Below, in pieces: positions 1 through 64,000 of a stretch of 64,000 nucleotides of DNA; within the stretch, counting starts at the first letter, position 1, and every line of letters begins with the position of its first letter. The notes below the pieces were generated by a model. It searched no databases. It saw only the letters and a program-made list of their open reading frames with translations, and was not told the origin of the DNA. The position numbers were made by a program, and so were the translations under genes. The DNA is from Thermofilaceae archaeon. Lineage in GTDB: Archaea > Thermoproteota > Thermoprotei > Thermofilales > Thermofilaceae. The stretch spans positions 1 through 64,000 of the forward strand of contig JAWCCZ010000003.1 in assembly GCA_038861545.1 (NCBI GenBank). The letters are read 5' to 3'.

Positions 1-979
1 TATCGCTCTTCTTCACCCTACGAACAGCTAAAATCCCAGCCTTCGCCAAGTAATACTGCGCCAAATCATCAATACCCTTCTGACAAAACACCACACTAGC
101 ACCAGAAGCCTTAATCTTCTCAACCATGTCTTTTAAAAGCCTGGCCTCTTCCTCTAGGAACATTTGCATTTGCTCTGGGCTATTTATCCTAATTTCTGCA
201 TCGATCTCTGTCTTCTCAACCTCGAGGGGGGCATCGATTAACGCGATCTTCGCTTTCTCAACCCTTTTCGGCATATCTGGATGAACGACTTCTTTATCAA
301 CAATTATTCCATACACGAGTTGGGTGTCGAGGAAGGAACCACCTTTTTTCTTAACCAGCTGAACGAAGTCTAAATCGGCGGTGATTTTCTCATCGCGTTT
401 TTCAGCAATTTGTTTAACGGCTTTCACAGCAATATCAGCAAGGTGATCTCTAAACGCGGCAACTGCTTTACCCCTCATCGAAGTAACTGCCACCTTCTCT
501 AAGGTCTTTATATCATTCAGATCAACTTTAACAGCTATTTTTCGGAGAATTTCCTCAGCTTTTTCGAGAGCTTTCTTGTAACCAGCAACTATAACTGTTG
601 GGTGTATGTTCTTCTCAAGAAGTTTTTCAGCCTCTTTAATCATCTCTCCTACAAGGACAACAGTCGTAGTTGTTCCATCTCCCACTTCATCATCTTGTGC
701 CTTTGAAATTTCAACTAATAATTTAGCCACTGGATGTTGTACATCCATTTCGTCAAGAACCGTTGAACCATCATTAGTTATCGTTATATCGCCGAGGCTA
801 TCAATCAACATTTTATCCATTCCTCGCGGTCCTAAAGTTGTTTTAACAGTCTCTGCAATTGCCTTAGCAACCATGAAGTTTACACTCATGGCCTCTTTTC
901 CAGTTTTTCTACTGGTACCCTCCTTCAGTACTAAAACCGGTACGCCACCTACTTGAGCAAGTTGGGCCGACATACTCAT
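1..979 (-). CDS. ths: Thermosome (group II chaperonin) subunit, 5' part; runs off the window start
   Basis: Manual translation of the minus strand from the ATG at 979 (alternative 973): [24 protein letters not shown]..., [16 protein letters not shown] motifs. Not in the ORF track because it is truncated. Confidence 0.95.
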
Positions 980-1003
980 GTCAAAGCTGGTGTATTTTCA
1001 CTT

Positions 1004-1276
1004 CTATTTATACTTTTCCATAATTGATTCAGCAGCAGTCCACTTGCTAATTGTCACCTTTAAGGCCAAATCGATGTCTGCACTTTTTATTGTAATACGT
1101 TTAGCATGCTTAGACATTTCAACTGCGGTTTTTGCAATATCTCTAGCAAAGCTCTCTACAATTTTTCTAAGCTCTTCCACAGCTTCGTCGCTTACTCTCT
1201 GTCCACCAGCTTGACGCAAGATCCTCTCAAAAGGCGCTAAAGGCATTTCACTCCTTTTTACTTCTTCTCTCTTCAT
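1004..1276 (-). CDS. Archaeal histone (HMf-type fold) with short N- and C-terminal extensions
   Basis: MPLAPFERILRQAG..RVSDEA..L......HAKRITIKSADIDLA is the HMf signature. The start may be 1294 or 1276. Confidence 0.92.
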   Translation of the reverse strand: MKREEVKRSEMPLAPFERILRQAGGQRVSDEAVEELRKIVESFARDIAKTAVEMSKHAKRITIKSADIDLALKVTISKWTAAESIMEKYK

Positions 1277-1334
1277 CAAAGTGAGATCGCGCATTCATAG
1301 AAAAAGTTTAATGTTTTATAGAATTTGGAGGGGT

Positions 1335-1547
1335 ATGGGTAAGGTACGTCCAGCATACATAAAAAATACAGGAAGAATATTAGTGGAAAAATACCCAGAC
1401 AAGTTTACTATAGACTTTGAACATAACAAGAAAGCAGTATCTGAAATACTAAAGACGAGTAAAAAAGTCAGAAATAGGGTAGCTGGGTATATAACTCGTC
1501 TAATGAAAATAAAGTTTGAAGCCCAGAGCGTTGAGCAGCCCCAATAA
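1335..1547 (+). CDS. rps17e: 30S ribosomal protein S17e
   Basis: MGKVRP..IK, DFEHNKK, SKKVRNRVAGYITR; GGAGGGG SD-like site before ATG 1335. Confidence 0.95.
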   Translation: MGKVRPAYIKNTGRILVEKYPDKFTIDFEHNKKAVSEILKTSKKVRNRVAGYITRLMKIKFEAQSVEQPQ

Positions 1548-1604
1548 CCAGCATGAAGGCGGCATGGAAACTTTTATCAATAACAGTTCACTGAGTGGTT
1601 GCGA

Positions 1605-1697
1605 GCCCCGGTCGTATAGCCCGGCCAAGTATGCCGGCCTTTCGAGCCGGAGAGGGGTGGTCCACGGAAAACCCGGGTTCGAATCCCGGCCGGGGCA
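1605..1697 (+). tRNA. tRNA-Glu(TTC) with an 18-nt intron in the variable loop (about 45/46; 1653-1670)
   Basis: Cloverleaf GCCCCGG/CCGGGGC, anticodon arm CCGGC-CT TTC GA-GCCGG, T arm CCGGG TTCGAAT CCCGG; extra AGGGGTGGTCCACGGAAA in the variable region. Confidence 0.92.
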
Positions 1698-1780
1698 TTA
1701 ATTCAAGCCAGTGAAATATTTCTCAAATTGCTAAGGTCTCTGGTAGATTATATAGATACGAGAGGAATTCCATAGTTAAA

Positions 1781-1899
1781 TGGTGCGGGGGCCGGGATTC
1801 GAACCCGGGCAGGCCTCCGCCAGCGGATTTCTCACACACTTGAGTTTGGACTCGACTAACGTCGAACCGCCCCCTTTAACCTGGCTCGGGCACCCCCGC
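1781..1899 (-). tRNA. tRNA-Leu(CAA) with two introns (21 nt at 30/31, 1846-1866; 10 nt at 37/38, 1829-1838); CCA encoded
   Basis: Removing both inserts gives an 88-nt type II tRNA with GCGGA-CT CAA GA-TCCGC; the inserts form BHB and BHL motifs. Confidence 0.92.
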
Positions 1900-1939
1900 G
1901 GTGTTGAATGTCAGAATGTGCGGTTTAAATCTTATTCTT

Positions 1940-2527
1940 TTATCGTCCAGCTTCCCACGGCTCTTTCCATAGCTTTATTTTTTGTTTCTTAAGCTCATAG
2001 CTTGCACTTCTCAAAAAATTATAGACAGTTGTATGAGTGCGCCCCTCGATTAGCATGTTAATGGCCTTTCTAGCCACCTCAACATTGTTATATTCACCTA
2101 GTATACCAACACTTTTCTCTCCAATTAAGATTTTAGCACCAGTTTGATTTTCAATAGTCTTTTTAACTTTACCATTCTCACCTATCAATCTAGATTTTAT
2201 CCTTTTTAAATCATTAGGATTCCTAGCTATATCGCTCAGATCCATGCTTTCAAAGGTATAGTTATCATCGCTCAAGAGTAGAGCATCTTCTGGATTGAAC
2301 CCTAGAGAGATCGCCTCAATCGCCTGTTTGGCACGTATTACATCAATAGGCGTTCCATTTTCCGTGGTTGATATGTAAATAGTTGAGGATTTAGAGTCTA
2401 TAGTAATTCTAACGTTAAACACATCCTCCATTACCTTCTTTGTTTTACCATCTTTACCAATTAAGATTCCCAATCGATCCTCCCTAACAGGTACAGGCAT
2501 ACCAAATGTTTTTTCCATTACAATCAT
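1940..2527 (-). CDS. Dim2/Pno1 KH-domain ribosome biogenesis protein
   Basis: Two GxxG KH motifs (LIGKDGKTK, RLIGENGKVK) and LIEGRTHTTVY. Confidence 0.9.
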   Translation of the reverse strand: MIVMEKTFGMPVPVREDRLGILIGKDGKTKKVMEDVFNVRITIDSKSSTIYISTTENGTPIDVIRAKQAIEAISLGFNPEDALLLSDDNYTFESMDLSDIARNPNDLKRIKSRLIGENGKVKKTIENQTGAKILIGEKSVGILGEYNNVEVARKAINMLIEGRTHTTVYNFLRSASYELKKQKIKLWKEPWEAGR

Positions 2528-2625
2528 TTGTAACTTGCTAATATATAAGCCGTAAGCCGATCCCCGGAGCTCTTAAAGCACTTAGAGCAAAAGCCTTTAA
2601 ATCACTCTGATAACATCCATGCTGA

Positions 2626-2730
2626 GCCCGGGTGGTGTAGCCTGGTCCCAACACGCCGGCCTGTGGAGCATCCTAGGGAGGCATATGCATAGATAGCCGG
2701 TGAACCCGGGTTCAAATCCCGGCCCGGGCC
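2626..2730 (+). tRNA. tRNA-His(GTG) with a 28-nt canonical 37/38 intron (2667-2694)
   Basis: CCGGC CT GTG G^...^A GCCGG; BHB with CTGT/ATAG helix; C73 discriminator; TATA-like TTTAAA about 25 nt upstream. Confidence 0.93.
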
Positions 2731-2829
2731 CTAATTCTTAATTATCACTTTAGTTCGAATAGATTAATTTATTTTCAGCATCCATATTAGGGAATAGCAA
2801 ACAGTATTGAAGGAAGCGATGGCTTTATC

Positions 2830-5340
2830 ATGATGAACGGTATTCTAACATGGTTGAGCTACGTGAAACGACTATACTTGCTAGAGGTAATCTATGATGG
2901 TAATCTCGGGAAAGCCGTTATGAAGTTCTATGATGAAACAGAACATAAACTAATCGAGTTACCCGACTTTACAGGGCATAAACCCTATTTATTAACAGAT
3001 TTGCCACCTGAGGAAATCCTCCGAAAATATCCTCAAGTTATAAAACATAAAGGATTCGACCACATAGAAGTAGTTGAAAAGTATAACGCCGTGAGTGATC
3101 AAAAAGTTAAAATGTCAAAGGTTGTTGCGAAAGACCCTCTCTCTATTGGCGGGACAAGAAAGGCTATTAGAGAGATCCTATACGGACATGCTTGGGAAGC
3201 TAAAATAAAGTATCATCATTGCTATATTTACGATACTAGTCTAATACCTGGCATGCCCTTCTTACTAGATAATGGTAAATTACAACTCGCACCCGTTGAA
3301 GTACCTGAGAGCGTGATCGAAGATTTGAAAAAAATATATGGCAATGATGAATCACTATTATCTAGTGCTATTGAATGGGCAAAATTGTTTCATGCCGAAG
3401 TACCATCATTAAAAAGGTTGGCGATAGATATAGAGGTATACTCCCCTGAACCAAATAGAGTGCCTAAGGCTAGCGAAGCACCTTACCCCATTATAGCGAT
3501 GTCTTTTAGAGGCTCGGATGGTCTAATAAAGATTCTTTTGCTAAAACGGCCAGATTTAGGTGAACCTCCTGTCAACCTAGAGGGAGTTGAATTTTTTTCC
3601 AGTGAAATTGAACTGTTGAAGAGAGCATTTGAAATATTAATTGAATACCCTATAATTCTAAGTTTTAATGGCGATTCGTTTGATTTTCCCTACCTGAGAA
3701 ACCGTGCACTAAAGCTAGGGATGCGTGAGGAGGATATCCCAGTGGATTGGAGACCGGGTGCAGAGTATGCAAAGTTAAAAAGAAGCGTTCATGTAGATTT
3801 GTATAGATTCTTTACTAATCGTTCCATGAAAGTTTATGCTTTTGGAGGAAAGTATAGGGAAGGGCGTTCCCTAGAGGAAGTGTCTAAAACACTTCTAGGT
3901 GAAGGGAAAGTTAAGGTCGGCAAGCCAATTGCGGAGCTCAGCTATAGAGAACTAGTAAATTATAGCCTCCAAGATGCAGAACTCACCTATAAACTTACTT
4001 CGTTTGACAATGATCTGGTTATGAAACTAATCATACTCATGATGAGAATTTCAAAGCTTGGTATAGAAGATTTAACTCGCCATAATATTTCAAGCTGGAT
4101 CCGTAGCTTACTCTACTATGAACATCGACGCAGAAGATATCTTATACCCAATGAGGAAGAGCTCAGAAGGATCAAGGGGCAAGCTGATACTAGAGCAATA
4201 ATCAAGGGTAAAAAGTATATGGGTGCAGTAGTTATGGATCCATTACCCGGCGTGTTTTTTAATGTTGTAGTCGTGGACTTTGCCTCGTTATATCCTTCGG
4301 TGATAAAGCAATGGAATCTATCATACGAAACAGTAAGGTGCCCGCATGAGGAATGTCGCTCTAACAATGTTCCCGGGTTAACTCACTGGGTGTGTAAACA
4401 ACGCAGAGGATTAATGTCTGAAGTTACAGGTTTACTGAGGGATTTTAGAGTTCATATATATAAAAAGCTAGCAAAAAACGAAAGAGATCCAGCAAAGCGA
4501 AGCCAGTATAACGTCGTCCAGAGTGCGCTTAAAGTATTTATAAATGCCAGCTATGGCGTTTTCGGAGCTGAAACTTTTCCACTTTACTGTCCACCAGTAG
4601 CCGAGGCAACAACAGCCTTGGGACGTTTCATGATGGTGCGGACGATTAAAAAAGCATTGGAGCTTGGACTTCCAGTTTTGTATGGGGACACTGATTCTCT
4701 CTTTATTTGGAACCCATTAAAGGAGAAAATTGATGGATTAACTAGTTGGGCCTCTAAAGAGCTTCAAGTGGATTTAGATATTGATAAGCGATACAAGTGG
4801 GTAGCTTTTAGTAGCAGGAAGAAGAACTATGTTGGAATTTATGAAGAAGGTGGCATTGACGCCAAGGGCATTATTGGAAAGAAACGGAATACGCCCGAAT
4901 TCATTCAAAGGTTTGTAATGGAGACAATAGACCTGCTTGGAAAAGCTGATGATATATTACTTCTTGAGAGGACAATCGATGAGTTAAAGAAGACCACACT
5001 CAGCTATTATGAAGCATTGAAGGAAAAAACAATACCGCTTGACGAGTTAGTGTTTAGAGTCGCATTGACGAAACCGCTTGCTAGTTATGTAAAAAATACA
5101 CCCCAACACGTTAAAGCCGCTAGACAACTTCAGCGATTTGGACTAAGGGTAGAGGTAGGTGATATCATAAGTTTTGTTAAAGTGAGAGGAGGAGATGGTG
5201 TTAAAGTCGTACAGTTAGCAAGGATAGATGAAGTGGACCCGGAAAAGTATATTGAACATCTTAGAGCTGCTCTTGAACAAATTTTAGAGTCGCTAGGTAC
5301 ATCATTCAATGAAATAGTTACAGGCAGTCAACTTATGTGA
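2830..5340 (+). CDS. polB1: Family B DNA polymerase, crenarchaeal PolB1
   Basis: Exo I DIEV, FNGDSFDFPYL, DFASLYPS, KVFINASYG, YGDTDS; DFTGHKPY and WEAKIKYHHCYIYD are typical of PolB1. The true start may be GTG 2863. Confidence 0.95.
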   Translation: MMNGILTWLSYVKRLYLLEVIYDGNLGKAVMKFYDETEHKLIELPDFTGHKPYLLTDLPPEEILRKYPQVIKHKGFDHIEVVEKYNAVSDQKVKMSKVVAKDPLSIGGTRKAIREILYGHAWEAKIKYHHCYIYDTSLIPGMPFLLDNGKLQLAPVEVPESVIEDLKKIYGNDESLLSSAIEWAKLFHAEVPSLKRLAIDIEVYSPEPNRVPKASEAPYPIIAMSFRGSDGLIKILLLKRPDLGEPPVNLEGVEFFSSEIELLKRAFEILIEYPIILSFNGDSFDFPYLRNRALKLGMREEDIPVDWRPGAEYAKLKRSVHVDLYRFFTNRSMKVYAFGGKYREGRSLEEVSKTLLGEGKVKVGKPIAELSYRELVNYSLQDAELTYKLTSFDNDLVMKLIILMMRISKLGIEDLTRHNISSWIRSLLYYEHRRRRYLIPNEEELRRIKGQADTRAIIKGKKYMGAVVMDPLPGVFFNVVVVDFASLYPSVIKQWNLSYETVRCPHEECRSNNVPGLTHWVCKQRRGLMSEVTGLLRDFRVHIYKKLAKNERDPAKRSQYNVVQSALKVFINASYGVFGAETFPLYCPPVAEATTALGRFMMVRTIKKALELGLPVLYGDTDSLFIWNPLKEKIDGLTSWASKELQVDLDIDKRYKWVAFSSRKKNYVGIYEEGGIDAKGIIGKKRNTPEFIQRFVMETIDLLGKADDILLLERTIDELKKTTLSYYEALKEKTIPLDELVFRVALTKPLASYVKNTPQHVKAARQLQRFGLRVEVGDIISFVKVRGGDGVKVVQLARIDEVDPEKYIEHLRAALEQILESLGTSFNEIVTGSQLM

Positions 5341-5351
5341 TGCCTCTTAGG

Positions 5352-5657
5352 CTAATCAGACAGGGCCTTGGCTATTCTTTGTCTAGCTGCTTCAAAGTCT
5401 GGCATCCCTCTACTATCTATCGGCACCTTAGTGAGTACATGTATAACTTTTCCCTCTTTTTCGACAAATATCTGTGGCACGTCGGCGCCTCCCAATTCAT
5501 CTACTTCTCCATAACGTGTTAGGTAAACCCAGTCCTCCTTACGTGATTCAAACTTAATACCAATTTTTGAAGCCTCTTCCTCACATATTTTAGCTAGTTT
5601 ATCGGAGAAAGGCGCCCAATCGGTTGTTACCATAATCAATTTCTTGGTCATGGTCAA
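5352..5657 (-). CDS. Small thioredoxin/glutaredoxin-like-fold protein without CxxC (conserved hypothetical)
   Basis: beta-alpha pattern with W-x-P at the usual active-site position and a cis-Pro-like DVPQIFV. Confidence 0.5.
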   Translation of the reverse strand: MTMTKKLIMVTTDWAPFSDKLAKICEEEASKIGIKFESRKEDWVYLTRYGEVDELGGADVPQIFVEKEGKVIHVLTKVPIDSRGMPDFEAARQRIAKALSD

Positions 5658-5688
5658 GGGATGCTATATCAAGCTAATATCTTTTCGC

Positions 5689-6054
5689 TTACCGTTTCTC
5701 CTTCAGAAGTTCACTTATACTCTTAGTTTCCCCTTTCTTCTTGTACACTAAACGTGTTTCCAACTTTATCGGGTATCCTAATTCTTGGAATATTCCATAT
5801 ACAGTTTCTGCATCAAAAGTTCCCGTTAACCTACCCAACACAAATAATCTGCCAATTTCTTCAGCAATTTTAGGCGCTACAGAAGGGTATTGAGCCAATG
5901 CTTTTTCATACATCTCTTTACCGTCTTCGCTTAGGTGGCTTAGGAATACTTGTTGGAAGTCATCCTGCTTGGTTTCACGTTTAGCTTCTAAGCTAAGTAA
6001 TTTACGCTGCATCTTTATCATAATTTTCTTCTTTAATAGCTCCTCTTCACTCAT
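5689..6054 (-). CDS. PDCD5/TFAR19-like DNA-binding protein paralog
   Basis: MSEEELLKKK.., LSEDGKE....A...YP..A..I...I..L...GRL pattern parallels the canonical PDCD5 at 46078. Confidence 0.6.
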   Translation of the reverse strand: MSEEELLKKKIMIKMQRKLLSLEAKRETKQDDFQQVFLSHLSEDGKEMYEKALAQYPSVAPKIAEEIGRLFVLGRLTGTFDAETVYGIFQELGYPIKLETRLVYKKKGETKSISELLKEKR

Positions 6055-6131
6055 AACACTCCACCGATATTATAGGGTCAGGAAATAAACATTACGTGAT
6101 ACGAAATAAAAAACAAAAAATTTTATTTACT

Positions 6132-6314
6132 TTATTTCTTCTTTGAGACGAACTTTTCTACTTCCTCTTTGCTTAGGAACCTGAAGACTTTAATGCCTGT
6201 CTCAGCACTAGTACCGGTTACAGCCCAGCGCCCGTTCTTCAGCTGCAAGAACTGTGGGTTATTAATTTTCACTTTTTTCCTTGCTTTTACATCAAATGCC
6301 TGCCACTCTACCAT
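6132..6314 (-). CDS. Small basic chromatin-protein candidate, CC1/DUF5679-like
   Basis: 60 aa, lysine-rich; FDVKARK...KNGRWAVTGTS.ETGIKVFRFL resembles Thermoproteus/Pyrobaculum CC1 (FYDIKAK...SPYTGIKVYRLL, from memory); TATA-like element just upstream. Confidence 0.7.
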   Translation of the reverse strand: MVEWQAFDVKARKKVKINNPQFLQLKNGRWAVTGTSAETGIKVFRFLSKEEVEKFVSKKK

Positions 6315-6532
6315 GTTTTTCCCTGGTACTTTATATAAAACAGGCGGTATATAAGGGCTTTGCATTACTGAAAGCTATACTCTATCTACATGCCGGACAT
6401 ATACTAATTATAATAATACAATTCGAGAATGATATAAATGCATAATTACGCATCTGCTCAGATAAAAAATAAAATATATTTTTATAAAATTTACGCCTCA
6501 TACCGATTTTTAGAATAAAAATACAAACAACC

Positions 6533-7546
6533 TTACAACACGTTTAAGAGCGTTCTGGGGTAGTCGGGCAGTTCCTCAAGAATTGTATACTCAGCTCCCA
6601 ATGCTTCAGCCAGAACTAATGGGCTTTCTAGCCCCAGGCGACCTCTGAACATCATCTGATAGGGGAAGTTTCTACAGGTTTCAGGTACGAGAGCCTTTAG
6701 TAGCGTACCTTCATCACTGGGAAGTTCGTGCGGTTTTGCGCACATAACACCTCGGCGGTAGAACCTAAGCCTAGTCTGATAATTATCCTTGCTACTAGCT
6801 GGGCAAAAATGAATATTCAAAGACGATCCAAGGGTCTCAACTAAGTTTAGAACTTCGAGTGCCGTTTCGTAACTCATAGTAGCAGTTCTTCCATCGTGAG
6901 ATAATTCATATCCCTTTTCCCTAAGTTTCAAACTATTACTTTCTGAAAATTCTAATTCATTTAGGTTAATAAATGAAATAAAATTATAATTACTAATAAC
7001 ATTAATGAATTTCAGAATTGTATTAGTTTCCCCCGGTATAACTGGAATTTCAAAGCCTATGTCAAAGGAGAGGGGTGCAACACGTAGAATTTCAAGAGTA
7101 TGGTTCAAATTCATTAAATCTGTATGAAGCCTTAATTCGTCAAGTTCGAGTTTTTCAAGTTTTAAGAGTAGTTGGGTTGAAAGTAGTTTACCACTCGTGT
7201 AAATATGGACGTGGAAACTGTTACCAAATACCTCTTTAAGCTTAGTTAGTACTTCCTCCGTTCTCTTAGGCTTTGCCAGAGGGTCACCACCGGTTATTCC
7301 TGCCCCCCTAGATCCACTGGTTATAACTTCAGCTATGACTTCATTCAATTCCTTTACTTCTCGTTCGTTGGTAAGAAAAATATCTTTACCTCTTTTCTCT
7401 AAACTAATAGGGCAATAGAAACAATCTGCTGAACATATTCCAGTTATAAAAATAACACTTTTTAAGCCTCTTAAACATAGTTTACAACCAGTTGGTAAAT
7501 TTCCATAAACAATATTCCCAGAATATAAAGTTTTTAACATTTTCAT
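6533..7546 (-). CDS. Radical SAM protein (COG2108-like, archaeal)
   Basis: LPTGCKLC..G.KSVIFITGICSADCFYCP (CxxxCxxC), GITGGDP, NLNELEFSESN. Confidence 0.85.
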   Translation of the reverse strand: MKMLKTLYSGNIVYGNLPTGCKLCLRGLKSVIFITGICSADCFYCPISLEKRGKDIFLTNEREVKELNEVIAEVITSGSRGAGITGGDPLAKPKRTEEVLTKLKEVFGNSFHVHIYTSGKLLSTQLLLKLEKLELDELRLHTDLMNLNHTLEILRVAPLSFDIGFEIPVIPGETNTILKFINVISNYNFISFINLNELEFSESNSLKLREKGYELSHDGRTATMSYETALEVLNLVETLGSSLNIHFCPASSKDNYQTRLRFYRRGVMCAKPHELPSDEGTLLKALVPETCRNFPYQMMFRGRLGLESPLVLAEALGAEYTILEELPDYPRTLLNVL

Positions 7547-8016
7547 AGAGATTTCACCATCATGTAAGCATCCTCACCGTCTGAGTAGTATTTTTCAACT
7601 ATGCCAGTAATTTCGAAGCCCAACTTTCTATACAAATTAATAGCAGGAAAATTACTTACTCTCACCTCGAGTTTAACTATTCTTACACCTCTCGCGTTAA
7701 ATCTGTTGATGACCTCGTTTAGCAGGGCCGTAGCTACACCTTTCCTCCGGTAATTTGGATGAACACCTATCGATACAACGTGTCCTTCACCACGAGCTTC
7801 CAATGTTCCAATCACGTAACCGACCACAGCTCCCTCATACTCAGCTACTAGAAACGTGTTTAACGATATTACCTGATAAATTTGAAGAAGAGCCAGACCA
7901 TATGCATCTTGTCCAAAGCATTTAAGCTCTATGCTATGTATTGTGTCTAAATCATCTACCTTTGCCTCTCTAATGATTAATCTCTCAATTGTTCTAGAAG
8001 GGCTATTACCTGCCAT
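7543..8016 (-). CDS. GNAT N-terminal acetyltransferase (Ard1/RimI-like)
   Basis: GHVVSIGVHPNYRRKGVA, LEVRVSN..AINLY, YYSDGEDA. Confidence 0.9.
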   Translation of the reverse strand: MAGNSPSRTIERLIIREAKVDDLDTIHSIELKCFGQDAYGLALLQIYQVISLNTFLVAEYEGAVVGYVIGTLEARGEGHVVSIGVHPNYRRKGVATALLNEVINRFNARGVRIVKLEVRVSNFPAINLYRKLGFEITGIVEKYYSDGEDAYMMVKSL

Positions 8017-8237
8017 ATTAGCGTTCTTGCATAGAGTGGCGCATTAGGATCTATTGATACCTCATCTAATTTAGATATAACGTTAGCAGCGCGAAGACCT
8101 AGTGAAAGTTTTTCATCGTTTAACATACTGATAGACTCAGTAGCTAAACGTCTAATATTCCTAGGCACTCCCTTGTCATCAGCAAGTTTTCTTAATAGGT
8201 CAACGGCTTGTTTTAATTGTACCGGTTGCTGGTTCAT
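7977..8237 (-). CDS. UPF0147 family protein
   Basis: DKGVPRNIRR, LDEVSIDPNAPLYART. Confidence 0.9.
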   Translation of the reverse strand: MNQQPVQLKQAVDLLRKLADDKGVPRNIRRLATESISMLNDEKLSLGLRAANVISKLDEVSIDPNAPLYARTLIWQVIALLEQLRD

Positions 8238-8324
8238 GCCACCCCCCCACCAGGGTCTATGGAAGACTATAAAAGCAGTACTTTCAGGTTGAATTAGTTA
8301 AGCTTCAGGGTTTAGGGGGTAGGA

Positions 8325-9803
8325 ATGAGCACAGACGATCACGTTCCGAGACGGCAAGGAATTCCAAGAGGCGTGCGATTAAGGGGAATATATTCTACCG
8401 CTCTAGCTAGGCTCCTTATAGATAATGGTGTTCCGATAGTTGATGCTAGTTACCAACTAAAAGCTCGTTTCGATAAAGAGGTTAACGAAAAAGGGGTTGC
8501 AATAGTAACCATAAAGGACCGCTATGATAAAAGGGGTGTAATAGTAGTAGGCAACCCTGTCCTTTCCGCTCGAGTTATTGATATTCTTAAACAAAGATTA
8601 GTTTTTTCATTGATTAGGGTAATGCCAGTAGAGCTTTATGCAACATATGTATGCAGGAAACTAAGCGGTACAACTGTTGAGTTACCCTATGGGTTTACGG
8701 GTATACTAGAAGGAAATGCAGAAGTAAATAGTGGGTTATTCATAGCACATGTTGTTGGTTTCAGAGAAGGAGTACCCATACTTAGAGAAGGAATAGCTAT
8801 AGTGGGAGAATACGCAAGGTTATTCGAAAGAGGTCTGAACTTCGTTAGCAATTACATACAAGGTCCTATGCGGACTATGTTACTTTCTCTAGCCGATAAA
8901 GCTGGGCTTACGAACTGGGGAGTACAGTGGCGAAGCTCGGCAAAATGGGTTAACGTGAGTGACTTACTCGAAGAGCTCCAATCGCTGAAGAGAAAAGCTA
9001 ATCAAGTTAAGGATATAGCAGAGAATCTAGATACTCCGGTTAAGTTAACCGATGGGGAGACTCTTGCTTTTACAGCGTTCTCTACCGAAGATAAATTATC
9101 TCTTGACTATTTAAGATCTAAGCAGATCCCCACTCTTAAATTTCACCACTTAGCTAAAGCCTGTGGAGAAAAATTCTCTAATTTAATTGATTGCCTTGAA
9201 GGATGTGTAAAATGCTGCGAGAATTCTTGCCTTTCTGAAATGGTGTTAAGAAATATATTGAGTGAATTCCATACAACATCACTGAAAATATTCCACGAAA
9301 AGCCCGATGGGAGTATAGTAAAGATTAAAGGTAGAACCAGTATTTTCTCAAGGGAACCCCTAGTATTGAGGATCGATAGAGAGATGAGAAGTGGAGGAGT
9401 TTACAACGGCATCAGAATTAAAAAAGAGGAAGGGGACTATGCTACAAGTATTGTCGTACCTTTCTCCTACTTGCTACCTCATCTTTACTTTAACCAAAAA
9501 GGGGAGCTTAAAGGAATCTACATTAATATAAACTCACCAATAGAACCCTGCCCGCCGGACGCTATCTGGTATATCGATGCACTCGTCGATGTGGTTTGGA
9601 GCGGGGAGAAAGGTGCAGAAATAATTAATGAAAAGAATTTGAGAGAAGCTACTAGTAAAGGCCTTTTTTCGGAAAAGGCTTCAAATCATTATATAGATGT
9701 AGCAAATGAGGTAAGCAGAGAAATAAGGGAAAAACAGTCTTTAGAAAAGCTGGTTGAACTATCTCTGAGATATTCTTGTTGCGCTGACGTGAATCTATAT
9801 TAG
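8325..9803 (+). CDS. FAU-1-like RNA-binding ribonuclease (DUF402 C-terminus)
   Basis: VRLRGIYSTAL, WGVQWRSSA, G.LKGIYININSPIE...YIDALVDVV. Confidence 0.85.
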   Translation: MSTDDHVPRRQGIPRGVRLRGIYSTALARLLIDNGVPIVDASYQLKARFDKEVNEKGVAIVTIKDRYDKRGVIVVGNPVLSARVIDILKQRLVFSLIRVMPVELYATYVCRKLSGTTVELPYGFTGILEGNAEVNSGLFIAHVVGFREGVPILREGIAIVGEYARLFERGLNFVSNYIQGPMRTMLLSLADKAGLTNWGVQWRSSAKWVNVSDLLEELQSLKRKANQVKDIAENLDTPVKLTDGETLAFTAFSTEDKLSLDYLRSKQIPTLKFHHLAKACGEKFSNLIDCLEGCVKCCENSCLSEMVLRNILSEFHTTSLKIFHEKPDGSIVKIKGRTSIFSREPLVLRIDREMRSGGVYNGIRIKKEEGDYATSIVVPFSYLLPHLYFNQKGELKGIYININSPIEPCPPDAIWYIDALVDVVWSGEKGAEIINEKNLREATSKGLFSEKASNHYIDVANEVSREIREKQSLEKLVELSLRYSCCADVNLY

Positions 9804-9893
9804 TGTACAGAAGATAAAAACCGACCGGCTCTAGATGGTAAACGAAGGCGTTACACGTAAACAACTTATTTTTAGAATATAGTACCTAATACT

Positions 9894-10724
9894 GTGCTTC
9901 GCGTGTGGTTTTATACGGGAAGCGATATACAACCACAGTTACTGAATAGAGTTTCAGAGTCGTTTATCAGGCACGGCTTCGAAGTAGCGATTAATTCTCA
10001 AACTCGTTCGACTGATCTCCCAAGAATGTCGTGTGATAAGGTGTGTGAATGGGCTGATCTTATAGTGGTTGTAGGCGGAGATGGTACTTTGCTAAGAGCA
10101 TTTCATGATATAGGTGGATGTAAGCCCTTTTTAGGAGTTAACGCAGGCAGTATAGGTTACCTAATGGAGATTTCAGTAAACCAAGTAGATAAAGCGGCTA
10201 ACTTGATAACTTTAGGAAATTATACTGTTGAAGAGAGATTATCAGGTATAGTTAAATTAGGTGAAAGAACTATACCATTCCTAAATGAAATAGTGATCAT
10301 AGGCTCGGAAAGAGGTAAACTTATTCCAATAAAGGTAAATATCGATGGACGGTTGATACAGAAAGGACGGGCGGATGGATTAATAATATCTACCCCTACC
10401 GGCTCAACAGCGTATGCTATGTCAGCCGGAGGACCGGTTGTAGATCCGCTCCTTCAAGCTTTTGTTATAGTACCTTTAGCACCTTTTTCAGTGCTTCAGA
10501 AGGCTATAGTTGTATCCGCGTCTAGGAGCATAAATGTTGAGTCTGATGAACTAATAAAAGTAATAGTTGATGGCCTGTTAAGCTTCGAGTTGGAGTCCAA
10601 TGTGATAGAAATCAGTTATTCTCCGAAGGGTTTTAAACTCATAAGATTGCCTTTAAGTGAGCACGTTTACAACAAGCTCAAACGCAGGCTACTTGATCTC
10701 AGACTTTCTCGAGAAGTGCTATAA
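9894..10724 (+). CDS. nadK: NAD(+) kinase
   Basis: GGDGT, LNE, DGLIISTPTGSTAYAMSAGGP. Confidence 0.93.
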   Translation: MLRVWFYTGSDIQPQLLNRVSESFIRHGFEVAINSQTRSTDLPRMSCDKVCEWADLIVVVGGDGTLLRAFHDIGGCKPFLGVNAGSIGYLMEISVNQVDKAANLITLGNYTVEERLSGIVKLGERTIPFLNEIVIIGSERGKLIPIKVNIDGRLIQKGRADGLIISTPTGSTAYAMSAGGPVVDPLLQAFVIVPLAPFSVLQKAIVVSASRSINVESDELIKVIVDGLLSFELESNVIEISYSPKGFKLIRLPLSEHVYNKLKRRLLDLRLSREVL

Positions 10725-11874
10725 AAAAGCCCGGCGTATCGTGAAGATCCGGTTCAAAACGCTGCACCATATCACCCATTCCAAGAAAACCCCTGGATCC
10801 ATAGAAGAGATTTTGTCTCTTAAGCTTTAATCCCAACTCTTTAACTGCTCTCTCTATGAGTAACTCGTTTTCCTCCAATGTTAGTGTACAAGTAGTATAT
10901 AGAAGAACTCCATATTTTCGCAGCAGTCTTGCAGCGACTTTCAAGAATTGCCATTGATAAGTACTTAAAGCTAGAAAATCATTTTCTCTTCTTTCATAGA
11001 ACAAAGTTGGGCGGATACCCAACGCACTACACGGTGGGTCCAAGATAATTGCATCGACTGAGCCTCTCAAATCTTCAATGACGAGATCTAAATACCGTGA
11101 ATCAGAAATCCTAACATTAATATTCTTTAAACCTAAACGTTGAGCGTTTTCGATGATTCGCCGGCATTTGTTTTCTGATCTATCAATAGCTATAACAACG
11201 CCCTCTCCTTCCATTAGTTGAGCAGCATGAGTGGCCTTACCTCCCGGTGCTGCACACATATCTACTACCAACCATCCGGGTTTAGGATTGAGTACGTGTC
11301 CAGCAATTATAGAGGGTAAGCACTGATCGTATATGAATCCCTCACGATAAACTTCTAGTTCTCTTACACTAGGTACCTTGTAGGTTGATCGGATTACTTT
11401 AACTGCGAGTCCTTTTCTCCGGGCTACCATCTCATCGCCATCCATTATTGCTATACCCTCTGCAACAACATAACCGTGCGGGTTTACGACATTTACATAG
11501 TCTCCCTCTAAAACACGTTTAGCTGAAATTACTCCAGGTCCATAGAGGTTGGCTCCCATATACACAGCCTCTGCAGCCTCTTTTTTCGCGACGACAAACT
11601 TGTCGAGTTTAGCGAGTATATATGGCCCTTTCACCAGAAGGTATATGACGTCGCTTAGCCTGTTAAGTTTGTAAGCCTCTACATTTTCTTCTCTTAATAA
11701 ATGCACAACCTCCTCAGATGTGCTTCTCAAAGTGTTAACCCTAAGGTAATATTTCATTCCGGGAGTCTTTAGATTTTCAATTATACTTTTAGCTCTTAAT
11801 AACCCATAAAGTTTAGCTAAGCGAACGACCGCCTCAACAGAGAACTCATTTTGGTAGGTCGTTTTCACGCTCAT
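10699..11874 (-). CDS. PUA-domain RNA cytosine-C5 methyltransferase (NOL1/NOP2/NSUN6-like)
   Basis: PUA (GANLYGPGV), DMCAAPGGK, DPPCS, YTTCT..EENE. Confidence 0.92.
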   Translation of the reverse strand: MSVKTTYQNEFSVEAVVRLAKLYGLLRAKSIIENLKTPGMKYYLRVNTLRSTSEEVVHLLREENVEAYKLNRLSDVIYLLVKGPYILAKLDKFVVAKKEAAEAVYMGANLYGPGVISAKRVLEGDYVNVVNPHGYVVAEGIAIMDGDEMVARRKGLAVKVIRSTYKVPSVRELEVYREGFIYDQCLPSIIAGHVLNPKPGWLVVDMCAAPGGKATHAAQLMEGEGVVIAIDRSENKCRRIIENAQRLGLKNINVRISDSRYLDLVIEDLRGSVDAIILDPPCSALGIRPTLFYERRENDFLALSTYQWQFLKVAARLLRKYGVLLYTTCTLTLEENELLIERAVKELGLKLKRQNLFYGSRGFLGMGDMVQRFEPDLHDTPGFFIALLEKV

Positions 11875-11983
11875 GTAGCATATACGTTAGAACACAGCTT
11901 TATTAAAAACCTAGTGTTTTAAACCATTGGTACACATGCTTTGAAAATATGCATGAAATCAAGTAGTGTTATTACAACATGGA

Positions 11984-12079
11984 TGGCGGGCCCGCCGGGA
12001 CTTGAACCCGGGTTCTCCGGCTCCGGAGGCTTGCGCCCCGTTAACGGGTCGACGCCTTTCCAAGCTAGGCCACGGGCCC
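11984..12079 (-). tRNA. tRNA-Arg(CCG) with a 19-nt intron at 29/30 (12031-12049); CCA encoded
   Basis: TCG^ACCCGTTAACGGGGCGCAA^GC CT CCG GA GCCGG; strict BHB (GCGT/GCGC helix). Confidence 0.92.
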
Positions 12080-12122
12080 TTAAATAAAGAGAGTTGAGGG
12101 TTATAACCCTTTATTTCTTTAT

Positions 12123-12842
<720 letters not shown>

Positions 12843-12909
12843 TTATCCATACTTAAATCTTCTTTCAGTTTTCGTTGAGCTTAAAAAGCTTGATTCACTG
12901 GTCAAATAT

Positions 12910-14013
12910 ATGTGGCGCGTAATAAGGCCCAATGCAAGTACTATCTGGGACAATATTGACGTAAGGGAAAGGTTAAGCCACTATTACGGTGTAACGAAGG
13001 GTGTTAAGATTGCGAAGTTCAGAGTTGCCAAGCGGATCCCTGTAGAAGTAGAAAGAGGGCTTAGTATTGAAGAGCTGTTAAAGATTCATAAAGAAAAAGC
13101 CAAGGAGTTTGCTGAGGAATATAGTGAATTAGCCTATGAACTCCAGGCTTTAGTTAAGCTACCACTTCCAAGCTACAGCTACTTAGACTTAAAGGCTGAA
13201 ATAGCACGTAGACTATTAGAGACATGTAAAATTTGCGAGTGGAGATGCGGTGTTAACCGATTGGAGGGTACAAAAGGAGTTTGTGGTTTAGGTGCTGAAG
13301 TTAGAGTAGCGTCCGCGTTCTTACATATGGGAGAAGAAGCACCCCTCGTACCTTCGGGCACCATATTCTTCACTGGATGTAACTTTAAGTGTGTGTTTTG
13401 CCAAAATTGGGACTTATCGACGAATCCTTTAAACGGTGTAGCTGTCAGCCCTCAGGAGTTGGCCTCTATTGCTATCCGATTATATAAGGAAGGGGCTAGG
13501 AACATAAACTATGTTGGAGGGAACCCAGATCAACAGTTACATTTGATACTGGCTTCACTTAAGTACATGGATGTTAATGTCCCACTTTTATGGAACAGTA
13601 ACATGTATATGAGCTTGGAAGCTCTCGAATTGCTAGCCGATATCATAGATATCTGGCTCCCTGATTTCAAGTACGGTAATGATGAATGCGCCTTGAGGCT
13701 CTCCAAGGTACCTAAGTATTTTGAAATCATTTCAAGGAACCATAAAATAGTTTACAAATACGGAGATATGATCATTAGACATTTAGTGCTGCCGGGGCAT
13801 GTAGAATGCTGTACAAAGCCTGTTTTAAGGTGGATCAGTGAAAACTGTCCCAGAACCCTTACAAATATAATGGATCAATATAGACCAGAGCACCTCGTAG
13901 CTCTTTATGCTGAAAAATATCATGAGATCGCACGTAGACCCAGTGCTAGTGAACTTGAAGAAGTTTATGGCTTCGCGGATAAGCTAGGAATCTGTTGGAG
14001 ACCCGTTTCATAG
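12910..14013 (+). CDS. Radical SAM protein, PflX family
   Basis: CKICEWRCGVNR, HMGEEAPLVPSGTIFFTGCNFKCVFCQNWD, PDFKYG. The ATG at 12910 avoids overlap with tpiA. Confidence 0.88.
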   Translation: MWRVIRPNASTIWDNIDVRERLSHYYGVTKGVKIAKFRVAKRIPVEVERGLSIEELLKIHKEKAKEFAEEYSELAYELQALVKLPLPSYSYLDLKAEIARRLLETCKICEWRCGVNRLEGTKGVCGLGAEVRVASAFLHMGEEAPLVPSGTIFFTGCNFKCVFCQNWDLSTNPLNGVAVSPQELASIAIRLYKEGARNINYVGGNPDQQLHLILASLKYMDVNVPLLWNSNMYMSLEALELLADIIDIWLPDFKYGNDECALRLSKVPKYFEIISRNHKIVYKYGDMIIRHLVLPGHVECCTKPVLRWISENCPRTLTNIMDQYRPEHLVALYAEKYHEIARRPSASELEEVYGFADKLGICWRPVS

Positions 14014-15068
14014 TGGTCGGAATTATGAATTCTTCAAGCAAGCCAAGGGAATGCTTGTATACTTTTAACGAGGATCAAATAGTAAGTTGGGCTCATAACC
14101 TTGGTTATAGACGACTGTTAATACAGGCACCAGACGGCATTAAACGATGTATTCGACCTCTATTGGAGTGTCTGGAGAGTAGGGGATTTGAGGTAGCACT
14201 CTCAGCTAGTCATGCATGGGGCGGATGCGACTTAGCATTAAATGAGCTAAAAGGAGTGAATTTCGATGCGATTGTACACATAGGTCACTACAGTTCCGTT
14301 CGATTTAGAGCACCCGACAATGCTCTATTTGTGCCCGGTTATTCAAGAGTAGATACTACTAAGGCTGTTGAAAGAGCGGCTACTTTACTTGATAGCGAAG
14401 GTATTCGGAAGGTAGGAATATTGACTACTGTTCAACATATTACTGAGTTATGCAAAGTAAAAAATCTGTTAGCAGATTACGGCATCAAATCATTGACAGC
14501 TAAGAGTCCGGATCCTGCGATGCTAGAGGGGATGGTGATAGGTTGTGACGTAAGAGCTGCCGAAAAACTTAGGGGTAAGGTGGAGGGTTTTCTGGTAGTA
14601 GCTGGTGGGATTTTCCACGCGTTAGGTGTTACATTGGCCACGGGGTCCTTTACTGTTGCCGCAGATCCCTACACAGGACACGCGCTGAAGATCGAGCAAG
14701 AGGCACGTCGCATCGTAGCTCTAAGACTTTTCCATCTCTCTACAGCTTTGGATTCTAGGAATGCATTGTTTATTCTCTCAAACAAGCCGGGTCAAAAACT
14801 GAGTCGAAGGAAAGTTGAGAAATTACTGGTATATCTAAAGAAAAAAGCGAGTTTACAGCTTAGGGTCATAGTTTTTGACGATATAAGGGGCGAGGCACTT
14901 CGAGACTATAATACTGCAGATTTTTACATAAATTCTGCTTGTCCGAGATTGGTCACCGACGATCCAGATATTTTCCCGGGTCCCGTAGTAAATTTAGCCG
15001 AATATCTCAAGGTAATTAGGAAAGGCCTTGACGCCTATGAGCCGCGTCTCTCGGTTTACGCGTTTTAG
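13995..15068 (+). CDS. dph2: Diphthamide synthesis enzyme Dph2
   Basis: LIQAPDG, WGGCD, HIGH, VIGCD, GG.FH, KPGQ, ACPRL. Confidence 0.88.
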   Translation: METRFIVVGIMNSSSKPRECLYTFNEDQIVSWAHNLGYRRLLIQAPDGIKRCIRPLLECLESRGFEVALSASHAWGGCDLALNELKGVNFDAIVHIGHYSSVRFRAPDNALFVPGYSRVDTTKAVERAATLLDSEGIRKVGILTTVQHITELCKVKNLLADYGIKSLTAKSPDPAMLEGMVIGCDVRAAEKLRGKVEGFLVVAGGIFHALGVTLATGSFTVAADPYTGHALKIEQEARRIVALRLFHLSTALDSRNALFILSNKPGQKLSRRKVEKLLVYLKKKASLQLRVIVFDDIRGEALRDYNTADFYINSACPRLVTDDPDIFPGPVVNLAEYLKVIRKGLDAYEPRLSVYAF

Positions 15069-15909
15069 AAAAGCTCGTATAGATTTGTTTTAAAAGTAAT
15101 GCATCTTCTTCGAGATTAGGACTTTCACAGATCAAAACTCCTTTAACCTGATAGTCTTTTAGGGCTCTGATGAGTTCCCTATATTTAAAATCAGATTCAT
15201 TTAAGTTTAAATGTTTAATTTCTCCTTTTTCTCCGTATTCGATGCCAGACACGTGTATGTGCATATTAGAGAGCGCATACTTACCCAAAACTCTTTCCAC
15301 CTCGGATAGTATATGACTGAAGTCTTCATAGCTGCGAAGTGAGCCAACCTCACGGGCGTGTATATGAGCGAAATCAATTACAGGGAGGACCATTTCTATT
15401 TCACTACTAAGCCTAAGAAGCTCGGGAAGAGTCCCGAACTCGGAAAGGCCGCCCGTGGTTTCCGGCCTTAACCATATTTCAATACTTTCATCCTGCAACT
15501 TTTTAACTACACTTTTAAGAGTCTCTTTAACTACCGAGTAAACTACTTCACTATGCCTACCCATATAGTAGGCGGCGTGGAAACAAACGCTCCAAGCCCC
15601 TGCTGCATAACCTACCGCTGCCGACTCGTAAACACGATGAGCGCTAGCTTCAGCTTTACTGCTATCTGGTGAGGCTAAATTTACATAGTAAGGTGCGTGA
15701 ACAGTAAGAATTACATCTAATTTCCGCGCTATCTCTTTTATCTCGCCTGCAGATTCTATATCAAGACTGATCCTTCTAACGAATTCAATCTCCATCGCAT
15801 TTAAACCTAGGGTTTTAACTTCTATAATTCCTTGTTTTGTACTTCTTGCTTTAACTCTTAGTGGAATACCTGCAGGGCCAAAACGTAATTTGTCGGGTGA
15901 CCAGTGCAC
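15016..15909 (-). CDS. nfo: Endonuclease IV (AP endonuclease 2 family)
   Basis: RFGPAG.P, HAPYYVNL, RPETTG, DFAHIHAR, HIHVSGIEY, ESP. Confidence 0.9.
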   Translation of the reverse strand: MHWSPDKLRFGPAGIPLRVKARSTKQGIIEVKTLGLNAMEIEFVRRISLDIESAGEIKEIARKLDVILTVHAPYYVNLASPDSSKAEASAHRVYESAAVGYAAGAWSVCFHAAYYMGRHSEVVYSVVKETLKSVVKKLQDESIEIWLRPETTGGLSEFGTLPELLRLSSEIEMVLPVIDFAHIHAREVGSLRSYEDFSHILSEVERVLGKYALSNMHIHVSGIEYGEKGEIKHLNLNESDFKYRELIRALKDYQVKGVLICESPNLEEDALLLKQIYTSFSKTRKPRDAAHRRQGLS

Positions 15910-16016
15910 ATTTATAGATTGTTTTTTACTTTATAGGTTTATGTCTAACTATATGTTTAAGCACGAATAACTTACCTAGAAAAACTTTATATCCGGTTTG
16001 ATGGAAAGGTTCTATC

Positions 16017-16144
16017 GGCACCGAGCCGGCCATAGAGCAGCTGGAAACACCCGGTCTCGTCAGATCCCGGAAGTTAAGTGGCTGCTCGCCGGTGGGAGTA
16101 CTGAGGTCTGCGGCCTTGGGAAACCCCGGTGCCGGCTTGGTGCC
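16017..16144 (+). rRNA. rrf: 5S rRNA (free-standing)
   Basis: GGCCATAG...GAAACACCCGGTCTCGTCAGATCCCGGAAGTTAAG...GGGAAACC...; terminal helix GGCACCGAGCCGGC/GCCGGCTTGGTGCC. The ends are approximate. Confidence 0.93.
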
Positions 16145-16221
16145 TTATATACCTTACTATAATAAAAAAGGAAACCCTTAAAAACATGGTAATTTCTAAA
16201 AATTAGAAAGTAGGTGCCGCT

Positions 16222-17286
16222 ATGAACAAAGCGTGCAATGGCTGCATTTATTTCCTATCTAAGACAAGATACTGTGTATTATTAGGTAAAAAGATAGAAG
16301 ATCCTACAAAACCACTTTGCGTAAAGCAAAGCAGCGATGGGAACTCGAATAACCCAACCTCGAGCGGTGAAGTAGCTATTGAAGGAGTAAAAACCGCTAC
16401 ATCGTCAGTAACACCTGTACAGCAAGTAGCAAGCGCAGAGATTTCAGCGGGTCCAACACAACTTGCTATGCAAGCAGTTCCAGAATCCCTCCCAGGCAAT
16501 GCGGTAGAAGAAGAACTTTCGATAGAACAACCGTTGCCACTCATAAAAAGTTTTGATTATGTTCCCACCGGTATTGAGGTGTTGGACGAATTTCTCGGTG
16601 GAGGGTTCATACGGGGTAAAACGTATCTTATCGCAGGAGAAACTGGTGCGGGAAAAACTATTTTTTCTATTCAGTTTCTTTTGACAGGTGCGATTCAGTA
16701 TGGTGAATCCGGTGTTTACGTCGCGATTGATGAGCCCACTGATCAGTTGCTTAAAGGTTTGAAAAGATTTGGTTGGGATATAGAACCGCTGATTAAGGCC
16801 GGGCTTCTAAGATTTCTTGATATGCGAACACATTTTAGTAAAATTTACCTTAAAGATGAAAGGAAGAAAATAGAACCTAAATTCATTATCGAGTCGATAC
16901 TCAATGTGGTTAAAAAGGCTAAAGCTAAGCGTTTGGTTATAGATCCTATAGCTCCTCTAATATATGGGGGGTCTCCAGACGATGTACTATACGTGCGAGA
17001 ATTTTTAAGGGAAATGGTTTTCGCTCTTGAAAGGATCGGAACTTTAACCACGGTAATGACGAGCGAAGTACCTACTGGAAGCAAGCAACTTAGCAGGTTC
17101 GGAGTCGAAGAGTTCCTGGCATCCGGCATTATAGTTTTAGGGTTAGAGGAAATTAAGGGAGATGTAAGAAGAGTTATGTATGTAAGAAAGGCTCGGTGGA
17201 CTCCCGCTAAGCCGGTTAAGTTGATTTTCGATATTGAGACAGGTAAAGGGATCGTAATTAGAGGTGCATACAGGGATTTCATTTGA
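16222..17286 (+). CDS. KaiC/RAD55-like RecA-superfamily ATPase with an N-terminal Cys4 module and a low-complexity linker
   Basis: VPTGI..LD..LGGGF, GETGAGKT, RLVIDP, GVEEF.ASGII, RKAR. Confidence 0.88.
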   Translation: MNKACNGCIYFLSKTRYCVLLGKKIEDPTKPLCVKQSSDGNSNNPTSSGEVAIEGVKTATSSVTPVQQVASAEISAGPTQLAMQAVPESLPGNAVEEELSIEQPLPLIKSFDYVPTGIEVLDEFLGGGFIRGKTYLIAGETGAGKTIFSIQFLLTGAIQYGESGVYVAIDEPTDQLLKGLKRFGWDIEPLIKAGLLRFLDMRTHFSKIYLKDERKKIEPKFIIESILNVVKKAKAKRLVIDPIAPLIYGGSPDDVLYVREFLREMVFALERIGTLTTVMTSEVPTGSKQLSRFGVEEFLASGIIVLGLEEIKGDVRRVMYVRKARWTPAKPVKLIFDIETGKGIVIRGAYRDFI

Positions 17287-17361
17287 ATTTTATCTGAGGT
17301 AAGTTCTTCTGAGGCAAACATATGCATTAATACCTAAGTTAGAAGCTAGAACTCTGCTAGG

Positions 17362-18123
17362 TTATCTACGTTTTGGCTTTACTGCCTCTTTGATGGCTTG
17401 GATGACATCTTGGAGCTTTTTCTCAAGGTCGCTAGAATCTTCTAACAGAGTTCCTGTAACAATTATATCAGCACCTGCCTCAACAGCTTTTTTAGCCAGT
17501 TCTGGAGTGCGAATCCCCCCTCCGGTGATTATGGGTAAATCAACATATGCATCAATTGCTCGGATAATATTGGGTGGTATCGGCTCGCCACCAGATCCCC
17601 CTTCAAGGTAAATATATCTAAAACCCAAATATTCTGCTGCTAGAGCATAAGCGACCGCTATCTCCGGCTTATCAAAAGGTATTAAGCGAGCTTGAGTTAC
17701 AAAACCAACTGTTCCTCCACTCCCGAAAACTAAATACGCTAAGGATAATGGTTCGATACCGTATCGTTTGACCACCGGAGCACCTTGCATTTGACCTAAT
17801 ATGATGAAATATGGATTTGTTGAGTTAAGCACTGATAGAAACCACACAGCATCGGCATGTCTACTTAGATTGGTAGGTGAACCAGGGAAGAGGATAACCG
17901 GTAGATTCGTTACTTCTTTCACTGATAGTACAACTTCATCAACCATAGCTTCAGATACCCCTACACTACCCCCCACCATTATAGCAGCTGAGCCAATTCT
18001 TTCAGCGATTGAAGCAATCTTCTTAGCATCCTTACCGTCAGTTCGGGCTGGATCAATTAATGCCATGTGCAATGCTCCTTGTTCCTCTAATGCCTCAGCC
18101 AGGTATCGTTCAACCTTACCCAT
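17362..18123 (-). CDS. Geranylgeranylglyceryl phosphate (GGGP) synthase
   Basis: LIDP, IMVGGS, PVILFPG, YLEGGSG, GGGIR. Confidence 0.93.
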   Translation of the reverse strand: MGKVERYLAEALEEQGALHMALIDPARTDGKDAKKIASIAERIGSAAIMVGGSVGVSEAMVDEVVLSVKEVTNLPVILFPGSPTNLSRHADAVWFLSVLNSTNPYFIILGQMQGAPVVKRYGIEPLSLAYLVFGSGGTVGFVTQARLIPFDKPEIAVAYALAAEYLGFRYIYLEGGSGGEPIPPNIIRAIDAYVDLPIITGGGIRTPELAKKAVEAGADIIVTGTLLEDSSDLEKKLQDVIQAIKEAVKPKRR

Positions 18124-18125
18124 AC

Positions 18126-18401
18126 CTACACCCTGCTGACTGCAGCACTTTCAGCGGAACTCTGTATGTTTTTTTCATACGAGTCTAAAAACTTGGCATA
18201 ATAATCAACTGAGTGGTAGTACTCCTTATAGTCAAATTCCTCTACGAGACCACATGACGAGCAGACTACACGCGTTTTGTTATCTTTCTTATTTATAGAA
18301 ACGTTTACGCTCAAAGTGCCGCATCTAGGACATTGAAATACTTTTGGAAGAGTTTTCCGTGGTCGTGTACTAATTTTTCTCCTGCTTTTACGTCTGCCCA
18401 C
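18126..18401 (-). CDS. elf1: Transcription elongation factor Elf1
   Basis: GTG start giving (M)GRRKSRRK...LPKVFQCPRC...CSSC...VDYYAKFLD. Confidence 0.88.
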   Translation of the reverse strand: MGRRKSRRKISTRPRKTLPKVFQCPRCGTLSVNVSINKKDNKTRVVCSSCGLVEEFDYKEYYHSVDYYAKFLDSYEKNIQSSAESAAVSRV

Positions 18402-18462
18402 GCTTTCTCCGCGGTGACACCTACTTAAATAATTATTCGGCGAGGAGTTCCAACAGTTTAAA

Positions 18463-19923
18463 TTAAACAAGTTTTATTTGCTCTGCTGCCAATGTATGAT
18501 CCTCGCTCAGCCATCCTTTTACTTCTACATCTAGCCCTTGTAACCATTCTTCCATATACGATAGTACAGCAGGTAGGATGCCCGTAGCAGCTAGTTCCCT
18601 TACCTCATCCCAACTGGTTTTTAATAGTTCACAAACTTGTTCTCGGTTGCTAATAGGAGTATAGGCTAGATCTATTCCATCATCAATATTTAACATGAAG
18701 CCAAGGAGTAAATCACCCGAGTCCATAATCCTGTATTTCGCACGACTAAAAGTAATCGTAGCTTTGCATTCTACATAACCGTTCTTGACCGCTAGGGTTG
18801 TGTAAGGCTGCCCATCTTGAATCCCCTCACTCAGTTCTCCAAGTATTTCTACACTAGCGTAGGGATTCAACCGTAATCCTCGCTTGGAGCAGTACAAGCC
18901 CTTGATTTCGACGATTGTGGTGGGCTTAATTGAACTTAATTTAACCGCTACATAATCATAAAACGATAATATATTTGTACTGACCCGTTCACCTACCAGT
19001 ATTATGTTCACACCTTGTCCTCTCAAAGGTAGTGATGCAGCAAACATCCCCCGTATTCCTACTAAGAATTTTTTATCTTCAAGCTGAGCCTCATCTACAC
19101 TTAATACCTTGAAGGGCTTTTCAACATTAATTTGTCCCCTCTTATATATTCGTGTCAACTTTGTAACTCTATATCTCAATACATCGCCTTCGAGGGCTCT
19201 AGCATCTTGCACAACAAGAGTTTCACCCGGATGAGGATCTGAAATGCCTAGTTCTCTTGGGATTAACAACTGCACCGGTATACCATCCCTTAAACCGTAT
19301 ACGCTGCAACCATGTTCTCCTTGGATTACATCCTGAACATTCATAAAAAAAGTATTCACTCCATATCTTTCAATCAATTCATTGAAAGAGGGTAGCTCAC
19401 ACACGTGTGGTGAATCAAGGATCTCGACTTGAGCCTCAGGTAGAAGTCCTAACTCTATCTTGCCTTTGTATTTCCTTACATATGCACCGCTTATTAATAC
19501 ACAATCTCCGGGTTTAAGTTTACTATCAAACTCAACAGCTTGTTCATTCCAAGCAATTAACTCAATAACTCCGCTTTCATCGGCGAGTAAAACCCTTAGG
19601 ATTTTTTTTGAGTCTCCCCAACTCATCGGTTTTGATACCCTTATGATACGAGCTAGCAACTTTATACTTTTCAACCCTGGCAATAAATCCTGAATTTTTA
19701 ATCTACCACTTGGGAGAATCGCGTAAAAACTGGGTAGTGGAATTCCCAATTCTTTGGCAACGAGTAGAGCCGCTGCATCATGGTCGATTAATCCCTCTAA
19801 CTCCTTAACTTTCTTATCTACTAACTCTTTAATCTTATCGCGTGTAAGATCATTTCTGAACTTTAATATACGATCAACTATATTTTCAAAAGCAATTCCT
19901 CGTGTCCCTTGTTCTTCAGTCAC
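18463..19923 (-). CDS. Replication protein A-like multi-OB-fold ssDNA-binding protein
   Basis: N-terminal helical domain (GLIDHDAAALLVAKELG), OB fold KIQDL.PG...LADESG.I.L.AWN...GDCVLI.GAYV. Confidence 0.8.
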   Translation of the reverse strand: MTEEQGTRGIAFENIVDRILKFRNDLTRDKIKELVDKKVKELEGLIDHDAAALLVAKELGIPLPSFYAILPSGRLKIQDLLPGLKSIKLLARIIRVSKPMSWGDSKKILRVLLADESGVIELIAWNEQAVEFDSKLKPGDCVLISGAYVRKYKGKIELGLLPEAQVEILDSPHVCELPSFNELIERYGVNTFFMNVQDVIQGEHGCSVYGLRDGIPVQLLIPRELGISDPHPGETLVVQDARALEGDVLRYRVTKLTRIYKRGQINVEKPFKVLSVDEAQLEDKKFLVGIRGMFAASLPLRGQGVNIILVGERVSTNILSFYDYVAVKLSSIKPTTIVEIKGLYCSKRGLRLNPYASVEILGELSEGIQDGQPYTTLAVKNGYVECKATITFSRAKYRIMDSGDLLLGFMLNIDDGIDLAYTPISNREQVCELLKTSWDEVRELAATGILPAVLSYMEEWLQGLDVEVKGWLSEDHTLAAEQIKLV

Positions 19924-20071
19924 AGCAGGGATACCAGGTATACTTTGAAATTATATTTTCTTCTCATTTACACTTGAAATCGGTTTGCCTTAAATGTTTT
20001 ATCGGCGTATATTTTTGAACGAGAATATATTTATTAACCGGATAATGACCAACGCCTCACAGGGAAGCAAA

Positions 20072-20710
20072 ATGAGTGTAGGAGAAATTGGGGAGATACG
20101 GTTTCCCCTCTCAGAAGCTTTCTATATTTCATTGCAGAACATAAGACGACGTTTCACAAGAATTGCCATAACTACGGCATCAGTAATGCTCGGTATAGCA
20201 TTCTTTGTATCCCTTATGATGATGGCCTCTTTTCAAGCTCAAGCTGGTGGAAGTGGAATACAGCCTTACATGTATTGGCTACTATTCATCTCACTAATGG
20301 TTTGCGGTGTTGGAATAACTAACAGCATGCTAATCGCCGTCGCCGAAAGATATAAAGAAATTGGAACTTACAAGTGTTTAGGAGCACTAGATCGGCACAT
20401 TCTAATGTTATTTCTGGTTGAAGCTATGCTTGTAGGAGGTATAGGCGGATTAGCTGGCTATTTAGCAGGTCTCTTAGCAGCTATCATATATGCTTTCGTG
20501 AATCCAGCTGTGGGCGGCTTATCCAATGCTGTACAAGTATTATTGTCGCCTAATCCCACTATACCTATGGCTTCGACTCTACCTGTGTCTTTAGCTTTAT
20601 TTCTTTTAGGTATTGGTATCGCAGTACTGCTCAGTCTCATAGCTACCTTATACCCGGCCTATTATGCTGCGCGTCTGAATCCAGCTGAGGCGCTTAGGTA
20701 TGAAGTTTAA
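20072..20710 (+). CDS. FtsX/MacB-type (type VII) ABC permease lacking the extracytoplasmic domain
   Basis: NIRRRFTR, GITNSMLIAVAERYKEIGTYKCLGA, YPAYYAARLNPAEALRYE. The start is uncertain (19994-20072). Confidence 0.85.
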   Translation: MSVGEIGEIRFPLSEAFYISLQNIRRRFTRIAITTASVMLGIAFFVSLMMMASFQAQAGGSGIQPYMYWLLFISLMVCGVGITNSMLIAVAERYKEIGTYKCLGALDRHILMLFLVEAMLVGGIGGLAGYLAGLLAAIIYAFVNPAVGGLSNAVQVLLSPNPTIPMASTLPVSLALFLLGIGIAVLLSLIATLYPAYYAARLNPAEALRYEV

Positions 20711-20763
20711 ACTACTCCAAAAAGTTATATTACACTCTCCAAATATATGTATGAGGTGGGATT

Positions 20764-21492
20764 ATGGCTTTAAGGTATGAATATACCGTTGAAACCGAGG
20801 ATCTAGCTAAGTATTATAAGCTCGGAGCATATATAGTCAAGGCTCTTGATGGAGTGAATCTTAAAATCAGAAGAGGTGAATATGTATCTATAATGGGTCC
20901 ATCAGGGTCTGGAAAAACTACCCTGTTTAATATGATTGGAGGACTTGACAGACCAACGCGAGGCCGGGTGTATATAGATGAAGTTGACATCAGCAAGTTA
21001 GATGCATACGAATTAGCATGGTTAAGAGCTAGAAAAATTGGTTATATATTTCAAACATTTAACTTAATACCAGTGCTGACTGCTATTGAAAACGTTATGT
21101 TACCGATGATTTTTGCTGGAGTTAGAAGAGAGGAAAGAATCAGGAGAGCCAGAGAGTTGCTCGAACGTGTTGGCTTAGGTGATAGACTCTACCATAAGCC
21201 TACAGAGTTGAGTGGTGGTCAGCAGCAGAGGGTAGCTATAGCCCGTGCTTTAGCCAACGACCCCGCAATCATCCTAGCAGACGAACCAACTGGAAACCTC
21301 GATCTTCAAACAGGACTTGAGATCATCAATCTGATGAGACAGCTTAACAAAGAAAGAGGGGCAACAATAGTTACAGCTACCCACGATTTAAAAATGATTG
21401 ACGTAAGTGATAGAATTATTTATCTCAGAGATGGAAAAGTTGAGAGAGTTGAGACAAGGGCTGAAATAGCTGTAGAAACCGAGGAATTCTAA
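20764..21492 (+). CDS. ABC ATPase (LolD/MacB family)
   Basis: GPSGSGKT, LSGGQQQRVAIARAL, ADEPTGNLD. Confidence 0.95.
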   Translation: MALRYEYTVETEDLAKYYKLGAYIVKALDGVNLKIRRGEYVSIMGPSGSGKTTLFNMIGGLDRPTRGRVYIDEVDISKLDAYELAWLRARKIGYIFQTFNLIPVLTAIENVMLPMIFAGVRREERIRRARELLERVGLGDRLYHKPTELSGGQQQRVAIARALANDPAIILADEPTGNLDLQTGLEIINLMRQLNKERGATIVTATHDLKMIDVSDRIIYLRDGKVERVETRAEIAVETEEF

Positions 21493-21797
21493 TCGATAAG
21501 CCCCCTAAAAATAAGAGGAAATATTTTACTAATAAATTCTTCTAGGCTTACCTTAATTTCCTGAATACTGTTGCCGGCGAGCTCCATTGCCAAAAGGTGT
21601 ATACATGAATCAGATATTTGTCTCGTAAATACATCGAAAAGGTAGCTAGGACAACTGCAAAATTTTCTAGGAATAATAACATAGATTTCATCAAATCTCT
21701 TAGAGTATGTCGCATAAATAGTAAAGTTCGCATCTTCAATAGTGACCTTGATTAGTTTTTTCTCTAATACTAATTTTAACGCTCTTCGCTGCGCCAT
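21489..21797 (-). CDS. SWIM zinc-finger protein
   Basis: FCSCP...CIHLLA (CxC...CxH). Confidence 0.8.
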   Translation of the reverse strand: MAQRRALKLVLEKKLIKVTIEDANFTIYATYSKRFDEIYVIIPRKFCSCPSYLFDVFTRQISDSCIHLLAMELAGNSIQEIKVSLEEFISKIFPLIFRGLID

Positions 21798-22303
21798 TAA
21801 AGCTCGCCTTGGTAGATTCCTCTATATCCTTCTTTTAGCGAACTATCCACCTCCATGAATACCAGTTGCACAATACGAGCATTTTTCTCAAGTGTAATGC
21901 CAGCTCTATTATAGACTATTAAGAGCGCTCTACTTCGACCTCTGTAGCCAGGATCCCAAACAGCAGTTTCCACCGTAGCACCACTGCGTAAGAGGCTTGA
22001 TCTAGGTCTAGCTATTGCTGCTATATTAGGAGGTAAACATAGTTCTTCGTTAAAAATCACTAAATATGCACCTTGAGGTAAAAGAAGCAGGCCATTTTCA
22101 TCGAAAGGTAATGGTTCCGTCTCTGAAACTTTACGCCTAACATTACCAAAATCGATTTGACCGGGTGTTTTAAATTCCCTAACTTCTCTAAGGGTTAAAT
22201 CGAAACCCGCTGGCTGTAGCTGAAAGTCCAAATTTATCCAACTGGATATTAAGGGAGGATTTTGTTCTATAAGTCTAAGTATATTAGACTTGCTCAATAT
22301 CAT
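21797..22303 (-). CDS. dut: Trimeric dUTPase (dCTP deaminase/dUTPase family)
   Basis: QPAGFDL, RSSLLR, WDPGYRG, YRGIYQG; the deaminase catalytic Glu after DPGY.G is absent. Confidence 0.8.
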   Translation of the reverse strand: MILSKSNILRLIEQNPPLISSWINLDFQLQPAGFDLTLREVREFKTPGQIDFGNVRRKVSETEPLPFDENGLLLLPQGAYLVIFNEELCLPPNIAAIARPRSSLLRSGATVETAVWDPGYRGRSRALLIVYNRAGITLEKNARIVQLVFMEVDSSLKEGYRGIYQGEL

Positions 22304-22346
22304 AGGATACTAACATAAGGTGCCCGTAAAAACTGTCGTTGAAATT

Positions 22347-23681
22347 CTATGGGACTAGTCTTTGCCGATCTCTGGGGAACAGCACGACTTCTCTAATGTT
22401 CTGAGCTTGGGTAATTACCATAACTAGCCTGTCAAGCCCCAAACCAAACCCTCCATGAGGAGGCATTCCGTATTTGAACGCTTTAAGATAGAAAGAAAAA
22501 TCATCCGGGTTAAGACCTTTAAGTCTAATGTTTTCGACTAATTCATTATACCTATGCTCGCGCTGCCCCCCTGAAGCCAGTTCCAATCCTTTATAATCTA
22601 AATCGAATGCTATACCAAGTTTTCCTTTTCTCATTATATAAAACGGCTTAGCATCCCAAGGGTAGTTTACTATAAAATAAGCGTTATACCCCTCTTTTAG
22701 CATAAGTTCACCTATTGTTTTTTCTTCCACACTACCTAAATCCTGCCCCCATTCTACTTTGAAACCTAGACTTTTAAGTATTTCAAGTGCTTCGCTATAG
22801 TCTAAACGCTTAAACGGCCTTTTTAGTTCACTTAGCTCCACCCCTAACATGCTCAACTCGTGAGATGCAATCTCTTTAACTCTTGCAAAAATATGAGATA
22901 TAAGCTCCTCTAAGACGCCCATAACTTCCTCTACGCCATCTATAAAACCCATTTCAACGTCAATGCCCCAGCTCTCGTTGAGATGCCTTATTGTGCTATG
23001 GGGCTCAGCTCTGAAGTAGGGCGCCAACTCGTATACTCGTGAAACTCCACACATTAGCATTTGTTTGTAAAGCTGAGGACTTTGAGAGAGAAATGCTTTT
23101 CTCCCAAAGTAATCAAGCTGAAAAAGAGTAGTCCCTCCCTCAGCGCCAGCTCCACAGATCTTGGGTGTATGTATTTCAAGAAAACCATTAGATTCCAAGT
23201 ATTCACGCGCCGCGCTCGCCACGATTGCCCTAATCCTAAAAACTGCACGCTGCCTGGCTATTCTAAGAGCAACGTACCGATGCTCTATTACTGTATCGAG
23301 CAAGGCCGGAGTAGTACCAACAGGATCTAGTGGGAGCAAGTCTACTGGTTCGGTTAAAATTTTTAGTTCTGTAGCATGTATCTCAAGCCCCCTTTTACTG
23401 ACTTGTGTCTCAGGAATTGTTCCTTTAATCGTGATAGCAGATCCAATTTTAACTTTTGATGCCTGCTGCCAGATATCGAGGTTCTTGCTTTTTTTAGCGA
23501 CTACAGTGTAAATATTAAGTGAGTTACCATCAATTACCTCTAGAAAAACTATACCTCCAACAGCTCTGATCGAGTTCACCCACCCTGAAAGTTTTATATT
23601 CTGACTATTCATCTTGTTATCCCCTCTTACAACTGATTTATGAACTTGCATTAGTTGCACGAAAGAGCTTTTTATTCCCAA
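22347..23681 (-). CDS. aspS: Aspartyl-tRNA synthetase (archaeal type)
   Basis: OB fold GWV..IR..GG, AEGG, LSQSPQLYKQ, FRAE...RHLNE, GMPPHGGFGLGLDR. The true start is probably downstream of 23681. Confidence 0.93.
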   Translation of the reverse strand: MGIKSSFVQLMQVHKSVVRGDNKMNSQNIKLSGWVNSIRAVGGIVFLEVIDGNSLNIYTVVAKKSKNLDIWQQASKVKIGSAITIKGTIPETQVSKRGLEIHATELKILTEPVDLLPLDPVGTTPALLDTVIEHRYVALRIARQRAVFRIRAIVASAAREYLESNGFLEIHTPKICGAGAEGGTTLFQLDYFGRKAFLSQSPQLYKQMLMCGVSRVYELAPYFRAEPHSTIRHLNESWGIDVEMGFIDGVEEVMGVLEELISHIFARVKEIASHELSMLGVELSELKRPFKRLDYSEALEILKSLGFKVEWGQDLGSVEEKTIGELMLKEGYNAYFIVNYPWDAKPFYIMRKGKLGIAFDLDYKGLELASGGQREHRYNELVENIRLKGLNPDDFSFYLKAFKYGMPPHGGFGLGLDRLVMVITQAQNIREVVLFPRDRQRLVP

Positions 23682-24800
23682 GATACATTAGGGTATGTGG
23701 TAGACTTCACTAAACATGCGAAACAAGTTTCTAGCAAAATAGTTGCCGAGAATGCCCTTAACGCTGTGGTAATAACTGGAGCATCGAACATTTTCTACGT
23801 TTCCGGTTCTGATGCCCCAACGGCTGTTATTATTTATGAGGATGGAAGTGTAGTGGCTCTTGCTACAAGGCTTGAATACTTGCGCGCGTCAGCAGAAATC
23901 CGTGTAGGAGAGCTATACGCGTATGCTAGACAAGGTGATTTTGCTGAGCATGAAAGGGTCTTGCAGGGAGATTTATACGATGCGGTTAAATTACTTATAC
24001 CATTCTCCAAGGATGGAAAGGTGGGGTTAGCCGGCGTCGCCGCGAATTCTCGTCAACAGTGGGAGGAGAAAATAGGAGTTAAATTCATTGATATAACTAG
24101 TGAACTTATAAAATTACGGCGGACAAAAGACGAAACCGAGTTAAATGCCATTAAACAGGCTATCCGGCTAGCTGAGCAAGCTATGAGAAAAGCCATAGAT
24201 GCTCTGGAAAGGGGGGTTACGGAGTCGGATATTGCGGCTGAGATATTAAATTCCATAGTGCGTAACGGAGCCCAACCAGCGTTCCAGCCTATAGTTGCTT
24301 TCGGAGAACATGCAGCACAACCCCACGCTAAACTAACTCTTCGAACGCTTCAACCAGGTGATATAATTAAGATCGACTTAGGTGCGAAAGCAGAAGGATA
24401 TTGTTCCGATATTACTAGGACTTTTGCTTTCGGAAAAGAGTCCGAACAACAACGTAAACTTTTCAGGGCTGTTATAAAGGCTCAAGAAATGGCGTTAGGG
24501 TGTATTAGCGTGGGAGTTAAAGCTAGCGACGTGCATTTAAAAGCCTATGAGGTTTTCAAAGAAGAGGGGGTATCAAAATATTTCAACCACGGTTTAGGTC
24601 ATGGAGTAGGGATTGAGGTACATGAGGAGCCTTACCTAAACTCAGAGAGTACTACCCCTCTGGCTTGGGGTGATGTTTTAACGGTTGAGCCGGGGGTTTA
24701 TCTGCCGGGCTATGGTGGTATACGTATCGAAGACATGGTGTTAGTTACTGACGAAGGACCTCAGTTACTTACATCATTCCCTAAAGAATTTTCCCTTTAA
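23655..24800 (+). CDS. Xaa-Pro peptidase (M24)
   Basis: DLGA...YCSDITRT, HGLGHGVGIEVHE, TVEPGVY, RIED. Confidence 0.93.
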   Translation: MHERAFYSQDTLGYVVDFTKHAKQVSSKIVAENALNAVVITGASNIFYVSGSDAPTAVIIYEDGSVVALATRLEYLRASAEIRVGELYAYARQGDFAEHERVLQGDLYDAVKLLIPFSKDGKVGLAGVAANSRQQWEEKIGVKFIDITSELIKLRRTKDETELNAIKQAIRLAEQAMRKAIDALERGVTESDIAAEILNSIVRNGAQPAFQPIVAFGEHAAQPHAKLTLRTLQPGDIIKIDLGAKAEGYCSDITRTFAFGKESEQQRKLFRAVIKAQEMALGCISVGVKASDVHLKAYEVFKEEGVSKYFNHGLGHGVGIEVHEEPYLNSESTTPLAWGDVLTVEPGVYLPGYGGIRIEDMVLVTDEGPQLLTSFPKEFSL

Positions 24801-24804
24801 TGCG

Positions 24805-25401
24805 ATGAGAGTGAACCCCTACAAACAAGGGTTTAGATGTTTAGGGATATCGGAGAGTTTTTTACGTTCAACATCTAAATCCATCTTATGCGGAATAGTT
24901 ATGCGAAGAGATCTCATTATTGATGGAATGGCTCTCTCAACAGCTACTGTGGGGGGTCTGGATGCGACCGATGGTGTGCTTCAAATATATAGGGAATTGA
25001 ACCGCAAAGACATAAACTGCATTATGCTCAACGGCTGTATAATATCCTGGTTCAATATTGTGAATTTAAGACGTGTTTATGATGAAACGCATACGCCGCT
25101 AATAAGCTTGACTTACGAGGAATCTGAAGGGTTAGAACGGTACATAGAAAGGTACTTTAGAGGGGACGAGGAAAGAATGAAACTCTATAGAAGCTTAGGG
25201 TCTCGTGAAGCATTATATATTAAAAGAACTGGCACTAGGGTTTTTGCAAGGTATTATGGGCTTTCTAGACGAGAGGTTGAAGCCATTCTAAATGCATTTA
25301 CAACACATGGTCATGTTCCCGAACCATTAAGAATAGCAAATCTAACGGCTAGAGCGTGTCTACGTTATCTCCAACGAACGGGTAAAATTGACGCAAATTA
25401 A
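24805..25401 (+). CDS. DUF99/UPF0215 endonuclease V-like protein
   Basis: GISESF, TVGGLDAT, G.IISWFN.V, PEPLRIA. Confidence 0.85.
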   Translation: MRVNPYKQGFRCLGISESFLRSTSKSILCGIVMRRDLIIDGMALSTATVGGLDATDGVLQIYRELNRKDINCIMLNGCIISWFNIVNLRRVYDETHTPLISLTYEESEGLERYIERYFRGDEERMKLYRSLGSREALYIKRTGTRVFARYYGLSRREVEAILNAFTTHGHVPEPLRIANLTARACLRYLQRTGKIDAN

Positions 25402-25427
25402 ATAGCTTGGCATGCAGATTGTAGCAT

Positions 25428-26468
25428 ATGCTAAGTATTCCCCGTACAATTGAATGGGTTAACGGAAAAGTTAAGTTTATAAACCAACTAAAGCTTCCAT
25501 ATAAATTTGAGTACCTAGAGACTGATGACTGGCTAAGACTCGCCGAAGCTATAAGGAGAATGGAGATAAGAGGTGCACCAGCTATAGGCATAGCCGCGGC
25601 TTTCTCCATAGCTTTAGCCGCACGACATATAAAGGCTAAGTCACTAAATGAAGCTATTGATGAGTTAGTTAAATGCGCCGGGATAATCAAAGGTACGCGC
25701 CCTACGGCGGTTAACTTGGCTTGGGCTATTGATAGGGTTTTAGCCGCAGCAAAAACGGCCACTAGCCTTGACGAACTCGGAGAGAAGACACTAGAGAGCG
25801 CACTGAAAATTCAGCAAATGGATGAGGAAGCTAATAGGAAGATTGGAGAACTGGGCGAGAAACTGATCAATGATGGTGATACAGTGATGACCATTTGCAA
25901 CGCAGGTTCTCTGGCTACCAGCTGCTATGGAACCGCCACCGCTCCGATTTATTTAGCTCATGAAAAAGGTAAGATGGTGAACGTGATAGCTCTTGAGACT
26001 CGTCCCTATCTACAGGGAGCTCGGCTAACCGCTTGGGAACTAAGCAGGGCCGGTATAAGCGTTAAAGTAATTACTGATAACGCGGTTGGCATAGTTCTGC
26101 AGAAGCATCACGTAGATCTTATTATTACTGGAGCCGATCGTATAACTAGGAAAGCCTATGTTGCGAATAAAGTTGGGACCTATCCACTGGCGTTACTAGC
26201 GAAAGAACACTCAGTTCCATTTTACATAGCAGCCCCGACGAGCACTTTTGACCTATCGATTGAAACAGGTGAAGAAATACCCATTGAGGAAAGACCAAGC
26301 GAAGAAGTCATTTATGTATTTGGTAAAAGAATTACACCTGAAGGCGTTGAGGCTATATATTATGCTTTTGATGTAACTCCACCGAAGCTTATAAATGGCA
26401 TCATAACTGAAAGAGGAATAGTTTACCCCCCTTACGAGAAAAGTATCAAGCAATTATTTTCCATTTAA
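25428..26468 (+). CDS. mtnA: S-methyl-5-thioribose-1-phosphate isomerase (eIF-2B-like family)
   Basis: IRGAPAIG, RPTAVNL, TICNAGSLAT..YGTA, ETRPYLQGARLT, NKVGT. Confidence 0.88.
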   Translation: MLSIPRTIEWVNGKVKFINQLKLPYKFEYLETDDWLRLAEAIRRMEIRGAPAIGIAAAFSIALAARHIKAKSLNEAIDELVKCAGIIKGTRPTAVNLAWAIDRVLAAAKTATSLDELGEKTLESALKIQQMDEEANRKIGELGEKLINDGDTVMTICNAGSLATSCYGTATAPIYLAHEKGKMVNVIALETRPYLQGARLTAWELSRAGISVKVITDNAVGIVLQKHHVDLIITGADRITRKAYVANKVGTYPLALLAKEHSVPFYIAAPTSTFDLSIETGEEIPIEERPSEEVIYVFGKRITPEGVEAIYYAFDVTPPKLINGIITERGIVYPPYEKSIKQLFSI

Positions 26469-26541
26469 TTCATGCTTCACTATGCAAAAATCACCTGATA
26501 ATTTTAAATTCTGGACCTAAGCTAAATTAGTCAAGACTAGA

Positions 26542-26988
26542 ATGATGGAATACCTGATAGCTTTACTTTACTCTCAAGCAATAAATATAATGGAAACGCT
26601 CATCTGGGTAGGTAAGCCTTGGAAACTTAAACCCCCATTCCCTTTTACTACTCATGAAGTTAAAAATGATGGTTATCATTTATTGTTATCAATCCTTTAT
26701 ATTGCTCCTTATTTGATCCTATACTCTAACCGACTTTTGTTAGTAGCGGAGCTTTCTTTAATTACATGGCTACTAAATGATGTGATGTGGCACTTTTGGT
26801 CTGTGAACCCCCGGTACTATTTAGAATGGATCCGTTTTTACTTTAATCCCCATGGAAATCAAATTGTTTGGTATGCCCGGTTCTTAGCCGCTAAGGTGGC
26901 GGTTACACCTAGACGTATGTTTATTGTAACCATTATTAGAACCGGCTTAATTGTAACTATGCTGGTACTAACTCAACTTGCCCTATAA
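26542..26988 (+). CDS. Hypothetical membrane protein
   Basis: 148-aa ORF with several hydrophobic segments; no recognised motif. Confidence 0.6.
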   Translation: MMEYLIALLYSQAINIMETLIWVGKPWKLKPPFPFTTHEVKNDGYHLLLSILYIAPYLILYSNRLLLVAELSLITWLLNDVMWHFWSVNPRYYLEWIRFYFNPHGNQIVWYARFLAAKVAVTPRRMFIVTIIRTGLIVTMLVLTQLAL

Positions 26989-26990
26989 TG

Positions 26991-27060
26991 CCGGTCCATC
27001 TGCCGCGGTCTCCTCATCCATCTAGGTGGGGGCAAGTTATCCTTATTTATTTCATCCCGG
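26991..27060 (-). ncRNA. Possible C/D-box guide sRNA against 16S rRNA helix 18
   Basis: Minus strand: degenerate boxes (ATAAGGA..TAGA..ATGAGGA..TGGA), CCGG termini, two segments (ACTTGCCCCC, ACCGCGGC) antisense to adjacent conserved 16S stretches. Confidence 0.45.
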
Positions 27061-27099
27061 CTATACTCAATACAGGGCAGTCATTAAAAGATTTGCGAG

Positions 27100-27474
27100 G
27101 TGGCGACATTGGCAGGGCCGTTTGTCGTAAGGGTGAAGAACCTTAGGGATCTAGTAAACGTAGCGGTAGCTGTACAGATCCCTATAGTGCATCGGGTCGA
27201 GCTAGGGGATAAGAACATATATTATGTTCCTTTTCCCCTATACGATTCTCATACAATATACTATTATGAAACAGATAACGCTATAAAAGGTAAATACATT
27301 GTGATGAATCGCTTCTCTGGAGACGTTTACCTATACAATGAATTCACTAATGATAGTAAAAGTATTGTAGTACCGATAATCGAGGTCACCGAACAAAATG
27401 TGTTGCCAAAGCAAATAATGTCGTTAGGGGATACAGAGAAAAAGAAGAAAGCAAAAGCTAAGCATAAGGCTTGA
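27100..27474 (+). CDS. Conserved crenarchaeal hypothetical protein with a basic C-terminal tail
   Basis: V.V.NL.DL, KYI..NRFSG, VPIIEV pattern; KKKKAKAKHKA tail. Confidence 0.65.
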   Translation: MATLAGPFVVRVKNLRDLVNVAVAVQIPIVHRVELGDKNIYYVPFPLYDSHTIYYYETDNAIKGKYIVMNRFSGDVYLYNEFTNDSKSIVVPIIEVTEQNVLPKQIMSLGDTEKKKKAKAKHKA

Positions 27475-27626
27475 TGAATAAGCAAACGTATTAACGAGTT
27501 GGCCAGCGTCATGCACACCCCTTCTCCTTCATGGGTTATGGGGCTTTCCTTAAATCCCTAAAAATAATGCTTTCAGCCCGCCTCAACCGTTATCCCCTTT
27601 ATTGGACTCCTTGGACATTATATGTA

Positions 27627-28337
27627 TTAGAAGTATGCTTCAATACCATTTTTTGTCAAATTGATTAAAGTTATACCCTTTACTGCTGGAACCGCCACAT
27701 TGTATACACGTGTGCCGCCAAGATGTACTGTCGTTCTTCTGCTATTATGCGCGTGTCCATGGAAAACCCCCCAAGTTTTTGTTCTCATGATAATTGAAGT
27801 TAACTTTCGAGATCCCATTTCCTCCCAAATTCTAGGGTTTTCCCCCTCTAATGTTCCACAGATGGGTGCATAGTGGGTCAGCAGTAAATTGTAATGTGAC
27901 TTTTGCCTAGCTTCGGTAAGCAGTTTCTCAATTATATTAAGGCGAGCCTCGTAAACTTTACTGATTCCGGGGATGTTTTTCTCTTGCCACCTGGTTGGGC
28001 GATCTAAAACCCCGCGGGTGCCGACAATAGTTATCGAATAACCTGGTATTTCTTGGAAAGTAATTTCATCATCCAGCCAAGTAACGTCGTTACAAGTATC
28101 TTTAATTTCCTTTTTTCGTTCATCGTATTCTTCATTGCCGAAAATGCCTATGATTTCCCCCTTGTATACTACCCTCAGAGCATCTATAACCAACCTGCAT
28201 TGCTTTGGATCACCTTTCTCAGCCAAATCTCCTGCCAAAAGCGTTAAGGCAGCTTTCTTAAGTAGAGGTAGCGAGGCCTTGACTAAACTTAGGTAGCGAA
28301 TTCCATGCACATCGCTAAGTGCAGCTACGGCTACCAC
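27627..28337 (-). CDS. Metallophosphoesterase (calcineurin-like)
   Basis: SDVH, AGDL, GNEEYD, THYAP, HGHAH. Confidence 0.9.
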   Translation of the reverse strand: MVAVAALSDVHGIRYLSLVKASLPLLKKAALTLLAGDLAEKGDPKQCRLVIDALRVVYKGEIIGIFGNEEYDERKKEIKDTCNDVTWLDDEITFQEIPGYSITIVGTRGVLDRPTRWQEKNIPGISKVYEARLNIIEKLLTEARQKSHYNLLLTHYAPICGTLEGENPRIWEEMGSRKLTSIIMRTKTWGVFHGHAHNSRRTTVHLGGTRVYNVAVPAVKGITLINLTKNGIEAYF

Positions 28338-28408
28338 AAATTCGCATTAGACGAGAAGAACATTTAAATTCTACGGAACATTTATTCTTCCTCCTCTCTA
28401 GAAAACTT

Positions 28409-29050
28409 ATGCATCACTACAAGTTGCTAGTACTAGATGTAGACGGCGTTTTAACTAAGACTAGCTCGATTTGGCAATATTTACATACTTTATTCGGTAC
28501 GAAGGAGAAAGCCGTGAGTACCGCAGAGGCCTTTAAACAAGGTCGCATTACTTATGAGGATTGGGCACGTCTTGACGCAGCTTTATGGAAAGGTAGAAAG
28601 TTAGATGAGCTTCAAAAAGCTCTTCATGATATCGAGATAAGAGAAGGGGCTAGAGAACTGATAATTTTAGCCAAGAAGAAGGGATTGTATACACTAGCTA
28701 TAAGTGCTGGACTTGGGTTTATAACCAATGAGGTGGTCGAAGAATTAGGTATAGACCACCAAATGTCAAACGAGCTAGAAATTATTAATAATACCTTAAC
28801 CGGTCGAGTGTTCATTCGAGTAACTTATAGTAACAAAGGAGACTTGCTAGCCGATTTTTGTAATAGGTTTTCAATAAAATTATCTGAAACCATAGTTATA
28901 GGTGATAACGAAGTCGACATACCAATGCTACGGCTTGCCGGGCTGGCTATAGCCTTCAATCCATTATCCCCACTTGTCATAACATCTTCGCATTTAACTG
29001 TGGAATCATCCACTCTTTTCCCCATTCTACACATTTTCGAAAAACTCTAG
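28409..29050 (+). CDS. HAD-IB phosphatase (phosphoserine phosphatase-like)
   Basis: DVDGVLT, ISAG, K, GDNEVD; ATG at 28409. Confidence 0.88.
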   Translation: MHHYKLLVLDVDGVLTKTSSIWQYLHTLFGTKEKAVSTAEAFKQGRITYEDWARLDAALWKGRKLDELQKALHDIEIREGARELIILAKKKGLYTLAISAGLGFITNEVVEELGIDHQMSNELEIINNTLTGRVFIRVTYSNKGDLLADFCNRFSIKLSETIVIGDNEVDIPMLRLAGLAIAFNPLSPLVITSSHLTVESSTLFPILHIFEKL

Positions 29051-29140
29051 CCAGCTAGCATGAACTGAGTGCTAAAATAAAAGGACGGAAGTTTCGCTCT
29101 ACATAATAGGTAGGATATACCCGGGCACCCAAATTCCTAT

Positions 29141-29593
29141 GTGCAGCAGTTCGAGAAGCTCACTAAAACGGAGAGTCTCATAGTGGCTGCTTATCTATCG
29201 AGACAGCCTCCCCCAAAAGCCAAGGATTTAGCTGCCGAGCTGGGAGTATCTGTAAAAACTGTGTACAAGGCCCTATACAAATACCGTAAACTCCGTCAAG
29301 AAAATGAATTCGAAGAGTACAAGGAGGCCTATAACCAACCATCTGGATTCGACGCCGCCCTAAACTTACAGGTCAACGATGAATTCCGTGACCTTAACGG
29401 GCTACTTGAGGCCGTTTATGAGTTAAAACAATCTATTGATTGCCTTAATTCCACGCTAAACAAAATCTTAAACGTGTTAGCAGAGAAAGAAGTTTTTTCC
29501 ATTCAGTCCAGATCGCCCACAGAAGGTTCTGACGAGCTCCCTGTTTTCATCAAAGACAATCCATGGCTAGAGATAATTCGGTCGCGTACTTAA
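29141..29593 (+). CDS. HTH-domain protein (putative regulator) with a coiled coil
   Basis: AKDLAAELGVSVKTVYKALYK; C-terminal DNPWLEII. Confidence 0.75.
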   Translation: MQQFEKLTKTESLIVAAYLSRQPPPKAKDLAAELGVSVKTVYKALYKYRKLRQENEFEEYKEAYNQPSGFDAALNLQVNDEFRDLNGLLEAVYELKQSIDCLNSTLNKILNVLAEKEVFSIQSRSPTEGSDELPVFIKDNPWLEIIRSRT

Positions 29594-29597
29594 TACG

Positions 29598-30824
29598 TTA
29601 TAATTGAATCTGTGAACGCTTGGCCAACGCGCGTAGAACGATTTTCCGGAATAGTGCTTGAAGCGCTCTATGGAAGGGATCCTCGAAGGATAGCTCGAAT
29701 ACTGCTAACGGATTCAATGCATAAAGAAGTTTCCTAAGGTTTTCTTCAGCCCTAACTATGCAGTAGAGGAAACCTATTAGCATAGCCTTATCTAAACTCG
29801 TTATTAATTGTATACCGAGTAGTTTTCCTTTCTGCGAGGCCACTATTTTCAAACTTGTTTCGCTCCAAGCCCCCCAACCCCTAATCTTTGTCACAGAAAC
29901 ACGTCTCCCCAAACTCTCCGCTTCGCTTGGTAGCATACCAAGCGAAGCGAAAAGCTTGTCTCCTAACTGAGCGATAAAACATCGTTTTATGTTCACCGGT
30001 TCCAAACCTATTAGGTCTAAGAAACATGATTGTGCTTGCAGCATTGATTCCCCCTCGCATGTTACATCAAACTTATACCCTTTTTGTCCGACGATCTTAG
30101 TAGCACAACCAATTGCCTTAATTCCTGGAATTCCCATGACGTTACAAAAACGATCAACTATTATGCGGGAGCCCCTCTTTAAACTAAGCCATATGGGCTG
30201 CGGGGCTTTTCCCCAAGCATAACTTACGATCAGAGATTTTTCATCAATTTTATCTAAACCATCTATTAATTTTACTCCACACTCAGTCAAATTCTTTAAA
30301 ATTTGTTCTTGTATATCATTATCGAATATTTTTGCACTCTTATCCAAATAAAAATATAATTGTTTAAAACCAGCTTTCAATAGCGCATCAATAAGGGGTA
30401 AAGCCGCTATGCTACCTATGACAGTCACATGCTTCTCTGTGTGTAAACATTCCCTTAGCAGCTTAGCGGATTCTGGATTTTTTAAATTTAAACATTTTCG
30501 AGCCCCGATATCGGGTTCAGGCCAGATGGATACCAAGAGGGTACCCCGGTGAACCTCCTCATCAACTATGAACTCGCCAGGTCCAGTTACTTTAATGTCT
30601 TGAGGGTTTATCACTTCAATTAAATCGCTTGAACTTAAAAGAGTGGTGCTAATTAATTGAGGCGAAGCTGTTAAACCAACAGCATAGTAGGGTAATAAAG
30701 AGTACGAGAAGCCAGGGCATTCGCTGGTTTTCACTAATAACACCTGGTCTTTCCTTGAAACCTTCCTATAGTTATGAGCTACTATACAGGCGCTCAGATC
30801 ATCACCCAAGATGACTAGAGTCAT
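29598..30824 (-). CDS. Degenerate CoA-disulfide reductase/NADH oxidase-like protein
   Basis: Family layout retained (..LPYY..G, VTVIG, IIVD, LKIVA..GKLLGIQ) but GxGxxG motifs and the redox Cys are substituted. Confidence 0.65.
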   Translation of the reverse strand: MTLVILGDDLSACIVAHNYRKVSRKDQVLLVKTSECPGFSYSLLPYYAVGLTASPQLISTTLLSSSDLIEVINPQDIKVTGPGEFIVDEEVHRGTLLVSIWPEPDIGARKCLNLKNPESAKLLRECLHTEKHVTVIGSIAALPLIDALLKAGFKQLYFYLDKSAKIFDNDIQEQILKNLTECGVKLIDGLDKIDEKSLIVSYAWGKAPQPIWLSLKRGSRIIVDRFCNVMGIPGIKAIGCATKIVGQKGYKFDVTCEGESMLQAQSCFLDLIGLEPVNIKRCFIAQLGDKLFASLGMLPSEAESLGRRVSVTKIRGWGAWSETSLKIVASQKGKLLGIQLITSLDKAMLIGFLYCIVRAEENLRKLLYALNPLAVFELSFEDPFHRALQALFRKIVLRALAKRSQIQL

Positions 30825-30875
30825 TCGAACTCATACATTAAATTCAAAGAGTATATTAAAATGGATAGATAAAAG

Positions 30876-32105
30876 TTGACGTGGACTATGCCTGGTGTCA
30901 GTAATGTGCAGATAGGTGTAGTGGGAAAACCTAATGTAGGTAAAAGTACTTTTTTTGCTGCAGCCACGCTGCATGATGTAAAAATTGCCCCCTACCCATT
31001 TACTACAATAGATCCCAATATTGGTATAGGATATGCCAGGTTCAAATGTATATGCAGAGAACTCGGAGTCAGAGACAATCCCCGTAATTCGCTATGTATC
31101 GAAGGATGGAGGTTTGCCCCAATCGAATTAATAGATGTAGCAGGGTTAGTGCCCGAAGCCTGGAAAGGTAGAGGATTAGGTAACAGGTTCCTTGATCACC
31201 TTCGAAGAGCGGATGCTCTAATACACGTGATAGATGCAGCCGGTTCAACCGATTCTGAGGGCAGACCTATGGAACCAGGCTCTCATGATCCTCTGACGGA
31301 TGTAGAGTTTTTGGAAAGGGAGCTCGACATGTGGATTTTCGGCATGCTAGAAAAGGACTGGAAGCGTTTTGCCACAACTGTAGAGGCCACGGGCTCTAAA
31401 TTAGATGAGGAGCTTTACAAGAGGCTCAGCGGCCTCAGCGTTGATGAAAAGTCGATTTCAGATGCTATAGAGGCTGCTGGTTTACAGTCTAGAAAACCCA
31501 CTACTTGGACTACGGAAAACTTGCTTGAATTTGTAAAAGAGCTAAGAGCCAGAGCAAAACCTATGATTATAGCCGCTAATAAAGCTGATCAACCAGCGGC
31601 TAAACAAAATATCGAGAGAATGCAGGAAATGCTTAGGGGCAAATATATAATCATTCCGACATCTGCCGAAGCCGAGTTAGTGCTCAGAAAAGCCGCGATG
31701 GCTGGTCTTATAAGGTACTTGCCGGGCGACAATGATTTCGAAATCATTGGGAGACTTAACGAGAAACAAGAGACAGCATTAGAGCTGATACGGAAAAGGG
31801 TTTTAAGAGTATGGGGGTCCACCGGAGTGCAGCAAACTATAAATACGTTAGTGTTTGACGTGCTCGATTACGTAGCCGTTTTTCCAGTCGCAGACGAGCA
31901 TAAATTTTCTGATAACCAAGAACAAGTGCTACCTGATGTTTATCTCCTTAGAAAAGGTTCAACTATCCGTGATCTAGCATATGTTATTCACAGCGATTTT
32001 GGAGAGAAATTCATCACTGCCATAGATGCTATATCTGGTAAAAGAATGGGTGCGAATGAGTTTCTTGCACATAGATCTGTGGTCAAAATTGTAGCTGGAC
32101 GCTAA
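30876..32105 (+). CDS. ychF: Obg-family ATPase/GTPase YchF (OLA1) with a TGS domain
   Basis: GKPNVGKST, YPFTTI, DVAG, NKAD, IHSDF. Confidence 0.93.
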   Translation: MTWTMPGVSNVQIGVVGKPNVGKSTFFAAATLHDVKIAPYPFTTIDPNIGIGYARFKCICRELGVRDNPRNSLCIEGWRFAPIELIDVAGLVPEAWKGRGLGNRFLDHLRRADALIHVIDAAGSTDSEGRPMEPGSHDPLTDVEFLERELDMWIFGMLEKDWKRFATTVEATGSKLDEELYKRLSGLSVDEKSISDAIEAAGLQSRKPTTWTTENLLEFVKELRARAKPMIIAANKADQPAAKQNIERMQEMLRGKYIIIPTSAEAELVLRKAAMAGLIRYLPGDNDFEIIGRLNEKQETALELIRKRVLRVWGSTGVQQTINTLVFDVLDYVAVFPVADEHKFSDNQEQVLPDVYLLRKGSTIRDLAYVIHSDFGEKFITAIDAISGKRMGANEFLAHRSVVKIVAGR

Positions 32106-32135
32106 ATCGGGCCATTACTCTTAAAAATCCATACA

Positions 32136-33011
32136 GTGTCCGGCAGCAGAGGGTGTGGGCGAGTGTCGCTCATCGAACTAAAAGACATTCACTTCAGATA
32201 CGCAGGTAGTGATGAATACTCATTAAAAGGCATATCCTTCTCTGCTAGCAGAGGTGAGTATGTACTCCTCGTAGGACCTTCTGGTTGCGGTAAGAGCACC
32301 TTGTTGCGCCTTCTTAATGGGTTAATTCCTCATTTTTATGAAGGTGATTTGGAGGGACAGGCTGTAGTAGCTGGCTTAGATGTACGGAATACACCTACTC
32401 ACATATTAGCCAAGCATGTCGGGATGGTTTTTCAAGATCCCGAAAACCAGCTTTTCCTTTCAAGTGTAGAGAGGGAAATAGCCTTTGGCTTAGAGAACAT
32501 GGGATTACCTAGAGCAGAAATTAAGAATCGTGTTGAGGAAACTCTAAGGATTTTCGGACTAAAGGAATTACGGTATAAAGCCCCTTATGAGCTAAGCGGC
32601 GGGCAGCAGCAAAAAGTGGCTATAGCCTCAGTTATGGCTATGGAACCCGAGATACTTGTGCTGGATGAGCCTACAGCGAATCTTGATCCCTTAAGTGCTT
32701 TAGAAGTACTTTCACTCGTAAATGTGTTAGTTAAGGATGAGGGAATACTTACGATAATGGTAGAGCATCGATTGGAGCTTGCGCTTGGGTTTACATCACG
32801 CTTAGTTGTAATGAATAATGGACAGTTGGTGTTTGACGGGGATCCTCGCGATGGTGTTGTTCGCGCTCATCGCTTGATTGGTTACCCTCCTGTAGTCATG
32901 ACCTATAATTTAATGAAGCGAAGAGGCTTAGCTGAAAACACCATCCCTTTAACTCCTGAAGAACTAGCTGAAGAGGTGATCAAGGCATGGCCAAAGAGGA
33001 AGCAATCGTAG
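32136..33011 (+). CDS. ECF transporter ATPase (EcfA)
   Basis: GPSGCGKST, VFQDPENQ, LSGGQQQ, LDEPT. Confidence 0.92.
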   Translation: MSGSRGCGRVSLIELKDIHFRYAGSDEYSLKGISFSASRGEYVLLVGPSGCGKSTLLRLLNGLIPHFYEGDLEGQAVVAGLDVRNTPTHILAKHVGMVFQDPENQLFLSSVEREIAFGLENMGLPRAEIKNRVEETLRIFGLKELRYKAPYELSGGQQQKVAIASVMAMEPEILVLDEPTANLDPLSALEVLSLVNVLVKDEGILTIMVEHRLELALGFTSRLVVMNNGQLVFDGDPRDGVVRAHRLIGYPPVVMTYNLMKRRGLAENTIPLTPEELAEEVIKAWPKRKQS

Positions 33012-33841
33012 TCGAAAACGTATATTTCTCATATAATGGATTTGAAGTTCTTAAAGGAGTATCGCTAACTGTGAAGACCGGAGAAGTACTAGCATTAATG
33101 GGAGGAAATGGAGCTGGAAAAACCACGCTAATAAAGCAGTTTAACGGTTTGCTGAAACCGCAAAAAGGTAGAGTGCTTGTCTTTGGTACGGATACCCGGG
33201 AGGCAAGCGTTGCCCAATTAGCTAGATGGGTCGGTCTTGTATTTCAAAACCCGGATCATCAGCTTTTTTCAGAAAGTGTTGAAGAAGAAATACTATTCAC
33301 TCTAAGGAACATGGGATACCCGGAAAACCGTGTAAAGGAGCGCTGCGAATATATTCTCCGGTTATTTGATTTAAACAAGTATGGGCAACGATCACCTTAC
33401 ATGTTGAGTATTGGCGAAAGGAAAAGATTGGCGATAGCCACTGTTGTGAGCTATGACCCAGATGTGTTAGTCTTAGATGAACCAACAGCTGGGCAAGACT
33501 ATTTCAATAAGAACAAGTTAGCTAGACTAATTAATATGATGAAAATGAAGGGAAAGGGCATCGTGGTAGTCACACATGATATGGAATTCGCTACTCAAAT
33601 AGCAGATAGAGTGGCTTTGATGGCAGATGGGAGAATAGCGAAGGTGGGGTCAGCTAGAGATGTACTTACTGACAGAGAGAGTTTAAAGGTTGCTAGGTTA
33701 CTACCGCCACAAATCACGTGTACGGCGGCGCTCTTGATGCAGAGGGGTTTTACTATGTCACGGATACCTATACTTCCCGGAGAGCTTTACTCTGAGCTTA
33801 CAAAGCTACTCAATTCGAGAGGAGAGGGTGGTAACTTATGA
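32987..33841 (+). CDS. ECF transporter ATPase (EcfA')
   Basis: GGNGAGKTT, VFQNPDHQ, LSIGERKR, LDEPTAGQD. Confidence 0.92.
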   Translation: MAKEEAIVVENVYFSYNGFEVLKGVSLTVKTGEVLALMGGNGAGKTTLIKQFNGLLKPQKGRVLVFGTDTREASVAQLARWVGLVFQNPDHQLFSESVEEEILFTLRNMGYPENRVKERCEYILRLFDLNKYGQRSPYMLSIGERKRLAIATVVSYDPDVLVLDEPTAGQDYFNKNKLARLINMMKMKGKGIVVVTHDMEFATQIADRVALMADGRIAKVGSARDVLTDRESLKVARLLPPQITCTAALLMQRGFTMSRIPILPGELYSELTKLLNSRGEGGNL

Positions 33842-34614
33842 GTGGAGTACTCGACATTTTCAGGTTCAGACAAAAAAATACGTTCTTGCATTCGCTTGAC
33901 CCCAGAGCAAAGTTTACAATTCTGCTAGCTCTTAGCGCCGCTTCTCTTGCTTTATCTGATCCATTTAGCCTTTCAGTTCTCTTGTCCGTTGAAATCATAC
34001 TGCTTAAAATAGCAAAATCGCTTTCAGAATGGGTTAAGTCATTAAGAGGCCTAGCCTCTATGGTGGTTTTAATATTTATACTAAACTACTTAACTTTACC
34101 TTTCAGTAAGCTATATGTCTCAGTTGCGATGTCTTTAAGGTTTCTGAGCCTCGCAACGGCTTTCTCGGTTTTCTTTTTAACAACAACCCCCGATGAAGTA
34201 TCTACTGCGCTTGAAGTTTCTGGAGTTCCTCGTGAATACACGATGATGTTCACAATGTCATTGCGTTTTGTTCCATCACTAGCTAGAGATCTACAAACAG
34301 TATCTGATGCTCTCAGATCTAGGGGTTTAGAGTTAGATCGTGGCGGTTTAAAAGAACGATTGAGGAATTACACATATCTTCTAGTTCCATTAATAGTCTA
34401 TGAGCTAAAGAGAAGCCTTATGGTTGCTGAAGCTTTAGAAGCTAGGGGTTTTGGAGCCATCAAAAAGGTTGAACCTTTTTATGAACTTCGACTCAGGATA
34501 AGAGATTACTTTGTATTAACTCTCAGCTGCTGTGCTGTCTTAATGGTAGTTATCTTACATTTAACTGGAATTTACTCATGTTTCACCTCCAAGCTTACTG
34601 GAGTTATACCTTAG
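33838..34614 (+). CDS. ECF transporter transmembrane T component
   Basis: LHSLDPRAK, LRFVP, SRG and EARG motifs. Confidence 0.92.
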   Translation: MSGVLDIFRFRQKNTFLHSLDPRAKFTILLALSAASLALSDPFSLSVLLSVEIILLKIAKSLSEWVKSLRGLASMVVLIFILNYLTLPFSKLYVSVAMSLRFLSLATAFSVFFLTTTPDEVSTALEVSGVPREYTMMFTMSLRFVPSLARDLQTVSDALRSRGLELDRGGLKERLRNYTYLLVPLIVYELKRSLMVAEALEARGFGAIKKVEPFYELRLRIRDYFVLTLSCCAVLMVVILHLTGIYSCFTSKLTGVIP

Positions 34615-34789
34615 GCGCAAGAACTAGGAAAACACTCTTAAGTATGAGTTTTCGTTAACAGTTTAAAATACATCCGAATTTTATTTAACTTTTGATGGAA
34701 GAAGAAATATATTTTTCATTATCGTATTCGCTATCGATTTTGGGCAATTCTAGGATAAAACTTTTACTACAGAAGATTATGTAGGATCT

Positions 34790-35725
34790 GTGCCTAAAGT
34801 TCTTGTTTGTGATCCGTTACCGGAGAAATTCATCGAATATTTGAAAGAGAAGGGCTTCGAGGTAGACGTGGTTCAAAGTCCCCCACCAAATATTTTATGC
34901 CAAATAATTATTGACTATGATGCAATAATCGTTAGAAGTGCGACAAAGGTAACCGCCGAAGTAATAAAGGCTGGTAAGAGGCTAAGGTTAGTAGCAAGAG
35001 CGGGGGCTGGAGTAGACAACATAGACGTAGGAGCAGCGTTAGAGCAAGGAGTAAAGGTGGTGAATACGCCTGATGCTGTATCAAATGCAGTAGCGGAGTT
35101 GACTTTATGTCTCACGCTTTCTTTGATAAGGTCAGTGCCCTCAGCCATCAAGAGTTTAAAATCCGGCAAATGGGATAAAAAAATCTTCATTGGAAGAGAG
35201 TTAGCAGGGTTAACTGTCGGTATAGTAGGCCTAGGTAATATTGGTACCCTCGTGGCAATGAAAATGAAAGCCCTCGGCGCAAATGTAATCGCCTATAGGC
35301 GCAACGTGGATAAGCTGAAGAAGGATTCAGAGAGGCTTGGAATTGAAGCCGCCAAAAGCTTGGAAGACCTACTTAGCAGAAGTGAGCTAGTAACTCTACA
35401 CGTACCTTATGACTCTAGTACTCATCATCTTATAAACGATTCTAATATTCGACTAATGACCCGGACTTCTTACCTCATAAATACATCTAGGGCTTGGATA
35501 ATTGAGGGAAAAGCTCTATTAGCTGCTCTGAACGATGGACGTCTAGAGGGAGTAGCTATTGATGTACATTACAACGAACCCCCCTGCGAAGATTGGGAGT
35601 GGAAACTTATAAGACATCCACGCGTAATAGCAACTCCACATATAGGAGCACAAACTAAAGAGGCCAATGAAAGGATTGTAAGGCAGTTAGCCGAAAAAAT
35701 AATTGCTGAGTTCGCTGAAGCTTAG
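34790..35725 (+). CDS. D-isomer-specific 2-hydroxyacid dehydrogenase (SerA-like, no ACT domain)
   Basis: RAGAGVDNID, GLGNIG, INTSR, TPHIGAQT. Confidence 0.9.
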   Translation: MPKVLVCDPLPEKFIEYLKEKGFEVDVVQSPPPNILCQIIIDYDAIIVRSATKVTAEVIKAGKRLRLVARAGAGVDNIDVGAALEQGVKVVNTPDAVSNAVAELTLCLTLSLIRSVPSAIKSLKSGKWDKKIFIGRELAGLTVGIVGLGNIGTLVAMKMKALGANVIAYRRNVDKLKKDSERLGIEAAKSLEDLLSRSELVTLHVPYDSSTHHLINDSNIRLMTRTSYLINTSRAWIIEGKALLAALNDGRLEGVAIDVHYNEPPCEDWEWKLIRHPRVIATPHIGAQTKEANERIVRQLAEKIIAEFAEA

Positions 35726-35764
35726 CGTGCAATTTTTAAAGGGAGACCTTTGCTCTCTATAACT

Positions 35765-36292
35765 ATGGGATATTACAAGTACATTTCCCAGCTATGGAAG
35801 CGCTCGTTAAATAAGCCGTTGGTTGAATTATACAGGAAAAGATTAGTTGAATGGAGACGACAGCAATCGATAGTTAGAGTTGAGAAACCTACACGTATAA
35901 ACCGGGCTCGAGCCTTAGGATATAAGGCTAAGCAAGGCTTCATTGTTGTTAGAGTTAGGGTTCGAAAAGGCGGTTTAAATAGGCCTAGACCCAGCTCGGG
36001 GAGAAGACCTAAAAGAATGGGAGCAGTCAAGTATACTCCTCATAAAAGTTCACAGTTTATAGCTGAAGAAAGAGTGGCCAAAAAATATCCTAACTTAATT
36101 TTGCTTGGGTCATACTGGGTCGGTGAAGATGGTAAATATGAATGGTATGAAATAATCATGGTTGATCCTGAAAATCCATGCATTAAAAGCGATACCGAGA
36201 GAAATTGGGTAAGTGGGATAAGTAAAAAAGTTAAATATAAATCCAATAAAATAAAAAGAGTTCTTGATAAAATAGAGAAGAGAACCGGATAG
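35765..36292 (+). CDS. rpl15e: 50S ribosomal protein L15e
   Basis: [39 protein letters not shown]. Confidence 0.95.
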
Positions 36293-36298
36293 ATTCCT

Positions 36299-36748
36299 GT
36301 GAAGCCCTTTATAAGTTCCTTGGAGATATTTACTCTTTGCCATGCTACCGAGAATTCGGAAAAAGTGAAAAGAAGTATTATGAATTTGTTACCCTTTTCA
36401 ATTAAAACTTTATATGAAAGTTTAATCGATGTAACTTTACTTGAGGGTCATTACGGAAATCCGATATTTTTTCTTAAACTTAAAATAGATAATTCTGTCC
36501 ATGCAACTTTGATAATTAAGCATTTAATGAAGAATTTAGACCCTTCAGATATTTTGAATTTGGAGACGGCAATTGATTTACATCAGGATTCGAGTGGTAA
36601 CCTATACTTAAGGTTTGACAAGCAACAAGCCTATCTTGGACGGGTTAAATTGAATAAAGGTGATGATGTAATTAAGATAAAAATAAGATTTAAGCCGTTC
36701 GCGAGGCAGGAATTTAAATCGAGAGGGTTAAGGGTTTTTTTAGAATGA
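36299..36748 (+). CDS. Exosome-operon RNA-binding protein (COG1325-like)
   Basis: HATE..EKV, GHYGNPI, LYLRFDKQQA. Confidence 0.85.
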   Translation: MKPFISSLEIFTLCHATENSEKVKRSIMNLLPFSIKTLYESLIDVTLLEGHYGNPIFFLKLKIDNSVHATLIIKHLMKNLDPSDILNLETAIDLHQDSSGNLYLRFDKQQAYLGRVKLNKGDDVIKIKIRFKPFARQEFKSRGLRVFLE

Positions 36749-37494
36749 AAAAAAGAAAGTTCTACGACCTTTTTGTAAGCGCCGATTGTATCACAGATGG
36801 AGTTCTCGATTGCTTAAAAGGACTTGGATTTAGCGGCGTTGGCGCGGTGGTTAGTATAGGGCGGTTAATGTCATCACCAGGTCATTCAATGGAATTGATT
36901 GAGTCTTTAAGACGAAGAGGTTTAGAGTTAGATATGGATATAGCATCTAGGTTAACTATCGATAAGCCGTTTGATGAGGATTTAATAAAGAAGATTTTAA
37001 GAAAATATAGAAAAAAATTTGAGATAATATCAATTCAACCCTTAAGGAGAGGGATAACCGCTTTTGCCTGTAGGGATACAAGGATCGATATTCTGACTCT
37101 TTCACTAGGCACTAAAATATTCAGAGGCGATATCGATTATATTAGGATGTATGATAAGAGGGTTGAAATCACACTAAGATTGCTCCAGCAGGCGGATATC
37201 CATGGAAAAGCTAAGGTTCTAGCTTATTATCAAGACATATTAAGGAAACTTTGTAGGAAAAAAATGTCTACTATACTTCTGTTTTCTTCAGGAGCCCAAG
37301 ACCGAAGGGAGTTACGCGATCCTAGGATGATGGCTTCAATACTCCATACACTAGGCTTGAGTTACGATGAAGCATTGAATATTATTTCAACATATCCAGC
37401 AAGGCTTGTAAATGAGAACAGAGATAAGCTGAGAGGATTAGTGCCGGCGAGGGGAGTTAAAATATTAGAAGACGAAAATATAACCAAGTATTAA
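36745..37494 (+). CDS. rnp3: RNase P subunit Rpp30
   Basis: FYDL, A.RD.RIDIL, SSGA....ELRDP; operon context. Confidence 0.85.
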   Translation: MKKRKFYDLFVSADCITDGVLDCLKGLGFSGVGAVVSIGRLMSSPGHSMELIESLRRRGLELDMDIASRLTIDKPFDEDLIKKILRKYRKKFEIISIQPLRRGITAFACRDTRIDILTLSLGTKIFRGDIDYIRMYDKRVEITLRLLQQADIHGKAKVLAYYQDILRKLCRKKMSTILLFSSGAQDRRELRDPRMMASILHTLGLSYDEALNIISTYPARLVNENRDKLRGLVPARGVKILEDENITKY

Positions 37495-37581
37495 TTAGAA
37501 CATAGTTACATTCAATTTGCTATATGAAAGACATAGGTGATATTTAAAAGATTTTTCTACCACCTTTAGCTCGCTTATAGT

Positions 37582-37881
37582 ATGGTTTACCGTTATATGG
37601 TACTTCGAATTCAAGAAGCCAGTAACCTAGTTTCGGAAATCAATAACGCAGTACTAGAGTTATGGGGTGTTAAGGGATTAGCGGATACGATGCCTGAAGT
37701 GGTTCACCTGGACTTAGTAAACAGTATCGCAATCCTTCGCGTGAAAAGGAGGGGTCTTCACTTAGTTAAAGCCGCTCTTGCCGCATACCGCAAACAACTG
37801 GCGATTATATTAAAAGTAACTGGGTCTTATAAAAGGGCATTAAAGTTTGCAGAAAACATAAGCAAAAAACCAAGTTTTTAA
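37582..37881 (+). CDS. rnp2: RNase P subunit Pop5/Rpp14
   Basis: YRY, LWGVKG, ILRV.R, KVTGSYKRA; operon context. Confidence 0.8.
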   Translation: MVYRYMVLRIQEASNLVSEINNAVLELWGVKGLADTMPEVVHLDLVNSIAILRVKRRGLHLVKAALAAYRKQLAIILKVTGSYKRALKFAENISKKPSF

Positions 37882-37883
37882 GC

Positions 37884-38627
37884 ATGCTATACGGTACTTC
37901 TATGGTGGACGAGATGTTTACACCTCCAGGAGTGGGCTATGATAGAGCAGTTGCATTATTTTCACCTGATGGAAGACTCTTTCAGGTAGAGTACGCGCAT
38001 GAGGCTGTTAGAAAAGGGTCAACGACTATAGGGATCAAAGTGACTGAGGGAGTTGTTCTAGCTGCTGAGAAAAGACAACCCTCTAGGCTGGCTGAAAGCG
38101 CGGAGAAAATCAAGAGGGTTGATGAACACATAGGCCTAGCTTTTTCAGGTTTATTCGGAGATGCTAGAGTATTGATAGATGACGCTAGAGTCCACGCGCA
38201 AATATACAGACTCACATATGGTGAACGGATACCAGTAGAATTGTTAGCTAAAAGGATATGTGATATAAAGCAAGTTTACACGCAGCACGGAGGCGTTAGA
38301 CCTTTTGGTGTATCTTTTTTGATAGCTGGCGTAGATAGGCATGGACCGCATTTAATAATGACGGATCCTGGTGGAAGTTATATGAGCTATAAGGCTGAAG
38401 CCATAGGTGCGGGAGCTCAAGCAGCAAAAGACTTTCTAGAACAGACCCACAGCGATAATGCAGATCTTGAAGAAACAGTATTATTAGCGCTAAAAGCACT
38501 CGATAAGGCAATTGAAGGCGGAGTAACACCCCCCAAGGTGGAGATGGCTGTAGTTACAGTAAAAGATCAAACTTTTAGAATATTATCACAAAATGAAATT
38601 AATGAATATTTTAATAAAATGCGCTAA
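37884..38627 (+). CDS. psmA: 20S proteasome alpha subunit
   Basis: YDRA..FSPDGRLFQVEYA, GVRPFGVS. The true start is likely 37914. Confidence 0.96.
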   Translation: MLYGTSMVDEMFTPPGVGYDRAVALFSPDGRLFQVEYAHEAVRKGSTTIGIKVTEGVVLAAEKRQPSRLAESAEKIKRVDEHIGLAFSGLFGDARVLIDDARVHAQIYRLTYGERIPVELLAKRICDIKQVYTQHGGVRPFGVSFLIAGVDRHGPHLIMTDPGGSYMSYKAEAIGAGAQAAKDFLEQTHSDNADLEETVLLALKALDKAIEGGVTPPKVEMAVVTVKDQTFRILSQNEINEYFNKMR

Positions 38628-38674
38628 AATAATGGTGTCTTATTGTTAATACTATATTTATAAATCGAGTTAAA

Positions 38675-40567
38675 ATGACACATCAACAAAAAAGAGAACG
38701 CATTAGAAAATTCATTAAAATATTAACAAAAGTAAGCATTTCTCTTTACTGGTGTGACGTTTGTAACGTACCTTTGTTAACACGAATTTGTGGAAAGTGT
38801 AATCAAGAAGGTAGAATTGTTTTCTTGACATCGCCTGCAGACGCTAGGCCAGCGTTGGGGGTAGAGCTCTCCGATTTTCGAAAGGCAGTTGAAGCCGAGG
38901 TAGACGGCGAGTATCCCTACCCGTGCCGCAAAGTAGTTCTCTTTAACAAGGTTTCCTATCCAGATGCGGCAGATGAGGTAGTGATTGACGGTTACATTGT
39001 AGGCCACCGCTACTATGATCTTGAAGAAAAGATATGGAGGTTTAAGCCTCTCTACGTAGGCGCCTCTGATATTCTGAGAAAAAAGACGGGCTACTACGCT
39101 ATCGTTAATTTAGCTAAATTAACTAGAAATTACGAGATTCATAAAGATAAAATATTAGAAGCTAGTTTTCCTCCTCAAGGAGAAAAACATTATGTTGTTC
39201 TAGCTACAACTTCAGGATATGAAGGCATCGGCGTAGTTACAGGACCCGGACGAATACGTGTACTTAAAAGCTGGTTGAGAAAAAACTACAGATGGAAGGC
39301 TAGAGACCCCGATTGGCAGGAAGTTGTCGAAGCAAATGAAGCAAGGCTTGTCATTTTAGAGCAAGATGCGGTAGATTTCATTAGAAAGATAAGTGACGAG
39401 ATGGGTTTACCGGCCTTAGTTTCCTTTAGCGGAGGAAAGGACAGCTTAGTAACTTACCATTTAATTGAAAAAGCATTAGGTAAAGTTCCAATACTTTTCA
39501 ACGATACTGGTTTAGAGTTGCCAGAGACCATAGAATACGTCAAGGAATTTGCTAAAAGTCATGGGGTGGAGATTATTTTCGCAAATGCTAACAACGCATT
39601 TTGGCGTGGGCTAGCGGTATTAGGTCCACCCGCCCGCGATTATCGATGGTGCTGCAAGATTTGTAAGTTAGTCCCAACTGCCGGTGCAATAAATAGCTTT
39701 TTTAAGCAAGGAGTACTAAGTTTTGTGGGACAACGAAGGCTAGAATCCGCAGCGCGCGCTGCGAGTCCTCGAGTATATAGAAACAGATGGCTCCCCCAAA
39801 CAGTAGTTGCAGCACCTATTTTAAACTGGAGCGCGCTTGAAGTTTGGCTTTACATATTTAAGGAAAAATTAGAAGTTAACCCTCTATACTCGAATGGATT
39901 CGATAGGCTCGGTTGTTGGCTGTGCCCAGCTGTAGAGCTTGGCGAGGTTGAGTACCTCAAACGCAGTCACCCTGAGCTTTGGAGTATGTGGGAGGAGAAA
40001 CTTAAATCCTATGCAGAGAAACATGGTATCCCTGAAGATTGGTTACGCTTAGCTTTATGGCGTTGGGTACATCCACCTGGGGACATTTCCCGGTTGGCTA
40101 AGAACGTTTTAACACACGTGCTGCGAGCTCGTAGGGTGAAAATATGTTCTAGACCCGATTCCGAATACGTTGCCGTGAAAAATCCCTTGCACCAGGTTGA
40201 CGCTTACATGCTTAGTAACACACTAACCGCACTAGGTGAAGTGCGTATACATGATTTCGCAACATTATTTATCGATGGAATAAAAATTACCATGGTTAAC
40301 AAAGGCGAAGAGTTAGAAGTATATTCCATGGGATTGCTTGGAAGAGAGAGATTAGCTAAATCCGTTATTAGGGCTTCACTATGCGTAGGTTGCGGCTCTT
40401 GTATGCTCTGGTGCACACGTTCCGCAGTAAACATCAGCGGAGGAGTTCTTCATACAGATTTATCACTTTGTAACCATTGCGGCATATGTAACGATGTGTG
40501 CCCTGTTGCCGAGTACACACTCCGAAATCTAAAATTTAACGTTCCTCAAGAGGGGATTGACAAATAG
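38675..40567 (+). CDS. PAPS-reductase-family PP-loop protein with an N-terminal Zn-ribbon/PUA-like region and a C-terminal 2[4Fe-4S] ferredoxin
   Basis: WCDVCNVPL..C..C, SFSGGKDS, RWCCKICK, RLGCWLCP, CVGCGSC..C / CNHCGICNDVCP. Confidence 0.85.
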   Translation: MTHQQKRERIRKFIKILTKVSISLYWCDVCNVPLLTRICGKCNQEGRIVFLTSPADARPALGVELSDFRKAVEAEVDGEYPYPCRKVVLFNKVSYPDAADEVVIDGYIVGHRYYDLEEKIWRFKPLYVGASDILRKKTGYYAIVNLAKLTRNYEIHKDKILEASFPPQGEKHYVVLATTSGYEGIGVVTGPGRIRVLKSWLRKNYRWKARDPDWQEVVEANEARLVILEQDAVDFIRKISDEMGLPALVSFSGGKDSLVTYHLIEKALGKVPILFNDTGLELPETIEYVKEFAKSHGVEIIFANANNAFWRGLAVLGPPARDYRWCCKICKLVPTAGAINSFFKQGVLSFVGQRRLESAARAASPRVYRNRWLPQTVVAAPILNWSALEVWLYIFKEKLEVNPLYSNGFDRLGCWLCPAVELGEVEYLKRSHPELWSMWEEKLKSYAEKHGIPEDWLRLALWRWVHPPGDISRLAKNVLTHVLRARRVKICSRPDSEYVAVKNPLHQVDAYMLSNTLTALGEVRIHDFATLFIDGIKITMVNKGEELEVYSMGLLGRERLAKSVIRASLCVGCGSCMLWCTRSAVNISGGVLHTDLSLCNHCGICNDVCPVAEYTLRNLKFNVPQEGIDK

Positions 40568-40712
40568 GACATTTACCGTATACCTTCTTATGACATGTAG
40601 GACAATATAGGACTTCACATTTTGAACATTTGTATAATTCATCTCCTCTATACAGTTTTTTACCACAGCGGATGCATCTACCTATTACCAACATTTTTGG
40701 AACGTAAGCCAC
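40536..40712 (-). CDS. 58-aa eight-cysteine zinc-finger microprotein (C4C4 RING-like); absent from the ORF track
   Basis: GTG start preceded by GGTGA; (M)AYVPKMLVIGRCIRCGKKLYRGDELYKCSKCEVLYCPTCHKKVYGKCPICQSPLEER*. Confidence 0.85.
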   Translation of the reverse strand: MAYVPKMLVIGRCIRCGKKLYRGDELYKCSKCEVLYCPTCHKKVYGKCPICQSPLEER

Positions 40713-40974
40713 TCAAATCACCAGCGCGCAAGAGGCTTCGCCCCCCATTATAAACATTAGCGCGCTGATATCACGCCTATACTTGACTAGAAATGGAAAA
40801 GTGTTTAAGTTTAAGCGCTTTATACTTATTGATTTTTTTCTCGGCCAGCTTCTTCATAAAATTATTAAACGGCTGTAATAGTTTTCAGCTATGTAGACTA
40901 GATATCCGTCTCTGCATGATATGTGTACACGCAGAAGATAAATACCTGCTTACATATATCAGCAGGAACCGAAT

Positions 40975-41262
40975 ATGCCGAAAAAGCGGAAGAGCAGAGG
41001 GCGGCACAAAGGCGGAAAAGGCAAAGAAGATATAGTACAATGTGACGAATGTGGCGCGCTCATACCTAGATCGAAAGCCGTTAAAATTACCAGGCGGTAT
41101 TCTCCAATAGACCCTCAGCTGGCTAAAGAGTTGAGGAGTAAGGGCTCTATAATTCCAACATACGAGGTAACTAAGTATCTCTGTATAAATTGCGCGATCT
41201 TCCGAGGGATAATAAAGGTAAGGGCTGAAGATGAGCGGAAGAAAAAAACAATATCAGGCTAG
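40975..41262 (+). CDS. rps26e: 30S ribosomal protein S26e
   Basis: MPKKRKSRGRHKG, VQCDECG..IPRSKA, CINCAI...IIKVR. Confidence 0.95.
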   Translation: MPKKRKSRGRHKGGKGKEDIVQCDECGALIPRSKAVKITRRYSPIDPQLAKELRSKGSIIPTYEVTKYLCINCAIFRGIIKVRAEDERKKKTISG

Positions 41263-41274
41263 AATTCCAAGCAA

Positions 41275-41895
41275 ATGGATCTAACACTTAGGTCATCGGA
41301 TATAAAAAGGGTTTTTGCTGTAAAGGCATCGCTCGCTTGCTCTGGTGGAAAAATTAACGCTAAGGCACTAGCCTCACACGGCAGGCTGGATGTAGTAGCT
41401 AGGGCTATACTAGCAGCTCTATCTTTAAGAGCTGGTACTAGGTTAGACACAGTTTTTTATGCTACCCTCGAAGGATTACCTCACCCGCCGATAACTATTG
41501 AAGTTAGAGGTTGGGAACTTAAGCATCCGATAGGAAGTGAAGAAGATATTGGAAATTTACTGTCAAGGCTTTTCTTGGGTCATCACATTGAAGGGGTGGA
41601 TGCTTGGGAGATGAGTTTTAAGGAATTAGTTTCGGAGTTGGTGAATTCGTTTGGGTCAAAACAAGTTATTTACCTACATGAAGCAGGCGAAGATATATCC
41701 AATCTAAGCTTAGAGGGTAAAATAGCAGTATTACTCGGTGATCATAAAGGCATCGATAGGAAAACTGAAACGTGGATTAAGTTCCTGGGAATACGTTGGT
41801 TTAGCCTTAGTCCTCAACCGTACTTTACCGAGCATTGTATTTCTTTTATCAATTATCTGTTAGATGAGGGCATACGTTTACTGAAGCGTTTTTAG
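41275..41895 (+). CDS. trmY: tRNA pseudouridine-54 N1-methyltransferase (SPOUT)
   Basis: GRLDV.AR, YLHEAGEDI, LGDHKG, SL.P..YF..HCI. Confidence 0.85.
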   Translation: MDLTLRSSDIKRVFAVKASLACSGGKINAKALASHGRLDVVARAILAALSLRAGTRLDTVFYATLEGLPHPPITIEVRGWELKHPIGSEEDIGNLLSRLFLGHHIEGVDAWEMSFKELVSELVNSFGSKQVIYLHEAGEDISNLSLEGKIAVLLGDHKGIDRKTETWIKFLGIRWFSLSPQPYFTEHCISFINYLLDEGIRLLKRF

Positions 41896-43472
41896 AACAA
41901 CAACTTCGGTCTGATTTCTATCTCAACACCAAGCCTTCTGGCGGCCCGCTCGATTTTCCTACGAGGTTTCCCTACTACGTAATTATAATATTCTTCGTCG
42001 ACCAGTACAATTACTTTGTTGCCTTCAATAGAAGCTATTTCAATATTACCTTCAGGGAAATATTTTTTCAAGATACCAGCTAAGCGGGTCTTAACAACTT
42101 CTTCTCCGCGAACGGCGCCTCTTCCCTTTATGGGAACTACGAAGGTTCTATCTCCGAAGACATACAATTCATATTCTGGTTCTCCCGACAAGTAATCCTT
42201 GACCACGACTACTGGTCTAGCTAGCTCAGCTTCTCTAAGACCATGTGGGACTTTTACTACAGTCTCTAACTCATAAACCTTCTTTACCTCGCCTTCAGCT
42301 ATAAATATCACCGTGTCAATTATAGAAGGTATCATACCTAACTCAATTCTACCTATAAAACGCTGTATAGCATCTATGGGACTGGTCGCGTGCACAACCC
42401 CGACCATTCCTACACCAGCTAGCCTTAAATCAGAAAAGAGTTCGAAGTCGCTTGTGTTCCTCATTTCATCAAAAAATGTGTAATCTGGCCTGGAGAGCAG
42501 AAGAATATCGTGGAGCTCCTCAGAAGAGGCATAGTTTTTAGAGTACTGAGTTACATCGCTAGGCAATTGCATGTCACGAGGCGATTCTATAGTCTTCACA
42601 ATTTTACCTTTCCTGCGGTAGTATTCTGCTAACGCTTGGGCAAACGTGGTTTTACCCATACCCGGTGCACCGGCAATAAGTATACCCTCTGCCTGTTTTT
42701 CGAGCCGGTGCATAAGTCTGGGAGGAAGACTATAATCCTCTAAGCTGAGCCTTACTAGGGGTCTTACTGCAGTCACCTCCAAACCATCCGATAACGGGGG
42801 TCTAGTAATCACTATCCGGTAGCTGCCAACCTGTAATATTATGGATCCTGGTTTATCGCTTTCGATGAAAGCTGAATGATTACTTTTAGCATACTCTAAA
42901 ATTTCCTCTATAATATTTTCTAATTCCTCTCGGGTCATTAATTCCTCACTCAGTTGCACAAAACGCCATTTACCTGGTTTACCTACTTTAGCACGAGGCT
43001 GAACCCCCTCTTTTAGATGGATAGACATAGTATCATTAGAGAAAAACTGATCTAGCACAAATCCCTCACCTTTAGTTGGTTCGAGATGCAACGTTTGAAT
43101 GCCAGAACTTTTAGCAGCTTCCGCACAAATCTGGTCTGATGTTATTAGAGTGGCGCTAAGCTCCATTGCAAGTTCTCTAATTACTTCATCAGGTGAAAGG
43201 TCCCTTAACCATCTTAGCCCTTCTGGAAGATCTCTGACGTATTCAACACTAATAGAGTCTCTTTTAGCTATTATAAGCTCTCTGATCTGACTTAGTTCCC
43301 TTAATCCTACGAACCCCCTGTGGCTCCCCTCCCGAGCTAATCTCTCAAAATACGAAATAACAAGTGAATGAAGAATTAATCTACCAGTGATACTCCCTTC
43401 TTGCAATGCTTTTCGTAAAGCTCCAGTGGCTATTACGGTAGTATCAGCGATGTAAAGCTCTTCATCAGACAT
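41892..43472 (-). CDS. PINA-family ATPase (PIN + VirB11-like ATPase + KH)
   Basis: PIN DT, GAPGMGKTT, ESPRD, RPDYTFFDEMR, HATSPIDAIQRFIGRIELG. Confidence 0.9.
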   Translation of the reverse strand: MSDEELYIADTTVIATGALRKALQEGSITGRLILHSLVISYFERLAREGSHRGFVGLRELSQIRELIIAKRDSISVEYVRDLPEGLRWLRDLSPDEVIRELAMELSATLITSDQICAEAAKSSGIQTLHLEPTKGEGFVLDQFFSNDTMSIHLKEGVQPRAKVGKPGKWRFVQLSEELMTREELENIIEEILEYAKSNHSAFIESDKPGSIILQVGSYRIVITRPPLSDGLEVTAVRPLVRLSLEDYSLPPRLMHRLEKQAEGILIAGAPGMGKTTFAQALAEYYRRKGKIVKTIESPRDMQLPSDVTQYSKNYASSEELHDILLLSRPDYTFFDEMRNTSDFELFSDLRLAGVGMVGVVHATSPIDAIQRFIGRIELGMIPSIIDTVIFIAEGEVKKVYELETVVKVPHGLREAELARPVVVVKDYLSGEPEYELYVFGDRTFVVPIKGRGAVRGEEVVKTRLAGILKKYFPEGNIEIASIEGNKVIVLVDEEYYNYVVGKPRRKIERAARRLGVEIEIRPKLLF

Positions 43473-43661
43473 TTTAGGACAGACCCTACTGAAATCTTTT
43501 TAAGTTTTCCGATACTTGCGCCTGCCTATTATGCCAAGCATCCAGTATAGCATGCGAAGCTATTTACGCACGTAACACGCACGCGTTACCATCGGCTTAT
43601 TCTCATCATACATTCTTCAAAAGGTGATTCCCCATTATAGGCGAAGCTCCATTCTAATTAT

Positions 43662-44003
43662 ATGGCTAATCATCGATTTAATCCTGATATATATAGGGAC
43701 TATGATGAGCTACAACAAGCGGTTCTTGAGGCCCTTCTCAAACTTATTAAAGCAACAAAGGGCTCGATGCTAACTTTTAATGCGAAAAAGCTAGCTGTTG
43801 TAGCAGGCCTCCCCACGCATCCAGTGGTACTTACCCTAATAAAGGATGTTGTAGAACAGCTGCAGGCTAAAGGTTTTGTTCAAAGAATATCCCAATCCAG
43901 CCACGGCGTTAAATATGCAATCACGCAAGATAGCCCATTATGGGTCATAGCTAAAAGTGGTGGGCAACTATTAATTCTGGAATCATTGGTAAAGGTGCAG
44001 TAG
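43662..44003 (+). CDS. Winged-helix DNA-binding protein (hypothetical)
   Basis: TFNAKKLA...L..L...G...G.KY.I...SPLW wHTH pattern. Confidence 0.65.
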   Translation: MANHRFNPDIYRDYDELQQAVLEALLKLIKATKGSMLTFNAKKLAVVAGLPTHPVVLTLIKDVVEQLQAKGFVQRISQSSHGVKYAITQDSPLWVIAKSGGQLLILESLVKVQ

Positions 44004-44102
44004 GGGATGGAGTTAATGGCTTAAGCGTAAGTTTATGTAAATATCTGCAGCATAAGCTACCACTACAGAAAGGCTAAAAATTACCGCAGAGTTATAATAA
44101 AC

Positions 44103-44480
44103 GTGGATGGGTTGTCCTCGTTTGAAAGAAAATTATTACAAGGGGAGGCTAATACGTGGCTTAAAATCCTCGAGGCTCTAGCTACATCACGGGGTTTCGT
44201 AACGCCCTCTGTTCACGCTATAATTTTTCTTAGAAATATAAAAGAGCTTGATCAGAGAAAATTAGTAAAAATAACAGACGACGTATTCATCGGCGATGGT
44301 GTAATAGTTGTTAAACATACAGAAGTTCCTTCACTACTAGCTCAACGATTAATCATCGGTTACTATTCGCTATGTCTGTTAGCTGAAAATGACCATTTAT
44401 ATATTGATAAGGTCACCGAGCTTGCTAAAACCGACCTTTGGCTTTTTCTAACGCTTCTTTCACAACGGTTTTTTGAATAA
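44103..44480 (+). CDS. Hypothetical protein
   Basis: ORF with its stop overlapping the start of the next gene. Confidence 0.6.
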   Translation: MDGLSSFERKLLQGEANTWLKILEALATSRGFVTPSVHAIIFLRNIKELDQRKLVKITDDVFIGDGVIVVKHTEVPSLLAQRLIIGYYSLCLLAENDHLYIDKVTELAKTDLWLFLTLLSQRFFE

Positions 44481-45526
44481 TGTACACTATGCAAAAAACG
44501 GTTACTAAGTTGCTTTTAACAACAGTGCCAGGCATCGAGGATCTTTTGCTTGAGGAAGTTACCAGATACTTAGCTGGGAAGACGGATATCGAAATGGGAC
44601 GAGTACTTTTTTCTTGTACAAAAGCATTAACTACAAAAGAGCTCAGCTTTTTAATTTCACAATTAGCGCTCGTCGAAAAAGCATATGTAATACTAGTAGA
44701 TACTCTAGTAGATGACTTGAATGACGTTAAGGCCTCCATAGAAGGGATTTTGGATACACTGAAGGAACTATTATATCCCTCAGCGAGCTTTGCGGTTAAA
44801 GCAGAAAGAGTTGGAGAGTTCAACTTTACGTCGATTGACCTAGCAAGAGAGGTGGGTTCTATGATTCAAAACATAATTTTTCATCCACCCGTATCTTTGG
44901 ACGACCCAGACATGCTCTTTTATGCAGAGGTTGTAGAAGGGAAATTCAGATTCGGAATAGACCTTTCTCCCTTTGTGAGCCTGAGAGACAGAGGCTATAG
45001 GGTATACGTGCATCCCTCGACACTGAATCCAATAGTAGCACGTGCACTTTGTAGAATCGCGCGGCTCAGGGATGGAGAATTTCTTCTTGATCCTATGTGT
45101 GGCGGCGGAACAATACTCATAGAGGGCCTGTTAGAAGCACGGGCATTAGGCTTGGGATTAGATATAAGAAAAAACCATATAAATGGGGCTAAACTGAATG
45201 CGCGACGTGCAGGTGTAAATGCGGAGTTCGGGGTCGCGGATATAAGGATGCTCAGTAGTACTCTCAGACAAGTTGTGGACGTAATAGCTACAAACCCACC
45301 TTATGGGATTCGTGAAAAGGCCGTTGGAGGATTAAAGAATGTTTATGAATCGCTTTTCAATGGAGCTCGAGAACTACTCAAAGAAGGGGGTAGGTTAGCG
45401 TTATTAAGTCCATTAAAAAATACAGTCATAAATTTAGCTGAAAAAACGCCCAGCTTAGTACTTATTAGCTGTAGGCAGATCGCTTTAGGTGGACTCAAGT
45501 CTTACATCTTCCTTTACGAGCGTTAA
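44480..45526 (+). CDS. THUMP-domain tRNA guanine-N2 methyltransferase (Trm14-like)
   Basis: TTVPGIED, THUMP, L..RGYR.Y.HP, DPMCGGGTI, NPPYG. Confidence 0.88.
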   Translation: MYTMQKTVTKLLLTTVPGIEDLLLEEVTRYLAGKTDIEMGRVLFSCTKALTTKELSFLISQLALVEKAYVILVDTLVDDLNDVKASIEGILDTLKELLYPSASFAVKAERVGEFNFTSIDLAREVGSMIQNIIFHPPVSLDDPDMLFYAEVVEGKFRFGIDLSPFVSLRDRGYRVYVHPSTLNPIVARALCRIARLRDGEFLLDPMCGGGTILIEGLLEARALGLGLDIRKNHINGAKLNARRAGVNAEFGVADIRMLSSTLRQVVDVIATNPPYGIREKAVGGLKNVYESLFNGARELLKEGGRLALLSPLKNTVINLAEKTPSLVLISCRQIALGGLKSYIFLYER

Positions 45527-46044
45527 TGGAGGGTCCCCGCTCCATGGGAAATTTTTTTAAAAGCTATAAACTGAGAGGGACTGTGGTTAACGCCAAGTAT
45601 ATTCCACCGCGTATCTTCATCGAAGAACTAGCTAGGTACCTCAAAGAGAATGTCAAGGAAGTTCAGCCTCCGGAATGGTCATTATACGCTAAAACTGGAA
45701 ATTATAAGGAACGAGTGCCCGACGATCCAGATTGGTGGTATAAACGATGTGCCTCACTACTACGAAAGCTTTATGTCCATGGCCCAGTGGGCTTGGAACG
45801 GCTAAGAGTTTCATATGGCGGAAGGAAAAATCTTGGACATAAACGCGAGCATTTCTCGAAGGCTGGAGGCTCGGCCATAAGAAAAGCTTTGCAACAACTC
45901 GAGGCCGCAGGTCTTGTCATGAGATTAGAGAAAAAGGGGCGTGTCTTAACACCAAAAGGTAAAGCGCTTCTTGATACTCTGGCGTATAATGTATTTAAAC
46001 AGTTGGCTGCTGAGAAACCAGAGTTGGTAAAGTACATAAGCTAG
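45526..46044 (+). CDS. rps19e: 30S ribosomal protein S19e
   Basis: PPEW...KTG..KER.P, WWY.R.ASLLRKLY, LQQLE.AGLV. The true start is likely a downstream GTG (about 45583). Confidence 0.95.
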   Translation: MEGPRSMGNFFKSYKLRGTVVNAKYIPPRIFIEELARYLKENVKEVQPPEWSLYAKTGNYKERVPDDPDWWYKRCASLLRKLYVHGPVGLERLRVSYGGRKNLGHKREHFSKAGGSAIRKALQQLEAAGLVMRLEKKGRVLTPKGKALLDTLAYNVFKQLAAEKPELVKYIS

Positions 46045-46077
46045 GCTTTCCATAATATCAAATTAGGGGTGTGTAGT

Positions 46078-46431
46078 ATGGAAGAATATGATGAGGAGCT
46101 TGAAGAAATTAAAAAGCGGAAAATGCTCGAGTATCAACGAAGACTAGCTGAAGCTGCTCAGTCTGAGGAGGAACGAAAGTTAGAGGAAGCAAAGAGACAA
46201 GAGTTCTTAAGAAAGATTCTTACTCCAGAAGCTAGGGCAAGGTTAAATAACTTAAAGATGGTTAAACCAGAGCTAGCTGAAGCTATAGAAAACCAATTGA
46301 TCCAACTGGCCTATAGCGGAAGAGTGCCCACACCTGTTACAGATGACTTATTAAAGGAACTATTAAAGAAAATTACCGATGCGCAGAAGGAGCTAAAGTT
46401 AAAATATATTAGAGGAAGTTCGCTGAGGTGA
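46078..46431 (+). CDS. PDCD5/TFAR19 DNA-binding protein
   Basis: DEELEEIKKRKMLE, ILTPEARARL, PELAEAIENQLIQLA; conserved S19e-L39e operon position. Confidence 0.93.
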   Translation: MEEYDEELEEIKKRKMLEYQRRLAEAAQSEEERKLEEAKRQEFLRKILTPEARARLNNLKMVKPELAEAIENQLIQLAYSGRVPTPVTDDLLKELLKKITDAQKELKLKYIRGSSLR

Positions 46432-46437
46432 AAAGCT

Positions 46438-46590
46438 ATGGCTCGCAACAAACCGAGCGCGATGAAGAGGAGACTAGCTAGCGCTATAAAGAGAAATTAT
46501 CAGATCCCCATCTGGGTAATGGTGAAAACCAGACGCCGAGTTGGCAGGAAAATACGGAGGAATTGGAGAAGAAGTAGGATGCAGTTATAG
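46438..46590 (+). CDS. rpl39e: 50S ribosomal protein L39e (absent from the ORF track)
   Basis: MARNKPSAMKRRLASAIKRNYQIPIWVMVKTRRRVGRKIRRNWRRSRMQL*; GAGGTGA SD. Confidence 0.95.
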   Translation: MARNKPSAMKRRLASAIKRNYQIPIWVMVKTRRRVGRKIRRNWRRSRMQL

Positions 46591-46600
46591 GTGAAAGCTA

Positions 46601-46879
46601 ATGAGCGAAATTGAGAGAGTATATGTAATTCCTCTGAAAAATGTCTACAGGGTACCGCTTACCAAAAGGGCTAAGGTAGCTATACGAATAATAAGGGAAT
46701 TTCTAAAACGACATGTTAAAGCTGAAATTATACGCATTTCCCCTGCAGTCAACAACCTTGTATGGTCACGGGGAATAGCCAAGCCTCCAAGGAAGCTGCA
46801 AGTGAAGGTCAAAGTAACCACCGAGGAGGGAGTCAGGGTAGCTGAAGTTGAACCTCTGGAGAGGGCCGGTAGTTCTTGA
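46601..46879 (+). CDS. rpl31e: 50S ribosomal protein L31e
   Basis: ERVYVIPL, KRA..A...I..F..RH, VN..VWSRGI.KPP. Confidence 0.95.
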   Translation: MSEIERVYVIPLKNVYRVPLTKRAKVAIRIIREFLKRHVKAEIIRISPAVNNLVWSRGIAKPPRKLQVKVKVTTEEGVRVAEVEPLERAGSS

Positions 46880-47550
46880 GTGTCGAGATAGTCTACGCCT
46901 TTGGTAACTCTAACATCGGAGTTTACGTATCAGCAAGTGATCGTTTTGCTTTGTTGCCTCCTGAAGCCCCTGAGAAGCTAGAACGTGTGCTTGAAAGAAA
47001 CTTAGGCGTGGAAATTATCAGGGTTACTATCAATAGCTCCCCCCTTCTAGGAGTTTTATGCGTTATGAATAGTCATGGTATCTTGCTCGGACGCTTGGTT
47101 AGAGAAGGTGAAATTAATATATTAAAAGAAAAACTTAAAGATTATTTAAAATTAGAAATATTAGAAGAACTAAAAGAGAATGCAATAGGTAATTTAATTC
47201 TAACAAATGATAGAGGAGCTATTGTGAGTCCGTTAATACCTCATAGTATGCTGAAGAAGATTGCTGATGCACTGGATGTTGAAGTTGTCCAGAAGGACTT
47301 TGGTGGGTCTAACCTAGTGGGAGCTATGGGGGTAGCAACGAACAAAGGAGCTCTTCTATCCCCTTTGATGACCGACGATGAGGTAGAACAAGTATTAGAG
47401 ATACTAAAAGTACTAAAGGGCGGAATCGGTACTGTGAATAAAGGAAGTGTATTTGTAAAAGGAGGAATAGTTGCCAACAGTAAGGGCGCAATAATAGGTT
47501 ACGAGACGACGGGTATAGAAGTCATGAGAATTCATTCATCTCTTTTTTAA
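46876..47550 (+). CDS. eif6: Translation initiation factor 6 (aIF6)
   Basis: GNSNIGVY, NAIGNLILTND.GA, GTVN.GS. Confidence 0.93.
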   Translation: MSVEIVYAFGNSNIGVYVSASDRFALLPPEAPEKLERVLERNLGVEIIRVTINSSPLLGVLCVMNSHGILLGRLVREGEINILKEKLKDYLKLEILEELKENAIGNLILTNDRGAIVSPLIPHSMLKKIADALDVEVVQKDFGGSNLVGAMGVATNKGALLSPLMTDDEVEQVLEILKVLKGGIGTVNKGSVFVKGGIVANSKGAIIGYETTGIEVMRIHSSLF

Positions 47551-49332
47551 GCCCTCAATGCTGATTCGTGTACGATACTCGTCCTTAACTTCGTCAGGTA
47601 TTAGATTGGAAGGTTTATAGATGGTAAGTGGTCTTATAAGGTGGGTCACATTATTTGAAAGGCAAAGGCTGCAGATACCTCTTAATCCCTGAGCTACTGT
47701 ACCACATAACTCACAAACAGTAAATTCCAAGTGAAAAGTAACCCTAAATATCCCTCTATTCATAGCTAAACACAAAGTTTTGATTAAAGTTTCCGAGAAT
47801 AAATGTGATTTCGATGCTACCGGCCATACGGATCCTCCCTGAAGCACTCCTTGAGTTGCCCCTTCCACCGAAGCCCATTCCTCAAAACTTCTCTCTATTG
47901 AGAGTACACAACTACTGAGTGGATTAAAGAGCTTTGTCCGAGCATTTGAATAAAGTTTTTCGTCAGGCATTGATGCTGAAACATCAATGTCACTTATAGA
48001 ACGCGAAATTGACTTCCAAAATCTGTTAGCCAGTTCAATTAAATTACTTAACCTCAAGTCTCGATGATGCATTCTCATCGCAGCTTCGAAACCAGTGAGT
48101 GCTAACTGTGGACTCAAAACTTCATAGTTTTCAACTAAACCCTTTAAACGTGACACAATGCGGCCCGTGTTAAAGTGTGCGCTAAGCATTAAACATTCCT
48201 GAGCTACGTGTTCTAGGATATTGTAAGCATCTAAACCGCTCTGCTTAACTTCAACATATAAAGTAGTAAGAGGAACTGCTACTCGGATAGGCAAAATATA
48301 GGCTTTCTCCGCATCAGGCACAGGAGCCTCGGCCAGCGATATACTAGGTATTCTACCCCCTCTGCTTATTATAGAGCAGACTGGGCTATTAATTACGGTC
48401 AGCCAGTCAAGTATGCTTTCGCTCCATTCGTTAAAGTCATGAATGACGACTCCCAACCTCCTAAATCCATCTATAGGTGGCTCATTTGGATCTATTACTA
48501 CCGTAACTTTCCCAGGAGGAATTAAATTATCTATAGTTTTTAACTCCTCCTGATCTACTTTATCTATTAACACGACTATCTCATCAACGTAATCTATTAA
48601 ACGTGCAACTGTTTTTGTGATGCTATTCCTTAACTGTAAGAAAACTGTTTGAGCTCCCGTCAATGTGTAAATGGGGTTCCTTACAAAAACCAATCCTTTA
48701 AGTTGATAATCGTAAAGTGTTTGAGATATATTACGCAGTGTTTTTAAACTAATTATGTTTTCACATAACTCTTCACGAAAGCCAGAATATTCGCGACTAG
48801 CGTATGATCTGGCTAAGGCTTCGCTCACTTCAGGAGGCAAACAAATATAATCGCCTATTTTCCCTATAAGTTCTATTTCCGCTAAAAGCCCTAGAATTTC
48901 TTCACTAACTGGTTCACCTGAACTTGAAAGTTTTTCCCAAATTCTTGCTATAACTTCTTCGCTTTCATTACTGTACCCGACACCCGATTTGCGAGCGATT
49001 TCTGAAAAAGAAACGCTCTTCGGGACTCCTCTATAATCAATTAAAGTCGACTTCTTCGATTCTCCATACAATCCTCCCAGCTCACGAAGCCTGGTTACAA
49101 TCCATCTTCCGATGCTAGTCAGTTCATACAACCCTTTTTCATTTACATTTATCAACCCCGCATCTCTAAGTTTTCTGATGTGAAAGTTTAGTTTACCGCC
49201 AGTCAAATTTAATTCATGAATAAGATCGGTGAAGTTACTCGAACCTTTTGATGCTAAATGCAAAAGTATGCGAATCCTTATTTCATGTCCAACACTTTGT
49301 AAAACCCTAGTGACTTCTCTGTTTACTTCCAT
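47536..49332 (-). CDS. ArsR-type winged helix fused to a degenerate anaerobic (class III) ribonucleotide-reductase-like body with a Zn ribbon
   Basis: N-terminal HEIRIRIL...GKLNFHIRKL..GL...YELT; C-terminal CELCG......CSLC.S..V..L.RPLTIY...EY..R, where NrdD has R.xGY. Confidence 0.7.
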   Translation of the reverse strand: MEVNREVTRVLQSVGHEIRIRILLHLASKGSSNFTDLIHELNLTGGKLNFHIRKLRDAGLINVNEKGLYELTSIGRWIVTRLRELGGLYGESKKSTLIDYRGVPKSVSFSEIARKSGVGYSNESEEVIARIWEKLSSSGEPVSEEILGLLAEIELIGKIGDYICLPPEVSEALARSYASREYSGFREELCENIISLKTLRNISQTLYDYQLKGLVFVRNPIYTLTGAQTVFLQLRNSITKTVARLIDYVDEIVVLIDKVDQEELKTIDNLIPPGKVTVVIDPNEPPIDGFRRLGVVIHDFNEWSESILDWLTVINSPVCSIISRGGRIPSISLAEAPVPDAEKAYILPIRVAVPLTTLYVEVKQSGLDAYNILEHVAQECLMLSAHFNTGRIVSRLKGLVENYEVLSPQLALTGFEAAMRMHHRDLRLSNLIELANRFWKSISRSISDIDVSASMPDEKLYSNARTKLFNPLSSCVLSIERSFEEWASVEGATQGVLQGGSVWPVASKSHLFSETLIKTLCLAMNRGIFRVTFHLEFTVCELCGTVAQGLRGICSLCLSNNVTHLIRPLTIYKPSNLIPDEVKDEYRTRISIEGLKKR

Positions 49333-49344
49333 GATATATAACTC

Positions 49345-50703
49345 CTACTTCCAAAATTCTTCTTTAACTAAGTAATATAACTCTTCCTCATCTTTAAACC
49401 ATTTTTCAAAACCCTTGGGCTCCTGGGGAAATTCAGAATAAATACTCCGCGCTTTATCCATATAGTTCTTCAGTTTAGTTATTTGAGATAGGAGACTCGG
49501 TTTTCTAAGTAACCTGATAGCCCCCACAAGCTTAGTAATGACAGCAGCTACAAGCTCACCTCTATAGCCGAGAGAGGATAACTCATCATCACTTACCACT
49601 CCACTTTTAACTATTAACTCAAGGTCATCGTTAGTTAATCCTTGTACGTATATCCTTACTACATCCAGCATTGCCTGTTTAATCCCATATGCATCCAAAT
49701 ACGCTTTTTGATATGGCCAAAGGTATTCCATGTCGGTTCTTCCATTTTCAAGAGCGCTTATAGTAACCTTAGCAGCATGATAACTACTAACAAGCGCAGG
49801 CCCTATTCCGCCCCCATGGAGCGGGTTAGCGGTATAGGCAGCATCACCGACAGCTATGAACCCGTTCCAAATGACACATGGTGCTAACCGTCTTGTTGGA
49901 ACAAGTCCACCCCCCTCATGTAGCACTTTACCTTTAACGCGTGTCAACTCACTAAGCAAATGTTTCTCAAACATTATACGGGGATTTGGAGCGCCTTTTC
50001 CTGCCTTGACACCCAGTCCAAAGTTTACAGTGTATTTATCTTTTGGAAACCACCACCAGTACCCTCCTGGAGCCACTTCAGCATTCAATATTATGTATGC
50101 TAAGCTGGGGTCCTGTTCTTCCTCTATTGATGCTATTACTCGATAGGCTACGTTGAAGTCTTCAAGGGGAGCTTTGTATGAAACCCACCACTCAGGTGGT
50201 AATTTTGTTCGTACTGCTGCCGTAGCACCTGTAGAATCAACCACAATTTTTGATTTTACTTCTATTAAACCTTTTTTACCGGTAACTAAAACCCCGTTCA
50301 CACGCTTTTTCTCAATTATTGGTTTTTGCACTTGATGGTCTGCTAGGAGCTCTGCACCTGCATCAAGTGCCATTTTCAAGAGTCTTTGACCAAAAGCCTT
50401 CCTATCTAAAGCGTAACCATTTCCCCATGCGGTGATATAATACTTTCTGCTAGGAGAAAAAACGCGAACTCCTTTTATAGTTCCTGTCGCATCTAATCCA
50501 ACTCGAGGGTTTTCTAATCCAACAGCTTTAAAGTGATGTTCTCCGACAGCGTCTCCGCAGACTTTCTCGCCAACCCTATCCTCGCTTTTAGTCTCAACCA
50601 AAATAGTAGAGAAACCAGCTTTAGATGCATGATAAGCAAAGAACAGGCCGCTAACACCTGCACCTGAGATTACTATATCATAATTTACTTTCAAGCTCAT
50701 CAA
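49345..50703 (-). CDS. Digeranylgeranylglycerophospholipid (geranylgeranyl) reductase
   Basis: GAGVSG, KVCGDA, APGGYWWWFPK, GDAA...NPLHGGGI. Confidence 0.92.
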   Translation of the reverse strand: MMSLKVNYDIVISGAGVSGLFFAYHASKAGFSTILVETKSEDRVGEKVCGDAVGEHHFKAVGLENPRVGLDATGTIKGVRVFSPSRKYYITAWGNGYALDRKAFGQRLLKMALDAGAELLADHQVQKPIIEKKRVNGVLVTGKKGLIEVKSKIVVDSTGATAAVRTKLPPEWWVSYKAPLEDFNVAYRVIASIEEEQDPSLAYIILNAEVAPGGYWWWFPKDKYTVNFGLGVKAGKGAPNPRIMFEKHLLSELTRVKGKVLHEGGGLVPTRRLAPCVIWNGFIAVGDAAYTANPLHGGGIGPALVSSYHAAKVTISALENGRTDMEYLWPYQKAYLDAYGIKQAMLDVVRIYVQGLTNDDLELIVKSGVVSDDELSSLGYRGELVAAVITKLVGAIRLLRKPSLLSQITKLKNYMDKARSIYSEFPQEPKGFEKWFKDEEELYYLVKEEFWK

Positions 50704-50728
50704 CCCCCCTTTACTGTAGAAGCTTTTA

Positions 50729-51091
50729 TTACTGCTGTGTTTTATTGGCGCGTTTTAGCCATTCTTCGACTACATCTACACCATAGATTTCCTTTAAACG
50801 TCTTCTACCATCCTCTGTAACTCTTAGCGGAGACCAAGGTGGATCCCAAACAAGCTCAATACTAATATTCTTCACACCTGTTATATTTTGTTTAATTACT
50901 TCTTCTATAAGGGAAGGAAGGTAACTCCCAAGGGGGCAACTTGGAGCCGTCAAAGTCATTTTTACCTTGACTTCGGAATTGTTAACCTCCAAGTCGTATA
51001 TTAAACCTAAGTCATATACATTGACTGGGATTTCAGGATCATAGACTTTTTTTAGCGCCTCTATTACTTTATCTTTTAAACTCACATGCAC
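50729..51091 (-). CDS. DUF59/SufT (CIA2-like) Fe-S assembly factor
   Basis: VYDPEIPVNVYDLGLIY, TLTAPSCP, VWDPPW. Confidence 0.92.
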   Translation of the reverse strand: MHVSLKDKVIEALKKVYDPEIPVNVYDLGLIYDLEVNNSEVKVKMTLTAPSCPLGSYLPSLIEEVIKQNITGVKNISIELVWDPPWSPLRVTEDGRRRLKEIYGVDVVEEWLKRANKTQQ

Positions 51092-51213
51092 TGCACTCCT
51101 ATAAGCATTTATTATTTACGTGCATCAAGCTATGGCTACAACTATAACCCTAATTGGGAATCGGTTTAAAAGGAACTGCTTAAATTTAAAAGCTGCTAAA
51201 ATACAGCTGCGCG

Positions 51214-51927
51214 ATGAGTGAACCAGTTAAATCAGGCGATGTGGTACTACTTCACTATACGCTAGTGCTCAAAGACGAGAACAAGGTTCTCGAAACAACC
51301 ATAGAGGAGGTTGCCAAAGAGCAGGGAATTTACAGCGATAAAGCCACATATAAGCCCACTCTACTAATAATTGGTGCTGGTGAAGTTCCTGCGGGACTAG
51401 AAGAAGCAATTACTGGAATGAATGAAAATGAGGAAAAGGAGATAGAGGTTCCACCCGAAAAAGGTTTTGGAAGAAGAGACCCGGATAAGGTGAGAGTGCT
51501 ACCAGCCAGGCTATTTTCGTCTCAAGGTGTTATACCTAGAGCCGGAGAGGAGGTAGAAATAAGGGGTGAGAGAGGAACTATCGTGAGCGTAGGCAGCGGT
51601 AGAGTTATTGTGGATTTTAACCATCCCCTAGCAGGAAAAAGTTTGCTTTACAAGGTGAAAATAGTTAAAGTAGTTAGGAACGTTGAGGAAAAAACTAGGG
51701 CTTTATTGGAAAAATACATAGGAGTAGTTGAGGGGGTTGAAGTAAAGGTGGAAGGTGATGCAATTATACTCAATATACCATTTCACCTGCTGCATTCCAG
51801 TGATTTCATAGAGAGAATCGAGCGATTCGCTCGAGACCTTGAGAAGCATGTAAATGAAGTCACTACGTTAAAGCTGGAAAGCACCATGTTGCGGCGAATG
51901 TCAGAAACTCCGGTGCAACAGACTTGA
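51214..51927 (+). CDS. Long-type FKBP peptidyl-prolyl isomerase (SlyD-like)
   Basis: GLEEA..GM, VPPEKGFG.R, VDFNHPLAGK. Confidence 0.92.
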   Translation: MSEPVKSGDVVLLHYTLVLKDENKVLETTIEEVAKEQGIYSDKATYKPTLLIIGAGEVPAGLEEAITGMNENEEKEIEVPPEKGFGRRDPDKVRVLPARLFSSQGVIPRAGEEVEIRGERGTIVSVGSGRVIVDFNHPLAGKSLLYKVKIVKVVRNVEEKTRALLEKYIGVVEGVEVKVEGDAIILNIPFHLLHSSDFIERIERFARDLEKHVNEVTTLKLESTMLRRMSETPVQQT

Positions 51928-52994
51928 GAATATTGGAGTGCGATGAAAGCCGAAGAATAATCAAGTTTCAGTTGGAAACTCTTGAGGATCTATACTTTAT
52001 ATCTTTAATTATAGATCCAGAGGATACTATTACAGCATGGACCACTCGTCAAGTCAGGATATCGAGAGGTGATGGTTCAGAAGAGAGGGGCGAGAGAGTA
52101 CGCGTAAAACTAACATTGAGTGTAAAGAAAGTTGAATTTCAAAGATTTTCTGATGTACTTAGGGTTTTAGGAGTAGTTGAGGAGGCACCCGAATGGCTTT
52201 ACGCTAAAGGGTCGTATCATACAATAGGTCTTAAGGTGGGCGACGAGGTTTTACTTTGTAAGCAATTTATAACAAAATATCATAAAAGAATCCTGGAATT
52301 AGCAGTTACACGTACAAAGGTCGCCGGTGTGTTAAGCGTTGACTTCGAGGAACTCGCAACAGGTATTCTCCGCCCTCAGGGGCTTGAAATAATCTCTGTT
52401 ATAGCCCTACCTAGAGCGCGTAAGGAGGGAAGTATCAGAGAACATCTGGAGATTTCATTGTCGAAGCATTTACATTCTATTATTAAACAATTAGAAGTGA
52501 AAAATGTTGGTCAAATAATAGCTGTAGCTCCTCAACTGGTTTTAGAAGTATTAGGTGAACAGTTGCACGGGCTCAAGATACCGGTTAAATTCCTCAAAAC
52601 CACCGAAGGTGGTTTAGCAGGCATATATGAATTATTAAGAGATGATAGGTTTAAAGAAATGATAGAAAATTTAATTTTTTCAGTATCACGTGAAGCTTTA
52701 TCCGAGTTAATAGAAACCATTATGAAATCCCCTGCTAGGGCAGCTTTGGGCATTGAAGAAGTCAAACAAGCTCTTCAAAGTAATTCTGTTAAGTTGCTGT
52801 TAGTAAGTGACGAGATATTTTTAAGCGATAAGAGAGAAGAAATAATAGGTATACTCAGATCGGCTTCCGATGTGGCGAGAGATATTGTTGTAATACCACC
52901 CTACGTAGAAGGGGCTGATATGTTAAGACGCTTCGATGGGATCGCTGCAATTCTTTACTACGATGCAATGTTTCCCTCAAATAGGGTACGCTAA
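51924..52994 (+). CDS. pelA: Pelota (Dom34) mRNA surveillance protein
   Basis: ETLEDL..., T.R.V, LRVLG, G.YHT, GG.AG..E, F.GIAAIL. Confidence 0.88.
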   Translation: MRILECDESRRIIKFQLETLEDLYFISLIIDPEDTITAWTTRQVRISRGDGSEERGERVRVKLTLSVKKVEFQRFSDVLRVLGVVEEAPEWLYAKGSYHTIGLKVGDEVLLCKQFITKYHKRILELAVTRTKVAGVLSVDFEELATGILRPQGLEIISVIALPRARKEGSIREHLEISLSKHLHSIIKQLEVKNVGQIIAVAPQLVLEVLGEQLHGLKIPVKFLKTTEGGLAGIYELLRDDRFKEMIENLIFSVSREALSELIETIMKSPARAALGIEEVKQALQSNSVKLLLVSDEIFLSDKREEIIGILRSASDVARDIVVIPPYVEGADMLRRFDGIAAILYYDAMFPSNRVR

Positions 52995-53079
52995 TTGTTC
53001 CAAATCGCTTCAAACACATAAAATTAAGATTAATCTCTATGTAGCGTATAACCACTTGAGGGGGCAAATAATCGCAAAG

Positions 53080-53188
53080 TGGTGCGGGGGCCGGGATTCG
53101 AACCCGGGCAGGCCTCCGCCAGCGGAGCCTCAGTATAGGCCTGACCTTAGTCAGTCCGCCCCCTTTGTCCTAGCTCGGGCACCCCCGC
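53080..53188 (-). tRNA. tRNA-Leu(GAG) with a 21-nt intron at 30/31 (53135-53155); CCA encoded
   Basis: GCGG^ACTGACTAAGGTCAGGCCTAT^A CT GAG GC TCCGC; BHB; long variable arm; body nearly identical to the tRNA at 1781-1899. Confidence 0.92.
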
Positions 53189-53287
53189 TAAACCTAGCTA
53201 ACCAACCCAGGTAATAAATTTTCGCTAAGTTAAGAATGTACTGCTTGTAACAGTATTTACGCTATGTTTTTAATTAAGTCTCTTAAA

Positions 53288-53710
53288 ATGGGCTTGGTGA
53301 AAGAGTTGAGTACAAGGCCCGTTGACGCTGGCTCTCTTAAACCAGGGTCCTTCATAGTGGTAGATAACGAGCCATGTAGAGTGTTAGAGGTGGAAAGGTC
53401 TAAGACAGGCAAACATGGGTCGGCTAAAGTTAGAGTAGTGGCGATGGGGTTATTTGATAATGCTAAAAGAACCCTGGTAGTACCGGCAGACTCTAAAGTA
53501 GAGTCACCTGAAGTTCGTAAGTTTGCAGGTCAAGTACTGGCTGTAATAGGTGATAACATAGTACAAGTGATGAATTTAGAAGATTACTCAACATTCGAAG
53601 CTCCGATGCCTGAAGATCCCGATTTGAAAGCTAGAATTGAGCCGGGTGGAGAAATAGAAGTATGGGAAATAATGGGACGTTATAAAATAACGCGTACTCT
53701 TAAACGCTAA
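53288..53710 (+). CDS. eif5a: Translation factor aIF5A
   Basis: Hypusine motif SKTGKHGSAK. Confidence 0.96.
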   Translation: MGLVKELSTRPVDAGSLKPGSFIVVDNEPCRVLEVERSKTGKHGSAKVRVVAMGLFDNAKRTLVVPADSKVESPEVRKFAGQVLAVIGDNIVQVMNLEDYSTFEAPMPEDPDLKARIEPGGEIEVWEIMGRYKITRTLKR

Positions 53711-53760
53711 TGTGCACCGAAACTATTATTAGCATGCGCTATTACTGTTACTAGAATTAA

Positions 53761-53810
53761 AGTGATGAGCCAGGCTAGCTGAATAATGATCGGGATCTTG
53801 AGTGCTGAGA
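53761..53810 (+). ncRNA. C/D-box methylation guide sRNA
   Basis: C GTGATGA (53762-68), D' CTGA (53779-82), C' ATAATGA (53783-89), D CTGA (53805-08); the D guide is antisense to the spliced tRNA-Leu(CAA) anticodon loop. Confidence 0.85.
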
Positions 53811-54129
53811 TCTCTTGTTAAAAACCTCTTTGATTTCCAGCAAACCTGAACACAGCATGTGGAACGGCATTCAACAGCGAACACTGGACGCAGTTTATAC
53901 GGGTGGGCCAATATATTTCGGAGCGAATCAGAAGTTTCCAGAAAGTGGTACTGGTACAACTCTAGTCTTGGCCAATCATTATAACACTGCCATACTTTCA
54001 CTGACTACAATGATATCACAATGCAGATTGCACGATATCGCAGGTTACTTGAATAAAACCGAGGTTTTAGGTGGCTAGCTTATGCTATACGTTTATTAGG
54101 GGTACACTTCTCTCGTGTACTATTAATGA

Positions 54130-54157
54130 TATAAAAAATTTATAAATTCTATATATT
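54130..54157 (+). promoter_or_regulatory. Putative BRE/TATA promoter of the hydrogenase operon
   Basis: AAAAAATTTATAAATT (purine run plus TTTATAAA, itself a 12-bp palindrome) about 45 nt upstream of ATG 54192. Confidence 0.45.
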
Positions 54158-54191
54158 GCACCTTAATAAGAGTCTGCTTAAGGCGTCCCTG

Positions 54192-54707
54192 ATGGAAGGC
54201 GTTAAGGAGAACAAGGTCGGTTGTACCAGCATAGACGAGCTTTTTCAGGGGTTAAGAAGGGAACCTCATAATTTGCTTGAAGCGCTTAGAAGGGTGCAGG
54301 CTCGTCACGGGTACCTGCCGCTTGAGGGGATTAAGAAAGCTGCTGAGTATGTAGGAGTCCCATTAGCTCAAGCTTATAGTGTCGCTACATTTTACCATCA
54401 ATATAGCTTAGAGCCAGTGGGTAAGTACAGAATACTTGTGTGCATGGGTACTGCTTGTCATCTTCGTGGTAATAATTTAAACATAGAATTTCTGCGTACT
54501 ATGCTAGGATTAAAATCGGGTCAGAAAACTACAAGTGACGGTATTTTTTCGGTAGAGGAAGCTCGTTGCTTTGGTTGCTGCGGGCTCGCCCCGGTCGTGG
54601 TAGTTCAACATTCTGGCGGTAAAAACGAGATAGTAGGTAGGGCAAACGCGCGAACGCTAAGGGCAGTTATAACGAAATACAGGAAGCTCGAAGGGGGTGC
54701 GGACTAA
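54192..54707 (+). CDS. HydC/NuoE-like [2Fe-2S] subunit
   Basis: YSVATFY, VCMGTACHLRG, CFGCCGLAPV. Confidence 0.92.
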   Translation: MEGVKENKVGCTSIDELFQGLRREPHNLLEALRRVQARHGYLPLEGIKKAAEYVGVPLAQAYSVATFYHQYSLEPVGKYRILVCMGTACHLRGNNLNIEFLRTMLGLKSGQKTTSDGIFSVEEARCFGCCGLAPVVVVQHSGGKNEIVGRANARTLRAVITKYRKLEGGAD

Positions 54708-56696
54708 ATGTCATGGAGTTTATTAGATAAATGTTGTGAAAAATGCAAACATTCACTAGAAACCCCGTGTCCAGATGTTATAGAGTGTTCGTTAAATGGT
54801 CCATTATGTCACAGTAATGAAGAATGTGTTCAGAAAAGAAAGGTTAGAATTGAGCAGCTGCATTACGGAGAAAAGGGGGCTAAAATCAAAGTACCATGGA
54901 CAAGCTGCACACTTGCTACGGGTGCGGAGGCAATCTACCAGGTAGTTGTTGACTACATCTCAAAAAAAGGATTAGATATAACCGTGTCAATCTCCGGTTG
55001 CTATGGTCTTGATTTTATCGATCCTTGGATTGAGTTTACAGCAAAGGATATGCCCACAGTCGTCTACGCTAACGTTAAAGAAAGCAGCGTGCCGAAGCTC
55101 ATAGAAAAGTACTTTGTAAATCGAGACGTTAGCGGGGCTTTTGCGCTTAAAGAGCGAACCGGCAACACTAAAGGCGAGGATCAGATACCCTTGCTCAGCG
55201 AGTTAGATTTCTGGAGGAAGCAGTACAAATGGGTTTCTCGAAACTGTGGCATAGTCAATCCAGAGTCGCTTGAAGAATACATAGCTTCAGGCGGCTACAA
55301 AGGGCTTAGCAAAGCTCTAAAAATAGGGCCGGATGCCGTTATAGATGAAATTCAGAAAAGTGGATTGAGGGGGCGAGGTGGCGCAGGTTTTCCAACAGGC
55401 TTAAAGTGGAGAATAACAAGACAGCAACGCGCTACACCGAAGTATGCTATAGCTAATGCTGATGAGGGCGATCCAGGCGCGTTTATGAATAGATTGCTAG
55501 CAGAGTCTGATCCCTTCAGAATTGTAGAGGGGTTAACAATAGCTGGCTATGCTGTTGGTGCTAGCAGGGGCTTCATTTTCGTGCGGGCTGAAAAACCTTT
55601 AATGGCTAGGAGATTACAGAGAGCAGTTGAAGAGGCCAGAAAGTATGGCTTACTGGGTATGAATATTCTTAGCTCGGGCTTCAATTTCGATATAGAAGTG
55701 ATACTCAGCGCTGGAGCTTTTGTGTGTGGTGAAGAAACAGCGCTTATCGCCGCTATTGAAGGTAAAAGGGCTTGGCCTCGGCAACGGCCACCCTATCCAG
55801 CTGAAAAAGGATTATGGGGCCAACCTACAGTGATAAATAATGTAGAGACACTAGCTCATGCGGCTACGATTATGGCTGAAGGTGCAGAGAAGTTCTCTGC
55901 TTTAGGTAGCGATAAAACAAAGGGTACGAAAATGTTCTGTGTTACTGGGACGGTCAAAAGAACGGGTGCGTATGAAGTGCCAATAGGAGTTACTATCCGA
56001 ACCCTTGTTGAAGAGTTAGCGGGAGGCGCGCCAGAGGGGGCAAAGATTAAAGCAGTACAGATAGGAGGGCCATCGGGTGGCTGCATACCAGCTTCGCTCT
56101 TAGATTTACAAGTAGATTATGAAACCCTACAAAGCGCTGGTGCTATAATGGGAAGCGGAGGTGTAGTCGCCATTAGCGATGAGAACTGCATGGTTGATGC
56201 GGCCAAGTTTTTCCTAACATTCACATCGGCAGAGTCCTGCGGAAAATGTATACCTTGCCGAGTGGGGTTACGAGTAATGTGGAGCATTCTAGATAAAATA
56301 ACGCATGGCAAAGGTCAAGAAGGTGATTTAGAGATCTTAAAACAGCTCGCCGAGACTGTTCGAACCACAAGTTTGTGTGCTCTAGGAGGGACTGCACCGA
56401 ACCCAGTACTTTCCACGCTCCGCTACTTTATGGATGAGTATGAAGCACATATCAAAGAAAAAATATGTCCTGCAAATGTATGTGCTACACTGATTACTTA
56501 CTCGATAGATGAAAATATATGTATAGGTTGCGGGCAATGTGCAATGAATTGTCCAACAAACGCTGTATCAAAACTTGTAAGCGGTAAGTACTCTATAAAT
56601 CAAAATTCATGCATTAAATGTGGAACTTGCTATATAATTTGCCCAGTAAGGGCTGTGAAAAAAGCTAGCGGTTCAGGAGGTGGTAGAAATGGTTAA
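54708..56696 (+). CDS. HydB/NuoF-like FMN/NAD(P)H-binding diaphorase subunit with a C-terminal 2[4Fe-4S] ferredoxin
   Basis: SGLRGRGGAGFPTG, NADEGDPGAF, FVCGEETAL, ESCGKCIPCR, SLCALG, H....CP...C, two CxxCxxC..CP. Confidence 0.93.
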   Translation: MSWSLLDKCCEKCKHSLETPCPDVIECSLNGPLCHSNEECVQKRKVRIEQLHYGEKGAKIKVPWTSCTLATGAEAIYQVVVDYISKKGLDITVSISGCYGLDFIDPWIEFTAKDMPTVVYANVKESSVPKLIEKYFVNRDVSGAFALKERTGNTKGEDQIPLLSELDFWRKQYKWVSRNCGIVNPESLEEYIASGGYKGLSKALKIGPDAVIDEIQKSGLRGRGGAGFPTGLKWRITRQQRATPKYAIANADEGDPGAFMNRLLAESDPFRIVEGLTIAGYAVGASRGFIFVRAEKPLMARRLQRAVEEARKYGLLGMNILSSGFNFDIEVILSAGAFVCGEETALIAAIEGKRAWPRQRPPYPAEKGLWGQPTVINNVETLAHAATIMAEGAEKFSALGSDKTKGTKMFCVTGTVKRTGAYEVPIGVTIRTLVEELAGGAPEGAKIKAVQIGGPSGGCIPASLLDLQVDYETLQSAGAIMGSGGVVAISDENCMVDAAKFFLTFTSAESCGKCIPCRVGLRVMWSILDKITHGKGQEGDLEILKQLAETVRTTSLCALGGTAPNPVLSTLRYFMDEYEAHIKEKICPANVCATLITYSIDENICIGCGQCAMNCPTNAVSKLVSGKYSINQNSCIKCGTCYIICPVRAVKKASGSGGGRNG

Positions 56697-57342
56697 AGTA
56701 AAAATTAATGGAACAATTATCGAAGTTGAACCTGGGACCTCAGTACTAGCTGCGGCTGAGAAAGCGGGTTTAAGGATTCCCCACCTTTGCGCAGTCAAAG
56801 ATATTTATGAAGGTGCTAGCTGTAGGCTATGCTTAGTTAAAACCCCGACGGGACGTCTCTTTCCAGCCTGTGCTTACTATGTATACAGGGATGAGGAATT
56901 CATTAGCGATTCACCAGATTTGAAGATGACAAGAAAAGCAAATTTTGAATTTATTCTTAAGTTCCATAGAATGGAGTGCTGGCTTTGCCCACGCAAAGGT
57001 AACTGCATGCTAACCGAGTTATCAAAGGAATTGGCAGTCGAAGGAATCCCTGTATGTGCAGAGTGTCCTCTTTCTCCAGAAGAATGCCTGCTAACTAAGG
57101 GCGTGTCCTGTCTTGGACCGATTACAATATCCGGATGCAATGCAGAGTGTACCGAGAGTGGAGGACCATGTTGGGGCTGCCGTGGCCCAGTATCTAGAGC
57201 AGATGTGATTGAAAACGCAGTTTTACGCTATAGGGAGCTAGGGATAGATACAGACACAATTTTGAGAAAAGCTGATATTTTCTGGAATTCGCTCCCCGAA
57301 TTCGAAGTGGTGAAAAAGGTGTTTAACACGGTGAGAGTGTAA
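56680..57342 (+). CDS. Chimeric Fe-S subunit: HydA/NuoG N-terminal [2Fe-2S] and His-ligated [4Fe-4S] plus the C-terminal half of a group 3 [NiFe] small subunit
   Basis: IPHLC...SCRLCLV...PAC; H...C..C.....C; then VCAEC.....CLL..G..CLGPIT..GC.A.C...G.PC.GCRGP. The ATG may be 56689. Confidence 0.82.
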   Translation: MVEMVKVKINGTIIEVEPGTSVLAAAEKAGLRIPHLCAVKDIYEGASCRLCLVKTPTGRLFPACAYYVYRDEEFISDSPDLKMTRKANFEFILKFHRMECWLCPRKGNCMLTELSKELAVEGIPVCAECPLSPEECLLTKGVSCLGPITISGCNAECTESGGPCWGCRGPVSRADVIENAVLRYRELGIDTDTILRKADIFWNSLPEFEVVKKVFNTVRV

Positions 57343-58625
57343 TGAATGGCCAGAATAGCAGCTTAGTTATAGAAGAAATCCCAGCAGTTGCTGGACATGT
57401 TGATGTATACGTTGAGGGTAAAGAAACAGTTGTCCGAGTTAAGTTTAGTGTTACTCAGGATCCCAGGTTCTTCGAACGTTTTCTTAAAGGACGACCAAGC
57501 GTGGAAGTACCGTACGTAATGTCACGTATATGTGGTGTTTGCAGCATTGTACACTTAACTTGTTCAATAGATGCTATAGAAAAAGCGCTCGGCGTTGAAC
57601 CGAGTGAAGAAATCCTCAAACTTAGGAAGCTAGCTAAGGGCCTAGAGGTAATCCAGAACAACTTAGTACATGTTTTAATGTCTTTGCCGGATTTCACAGG
57701 TTGCAACGATGTTGTAAGTTTTTCCAAAGGCTACCAAAACATTTTCAATAAGTTGATGAACACTAATAGGCTAGCACTAGAAGCTTACAAAAGGATCTGT
57801 GGGAGATTCGTTCACACTCCAACTCTAGGTGTTGCAGCGCACAGTAAGCCGGTAAGCAAGTACGAGCTAGAGTCAGCGGGTAAACTGCTTCATACAGTAG
57901 CTAAAGAGCTTGAAGAGATGGTCAGTGATTTGGCAGAAATATGGAGGCCTCTTGCGGAAGGATTTAGCGATCCGGCGCCTACTTACTGTGTTTTAAATAG
58001 CGATGAAGAGTACCCCCTATTTAGCCCGAGCTTATTGTTTTCTGACGGAGTAACAGTCCCCGTCGAGAAATATAGTACTGTTATAGAGGAGTTAAGATCC
58101 CCCTACTCCAACGCTCATTATACCCTTTATAGAAACGGGGCTTTTTATAGTGGATCCAGGGCAAGGATTCAAGCATATTCAAAAATTATCGGCAGCGAGA
58201 TCTCGGCGATAACGAAAATGTTGAGTATAGATCCCAGCAATCCATTCGATAATGTAAAAGCGCAATATATAGAAGTAGTTTATTTATCAAGTTTCTTAGG
58301 TGATTTGGCTTTTGATCTAGCCGAGGAATTCCGAGGAGGCATAAGCCCCTCTCACGTCGCATACTCTAGTGGAAGCGGTGAGGGAGTAGCAGCTGCGACT
58401 GCTCCGAGAGGTGTCCTTATACACCATTATATCGTAAAGGGAGGTAAGCTAGAAAGCGCAAATATCATAACTCCTACAGTTATTAATGCAAGACATATGG
58501 AGGTAGCCGGTGAAGCTTTAGTTCGAAGGCTTGTGGAATGTGGTGAAAGTGAAAAAAGCATAAAAAGTATGGTAGCCGCGCTTGTAAGAGCTTACGATCC
58601 ATGTCTACCATGTGCTGTCCATTAG
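57342..58625 (+). CDS. [NiFe]-hydrogenase large subunit (group 3b-like)
   Basis: L1 RFFE..L.GR....SRICGVC; APRG.L.H.Y; L2 RAYDPCLPCAVH*. Confidence 0.93.
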   Translation: MNGQNSSLVIEEIPAVAGHVDVYVEGKETVVRVKFSVTQDPRFFERFLKGRPSVEVPYVMSRICGVCSIVHLTCSIDAIEKALGVEPSEEILKLRKLAKGLEVIQNNLVHVLMSLPDFTGCNDVVSFSKGYQNIFNKLMNTNRLALEAYKRICGRFVHTPTLGVAAHSKPVSKYELESAGKLLHTVAKELEEMVSDLAEIWRPLAEGFSDPAPTYCVLNSDEEYPLFSPSLLFSDGVTVPVEKYSTVIEELRSPYSNAHYTLYRNGAFYSGSRARIQAYSKIIGSEISAITKMLSIDPSNPFDNVKAQYIEVVYLSSFLGDLAFDLAEEFRGGISPSHVAYSSGSGEGVAAATAPRGVLIHHYIVKGGKLESANIITPTVINARHMEVAGEALVRRLVECGESEKSIKSMVAALVRAYDPCLPCAVH

Positions 58626-59918
58626 GTGATGAGTATGAAGGTAGCATTTTTCTCATTCGGAGCATGTGAAGGTTGCAGGTATAGGATGGTGAACGAGCTT
58701 TCTAGGATACTCAGTATAGATGGTATTGAAATAGTAAGGGAGCCCTTACTCGGGTTAGCTTCTGAAGATGAGTACGATATAGCTGTGGTGGAAGGCGCGT
58801 TAACCTCCCACGATATGGAAAAATGCAAGGAAATCAGGAGTAAGGCAAAGTATGTAATAGCTTTAGGAAGCTGTGCATACCTTGGCGGAATTACTACATT
58901 AGGGTATAAGTATGGTTTTCAAGCTGAAGAATACATTAAGAGGGGTTACAAAGAATCCATTCCACTTCAGCGAGTAATAGGCGTTGACAACTACGTTAGA
59001 GGTTGTCCCGCCAGCATTGAAGAACTAGCTAATGTTCTGAGGGAGATAATTACTTCCGGTGCATTGCCTAGATATGAGAGAAGGTTCGAGTTTGAAAAAA
59101 TCTCAAGCATCGTGTTAAAAGATGAGTTCCTTAAATTAGATACAGGTAAGTGTATCGTCTGCGGAAGATGTGTTGAGATTTGTTCCCAGATAAATGTGCA
59201 CGCACTAACGCAAGCCTTTCGGGGATTCCGAGTGATCGTGAGCACTCCTGGTCAACTGAGTTTCCTCGAAGCCGGTTGTATACATTGTGGGCTTTGTGCA
59301 GCTATTTGTCCAGTAGGAGCTGTGACTTATAGAAGTGACATAGAGGCATCATTGAAAGCCATCCGCTCTGGTGCTAGTGTAGTAGCCGAGATCACGGCTC
59401 TAGATGCGGCAGCTAAAGCTCTTGGTGTAGAGACTGGGCAGACGGTATCTTTGCTTAAGCAACTTGGAGCGTCTAACGTTAAAGTAGTGGATCCAATAAA
59501 TTTAGTTACGAATAAAGTTGGCATAGTGCCATTCAGTGTAGCTGAGGAAAGATGGATAAAAGTTATCTATCCTCAGGCTAGCGAATACCTTCTTCAACGA
59601 CCAATACTAAATGCTCAAGGCGTTCTGCTAATCACTGCTTGTGCTTCCAGGAAGGAAGAGCATACACCAACTTTAACGGCGCACGAGTTAACCATCTTGG
59701 CAAAAGGATGCGGCTTAGTCTTAGAGGATCTGCCGGCAGTTAATTTTGATTTTCAACCCGCTTCTAGATCAAACCTAAGAGTAGTTAAAGGTCCAAGCGA
59801 ATCTACCGAAGCTATACAAGAATTCTTAGAATCACCTACCCATACGTTAGTAGTGCAACTTTGCCCTATGGGTTGCGAAAAAGGATCTGGCATTCCATTT
59901 AAATTGCTTAACAGATAG
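58626..59918 (+). CDS. Chimeric subunit: [NiFe] small-subunit N-terminal domain + HydA-type 2[4Fe-4S] + degenerate [FeFe] H-cluster-like domain
   Basis: CEGC, VEG, GSCA..GG, RGCP; KCIVCGRCV..C, CIHCGLC...CPVGA; TACASRKEE..TLTAHEL and QLCPMGCEKGSG. Confidence 0.8.
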   Translation: MMSMKVAFFSFGACEGCRYRMVNELSRILSIDGIEIVREPLLGLASEDEYDIAVVEGALTSHDMEKCKEIRSKAKYVIALGSCAYLGGITTLGYKYGFQAEEYIKRGYKESIPLQRVIGVDNYVRGCPASIEELANVLREIITSGALPRYERRFEFEKISSIVLKDEFLKLDTGKCIVCGRCVEICSQINVHALTQAFRGFRVIVSTPGQLSFLEAGCIHCGLCAAICPVGAVTYRSDIEASLKAIRSGASVVAEITALDAAAKALGVETGQTVSLLKQLGASNVKVVDPINLVTNKVGIVPFSVAEERWIKVIYPQASEYLLQRPILNAQGVLLITACASRKEEHTPTLTAHELTILAKGCGLVLEDLPAVNFDFQPASRSNLRVVKGPSESTEAIQEFLESPTHTLVVQLCPMGCEKGSGIPFKLLNR

Positions 59919-59993
59919 GTAAAAATTGGAAAATTTTATTTATCAGTATTTAACTCAAAACTCATTTAGACACAATATCGAAGGGGGATTCTC

Positions 59994-61379
59994 GTGGTGG
60001 AGGGCTTCAAACAGCTACGAAGCGCGCCGCGCGGCTTCAAAGTCAGTATAATAGAAGGTGCATTGACTGTTTTCGGGTCCTCGTTAATCGGACCCATGGT
60101 AACGCCGCTTCTGATACGCCTGGGAGCAGATGCCGGCGTCATTGGTTTATACACCGCATTGGTCTCTACAACTACACCTCTGATGCAAATTTTAGCTGCT
60201 TTAATCTTAGATAGGTTTCGTGAACACCGGCTTCTTATAATGACTTCCTTCGCCGGAGTTAGCAGAATCTTATGGTTTGGTGTCCTATTAACAATTTTAG
60301 GTGTTTGGGGAGATCTCTGGACAGCCATAGCTTTACTCGGTCTTTCTAATGCCATAGGGGTTTTATCTAGCTTAGCATGGACGGATATAATGGCCGACTT
60401 AGTCGAGGCTAGGGAGAGAGGGCGTTTATTCGCAATTAGGAATACGTTGCTTGGCCTCATTAACTTAATGAGTCTCATCTTTGCAAAAGCTATATATGAT
60501 CGGTTAATGTATCCACAAGGATATGTGATAGCCATTACACTTGGGGCCTCTTTCATGTTAGCTGCAACGCCTTTACTTTACCTCTATGGGGATCAAGTTA
60601 AGCCTAAAGGTATTGGCTTAGGATTAAAAGGCGTTGCAGCGGCCTTTAAAGACAGGCAAGTACTCAAGGATTCTTTCTCCCTATCGTTCTGGAACTTTAC
60701 GGTTAGCATGGTAGGCGGAGTATGGAATTACCATATGTACGTGGCCTACGGAGCTGACGAAATCTGGTTTACTACTTTGAACTTAGTAGCCGGGCTAATA
60801 GGTATAGTAGCAAATCCTCCATGGGGATCTTTTTATGATAGGTTTGGTCCGAGAACTACTTTCATCCTATCTGGTTTGGGAATAGTTGCGGTACCCATTC
60901 TATTTCCCTTTTTACCAAGCCTAGCCAGCCAAGCAGCGTTACAAATGTACTCTACATTTGTATGGAGTGGATTTAACTTGGCTGCGTTCAATTATGCTCT
61001 GTCCTATGGATCTGAAGCTCGACATTTATACATAGCAGTTTATAACACAATTCCTTCATTGTTTTCTGCCCTCGGTACACTGACAGGAGTCCAAATCTAT
61101 GATAGGGCAACAGTTTGGGTATTTTTTATCTCTGGAGTTGGAAGAATATTTGCATTAACTGTTCTGTATCAGACCTCCTCATCAAGAGGGTTAGCATATG
61201 AGGAACTAAAGGTTCTCAGCAATCTTTATCCTATTTTTTTAACTACACGCGCATTAGCGGTTTATGCTTATGCGGAATTCATTCTGGCATTAAAATTACT
61301 CTATGCTGCTTTGCTAACAGTACTAGTACTCTCGGCACTAGCCGGACTATTTATAATACTCAAGGTAATAGCCCTATAG
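59994..61379 (+). CDS. MFS transporter
   Basis: 12+ hydrophobic segments, DLVEARERGR.F, WG.FYDRFG.R. Confidence 0.88.
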   Translation: MVEGFKQLRSAPRGFKVSIIEGALTVFGSSLIGPMVTPLLIRLGADAGVIGLYTALVSTTTPLMQILAALILDRFREHRLLIMTSFAGVSRILWFGVLLTILGVWGDLWTAIALLGLSNAIGVLSSLAWTDIMADLVEARERGRLFAIRNTLLGLINLMSLIFAKAIYDRLMYPQGYVIAITLGASFMLAATPLLYLYGDQVKPKGIGLGLKGVAAAFKDRQVLKDSFSLSFWNFTVSMVGGVWNYHMYVAYGADEIWFTTLNLVAGLIGIVANPPWGSFYDRFGPRTTFILSGLGIVAVPILFPFLPSLASQAALQMYSTFVWSGFNLAAFNYALSYGSEARHLYIAVYNTIPSLFSALGTLTGVQIYDRATVWVFFISGVGRIFALTVLYQTSSSRGLAYEELKVLSNLYPIFLTTRALAVYAYAEFILALKLLYAALLTVLVLSALAGLFIILKVIAL

Positions 61380-61387
61380 GTGGAGAA

Positions 61388-62128
61388 ATGCCGGGTGACA
61401 GCATAGATATCATTAATGTTTTATTGAATGAGCTTAGAAAGATAGGAGTAGAGTACTTAACCACCGTAATATTCGTACTTCCGCGCATACTGGGCATGGC
61501 TTTAATACTGATAGCTGGGTGGCTGCTAGGTAGACTGACAGGTAAATTGATAGCAGCTTTTGTGAAAATTAGTAAAGCTGATGATGCACTGCATGGAACA
61601 CCTCTTGGCGTTTACCTCAACAAAGCTGGATATTCCCTTTCTAGTTTGCTAGATCTAGTAACCAGAGCTAGTGTTTATATCCTCACCATCGCCTTAGCTC
61701 TCCGAGTATTACAGGTCCCAGAGGCCACGTCTGCTGCAGATGCTCTTCTCCAATTAGTTGGACGCCTCATCTTGGGTGCAATCATACTTACAATCGGACT
61801 CTTCGTCGTGGAAAAGGTGATAGGAGTTGTCAGTAGGGTCCTGGAAGGCAATCACGAAACGTCAATAGCGTTGGGAGTTACCCACGCTATTTTGTTGGCC
61901 ATAATTATTGCTGCGGCTGCCTCGAGCGTGGGCGTAGATTTGAGCCCGATCGTTGTGGTGCTTTCCTCAGTTGCTTGGGGGGTGGGCGCCGGAATCGGCT
62001 TCGCAATTGTACTCGTCACGCTCGCACTATTGAGAGAAGAGTTAAGTTATCTCTTTAAGGCATTTATTATGGCTCTGCGGTATCAATCCCGAGAACCGAA
62101 TAAACAATCCAGTAACGATTCAGGGTAA
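61388..62128 (+). CDS. Conserved TM-helix membrane protein (MscS-associated TM_helix-like)
   Basis: LPRILG.ALIL.AGWLLG repeat-type helices; no cytoplasmic MscS domain. Confidence 0.65.
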   Translation: MPGDSIDIINVLLNELRKIGVEYLTTVIFVLPRILGMALILIAGWLLGRLTGKLIAAFVKISKADDALHGTPLGVYLNKAGYSLSSLLDLVTRASVYILTIALALRVLQVPEATSAADALLQLVGRLILGAIILTIGLFVVEKVIGVVSRVLEGNHETSIALGVTHAILLAIIIAAAASSVGVDLSPIVVVLSSVAWGVGAGIGFAIVLVTLALLREELSYLFKAFIMALRYQSREPNKQSSNDSG

Positions 62129-62181
62129 AAGCAAGCATAGATGAACTTGACAGTTAATATTTTCAAGTCCTAGTACTGTCT

Positions 62182-63255
62182 TCAGAGGTTAAGTAACGTT
62201 CGAGCCTCTTTTTCATTCAAAGCCCACGTCTGAATAATAATGCGTCCTTCGGGGAAAACCTCAAGTATATTTCTAACGTGTGCTGGAGGTACTGCAATTA
62301 TAAGTCCTTTTCCGCTTTCAAGAATCCTTTTATAGAGCCCGAACCACTTCGAGGAACCGCAATCGTTCCCACTCAGATCTTCCTTAGCTCCAGGGACCCA
62401 TTGTATTGCATGTAACTCCTGTATTTTGAGTAGCGCGTTGAGATGCTTTATTTGTTCGGGGCCGTCGAGATGATAAGCAGAGTAGTCAAGCTTTAAACAT
62501 TGCTCTTCTAGGTGCGGTTTTACGAATTTTTCGAAGGTAGCCGGTGAAAGCATGTATGATACATCACATTGAAGTGGATACCATCTTTGTGGGCACCAGA
62601 TCCCCATCCATGCAGATGTGCCTTCATGTTTTCCTTCACACATAACCGTATACAGGCTATTATAACATTCATGCCATAGCTCAGTGACATTACAAATAGT
62701 GTTAAGCAAAGCATCGGGATTCCTATAAACATCTTTGAGCAACTCGACTGTTCCACGAAGAGCAGCTATCACATCAAGAACTCCGCCAATATCTGTCATT
62801 CCAACTATAAAGCGCCCTAAGTGCATCTCAACAGCAGTCTTAGTTGCTAAGTAAACCCTGCGCCACCAGATATTTTCCTTATCTAGCTTAGATTCGGCAA
62901 TCTCTTTAAGGCTTACAGTGCCTCTACTTTGTTGATTTCCAAACCACATGGTATGGCTTTGGAACACCGGTTGTACGCCTAGAAAGGCTGAGAGCACACC
63001 CGCGCCAAAGTTGATCCATAAATTCGGATAAGCCGCTCCACCGAAGAAAGTAGCTGAGCAAAACTCTTCGAACCTTTTGACAACAACTATTGGATCATCT
63101 AGGTAACGGCAGAAATCCCAACCATCGTAAGAGTACCATTTTGCGGGATCCTTTGGAGCGGTAACTTGGATCACTGGTTTTCGAGTTTCCCCCTCCCACC
63201 ACGCTGTAAGGAGATTCTTAGCTTCTTCCCAATCTTCCTTGTAAAGTAGCTTCAC
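62182..63255 (-). CDS. Uroporphyrinogen decarboxylase/corrinoid methyltransferase (URO-D-like) family protein
   Basis: D...ALRG, LQCD.SYM.SP..F..F..P, YHLDGP, IQWVPG. Confidence 0.75.
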   Translation of the reverse strand: MKLLYKEDWEEAKNLLTAWWEGETRKPVIQVTAPKDPAKWYSYDGWDFCRYLDDPIVVVKRFEEFCSATFFGGAAYPNLWINFGAGVLSAFLGVQPVFQSHTMWFGNQQSRGTVSLKEIAESKLDKENIWWRRVYLATKTAVEMHLGRFIVGMTDIGGVLDVIAALRGTVELLKDVYRNPDALLNTICNVTELWHECYNSLYTVMCEGKHEGTSAWMGIWCPQRWYPLQCDVSYMLSPATFEKFVKPHLEEQCLKLDYSAYHLDGPEQIKHLNALLKIQELHAIQWVPGAKEDLSGNDCGSSKWFGLYKRILESGKGLIIAVPPAHVRNILEVFPEGRIIIQTWALNEKEARTLLNL

Positions 63256-63433
63256 AATTTATCTGTAAATAAGTAGTATATAAGTGCGATAAACTCGATA
63301 CGAGCTCAGCAGTCCAGAAAATAGAAAAGTAAACGGTCATGTGCAGCAGTCCATTGCAATGGAAGCCGATAGCATTGCAGGCTGAAAAGTCAGGGTAACC
63401 CCCGGCTCACCTATGTGTTAAGTGCGAGCTCTG

Positions 63434-64000
63434 TTATCTAGTAATAGTAATTTCACTTAATTCTTCAAGGTATTTGTATCCACTCCCTTCTCTGAAATAC
63501 TTGTAGACCGGTTCTAATAGACCGCTGAGTTCCTCAGCAACAGCTAGCTTTAAATCAAGAGGATGTATTTCTCCTTTCGTGTAGGCATCAGCAAGCTCAT
63601 AAAATGTATTAAACTCCTTTACATTTCCAGATTTTTTACTGGGCACTCGGAAGAAATGTTTTCTCTCTCTGAATAGAATATATTTTGCAAGTTCTAACAC
63701 AGGATTTAACTCGACCTCTCTCGGTGGGCAGTACGCTTTTCTAAGTTTTTTAAAGACTTCATTAGGGGAATCATGTATAAAAATTGCACTTTCCGGTTTC
63801 GATTTAGACATCTTTACTTCTAAAATATGCTGTTCAAATGTATCTCTATCACCGCGTTCTTTAGCAAATAACATAGACTCTCTTGTCTGCTCATCCATAT
63901 TCATTCCAGTTAGTAGGTGATGGTGAATAGCCACCGGCTTATATCCGCCTATCGCCTCGCCCGCCTCTATAGCAATTACATGAGCTTTACGCTGATCCAT
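63434..64000 (-). CDS. tyrS: Tyrosyl-tRNA synthetase, 3' part (starts beyond the window end)
   Basis: MDQRKAH, KMSKSKP.SAIFIHDSP, AYCPP, HPLDLK. Confidence 0.93.
   Translation of the reverse strand: MDQRKAHVIAIEAGEAIGGYKPVAIHHHLLTGMNMDEQTRESMLFAKERGDRDTFEQHILEVKMSKSKPESAIFIHDSPNEVFKKLRKAYCPPREVELNPVLELAKYILFRERKHFFRVPSKKSGNVKEFNTFYELADAYTKGEIHPLDLKLAVAEELSGLLEPVYKYFREGSGYKYLEELSEITITR

Follow-up and report, generated by a model that had tools for sequence, protein, structure and literature searches.

A short-form archaeal hybrid hydrogenase operon with exchanged HydA and small-subunit halves and a reduced H-domain

Described relatives and the operon

Archaeal hybrids of group F [FeFe] and group 3f [NiFe] hydrogenases were described by Greening et al. 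(2024, Cell 187:3357; PMC11216029), with Thermoplasmatota UBA147 and Th1/Th2 of Thermoplasmata SG8-5 as exemplars and the Thermoproteia among the listed carriers. According to the text of that paper the H-cluster cysteines are conserved; an exchange of parts between HydA and the [NiFe] small subunit is not described in that text. The other close system is the bifurcating NiFe-HydABCSL (NiFe-Bfu) of the bacterium Acetomicrobium mobile (Feng et al. 2022, PMC8880783; Schut et al. 2022, PMC9304861; PDB 7t2r), for which the Schut survey mentions archaeal examples only in Halorhabdus. The original prediction for the present locus had correctly named these two. Also relevant are the bifurcating [FeFe] HydABC enzymes (T. 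maritima 7p5h, T. kivui 8a6t, A. woodii 7q4v) and the P. furiosus sulfhydrogenases I/II (group 3b; 9e15, 9nez, 5yxy), which provide the nearest characterised large and small subunits.

The window, a 64,000-nucleotide stretch of a Thermofilaceae archaeon contig, carries five tightly packed genes, abutting or overlapping on the plus strand, at 54192-59918 (open reading frame limits 54156/54192 to 59918). Their order, HydC-HydB-HydD-HyhL-fusion (C-B-D-L-fusion), recurs identically at 22 other archaeal loci, and thus the arrangement has not arisen by chance. Comparison with a same-genus ortholog indicates purifying selection on all five genes (omega 0.04-0.11; 0.17 for the H-domain relic discussed below). 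The five genes form a real operon of the hybrid type that was reported from archaea in 2024 (PMC11216029), and the domain anatomy originally described for them was borne out by Pfam and NCBIfam matches. An AT-rich, TATA/BRE-like stretch read by eye at 54120..54160 (+), aaaaaatttataaattc, lies ~45-55 nt 5' of the hydC ATG and is probably the archaeal promoter of the operon; its TATA-like box (~54136-54148) agrees with a hydC start at ATG 54192. Directly 3' of the last stop codon, the T-rich stretch gtaaaaattggaaaattttatttatc (59919..59950, +), also read by eye, is a possible archaeal terminator.

The group F/3f hybrids consist of the same five proteins (HydC, HydB, a four-cluster HydD, HyhL and a HyhS-HydA fusion), but two forms can be distinguished. 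In the long form (563-580 aa; one cluster is named Thermoplasmata) the order is C-B-fusion-D-L, HydB is a plain NuoF-like protein of 413-431 aa, HyhL carries RIEGH or RVEGH, and a full-size H-domain retains the L1 cysteine (SWCP). In contrast, the short form in the window has a 662-aa BfuB-type HydB, a HyhL without the proton-gate glutamate, and a 190-aa H-domain without the L1 cysteine. Common to both is the HydA/small-subunit swap, and the long-form HydD is 40% identical to that of the window over its full length.

Two chimeras proposed to interlock and an H-domain relic

The first chimera is HydD (217 aa; 56689..57342, +). Its frame is open from GTG 56680, but homologs begin MVKV..., so that ATG 56689 is the likely start. 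It opens with Fer2_4 and NuoG His-[4Fe-4S] domains and continues as the C-terminal portion of a sulfhydrogenase delta (small) subunit. Residues 5-128 correspond to the HydA/NuoG N-terminus, with ligands for a [2Fe-2S] cluster (C37, C48, C51, C64) and a His-ligated [4Fe-4S] cluster (H96, C100, C103, C109), whilst residues 123-215 correspond to the two-cluster C-terminal region of a group-3 [NiFe] small subunit and carry eight invariant cysteines from C126 to C167. All 16 ligand positions are invariant among 19 orthologs, long forms included. That this Fe-S subunit is chimeric, as first proposed, is evident from matches to both parents, in NCBIfam (FeFe_hydrog_A6 1-122; ShyD 156-237) and in the PDB (HydA1 7q4v_A 4-128, E 1e-21; PfSHI delta 9nez_A 161-256, E 4e-13).

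The missing halves are found in the fusion protein, which begins with a small-subunit N-domain (Oxidored_q6), continues with a 2x[4Fe-4S] ferredoxin and ends in a tail of 190 aa. Here too the frame is open further upstream, from GTG 58626, with GGTGA 7 nt 5' of ATG 58635; homologs begin MKVAFF..., which makes ATG 58635 the likely start. The N-domain (58635..59105, +; PF01058, E 5.9e-22) is the [NiFe] small-subunit domain for the proximal cluster, with invariant cysteine ligands C14, C17, C83 and C127 (numbered on the translated frame, P0005), and it matches MvhG (5odc_E), A. mobile HydS (7t2r_E, 4-169) and PfSHI delta (4-144). A linker and a HydA-type 2x[4Fe-4S] ferredoxin domain follow (59106..59345, +; Fer4 families). 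The ferredoxin ligands (C176, C179, C182, C186; C218, C221, C224, C228) are invariant in 19 sequences, one bacterial HydA included, and the best PDB stretch aligns residues 153-273 with 123-247 of T. kivui HydA1 (8a6t_A, E 5.6e-20). HydA is thus broken such that residues 4-128 lie in HydD and those from 123 onward in the fusion protein; conversely, PfSHI delta residues 4-144 are represented in the fusion protein, whereas HydD has 161-256. We count these reciprocal break points in favour of two chimeras that interlock.

A predicted structure is consistent with such interlocking. The original prediction had put the five chains in one complex; three of them, HyhL, fusion residues 1-240 and HydD, associate in the model with an ipSAE of 0.90, against 0.48 for the best control, although resemblance to solved hydrogenases may account for part of this score. 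Of 80 solved complexes 58 reach this ipSAE mark, as do 2 of 110 mismatched pairs. Three model runs shared at least 92% of contacts, with partner pLDDT at least 89. In the model HydD residues 137-205 contact HyhL and the fusion N-domain, C167 adjoining C127, and residues 36-122 contact fusion residues 147-234.

The remainder of the fusion protein (59346..59918, +, stop codon included) is a shrunken H-domain of ~190 aa, about half the normal size (~45% missing). It retains three of the four cluster cysteines (C339, C413 and C417, equivalent to CpI C355, C499 and C503), but in L1 the TSCCP motif has given way to an invariant P-x-S-x-A-E (S304, A306, E307). Relative to the long form and bacterial HydA, ~70 residues between L2 and L3 and ~60 after L3 are missing, and the short form has neither the L1 ligand cysteine nor the proton-transfer cysteine. 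The L1 cysteine is absent from all 44 short-form sequences, which are set apart by a branch with SH-aLRT 97. Pfam PF02906 did not match the window's fusion protein, although it matched 7 of 16 relatives. A profile of the tail alone matched HydA H-domains in the PDB in three collinear pieces (E 1e-13), and an AlphaFold model of the tail alone (pLDDT 92.4) matched [FeFe] hydrogenases only (Z 15.0, 13.3, 13.2 and 11.5; next 4.8). Judged by profile and modelled fold, the tail is a true H-domain derivative, as originally suggested, and a C-terminal domain unrelated to the H-domain is not supported. The relic is itself under purifying selection (dN/dS 0.17). The search for maturases that the original prediction had proposed returned no HydE, HydF or HydG from this genome, whose 92% completeness means that a missing gene is not proof of absence; nor did HydG turn up in 23 family genomes and five other carriers (28 genomes). 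HypC, HypD, HypE and HypF are present, in keeping with a NiFe site in the complex, although their only clients may be the two group-4 [NiFe] enzymes that the genome encodes elsewhere.

Compared with HydABC, all parts of HydA (N-terminus, ferredoxin domain and H-domain) are thus recognisable and collinear, and HydB and HydC are homologous; here, however, HydA is divided between two proteins, there is an inserted NiFe large subunit, and the H-domain is ~45% shorter and without L1, with HydE, HydF and HydG not found. The A. mobile enzyme likewise joins a BfuBC core to a group-3 NiFe module without a working H-cluster, its H-cluster-equivalent site being a terminal Fe-S position, and its chains 7t2r_B, 7t2r_E (the one-cluster HydS) and 7t2r_D are matched by HydB, the fusion N-domain and HyhL. 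In A. mobile, however, HydA is a single 692-aa chain and HydS is separate, whereas in the window the HydA halves are exchanged with the small-subunit halves, a medial/distal-type two-cluster domain sits on HydD, and the C-terminal domain has a true H-domain fold; 7t2r_A was not among the matches of the tail profile or of the wide fold search.

The NiFe site and the flavoprotein

As the [FeFe] catalytic domain has shrunk to a remnant, any H2 chemistry has most likely been left to the NiFe site, which is itself unusual. HyhL (427 aa; 57342..58625, +) is a group-3 [NiFe] large subunit (PF00374; ShyA/HydA-alpha NCBIfam matches). Both of the predicted CxxC pairs are present, in RICGVC (C64, C67) and DPCLPCAVH (C421, C424), and the protein ends at His427 with no C-terminal extension, like the solved sulfhydrogenase alpha chain, which ends at the histidine of CxxCxxH. 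In the PDB it comes closest to P. furiosus SHI alpha (E 8e-40, full length). The description 'group 3b-like' holds in that 3b is the nearest characterised relative, but goes no further, since the sulfhydrogenase family score of 171 bits is far below the NCBIfam equivalog cut-off of 700; moreover, the beta/gamma partners are lacking here and the small subunit is encoded in two parts by different genes.

In the same alignment 'arvegkg' is paired with 'pavaghv', so that the glutamate of RVEG is an alanine (Ala17): the proton-gate motif reads AVAGH instead of RxEGH. The position is A, F or V in all 50 short-form large-subunit clusters, whereas the glutamate is kept in 68 of 68 other group-3 homologs and in the long-form hybrids. 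Textbook [NiFe] enzymes need this residue for turnover. NiFe catalysis is not assured given its loss, and the original proposal, that H2 chemistry occurs only at the NiFe site with the [FeFe] scaffold surviving as wiring, is largely supported by the H-domain relic and the failure to find maturases but is less certain as regards turnover at the NiFe site itself.

We think it unlikely that the complex is a redox enzyme with no efficient H2 turnover left, both catalytic sites being degenerate, the H-site through loss of its [2Fe] pocket and the NiFe site through loss of its proton gate; in that case it would be an NAD(P)H:ferredoxin oxidoreductase, a sulfur/polysulfide-type reductase, or an H2-sensing or H2-binding module. 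Besides the lost glutamate, such a reading can draw on the lost L1 cysteine and deletion of about half of the H-domain, on a sulfhydrogenase alpha as nearest characterised large subunit, and on clade-specific replacements at otherwise fixed HyhL positions (D105Q, S106N, L273R, I377T, N385H, S423P, S425A). Against it, the four Ni/Fe-binding cysteines and R62, H71, R416, D419, P420 and H427 are invariant in HyhL orthologs, the gene is under strong purifying selection (omega 0.11), and two of the replacements, the now invariant His385 and Arg273, could form a substitute relay.

The coupling of this site to NAD(H) and ferredoxin would depend on HydC and HydB. HydC (171 aa; 54192..54707, +) is a NuoE/HoxE/BfuC-type thioredoxin-like [2Fe-2S] subunit (PF01257, E 2.8e-39; HoxE/NuoE NCBIfam matches; dN/dS 0.07 against the same-genus ortholog) that starts at ATG 54192 in a frame open from TTG 54156. 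HydB (662 aa; 54708..56696, +) has a CCxxC prefix domain (~residues 1-52), a thioredoxin-like N-domain with GCYGLD where relatives have GCxGxC, a NuoF FMN/NADH domain with its [4Fe-4S] cluster and a CPANVC motif, and it ends in a 2x[4Fe-4S] ferredoxin, as predicted. It matches NfnB (9n5u_B, E 1.6e-201), A. mobile NiFe-HydB (7t2r_B, E 2e-192, covering chain residues 14-596/597) and the HydB subunits of A. woodii, T. kivui and T. maritima.

A simple soluble NAD(P)(H)-linked hydrogenase in the style of Hox or sulfhydrogenase I, non-bifurcating and with the extra clusters only as wiring, seems to us quite improbable. HoxE, HoxU and NuoF-type NCBIfam matches and the plain NuoF-like HydB of the long-form hybrids would fit it, as would some orthologs (L014, L015, L035) that lack the HydB C-terminal ferredoxin. 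However, HydB matches bifurcating BfuB enzymes over nearly its whole length, CPAxxC and the C-terminal clusters included (E 1e-176 to 1e-201), whereas non-bifurcating NuoF covers the core alone (~1e-112), and CPAxxC and the C-terminal 2x[4Fe-4S] are kept in most orthologs. By this homology the five-subunit enzyme would bifurcate electrons; since some orthologs lack the C-terminal ferredoxin or the prefix domain, bifurcation may not hold across the clade, and the GCYGLD of the window's HydB is a further point against the five-subunit reading favoured below.

A proposed reading of the complex

A true dual-site hybrid of the kind proposed for group F, in which the small H-domain would carry a cofactor resembling the H-cluster and evolve H2 in parallel with the NiFe site, is very improbable: the retained fold and three cysteines, the selection on the relic, H2 production by the group F fusion protein Th1 upon artificial maturation and the report in the same text of [FeFe] hydrogenases in some archaea without maturases (PMC11216029) are outweighed by the missing L1 and proton-transfer cysteines, the two large deletions, the failure of PF02906 to recognise the protein, the failure to find HydG in any of 28 genomes and the origin of the tested Th1/Th2 in Thermoplasmata, the 563-580-aa long forms keeping SWCP.

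The reading that we favour, and hold to be somewhat probable, is a soluble five-subunit complex coupled to NAD(H) and ferredoxin, in which H2 would be made or consumed, if at all, at the NiFe site. It would be an archaeal counterpart of the bifurcating NiFe-HydABCSL, built on the group F/3f hybrid scaffold. HydB and HydC would form the Bfu-type FMN/NAD(H) and ferredoxin-coupling core, and HydD and the fusion protein would interlock, the HydD C-half joining the fusion N-domain at HyhL to make a whole [NiFe] small subunit, and the HydD N-half packing against the fusion ferredoxin domain to rebuild a HydA-like cluster chain. The fusion H-domain would have lost its [2Fe] site and been kept as a conserved structural module, probably binding a [4Fe-4S] cluster through its three cysteines and Ser304 or Glu307.

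Since hybrid operons of this type have been published (PMC11216029), the locus does not found a new class; it belongs to the short form, a distinct branch with members in many Thermoproteota, Asgard and other archaea. In a fermentative thermophile the enzyme would probably form H2 from NADH and reduced ferredoxin, a reaction that should be reversible.

The operon and its flavin module

The five open reading frames of the operon lie on the + strand at 54192-59918, abutting or overlapping by a few bases, with an AT-rich TATA-like stretch on the 5' side and a T-rich stretch on the 3' side, both read from the sequence. Pfam and NCBIfam searches give, in order, HydC (P0001), a thioredoxin-like [2Fe-2S] protein matching PF01257; HydB (P0002), with an N-terminal CCxxC prefix domain, a NuoF core and a C-terminal 2x[4Fe-4S] domain; HydD (P0003), a 220-aa Fe-S protein; HyhL (P0004), the [NiFe] large subunit; and the fusion protein P0005 (430 aa), whose sequence passes from [NiFe] small subunit to HydA. 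This order, C-B-D-L-fusion, is kept in 22 loci. The flanking genes are unrelated, with aIF5A, eRF1-like and FKBP genes upstream and, at 59994-62128 downstream, genes for an MFS transporter of 461 aa and for a small protein of 246 aa that resembles a mechanosensitive channel. Size-matched reading frames (460-472, 233-246 and 786-791 aa) also lie 3' of the operon in three other Thermofilaceae loci (L010-L012), which suggests that these neighbours represent conserved synteny, without an obvious link to the hydrogenase.

Residues 60-652 of HydB align with the structurally characterised bifurcating BfuB subunits, with the CPAxxC motif and the C-terminal ferredoxin included. The matches comprise the C. 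saccharolyticus-type NfnB (9n5u_B, E 1.6e-201), the A. mobile NiFe-HydB (7t2r_B, E 2e-192, over residues 14-596 of 597) and the HydB proteins of A. woodii, T. kivui and T. maritima, whereas non-bifurcating NuoF proteins match the core alone (~1e-112). For this reason we describe the enzyme as putatively bifurcating. The BfuBC concept is that of Schut et al. 2022 (PMC9304861) and the NiFe-HydABCSL structure that of Feng et al. 2022 (PMC8880783). The near end-to-end alignment, 2x[4Fe-4S] domain included, agrees with the earlier claim of a HydB carrying a bifurcating-type C-terminal ferredoxin. In this lineage the cluster site of the thioredoxin-like N-domain, next to the prefix, reads GCYGLD, as against GCxGxC in relatives, and a few orthologs in the clade to which the operon belongs (the short form, defined below) lack the prefix or the C-terminal ferredoxin. 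The prefix itself, HydB residues 1-52 (54708-54866), contains seven Cys and matches the NCBIfam 'CCxxC NuoF prefix' NF040902 (E 2.8e-17). Most short-form operons keep it, four do not, and the solved BfuB structures lack it.

Exchange of domains between HydD and the fusion protein

HydD bears out the chimeric Fe-S subunit of the original prediction. Its residues 5-128 resemble the start of A. woodii HydA1, up to residue 128 (E 1e-21), and residues 123-215 resemble the stretch 161-256 in the small subunit of P. furiosus sulfhydrogenase (E 4e-13). The fusion protein begins with a small-subunit N-domain (residues 4-148; PF01058 at 14-140 in Pfam) like those of MvhG, A. mobile HydS and PfSHI delta 4-144, and then, at residues 153-273, resembles residues 123-247 of T. 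kivui HydA1 (E 5.6e-20). Because HydD and the fusion protein match complementary halves of both parents, the break points are reciprocal, with HydA cut near residue 125, the small subunit cut near residue 150, and the halves traded. All 16 cluster ligands of HydD are invariant among 19 orthologs, and the same holds, in the ortholog alignments, for the 12 residues that bind the proximal and ferredoxin clusters in P0005. We also considered whether the 2x[4Fe-4S] region of P0005 is an FrhG-type medial/distal domain, the FrhG and VhuG models aligning over residues 4-231 and 4-257. This was dropped, since the HydA1 match is far better and continues into the H-domain, and the true C-half of the small subunit is located on HydD.

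A three-chain model of HyhL, P0005 residues 1-240 and HydD gave an ipSAE of 0.90, against 0.48 for the best control; in the benchmark, 58 of 80 solved complexes and 2 of 110 mismatched pairs attained the ipSAE mark. Contact agreement between runs was at least 92%, and the pLDDT of the partners at least 89. The model places the C-half of HydD against HyhL and the small-subunit N-domain, with C167 predicted to adjoin C127, and the N-half of HydD against the ferredoxin domain of P0005. We take this as support, not proof, for an interlocked swap; the pass may reflect likeness, because the chains are halves of families with solved complexes.

HydD of the window is 40% identical, over its full length, to HydD of the long form, the hybrids with a full-size H-domain. 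As both forms have this protein, the swap is a family-wide trait; the accessible text of Greening et al. 2024 (PMC11216029) contains no description of it. The operon shares with A. mobile NiFe-HydABCSL the BfuB subunit (FMN/NADH core, CPAxxC, 2x[4Fe-4S]) and the [2Fe-2S] BfuC subunit. In A. mobile, however, a single HydA chain (clusters A1-A5) stands beside a separate one-cluster HydS, whereas in the window both are split, with their halves exchanged.

The H-domain remnant and its relatives

The Pfam model PF02906 (Fe_hyd_lg_C) has no match at E <= 1 in P0005 or anywhere in the genome, and is matched by 7 of 16 relatives (best E 2e-6). A profile built solely from the tails of 16 relatives aligns with solved [FeFe] H-domains in three collinear pieces (E 1e-13). 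The AlphaFold model of the tail (pLDDT 92.4, pTM 0.89) retrieved, in a Foldseek-independent fold search, only [FeFe] hydrogenases, over all 195 residues, with Z scores of 15.0, 13.3, 13.2 and 11.5, the next being 4.8. The absence of PF02906, which might be raised against H-domain ancestry, was set aside because both of these searches are clear. Thus the tail does have the H-domain fold, and P0005 was correctly described as a small-subunit domain joined to a HydA ferredoxin and an H-domain relic. A. mobile HydA (7t2r_A) appears in neither the tail-profile nor the wide fold search results, a mere absence from those lists.

The motifs of a catalytic HydA (TSCCPxW at L1, MPCxxKxxE at L2 and ExMxCxxGCxxGGG at L3, with four Cys ligands) are not present as such in P0005. 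There is no L1, the L2 sequence is TACASRKEE and that of L3 is LCPMGCEKGSG, with the retained C339, C413 and C417 aligned to the L2 and L3 cysteines of bacterial HydA. In place of L1 there is P-x-S-x-A-E, in which Ser304, Ala306 and Glu307 are invariant across 44 short-form sequences. About 70 residues between L2 and L3 are missing, together with the C-terminal region after L3. The remnant is under purifying selection. Its omega is 0.17 and those of the two other P0005 domains are 0.03-0.08, rough values from a same-genus ortholog with dS near 1.

A profile search of 1.8 billion representatives, followed by alignments, separated the fusion proteins into size classes. Long forms (563-580 aa, one cluster named Thermoplasmata) have a full H-domain with S-W-C-P at L1, intermediates (476-520 aa) have S-W-C-K/R, a small group has I-P-C-C or I-P-C-S, and the short form (426-480 aa), to which the window belongs, has no L1 Cys. 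In a quick IQ-TREE maximum-likelihood tree, for which support is SH-aLRT only and the root is unreliable, a branch with support of 97 separates the 44 Cys-less sequences from the rest. The I-P-C-C and I-P-C-S forms adjoin them, and the long and intermediate forms are set off by a long branch.

In one short-form member, that of Thermofilaceae archaeon SKYB99 (L010:7965-9284), the L1 motif is V-P-C-S-I-A-E, with a Cys directly before the conserved Ser, possibly a regained ligand. Two Nitrososphaerota/Bathyarchaeia-type fusions of 485-487 aa (L035:7983-9440 and P0053) have I-P-C-C-Y-S, which recalls the canonical TSCCP; this sister lineage of the Cys-less short form may be an intermediate step or a still active mini H-domain.

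The operon type itself has already been published, as the group F [FeFe]/3f [NiFe] hybrids of Greening et al. 2024 (PMC11216029), a paper that reports them from 21 genomes, Thermoproteia among them, and describes one Thermoplasmata fusion protein that made H2 after artificial maturation. A literature search on Thermofilum bifurcating hydrogenases and 'group 3f' returned nothing beyond this paper. The window shares with these hybrids the joining of a small-subunit N-domain and a HydA H-domain in one polypeptide, and an uninterrupted run of genes that encode HydB, HydC, the four-cluster HydD and HyhL. In contrast to the H-cluster cysteines given as conserved in the same paper, it keeps only C339, C413 and C417, with Ser304 at L1. 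The long form further differs in its gene order (hydC-hydB-fusion-hydD-hyhL), in its plain NuoF-like HydB of 413-431 aa, where the short form has the BfuB type, and in a HyhL with ARIEGH or ARVEGH, where the window has AVAGH. What is new here is that four linked traits (H-domain, Glu gate, HydB type and gene order) set the short form apart from the long form, that the Cys-less clade apparently arose once, that the relic is under purifying selection, and that a complex model is given for the swap.

Large subunit, maturation genes and function

HyhL is closest to P. furiosus SHI alpha (E 8e-40). Its two metal-binding pairs, RICGVCSIVH and DPCLPCAVH, are intact, as had been claimed, and invariant in 16 orthologs. 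The R-x-E-G-H proton-gate motif is AVAGH. Among 118 homologs, the Glu position is A, F or V in 50 of 50 short-form clusters, and Glu in 68 of 68 other group-3 proteins. Seven further residues are fixed in the short form, namely Gln105 (Asp in the others), Asn106 (Ser), Arg273 (Leu), Thr377 (Ile), His385 (Asn), Pro423 (Ser) and Ala425 (Ser). Because the partner large subunit of the I-P-C-C form L035 already lacks the Glu (SRVVGH), the gate was probably lost before the L1 cysteines. HyhL of the window ends at His427 of DPCLPCAVH, without a C-terminal extension. This end is shared by 20 other clusters, all xVAGx at the gate motif, and the remaining short forms have 6-12 more residues. A search of the 92%-complete genome for a HycI-type protease was negative.

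The source genome (1.63 Mb, 12 contigs) was searched for hypC-F and hydEFG, which had been proposed as part of a check. HydE, HydF and HydG gave nothing above the cut-offs in this 92%-complete assembly, and HydG is absent from all 23 family genomes and five other carriers; with genomes that are incomplete, such absence is not proof. HypC, HypD, HypE and HypF are present, and are needed also by two group-4 enzymes in the genome. HypD occurs in 22 of the 23 family genomes with or without the operon, and so its presence, considered as a sign that Hyp serves the hybrid enzyme, was dropped as such. The group-4 enzymes are membrane-bound [NiFe] loci with intact CxxC pairs at C4:87024-88199 (- strand) and C1:543000-544193 (+ strand) (L090 and L091). 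Their NuoD-like large subunits lie in Nuo/Mbh-like clusters and continue C-terminally beyond the last Cys, although, as noted above, the genome yielded no endopeptidase of the HycI type.

Of the 23 Thermofilaceae genomes, 10 carry the fusion gene, and the nearest named relatives are Thermofilaceae MAGs. The gene is missing from all eight genomes of g9, the genus to which the closed genomes belong, so that no member was found in the family's closed genomes. A complete short-form operon is found in an Archaeoglobales MAG (L024, JZ_75_SW_bin_109). In the tree it falls among sequences of Desulfurococcales type, which suggests either a binning error or lateral transfer.

The most likely function, held with moderate confidence, is that of a soluble NiFe-Bfu-type hydrogenase, which would couple NADH and ferredoxin to H2, with the [FeFe] scaffold left as wiring. 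A non-hydrogenase, or a poorly active enzyme, seems rather unlikely, and is kept alive because the proton gate is missing in HyhL, in which both metal-binding pairs are intact. A simple NAD(P)-linked hydrogenase, to be weighed beside the BfuB-type HydB, is less likely again. A true dual-site hybrid, to be weighed beside an H-domain that lacks L1, is very improbable.

Beyond this likely function, we tentatively suggest, as a reading that may well prove wrong, that in the short form a dual-site hybrid was naturally converted, throughout a clade, into a bifurcating enzyme that relies on the NiFe site only and has its proton path rewired. It would be one ancient lineage, ranging over Thermoproteota, Asgard, Wolframiiraptor-type and Archaeoglobales-type archaea. 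The plain NuoF module would have been swapped for a Bfu core and the universal NiFe Glu gate lost, the invariant His385 and Arg273 perhaps substituting for it; afterwards the H-domain would have been stripped to a Cys3-Ser/Glu Fe-S module. If true, this would be an independent archaeal route to the A. mobile architecture, and would make it possible to test whether the textbook glutamate is needed for [NiFe] catalysis.

Through its long, intermediate, CC-containing and Cys-less forms the clade offers a stepwise record of an [FeFe] catalytic domain becoming an electron-transfer module. It also offers a domain-swapped stapling of two hydrogenase lineages, and a NiFe large subunit that is conserved although the canonical proton gate is gone. 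Each of these could be tested with recombinant or enrichment-derived enzyme. In genome surveys, hybrid hydrogenases are entered under the [FeFe] type. If the widespread short form is without an H-cluster, archaeal [FeFe] counts would be inflated in hot-spring and sediment Thermoproteota, and the enzyme there would be of the NiFe-Bfu type, coupling NADH and ferredoxin to H2.

Follow-up and report, generated by a model that had tools for sequence, protein, structure and literature searches.

Hybrid [FeFe]/[NiFe] hydrogenases have been described as complexes in which H2 is converted at two different sites (PMC11216029). The locus described here lies in a 64,000-nucleotide stretch of Thermofilaceae archaeon DNA (the window) and encodes a [NiFe] hydrogenase subunit whose C-terminal part resembles the catalytic domain of [FeFe] hydrogenases (H-domain). 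It raises the question of whether such a domain is a second catalyst or an electron-transfer relic of one. All 76 relatives considered below lack most of the pocket residues and the known proton path. If the [FeFe] half is a relic electron-transfer module, both the mechanism and the story of this ancient dual-catalyst enzyme become simpler. If it works, it differs chemically from every known H-cluster scaffold and is far smaller, with relevance to the design of minimal hydrogen catalysts.

The operon and the fusion subunit

The open reading frame of interest spans positions 58626–59918 on the plus strand. The ATG at 58635 is the start in four close homologues and is taken here as residue 1. 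The operon and the domains of its last gene are as follows.

54156–54707, plus strand: hydC, operon gene 1, a NuoE-type thioredoxin-like [2Fe-2S] subunit (Pfam PF01257, E 2.8e-39; synteny)
54708–56696, plus strand: hydB, a NuoF-type FMN/NAD(H) subunit (TIGR01959, E 2.7e-141)
56680–57342, plus strand: hydD, the N-terminal part of HydA/NuoG with the C-terminal half of a group 3 [NiFe] small subunit
57342–58625, plus strand: hyhL, a group 3 [NiFe] large subunit (PF00374, E 5.8e-24; ShyA over its full length, E 3e-50)
58635–59114, plus strand: fusion subunit residues 1–160, the N-terminal half of a [NiFe] small subunit (PF01058)
59115–59315, plus strand: fusion subunit residues 161–227, a HydA-type 2x[4Fe-4S] ferredoxin domain (match to 8a6t_A)
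59316–59918, plus strand: fusion subunit residues 228–427 plus stop, a cut-down H-domain

HydB has an N-terminal CCxxC prefix (NF040902) and a C-terminal 2x[4Fe-4S] domain, and matches Complex1_51K, NADH_4Fe-4S and Fer4. In HydD, residues 3–121 match Fer2_4 and NADH-G_4Fe-4S_3, corresponding to a [2Fe-2S] plus a His-ligated [4Fe-4S] cluster, and residues 121–201 match positions 156–237 of the 240 in NCBIfam ShyD (E 3.9e-18). Both CxxC pairs of HyhL are intact, and its C-terminus reads DPCLPCAVH. Within the 430-aa fusion-subunit ORF, the PF01058 match covers residues 14–140 (E 5.9e-22), and the proximal-cluster residues Cys11, Cys14, Cys80 and Cys124 are each invariant or present in at least 90% of 79 family rows. 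The ferredoxin domain aligns with residues 140–247 of 8a6t_A (E 3.5e-21), in an alignment that extends into the start of the H-domain.

The gene order hydC-hydB-hydD-hyhL-hyhS::hydA recurs in at least 20 archaeal loci. By domain content and gene order, the gene is assigned as the HyhS::HydA fusion subunit of a hybrid group F [FeFe]/group 3f [NiFe] operon. The preliminary description of this locus overlooked that identity with a published hydrogenase class (PMC11216029). Some Bathyarchaeia operons of this family are without hyhL. The idea that these complexes have no [NiFe] site was rejected, as each such genome carries a lone large-subunit gene elsewhere.

A reduced [FeFe] H-domain

The tail was initially described as a shrunken, degenerate H-domain starting at 59340, of about 190 aa compared with roughly 350 aa in typical HydA. 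Sequence profiles and fold both bear out the identification, and the location and the halving in size are right. The measured values are 200 aa (the tail beyond the second ferredoxin motif) against 364–388 aa for the equivalent span in 23 bacterial HydA genes, and the homologous domain begins ~24 nt further upstream, at ~59316.

Family profiles, or inclusion of the ferredoxin part, are needed to reveal the homology. The tail alone has no match at E <= 1 in Pfam or NCBIfam, and the Pfam PF02906 model does not match the fusion subunit itself; some relatives carry a precomputed PF02906 match. Used against the PDB, a tail-only profile of three sequences (A3) matches [FeFe] hydrogenases exclusively, at best with E 2.2e-7. 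With a profile of 31 tails (A6), the top PDB match is 8a6t_A (E 2.7e-20), 7q4v_A is among the closest (E 1.1e-15), and the 43 distinct sequences found at E <= 1e-4 are [FeFe] hydrogenases without exception.

An AlphaFold2 model of the domain, computed from an input that included no true [FeFe] sequence, has a pLDDT of 90.5 and a pTM of 0.86. In the Foldseek comparison proposed in the preliminary description, the best 50 matches listed are all [FeFe] hydrogenases (best E 4e-8). The structural likeness on which that description had staked its reading is also found by VIA-align (Z 15.7, rmsd 2.7 Å, 198 of 200 residues aligned), which superposes the model on DdH 66–393 and CpI 190–525. Among 48,161 PDB representatives, four chains score Z >= 8, all of them [FeFe] hydrogenases, and the next-best score is Z 5.0. 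A look-up in the ESM Atlas again returns [FeFe] likeness, at the level of a lead. The resemblance is far above chance, and residues 228–427 are truly homologous to the [FeFe] H-domain, of which they retain a core of ~200 residues.

Compared with the [FeFe] H-domain, 183 alignment columns are deleted. The losses comprise the helix bearing the proton-path Glu/Glu/Arg, the SPQQ segment, a lid of ~60 residues and the C-terminal ~55 residues; the C-terminal helix is additionally lost in the subclade to which the Thermofilaceae protein belongs. The domain is under purifying selection, with a dN/dS of 0.17 (measured against one relative, L003) that lies above the 0.02–0.08 of its neighbouring domains.

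Cluster and pocket residues

Conservation was counted in 76 full-length relatives from Thermoproteota, Bathyarchaeia and Asgard archaea, a set that contains no Thermoplasmata sequence and whose members share only ~30–35% identity. The counterparts of the motifs L1, L2 and L3 lie as follows.

59529–59546, plus strand: L1 relic PFSVAE (for TSCCPxW)
59634–59690, plus strand: L2 relic TACASRKEE and TLTAHEL
59862–59891, plus strand: L3, CPMGCEKGSG

The strings PFSVAE, TACASRKEE...TLTAHEL and CPMGCEKGSG are all present at the positions first reported. The register of L1 is fixed by a YP motif that stands 12 residues downstream in both families. Phe300 occupies the column of the proton-relay Cys and Ser301 that of the ligand Cys, in agreement with the reported loss of both. 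Ser301 and Glu304 are invariant (76/76 each), and the L1 segment, including the relay column, is free of cysteine in 75 of the 76 relatives.

In L2, Cys336 is retained throughout (76/76), and in the Thermofilaceae protein Met353 is replaced by Thr334 and the CN-binding Lys358 by Arg339, so that both the kept Cys and the Lys-to-Arg change were correctly read at the outset. The Lys358 column contains Arg in 56 relatives, Trp in 15 and Lys in 5; the Met353 column is Thr or Ser across the family. In L3, Cys410 and Cys414 are likewise retained in every relative, the latter being the counterpart of Cys503, which bridges to the [2Fe] subsite in true enzymes. The GGGQP sequence that follows is eroded to GSGIP in the subclade of the Thermofilaceae protein (GSG in 21 relatives, GGG in 53). 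The Met497 column holds Tyr, Gln, Glu or Lys, with Gln in the Thermofilaceae protein, and Glu or Asp stands in the Ala230 column.

Three of the four cubane ligand cysteines thus remain, including the bridging one, as originally proposed, together with the CPxGC loop and LT(T/A)(R/H)E; no relay cysteine is left. The CN-binding Lys and Gln, both pocket methionines and the proton pathway are all absent.

A proposed cubane at the end of the HydA wire

We favor, with a probability of roughly 55%, a domain that holds a single [4Fe-4S] cluster at the end of the HydA-type wire, bound by three cysteines and Ser301, with no working [2Fe] subsite and with H2 chemistry confined to the [NiFe] site. A retained [4Fe-4S] site is the most economical reading because the three cluster cysteines are strictly kept. 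The three-Cys cluster proposed earlier agrees with this as far as the [4Fe-4S] is concerned; the fourth column holds an invariant Ser and is no simple loss. It is the alignment that places the cluster and suggests Ser as a ligand.

In this arrangement, one cubane would be held by Cys336, Cys410, Cys414 and Ser301 in the Thermofilaceae lineage, and there would be no working [2Fe] subsite. The cubane would be the last cluster of a wire running through the two ferredoxin clusters and the HydD clusters to the FMN of HydB. The [NiFe] site of HyhL would split or make H2, with a wire formed by the proximal cluster on the fusion protein and by HydD's medial and distal clusters. The end cluster could then open outward to ferredoxin or another partner, or make contact with the [NiFe] module. 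A plain iron-sulfur cubane at the H-cluster position has a precedent in cluster A5 of the NiFe-HydABC enzyme of Acetomicrobium mobile, HydABCSL (PMC8880783).

A point against a cubane-only site is the complete conservation of the bridging cysteine and of the CPxGC loop, neither of which is strictly needed for an electron-transfer cubane.

A possible working [FeFe] site

Less probable, at perhaps half the weight of the cubane reading or somewhat under, is a working and extremely small [FeFe] site, in which the [2Fe] subsite sits on Cys414 beside the Cys3-Ser cubane, is supplied by an unknown archaeal route and gives the complex two H2 sites. The published evidence comes from Th1, a Thermoplasmata group F fusion protein that evolved H2 at 5% of the level of CrHydA1 once [2Fe]adt was added to cell lysate (PMC11216029). 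Activity after [2Fe]adt loading is the kind of result that the preliminary description had itself named as contradicting its reading. Given this report, the preliminary conclusion that the domain cannot be active is not established. If Th1 shares the Thermofilaceae motifs, the domain is able to host [2Fe]; the Th1 activity comes from lysate only, however, and Th1 is known here by its description, not by its sequence.

The residues divide along the same lines. Consistent with catalysis are the intact core fold seen by VIA-align and several conserved features, namely the CPxGC loop, the bridging Cys, LT(T/A)(R/H)E and, in the Lys358 column, a basic residue; a Ser also occupies the Cys300 column of Acetobacterium woodii HydA1 (7q4v_A). 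Against catalysis stand the absence of the relay Cys, the deletion of the proton-path helix and the SPQQ segment, the replacement of both pocket Met and the acidic residue in the Ala230 column, to which the Thermofilaceae subclade adds the change from GGGQP to GSGIP and the loss of the C-terminal helix.

Failure to find the maturases also tells against a working site. The Thermofilaceae genome, which is 92% complete, has no match to HydG or HydE and, for HydF, only generic GTPases below the cut-off; HydG was likewise not found in five other genomes carrying the fusion family. The Thermofilaceae genome does encode HypD, and its [NiFe] large subunit is intact. Missing HydEFG is weak evidence against activity, because it is the rule in archaea with [FeFe] hydrogenases, one of which yields an active enzyme upon heterologous expression. 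That a 200-residue H-domain with Ser for one cubane Cys, lacking both the Cys relay and HydEFG, assembles a working H-cluster in vivo is a proposition we regard as unlikely; were it so, no known [FeFe] catalytic scaffold would be smaller or more divergent. Conversely, the 'catalytic' domain published for group F may throughout the group be a relic with a Cys3-Ser cubane, which would leave the hybrid enzyme a single H2 site.

Other readings of the domain

The cubane could instead lie on the path, relaying electrons between the [NiFe] proximal cluster and the HydA wire, as A5 does in A. mobile HydABCSL, where electrons pass from NiFe through S1, A5 and A4 (PMC8880783). Such a path would suit the fusion subunit, in which the small-subunit half with the proximal cluster is covalently linked to the ferredoxin and H-like domains. 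We consider it improbable: HydD carries a complete module for the medial and distal clusters, the [NiFe] site therefore has its normal wire, and the published multimer model has two separate arms (PMC11216029). The A. mobile chain itself (7t2r_A) matches in sequence in the ferredoxin part only and is absent among the listed fold matches. For this last reason, we do not claim the same fold for its C-terminal domain.

A metal-free scaffold that keeps the fusion subunit in the complex is more doubtful still. Heavy trimming, the reduction to three Cys and a dN/dS above that of the neighbouring domains (0.17 versus 0.02–0.08) would fit a domain relieved of its cofactor, but all 76 relatives, which span several archaeal phyla and differ at most other positions, share three Cys, a Ser and a Glu at the cluster positions.

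A redox or H2 sensor regulating the complex, like HydS of groups C and D, is very improbable, and the sensor role raised in the preliminary description found no support: sensory [FeFe] groups also lack the relay Cys and both pocket Met, but they retain a full-size H-domain with all four Cys, and the operon here encodes neither a regulator nor a signalling domain, PAS or otherwise.

Comparison with known systems

HydA1 of A. woodii (PDB 7Q4V) shares the Ser in the CpI Cys300 column, within the motif TSCSPGW, on which a literature search found nothing relevant. This active bifurcating [FeFe] hydrogenase differs in its full-size H-domain, where the neighbouring Cys and every pocket residue are retained.

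Nar1 (NARFL), a eukaryotic CIA factor, is an H-domain homologue with [4Fe-4S] clusters and no [2Fe] subsite. It is full-size, has all four H-domain cubane cysteines and a second, N-terminal cluster, and is not part of a hydrogenase; the Thermofilaceae domain, in contrast, has three Cys in 200 aa, is archaeal and lies within a hydrogenase operon. The comparison to a Nar1-style relic made in the preliminary description is apt as an analogy and does not extend beyond it.

The ultraminimal group E enzymes of DPANN resemble the Thermofilaceae domain in being short, loop-deleted H-domains of archaea without maturases. They differ in averaging 286 residues, in having all H-cluster cysteines and in a spectroscopically proven H-cluster (PMC11216029); at ~200 residues, the Thermofilaceae domain is ~85 residues shorter and is without the L1 cysteines.

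The A. mobile NiFe-HydABCSL complex (PDB 7T2R; PMC8880783) likewise joins a HydABC-type bifurcating module to a [NiFe] large and small subunit pair, and its A5 cluster, at the H-cluster position, passes electrons. Its HydA is an undivided chain of 692 aa, and its small subunit is a protein of its own with one cluster (PMC8880783), whereas in the Thermofilaceae system both are split and their parts are fused crosswise.

The closest systems are the group F/3f hybrids. The HyhS::HydA-type fusion and the five-gene hybrid class were published for archaea in 2024 (Greening et al., Cell, PMC11216029), and the Thermofilaceae locus is a further example of that class. In both, a [NiFe] small-subunit domain at the N-terminus is joined to a HydA-type domain at the C-terminus, encoded in the same cluster of hydC, hydB, hydD, hyhL and the fusion gene, and the published hosts, which include Thermoproteia and Bathyarchaeia, lack HydEFG as the Thermofilaceae genome does (PMC11216029). 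Greening et al. state that the H-cluster cysteine ligands of group F are conserved, call the domain a true catalytic H-domain and propose two H2 sites in the hybrid complex (PMC11216029). The Thermofilaceae family departs from this account, to the extent that the published sequences can be compared by their description, in lacking any cysteine in the L1 segment of 75 of the 76 relatives and in having a Ser in the L1 ligand column of all 76.

Operon and domain organization

The cut-down H-domain is encoded in the last gene of a densely packed five-gene operon on the + strand. Fusion-protein residues are numbered from the ATG at 58635, the start of four close homologues.

Genes of the operon and domains of the fusion protein
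54156-54707, +, NuoE-type [2Fe-2S] protein (PF01257)
54708-56696, +, NuoF-type FMN/NAD(H) subunit, carrying a CCxxC prefix and, at the C-terminus, a 2x[4Fe-4S] domain
56680-57342, +, HydD, 220 aa: [2Fe-2S] domain, His-ligated [4Fe-4S] domain and C-terminal half of a group 3 [NiFe] small subunit
57342-58625, +, group 3 [NiFe] large subunit with both CxxC pairs
58626-59918 (ORF), +, fusion gene with the cut-down H-domain
Fusion residues 1-160: N-terminal, proximal-cluster half of the [NiFe] small subunit (PF01058, E 5.9e-22)
Fusion residues 161-227: 2x[4Fe-4S] ferredoxin domain
Fusion residues 228-427: tail (cut-down H-domain)

HydD residues 121-201 match positions 156-237 of the 240-position NCBIfam ShyD model (E 3.9e-18). 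The [NiFe] small subunit is divided near residue 150: the proximal-cluster half stands at the N-terminus of the fusion protein (58635-59114), and the medial/distal-cluster half forms the end of HydD (56680-57342). The halves of a HydA-type protein are shared between the same two chains in the opposite sense. Downstream of the operon lies a gene for a 461-aa MFS transporter (59994-61379; PF07690, E 2.3e-20), whose position is kept in five Thermofilaceae/Thermofilales loci (L003, L005, L006, L007 and L009) and not in other lineages.

The tail is a homologue of the [FeFe] H-domain

The tail alone has no match in Pfam or NCBIfam. The NCBIfam [FeFe]-hydrogenase models span the ferredoxin domain and 40-60 residues of the tail, and phmmer alignments against the PDB likewise extend through the ferredoxin domain into the tail. 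A profile of the tail and two stand-alone relatives matched only [FeFe] hydrogenases in the PDB, in collinear segments (best E 2.2e-7). With a profile of 31 tails excised from related archaeal loci, T. kivui HydA1 was matched at E 2.7e-20, and all 43 distinct PDB sequences at E <= 1e-4 are [FeFe] hydrogenases.

An AlphaFold2 model of the tail, computed from the 31 tail sequences with true [FeFe] sequences absent from the alignment, has a mean pLDDT of 90.5 and a pTM of 0.86. The Foldseek matches listed to rank 50 consist entirely of [FeFe] hydrogenases, with a best E of 4e-8 and a query TM of ~0.7. VIA-align superimposes 198 of the 200 residues onto DdH 66-393 and CpI 190-525, both [FeFe] hydrogenases, with Z 15.7 and an rmsd of 2.7 A; among 48,161 PDB representatives, Z 8 is reached by only four chains, all [FeFe] hydrogenases, and the next value is 5.0. 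Because sequence profiles, structure prediction and fold comparison all point the same way, we regard the homology as settled. The preliminary description had quoted degenerate H-cluster motifs, all of which are found in the window; the H-domain likeness that it claimed stands, the fold comparison contradicting an absence of structural similarity.

Deletions and pocket residues

Set against 23 bacterial H-domains from the fetched loci, the 31 aligned tails show how far the domain has shrunk: 200 aa in the window protein against 364-388 aa in the bacterial set. The 183 alignment columns missing from the cut-down family fall into five blocks: the helix that follows LGFDxVFDTNF and bears the proton-path glutamates and arginine; the SPQQ-containing segment between L1 and L2; the loop following L2; ~60 residues past the LTTRE helix, among them GAGVIFG...GGVMEAALR, which lies over the [2Fe] site; and the final ~55 residues. 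The window subclade (21 sequences, 426-454 aa) is the most reduced form, with GGGQP replaced by GSG(I/A/S)P, LTTRE by LTAHE, and the C-terminal helix of longer members absent. An extra CxxC pair (e.g. EVCVDCR), which the window protein lacks, follows L3 in the C-terminal tail of other members, mostly from Desulfurococcales MAGs (L011:944-1624, L012:1616-2296, L017:2061-2741, L018:5326-6009, L022:7709-8401 and L025:7703-8383).

The cut-down H-domain is under purifying selection and is not decaying. Relative to the 84%-identical Thermofilaceae locus L003 its dN/dS is 0.17, compared with 0.08 and 0.02 for the flanking domains, with dS near saturation.

Residues were counted over 76 full-length relatives, with the L1 register anchored by a YP motif 12 residues downstream that is common to both families. 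Cys336 of L2 and Cys410 and Cys414 of L3 are invariant, Cys414 being the equivalent of the bridging cysteine. The ligand-cysteine column of L1 is Ser in 76/76, and Glu304, three residues beyond it, is likewise present in 76/76. The proton-relay column varies (A, F, M, Y, R, V, K) and holds Cys in a single relative. Among the [2Fe] pocket columns, Met353 is replaced by Thr or Ser, Met497 by Tyr, Gln, Glu or Lys, Lys358 by Arg (56), Trp (15) or retained (5), and Ala230 by Glu (71) or Asp (5). Across the two alignments, the losses comprise the relay cysteine, the proton-path residues and the majority of the [2Fe] pocket residues.

The ligand-column Ser by itself would be no proof of a lost cluster, because A. 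woodii HydA1 (7q4v_A) and 6 of the 38 bacterial HydA genes in the fetched loci (L036, L037, L045, L047, L063 and L066) have TSCSPGW instead of TSCCPxW. This places Ser in the CpI cubane-ligand column of enzymes that are otherwise complete and that keep the neighbouring cysteine. We found no discussion of the variant in the literature.

Distribution

Only seven clusters were recovered when the tail was searched against 1.84 billion representative proteins. A profile search of a 5.8-billion set gave ~85 clusters (90% identity) in which all three parts are present; they span 413-480 aa, several have a precomputed PF02906 match, and a longer fused form was not seen within the searched length range. 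Their hosts are Thermofilaceae, Desulfurococcales, Wolframiiraptor, Bathyarchaeia and Asgard lineages. Species-representative genomes contain 33 archaeal loci, with the order hydC-hydB-hydD-hyhL-fusion kept in Thermoproteota. The domain occurs in 14 of 120 genomes of the class, including 9 of the other 22 genomes in the window's family, where its distribution is patchy: it had no match in eight mostly closed genomes of one genus (G059-G066; five in one or two contigs) and is present in 9 of the 14 outside it.

The Bathyarchaeia operon is hydC-hydB-hydD-fusion, without a large-subunit gene (fusion genes L029:7001-8320, L031:5812-7197, L033:7001-8383, L090:1453-2739 and L092:1471-2757). In every one of these genomes a solitary [NiFe] large-subunit gene (~30% identical) is found on a different contig. 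For L090 and L092, the two loci examined, no small-subunit gene adjoins it, and its neighbours are a PAPS-reductase/ferredoxin gene on one side and a MoaA-like gene on the other. At L029, a divergent HdrA-MvhD/small subunit/large subunit cluster adjoins.

The window's genome (92% complete) contains HypD and three [NiFe] large-subunit genes. It yielded no HydG or HydE, no HydF above cut-off and no further PF02906 match; HydG is also absent from five other genomes carrying the cut-down family. The [NiFe] module is intact and a maturation gene is present.

Proposed function and comparison with known systems

We favor, with a probability of roughly 0.55, a single-cubane electron-transfer domain, with H2 chemistry at the [NiFe] site. 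The domain would hold one [4Fe-4S] cubane with Cys3-Ser ligation, at the terminus of the wire that the chain's own two ferredoxin clusters form. The proximal-medial-distal [NiFe] wire would be complete, divided between the fusion protein and HydD, and would lead to the HydB flavin. With the lid of the former [2Fe] cavity deleted, the cubane probably lies more open to its surroundings than it does in true enzymes, as would suit either a partner-protein port or a contact between subunits.

The operon and fusion are those described for the hybrid complexes of group F [FeFe] and group 3f [NiFe] hydrogenase (Greening et al., Cell 2024, PMC11216029), in which a HydA domain lies C-terminal to an N-terminal HyhS domain in one fusion protein and hyhL, hydB, hydC and the conduit subunit hydD are contiguous. 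The window protein belongs to this class, in its most reduced subclade. From comparison with the published description, the cut-down family is inferred to be group F, because all fused forms in the searched databases are of the type found in the window and the host classes overlap. That study terms the domain truly catalytic and states that the H-cluster cysteine ligands are observed, whereas the fourth ligand column here is uniformly Ser. The interest of the family lies in this contrast between its motif pattern and a published second catalytic site.

A working [FeFe] site is the main alternative, which we consider unlikely given the residue losses. Its chief support is the Thermoplasmata fusion protein Th1, which produced H2 in E. 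coli lysate once [2Fe]adt was added, at 5% of CrHydA1 (PMC11216029), together with the perfect conservation of the bridging-cysteine loop. The second Thermoplasmata fusion, Th2, was barely active, both proteins were unpurifiable, and HydEFG are missing from nearly all archaea with [FeFe] hydrogenases (PMC11216029). A metal-free scaffold has little support and is improbable; a sensor, also with little support, is far more so. The preliminary interpretation of an inactive relic that serves as an electron exit point or sensor is upheld in part: an electron-transfer role is favored, inactivity is probable and a sensor role is very improbable.

A further precedent is the A. mobile NiFe-HydABCSL structure (PMC8880783). 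There the H-cluster position of HydA is occupied by a plain cluster, A5, which hands electrons from the cluster of the small subunit on to the HydA wire.
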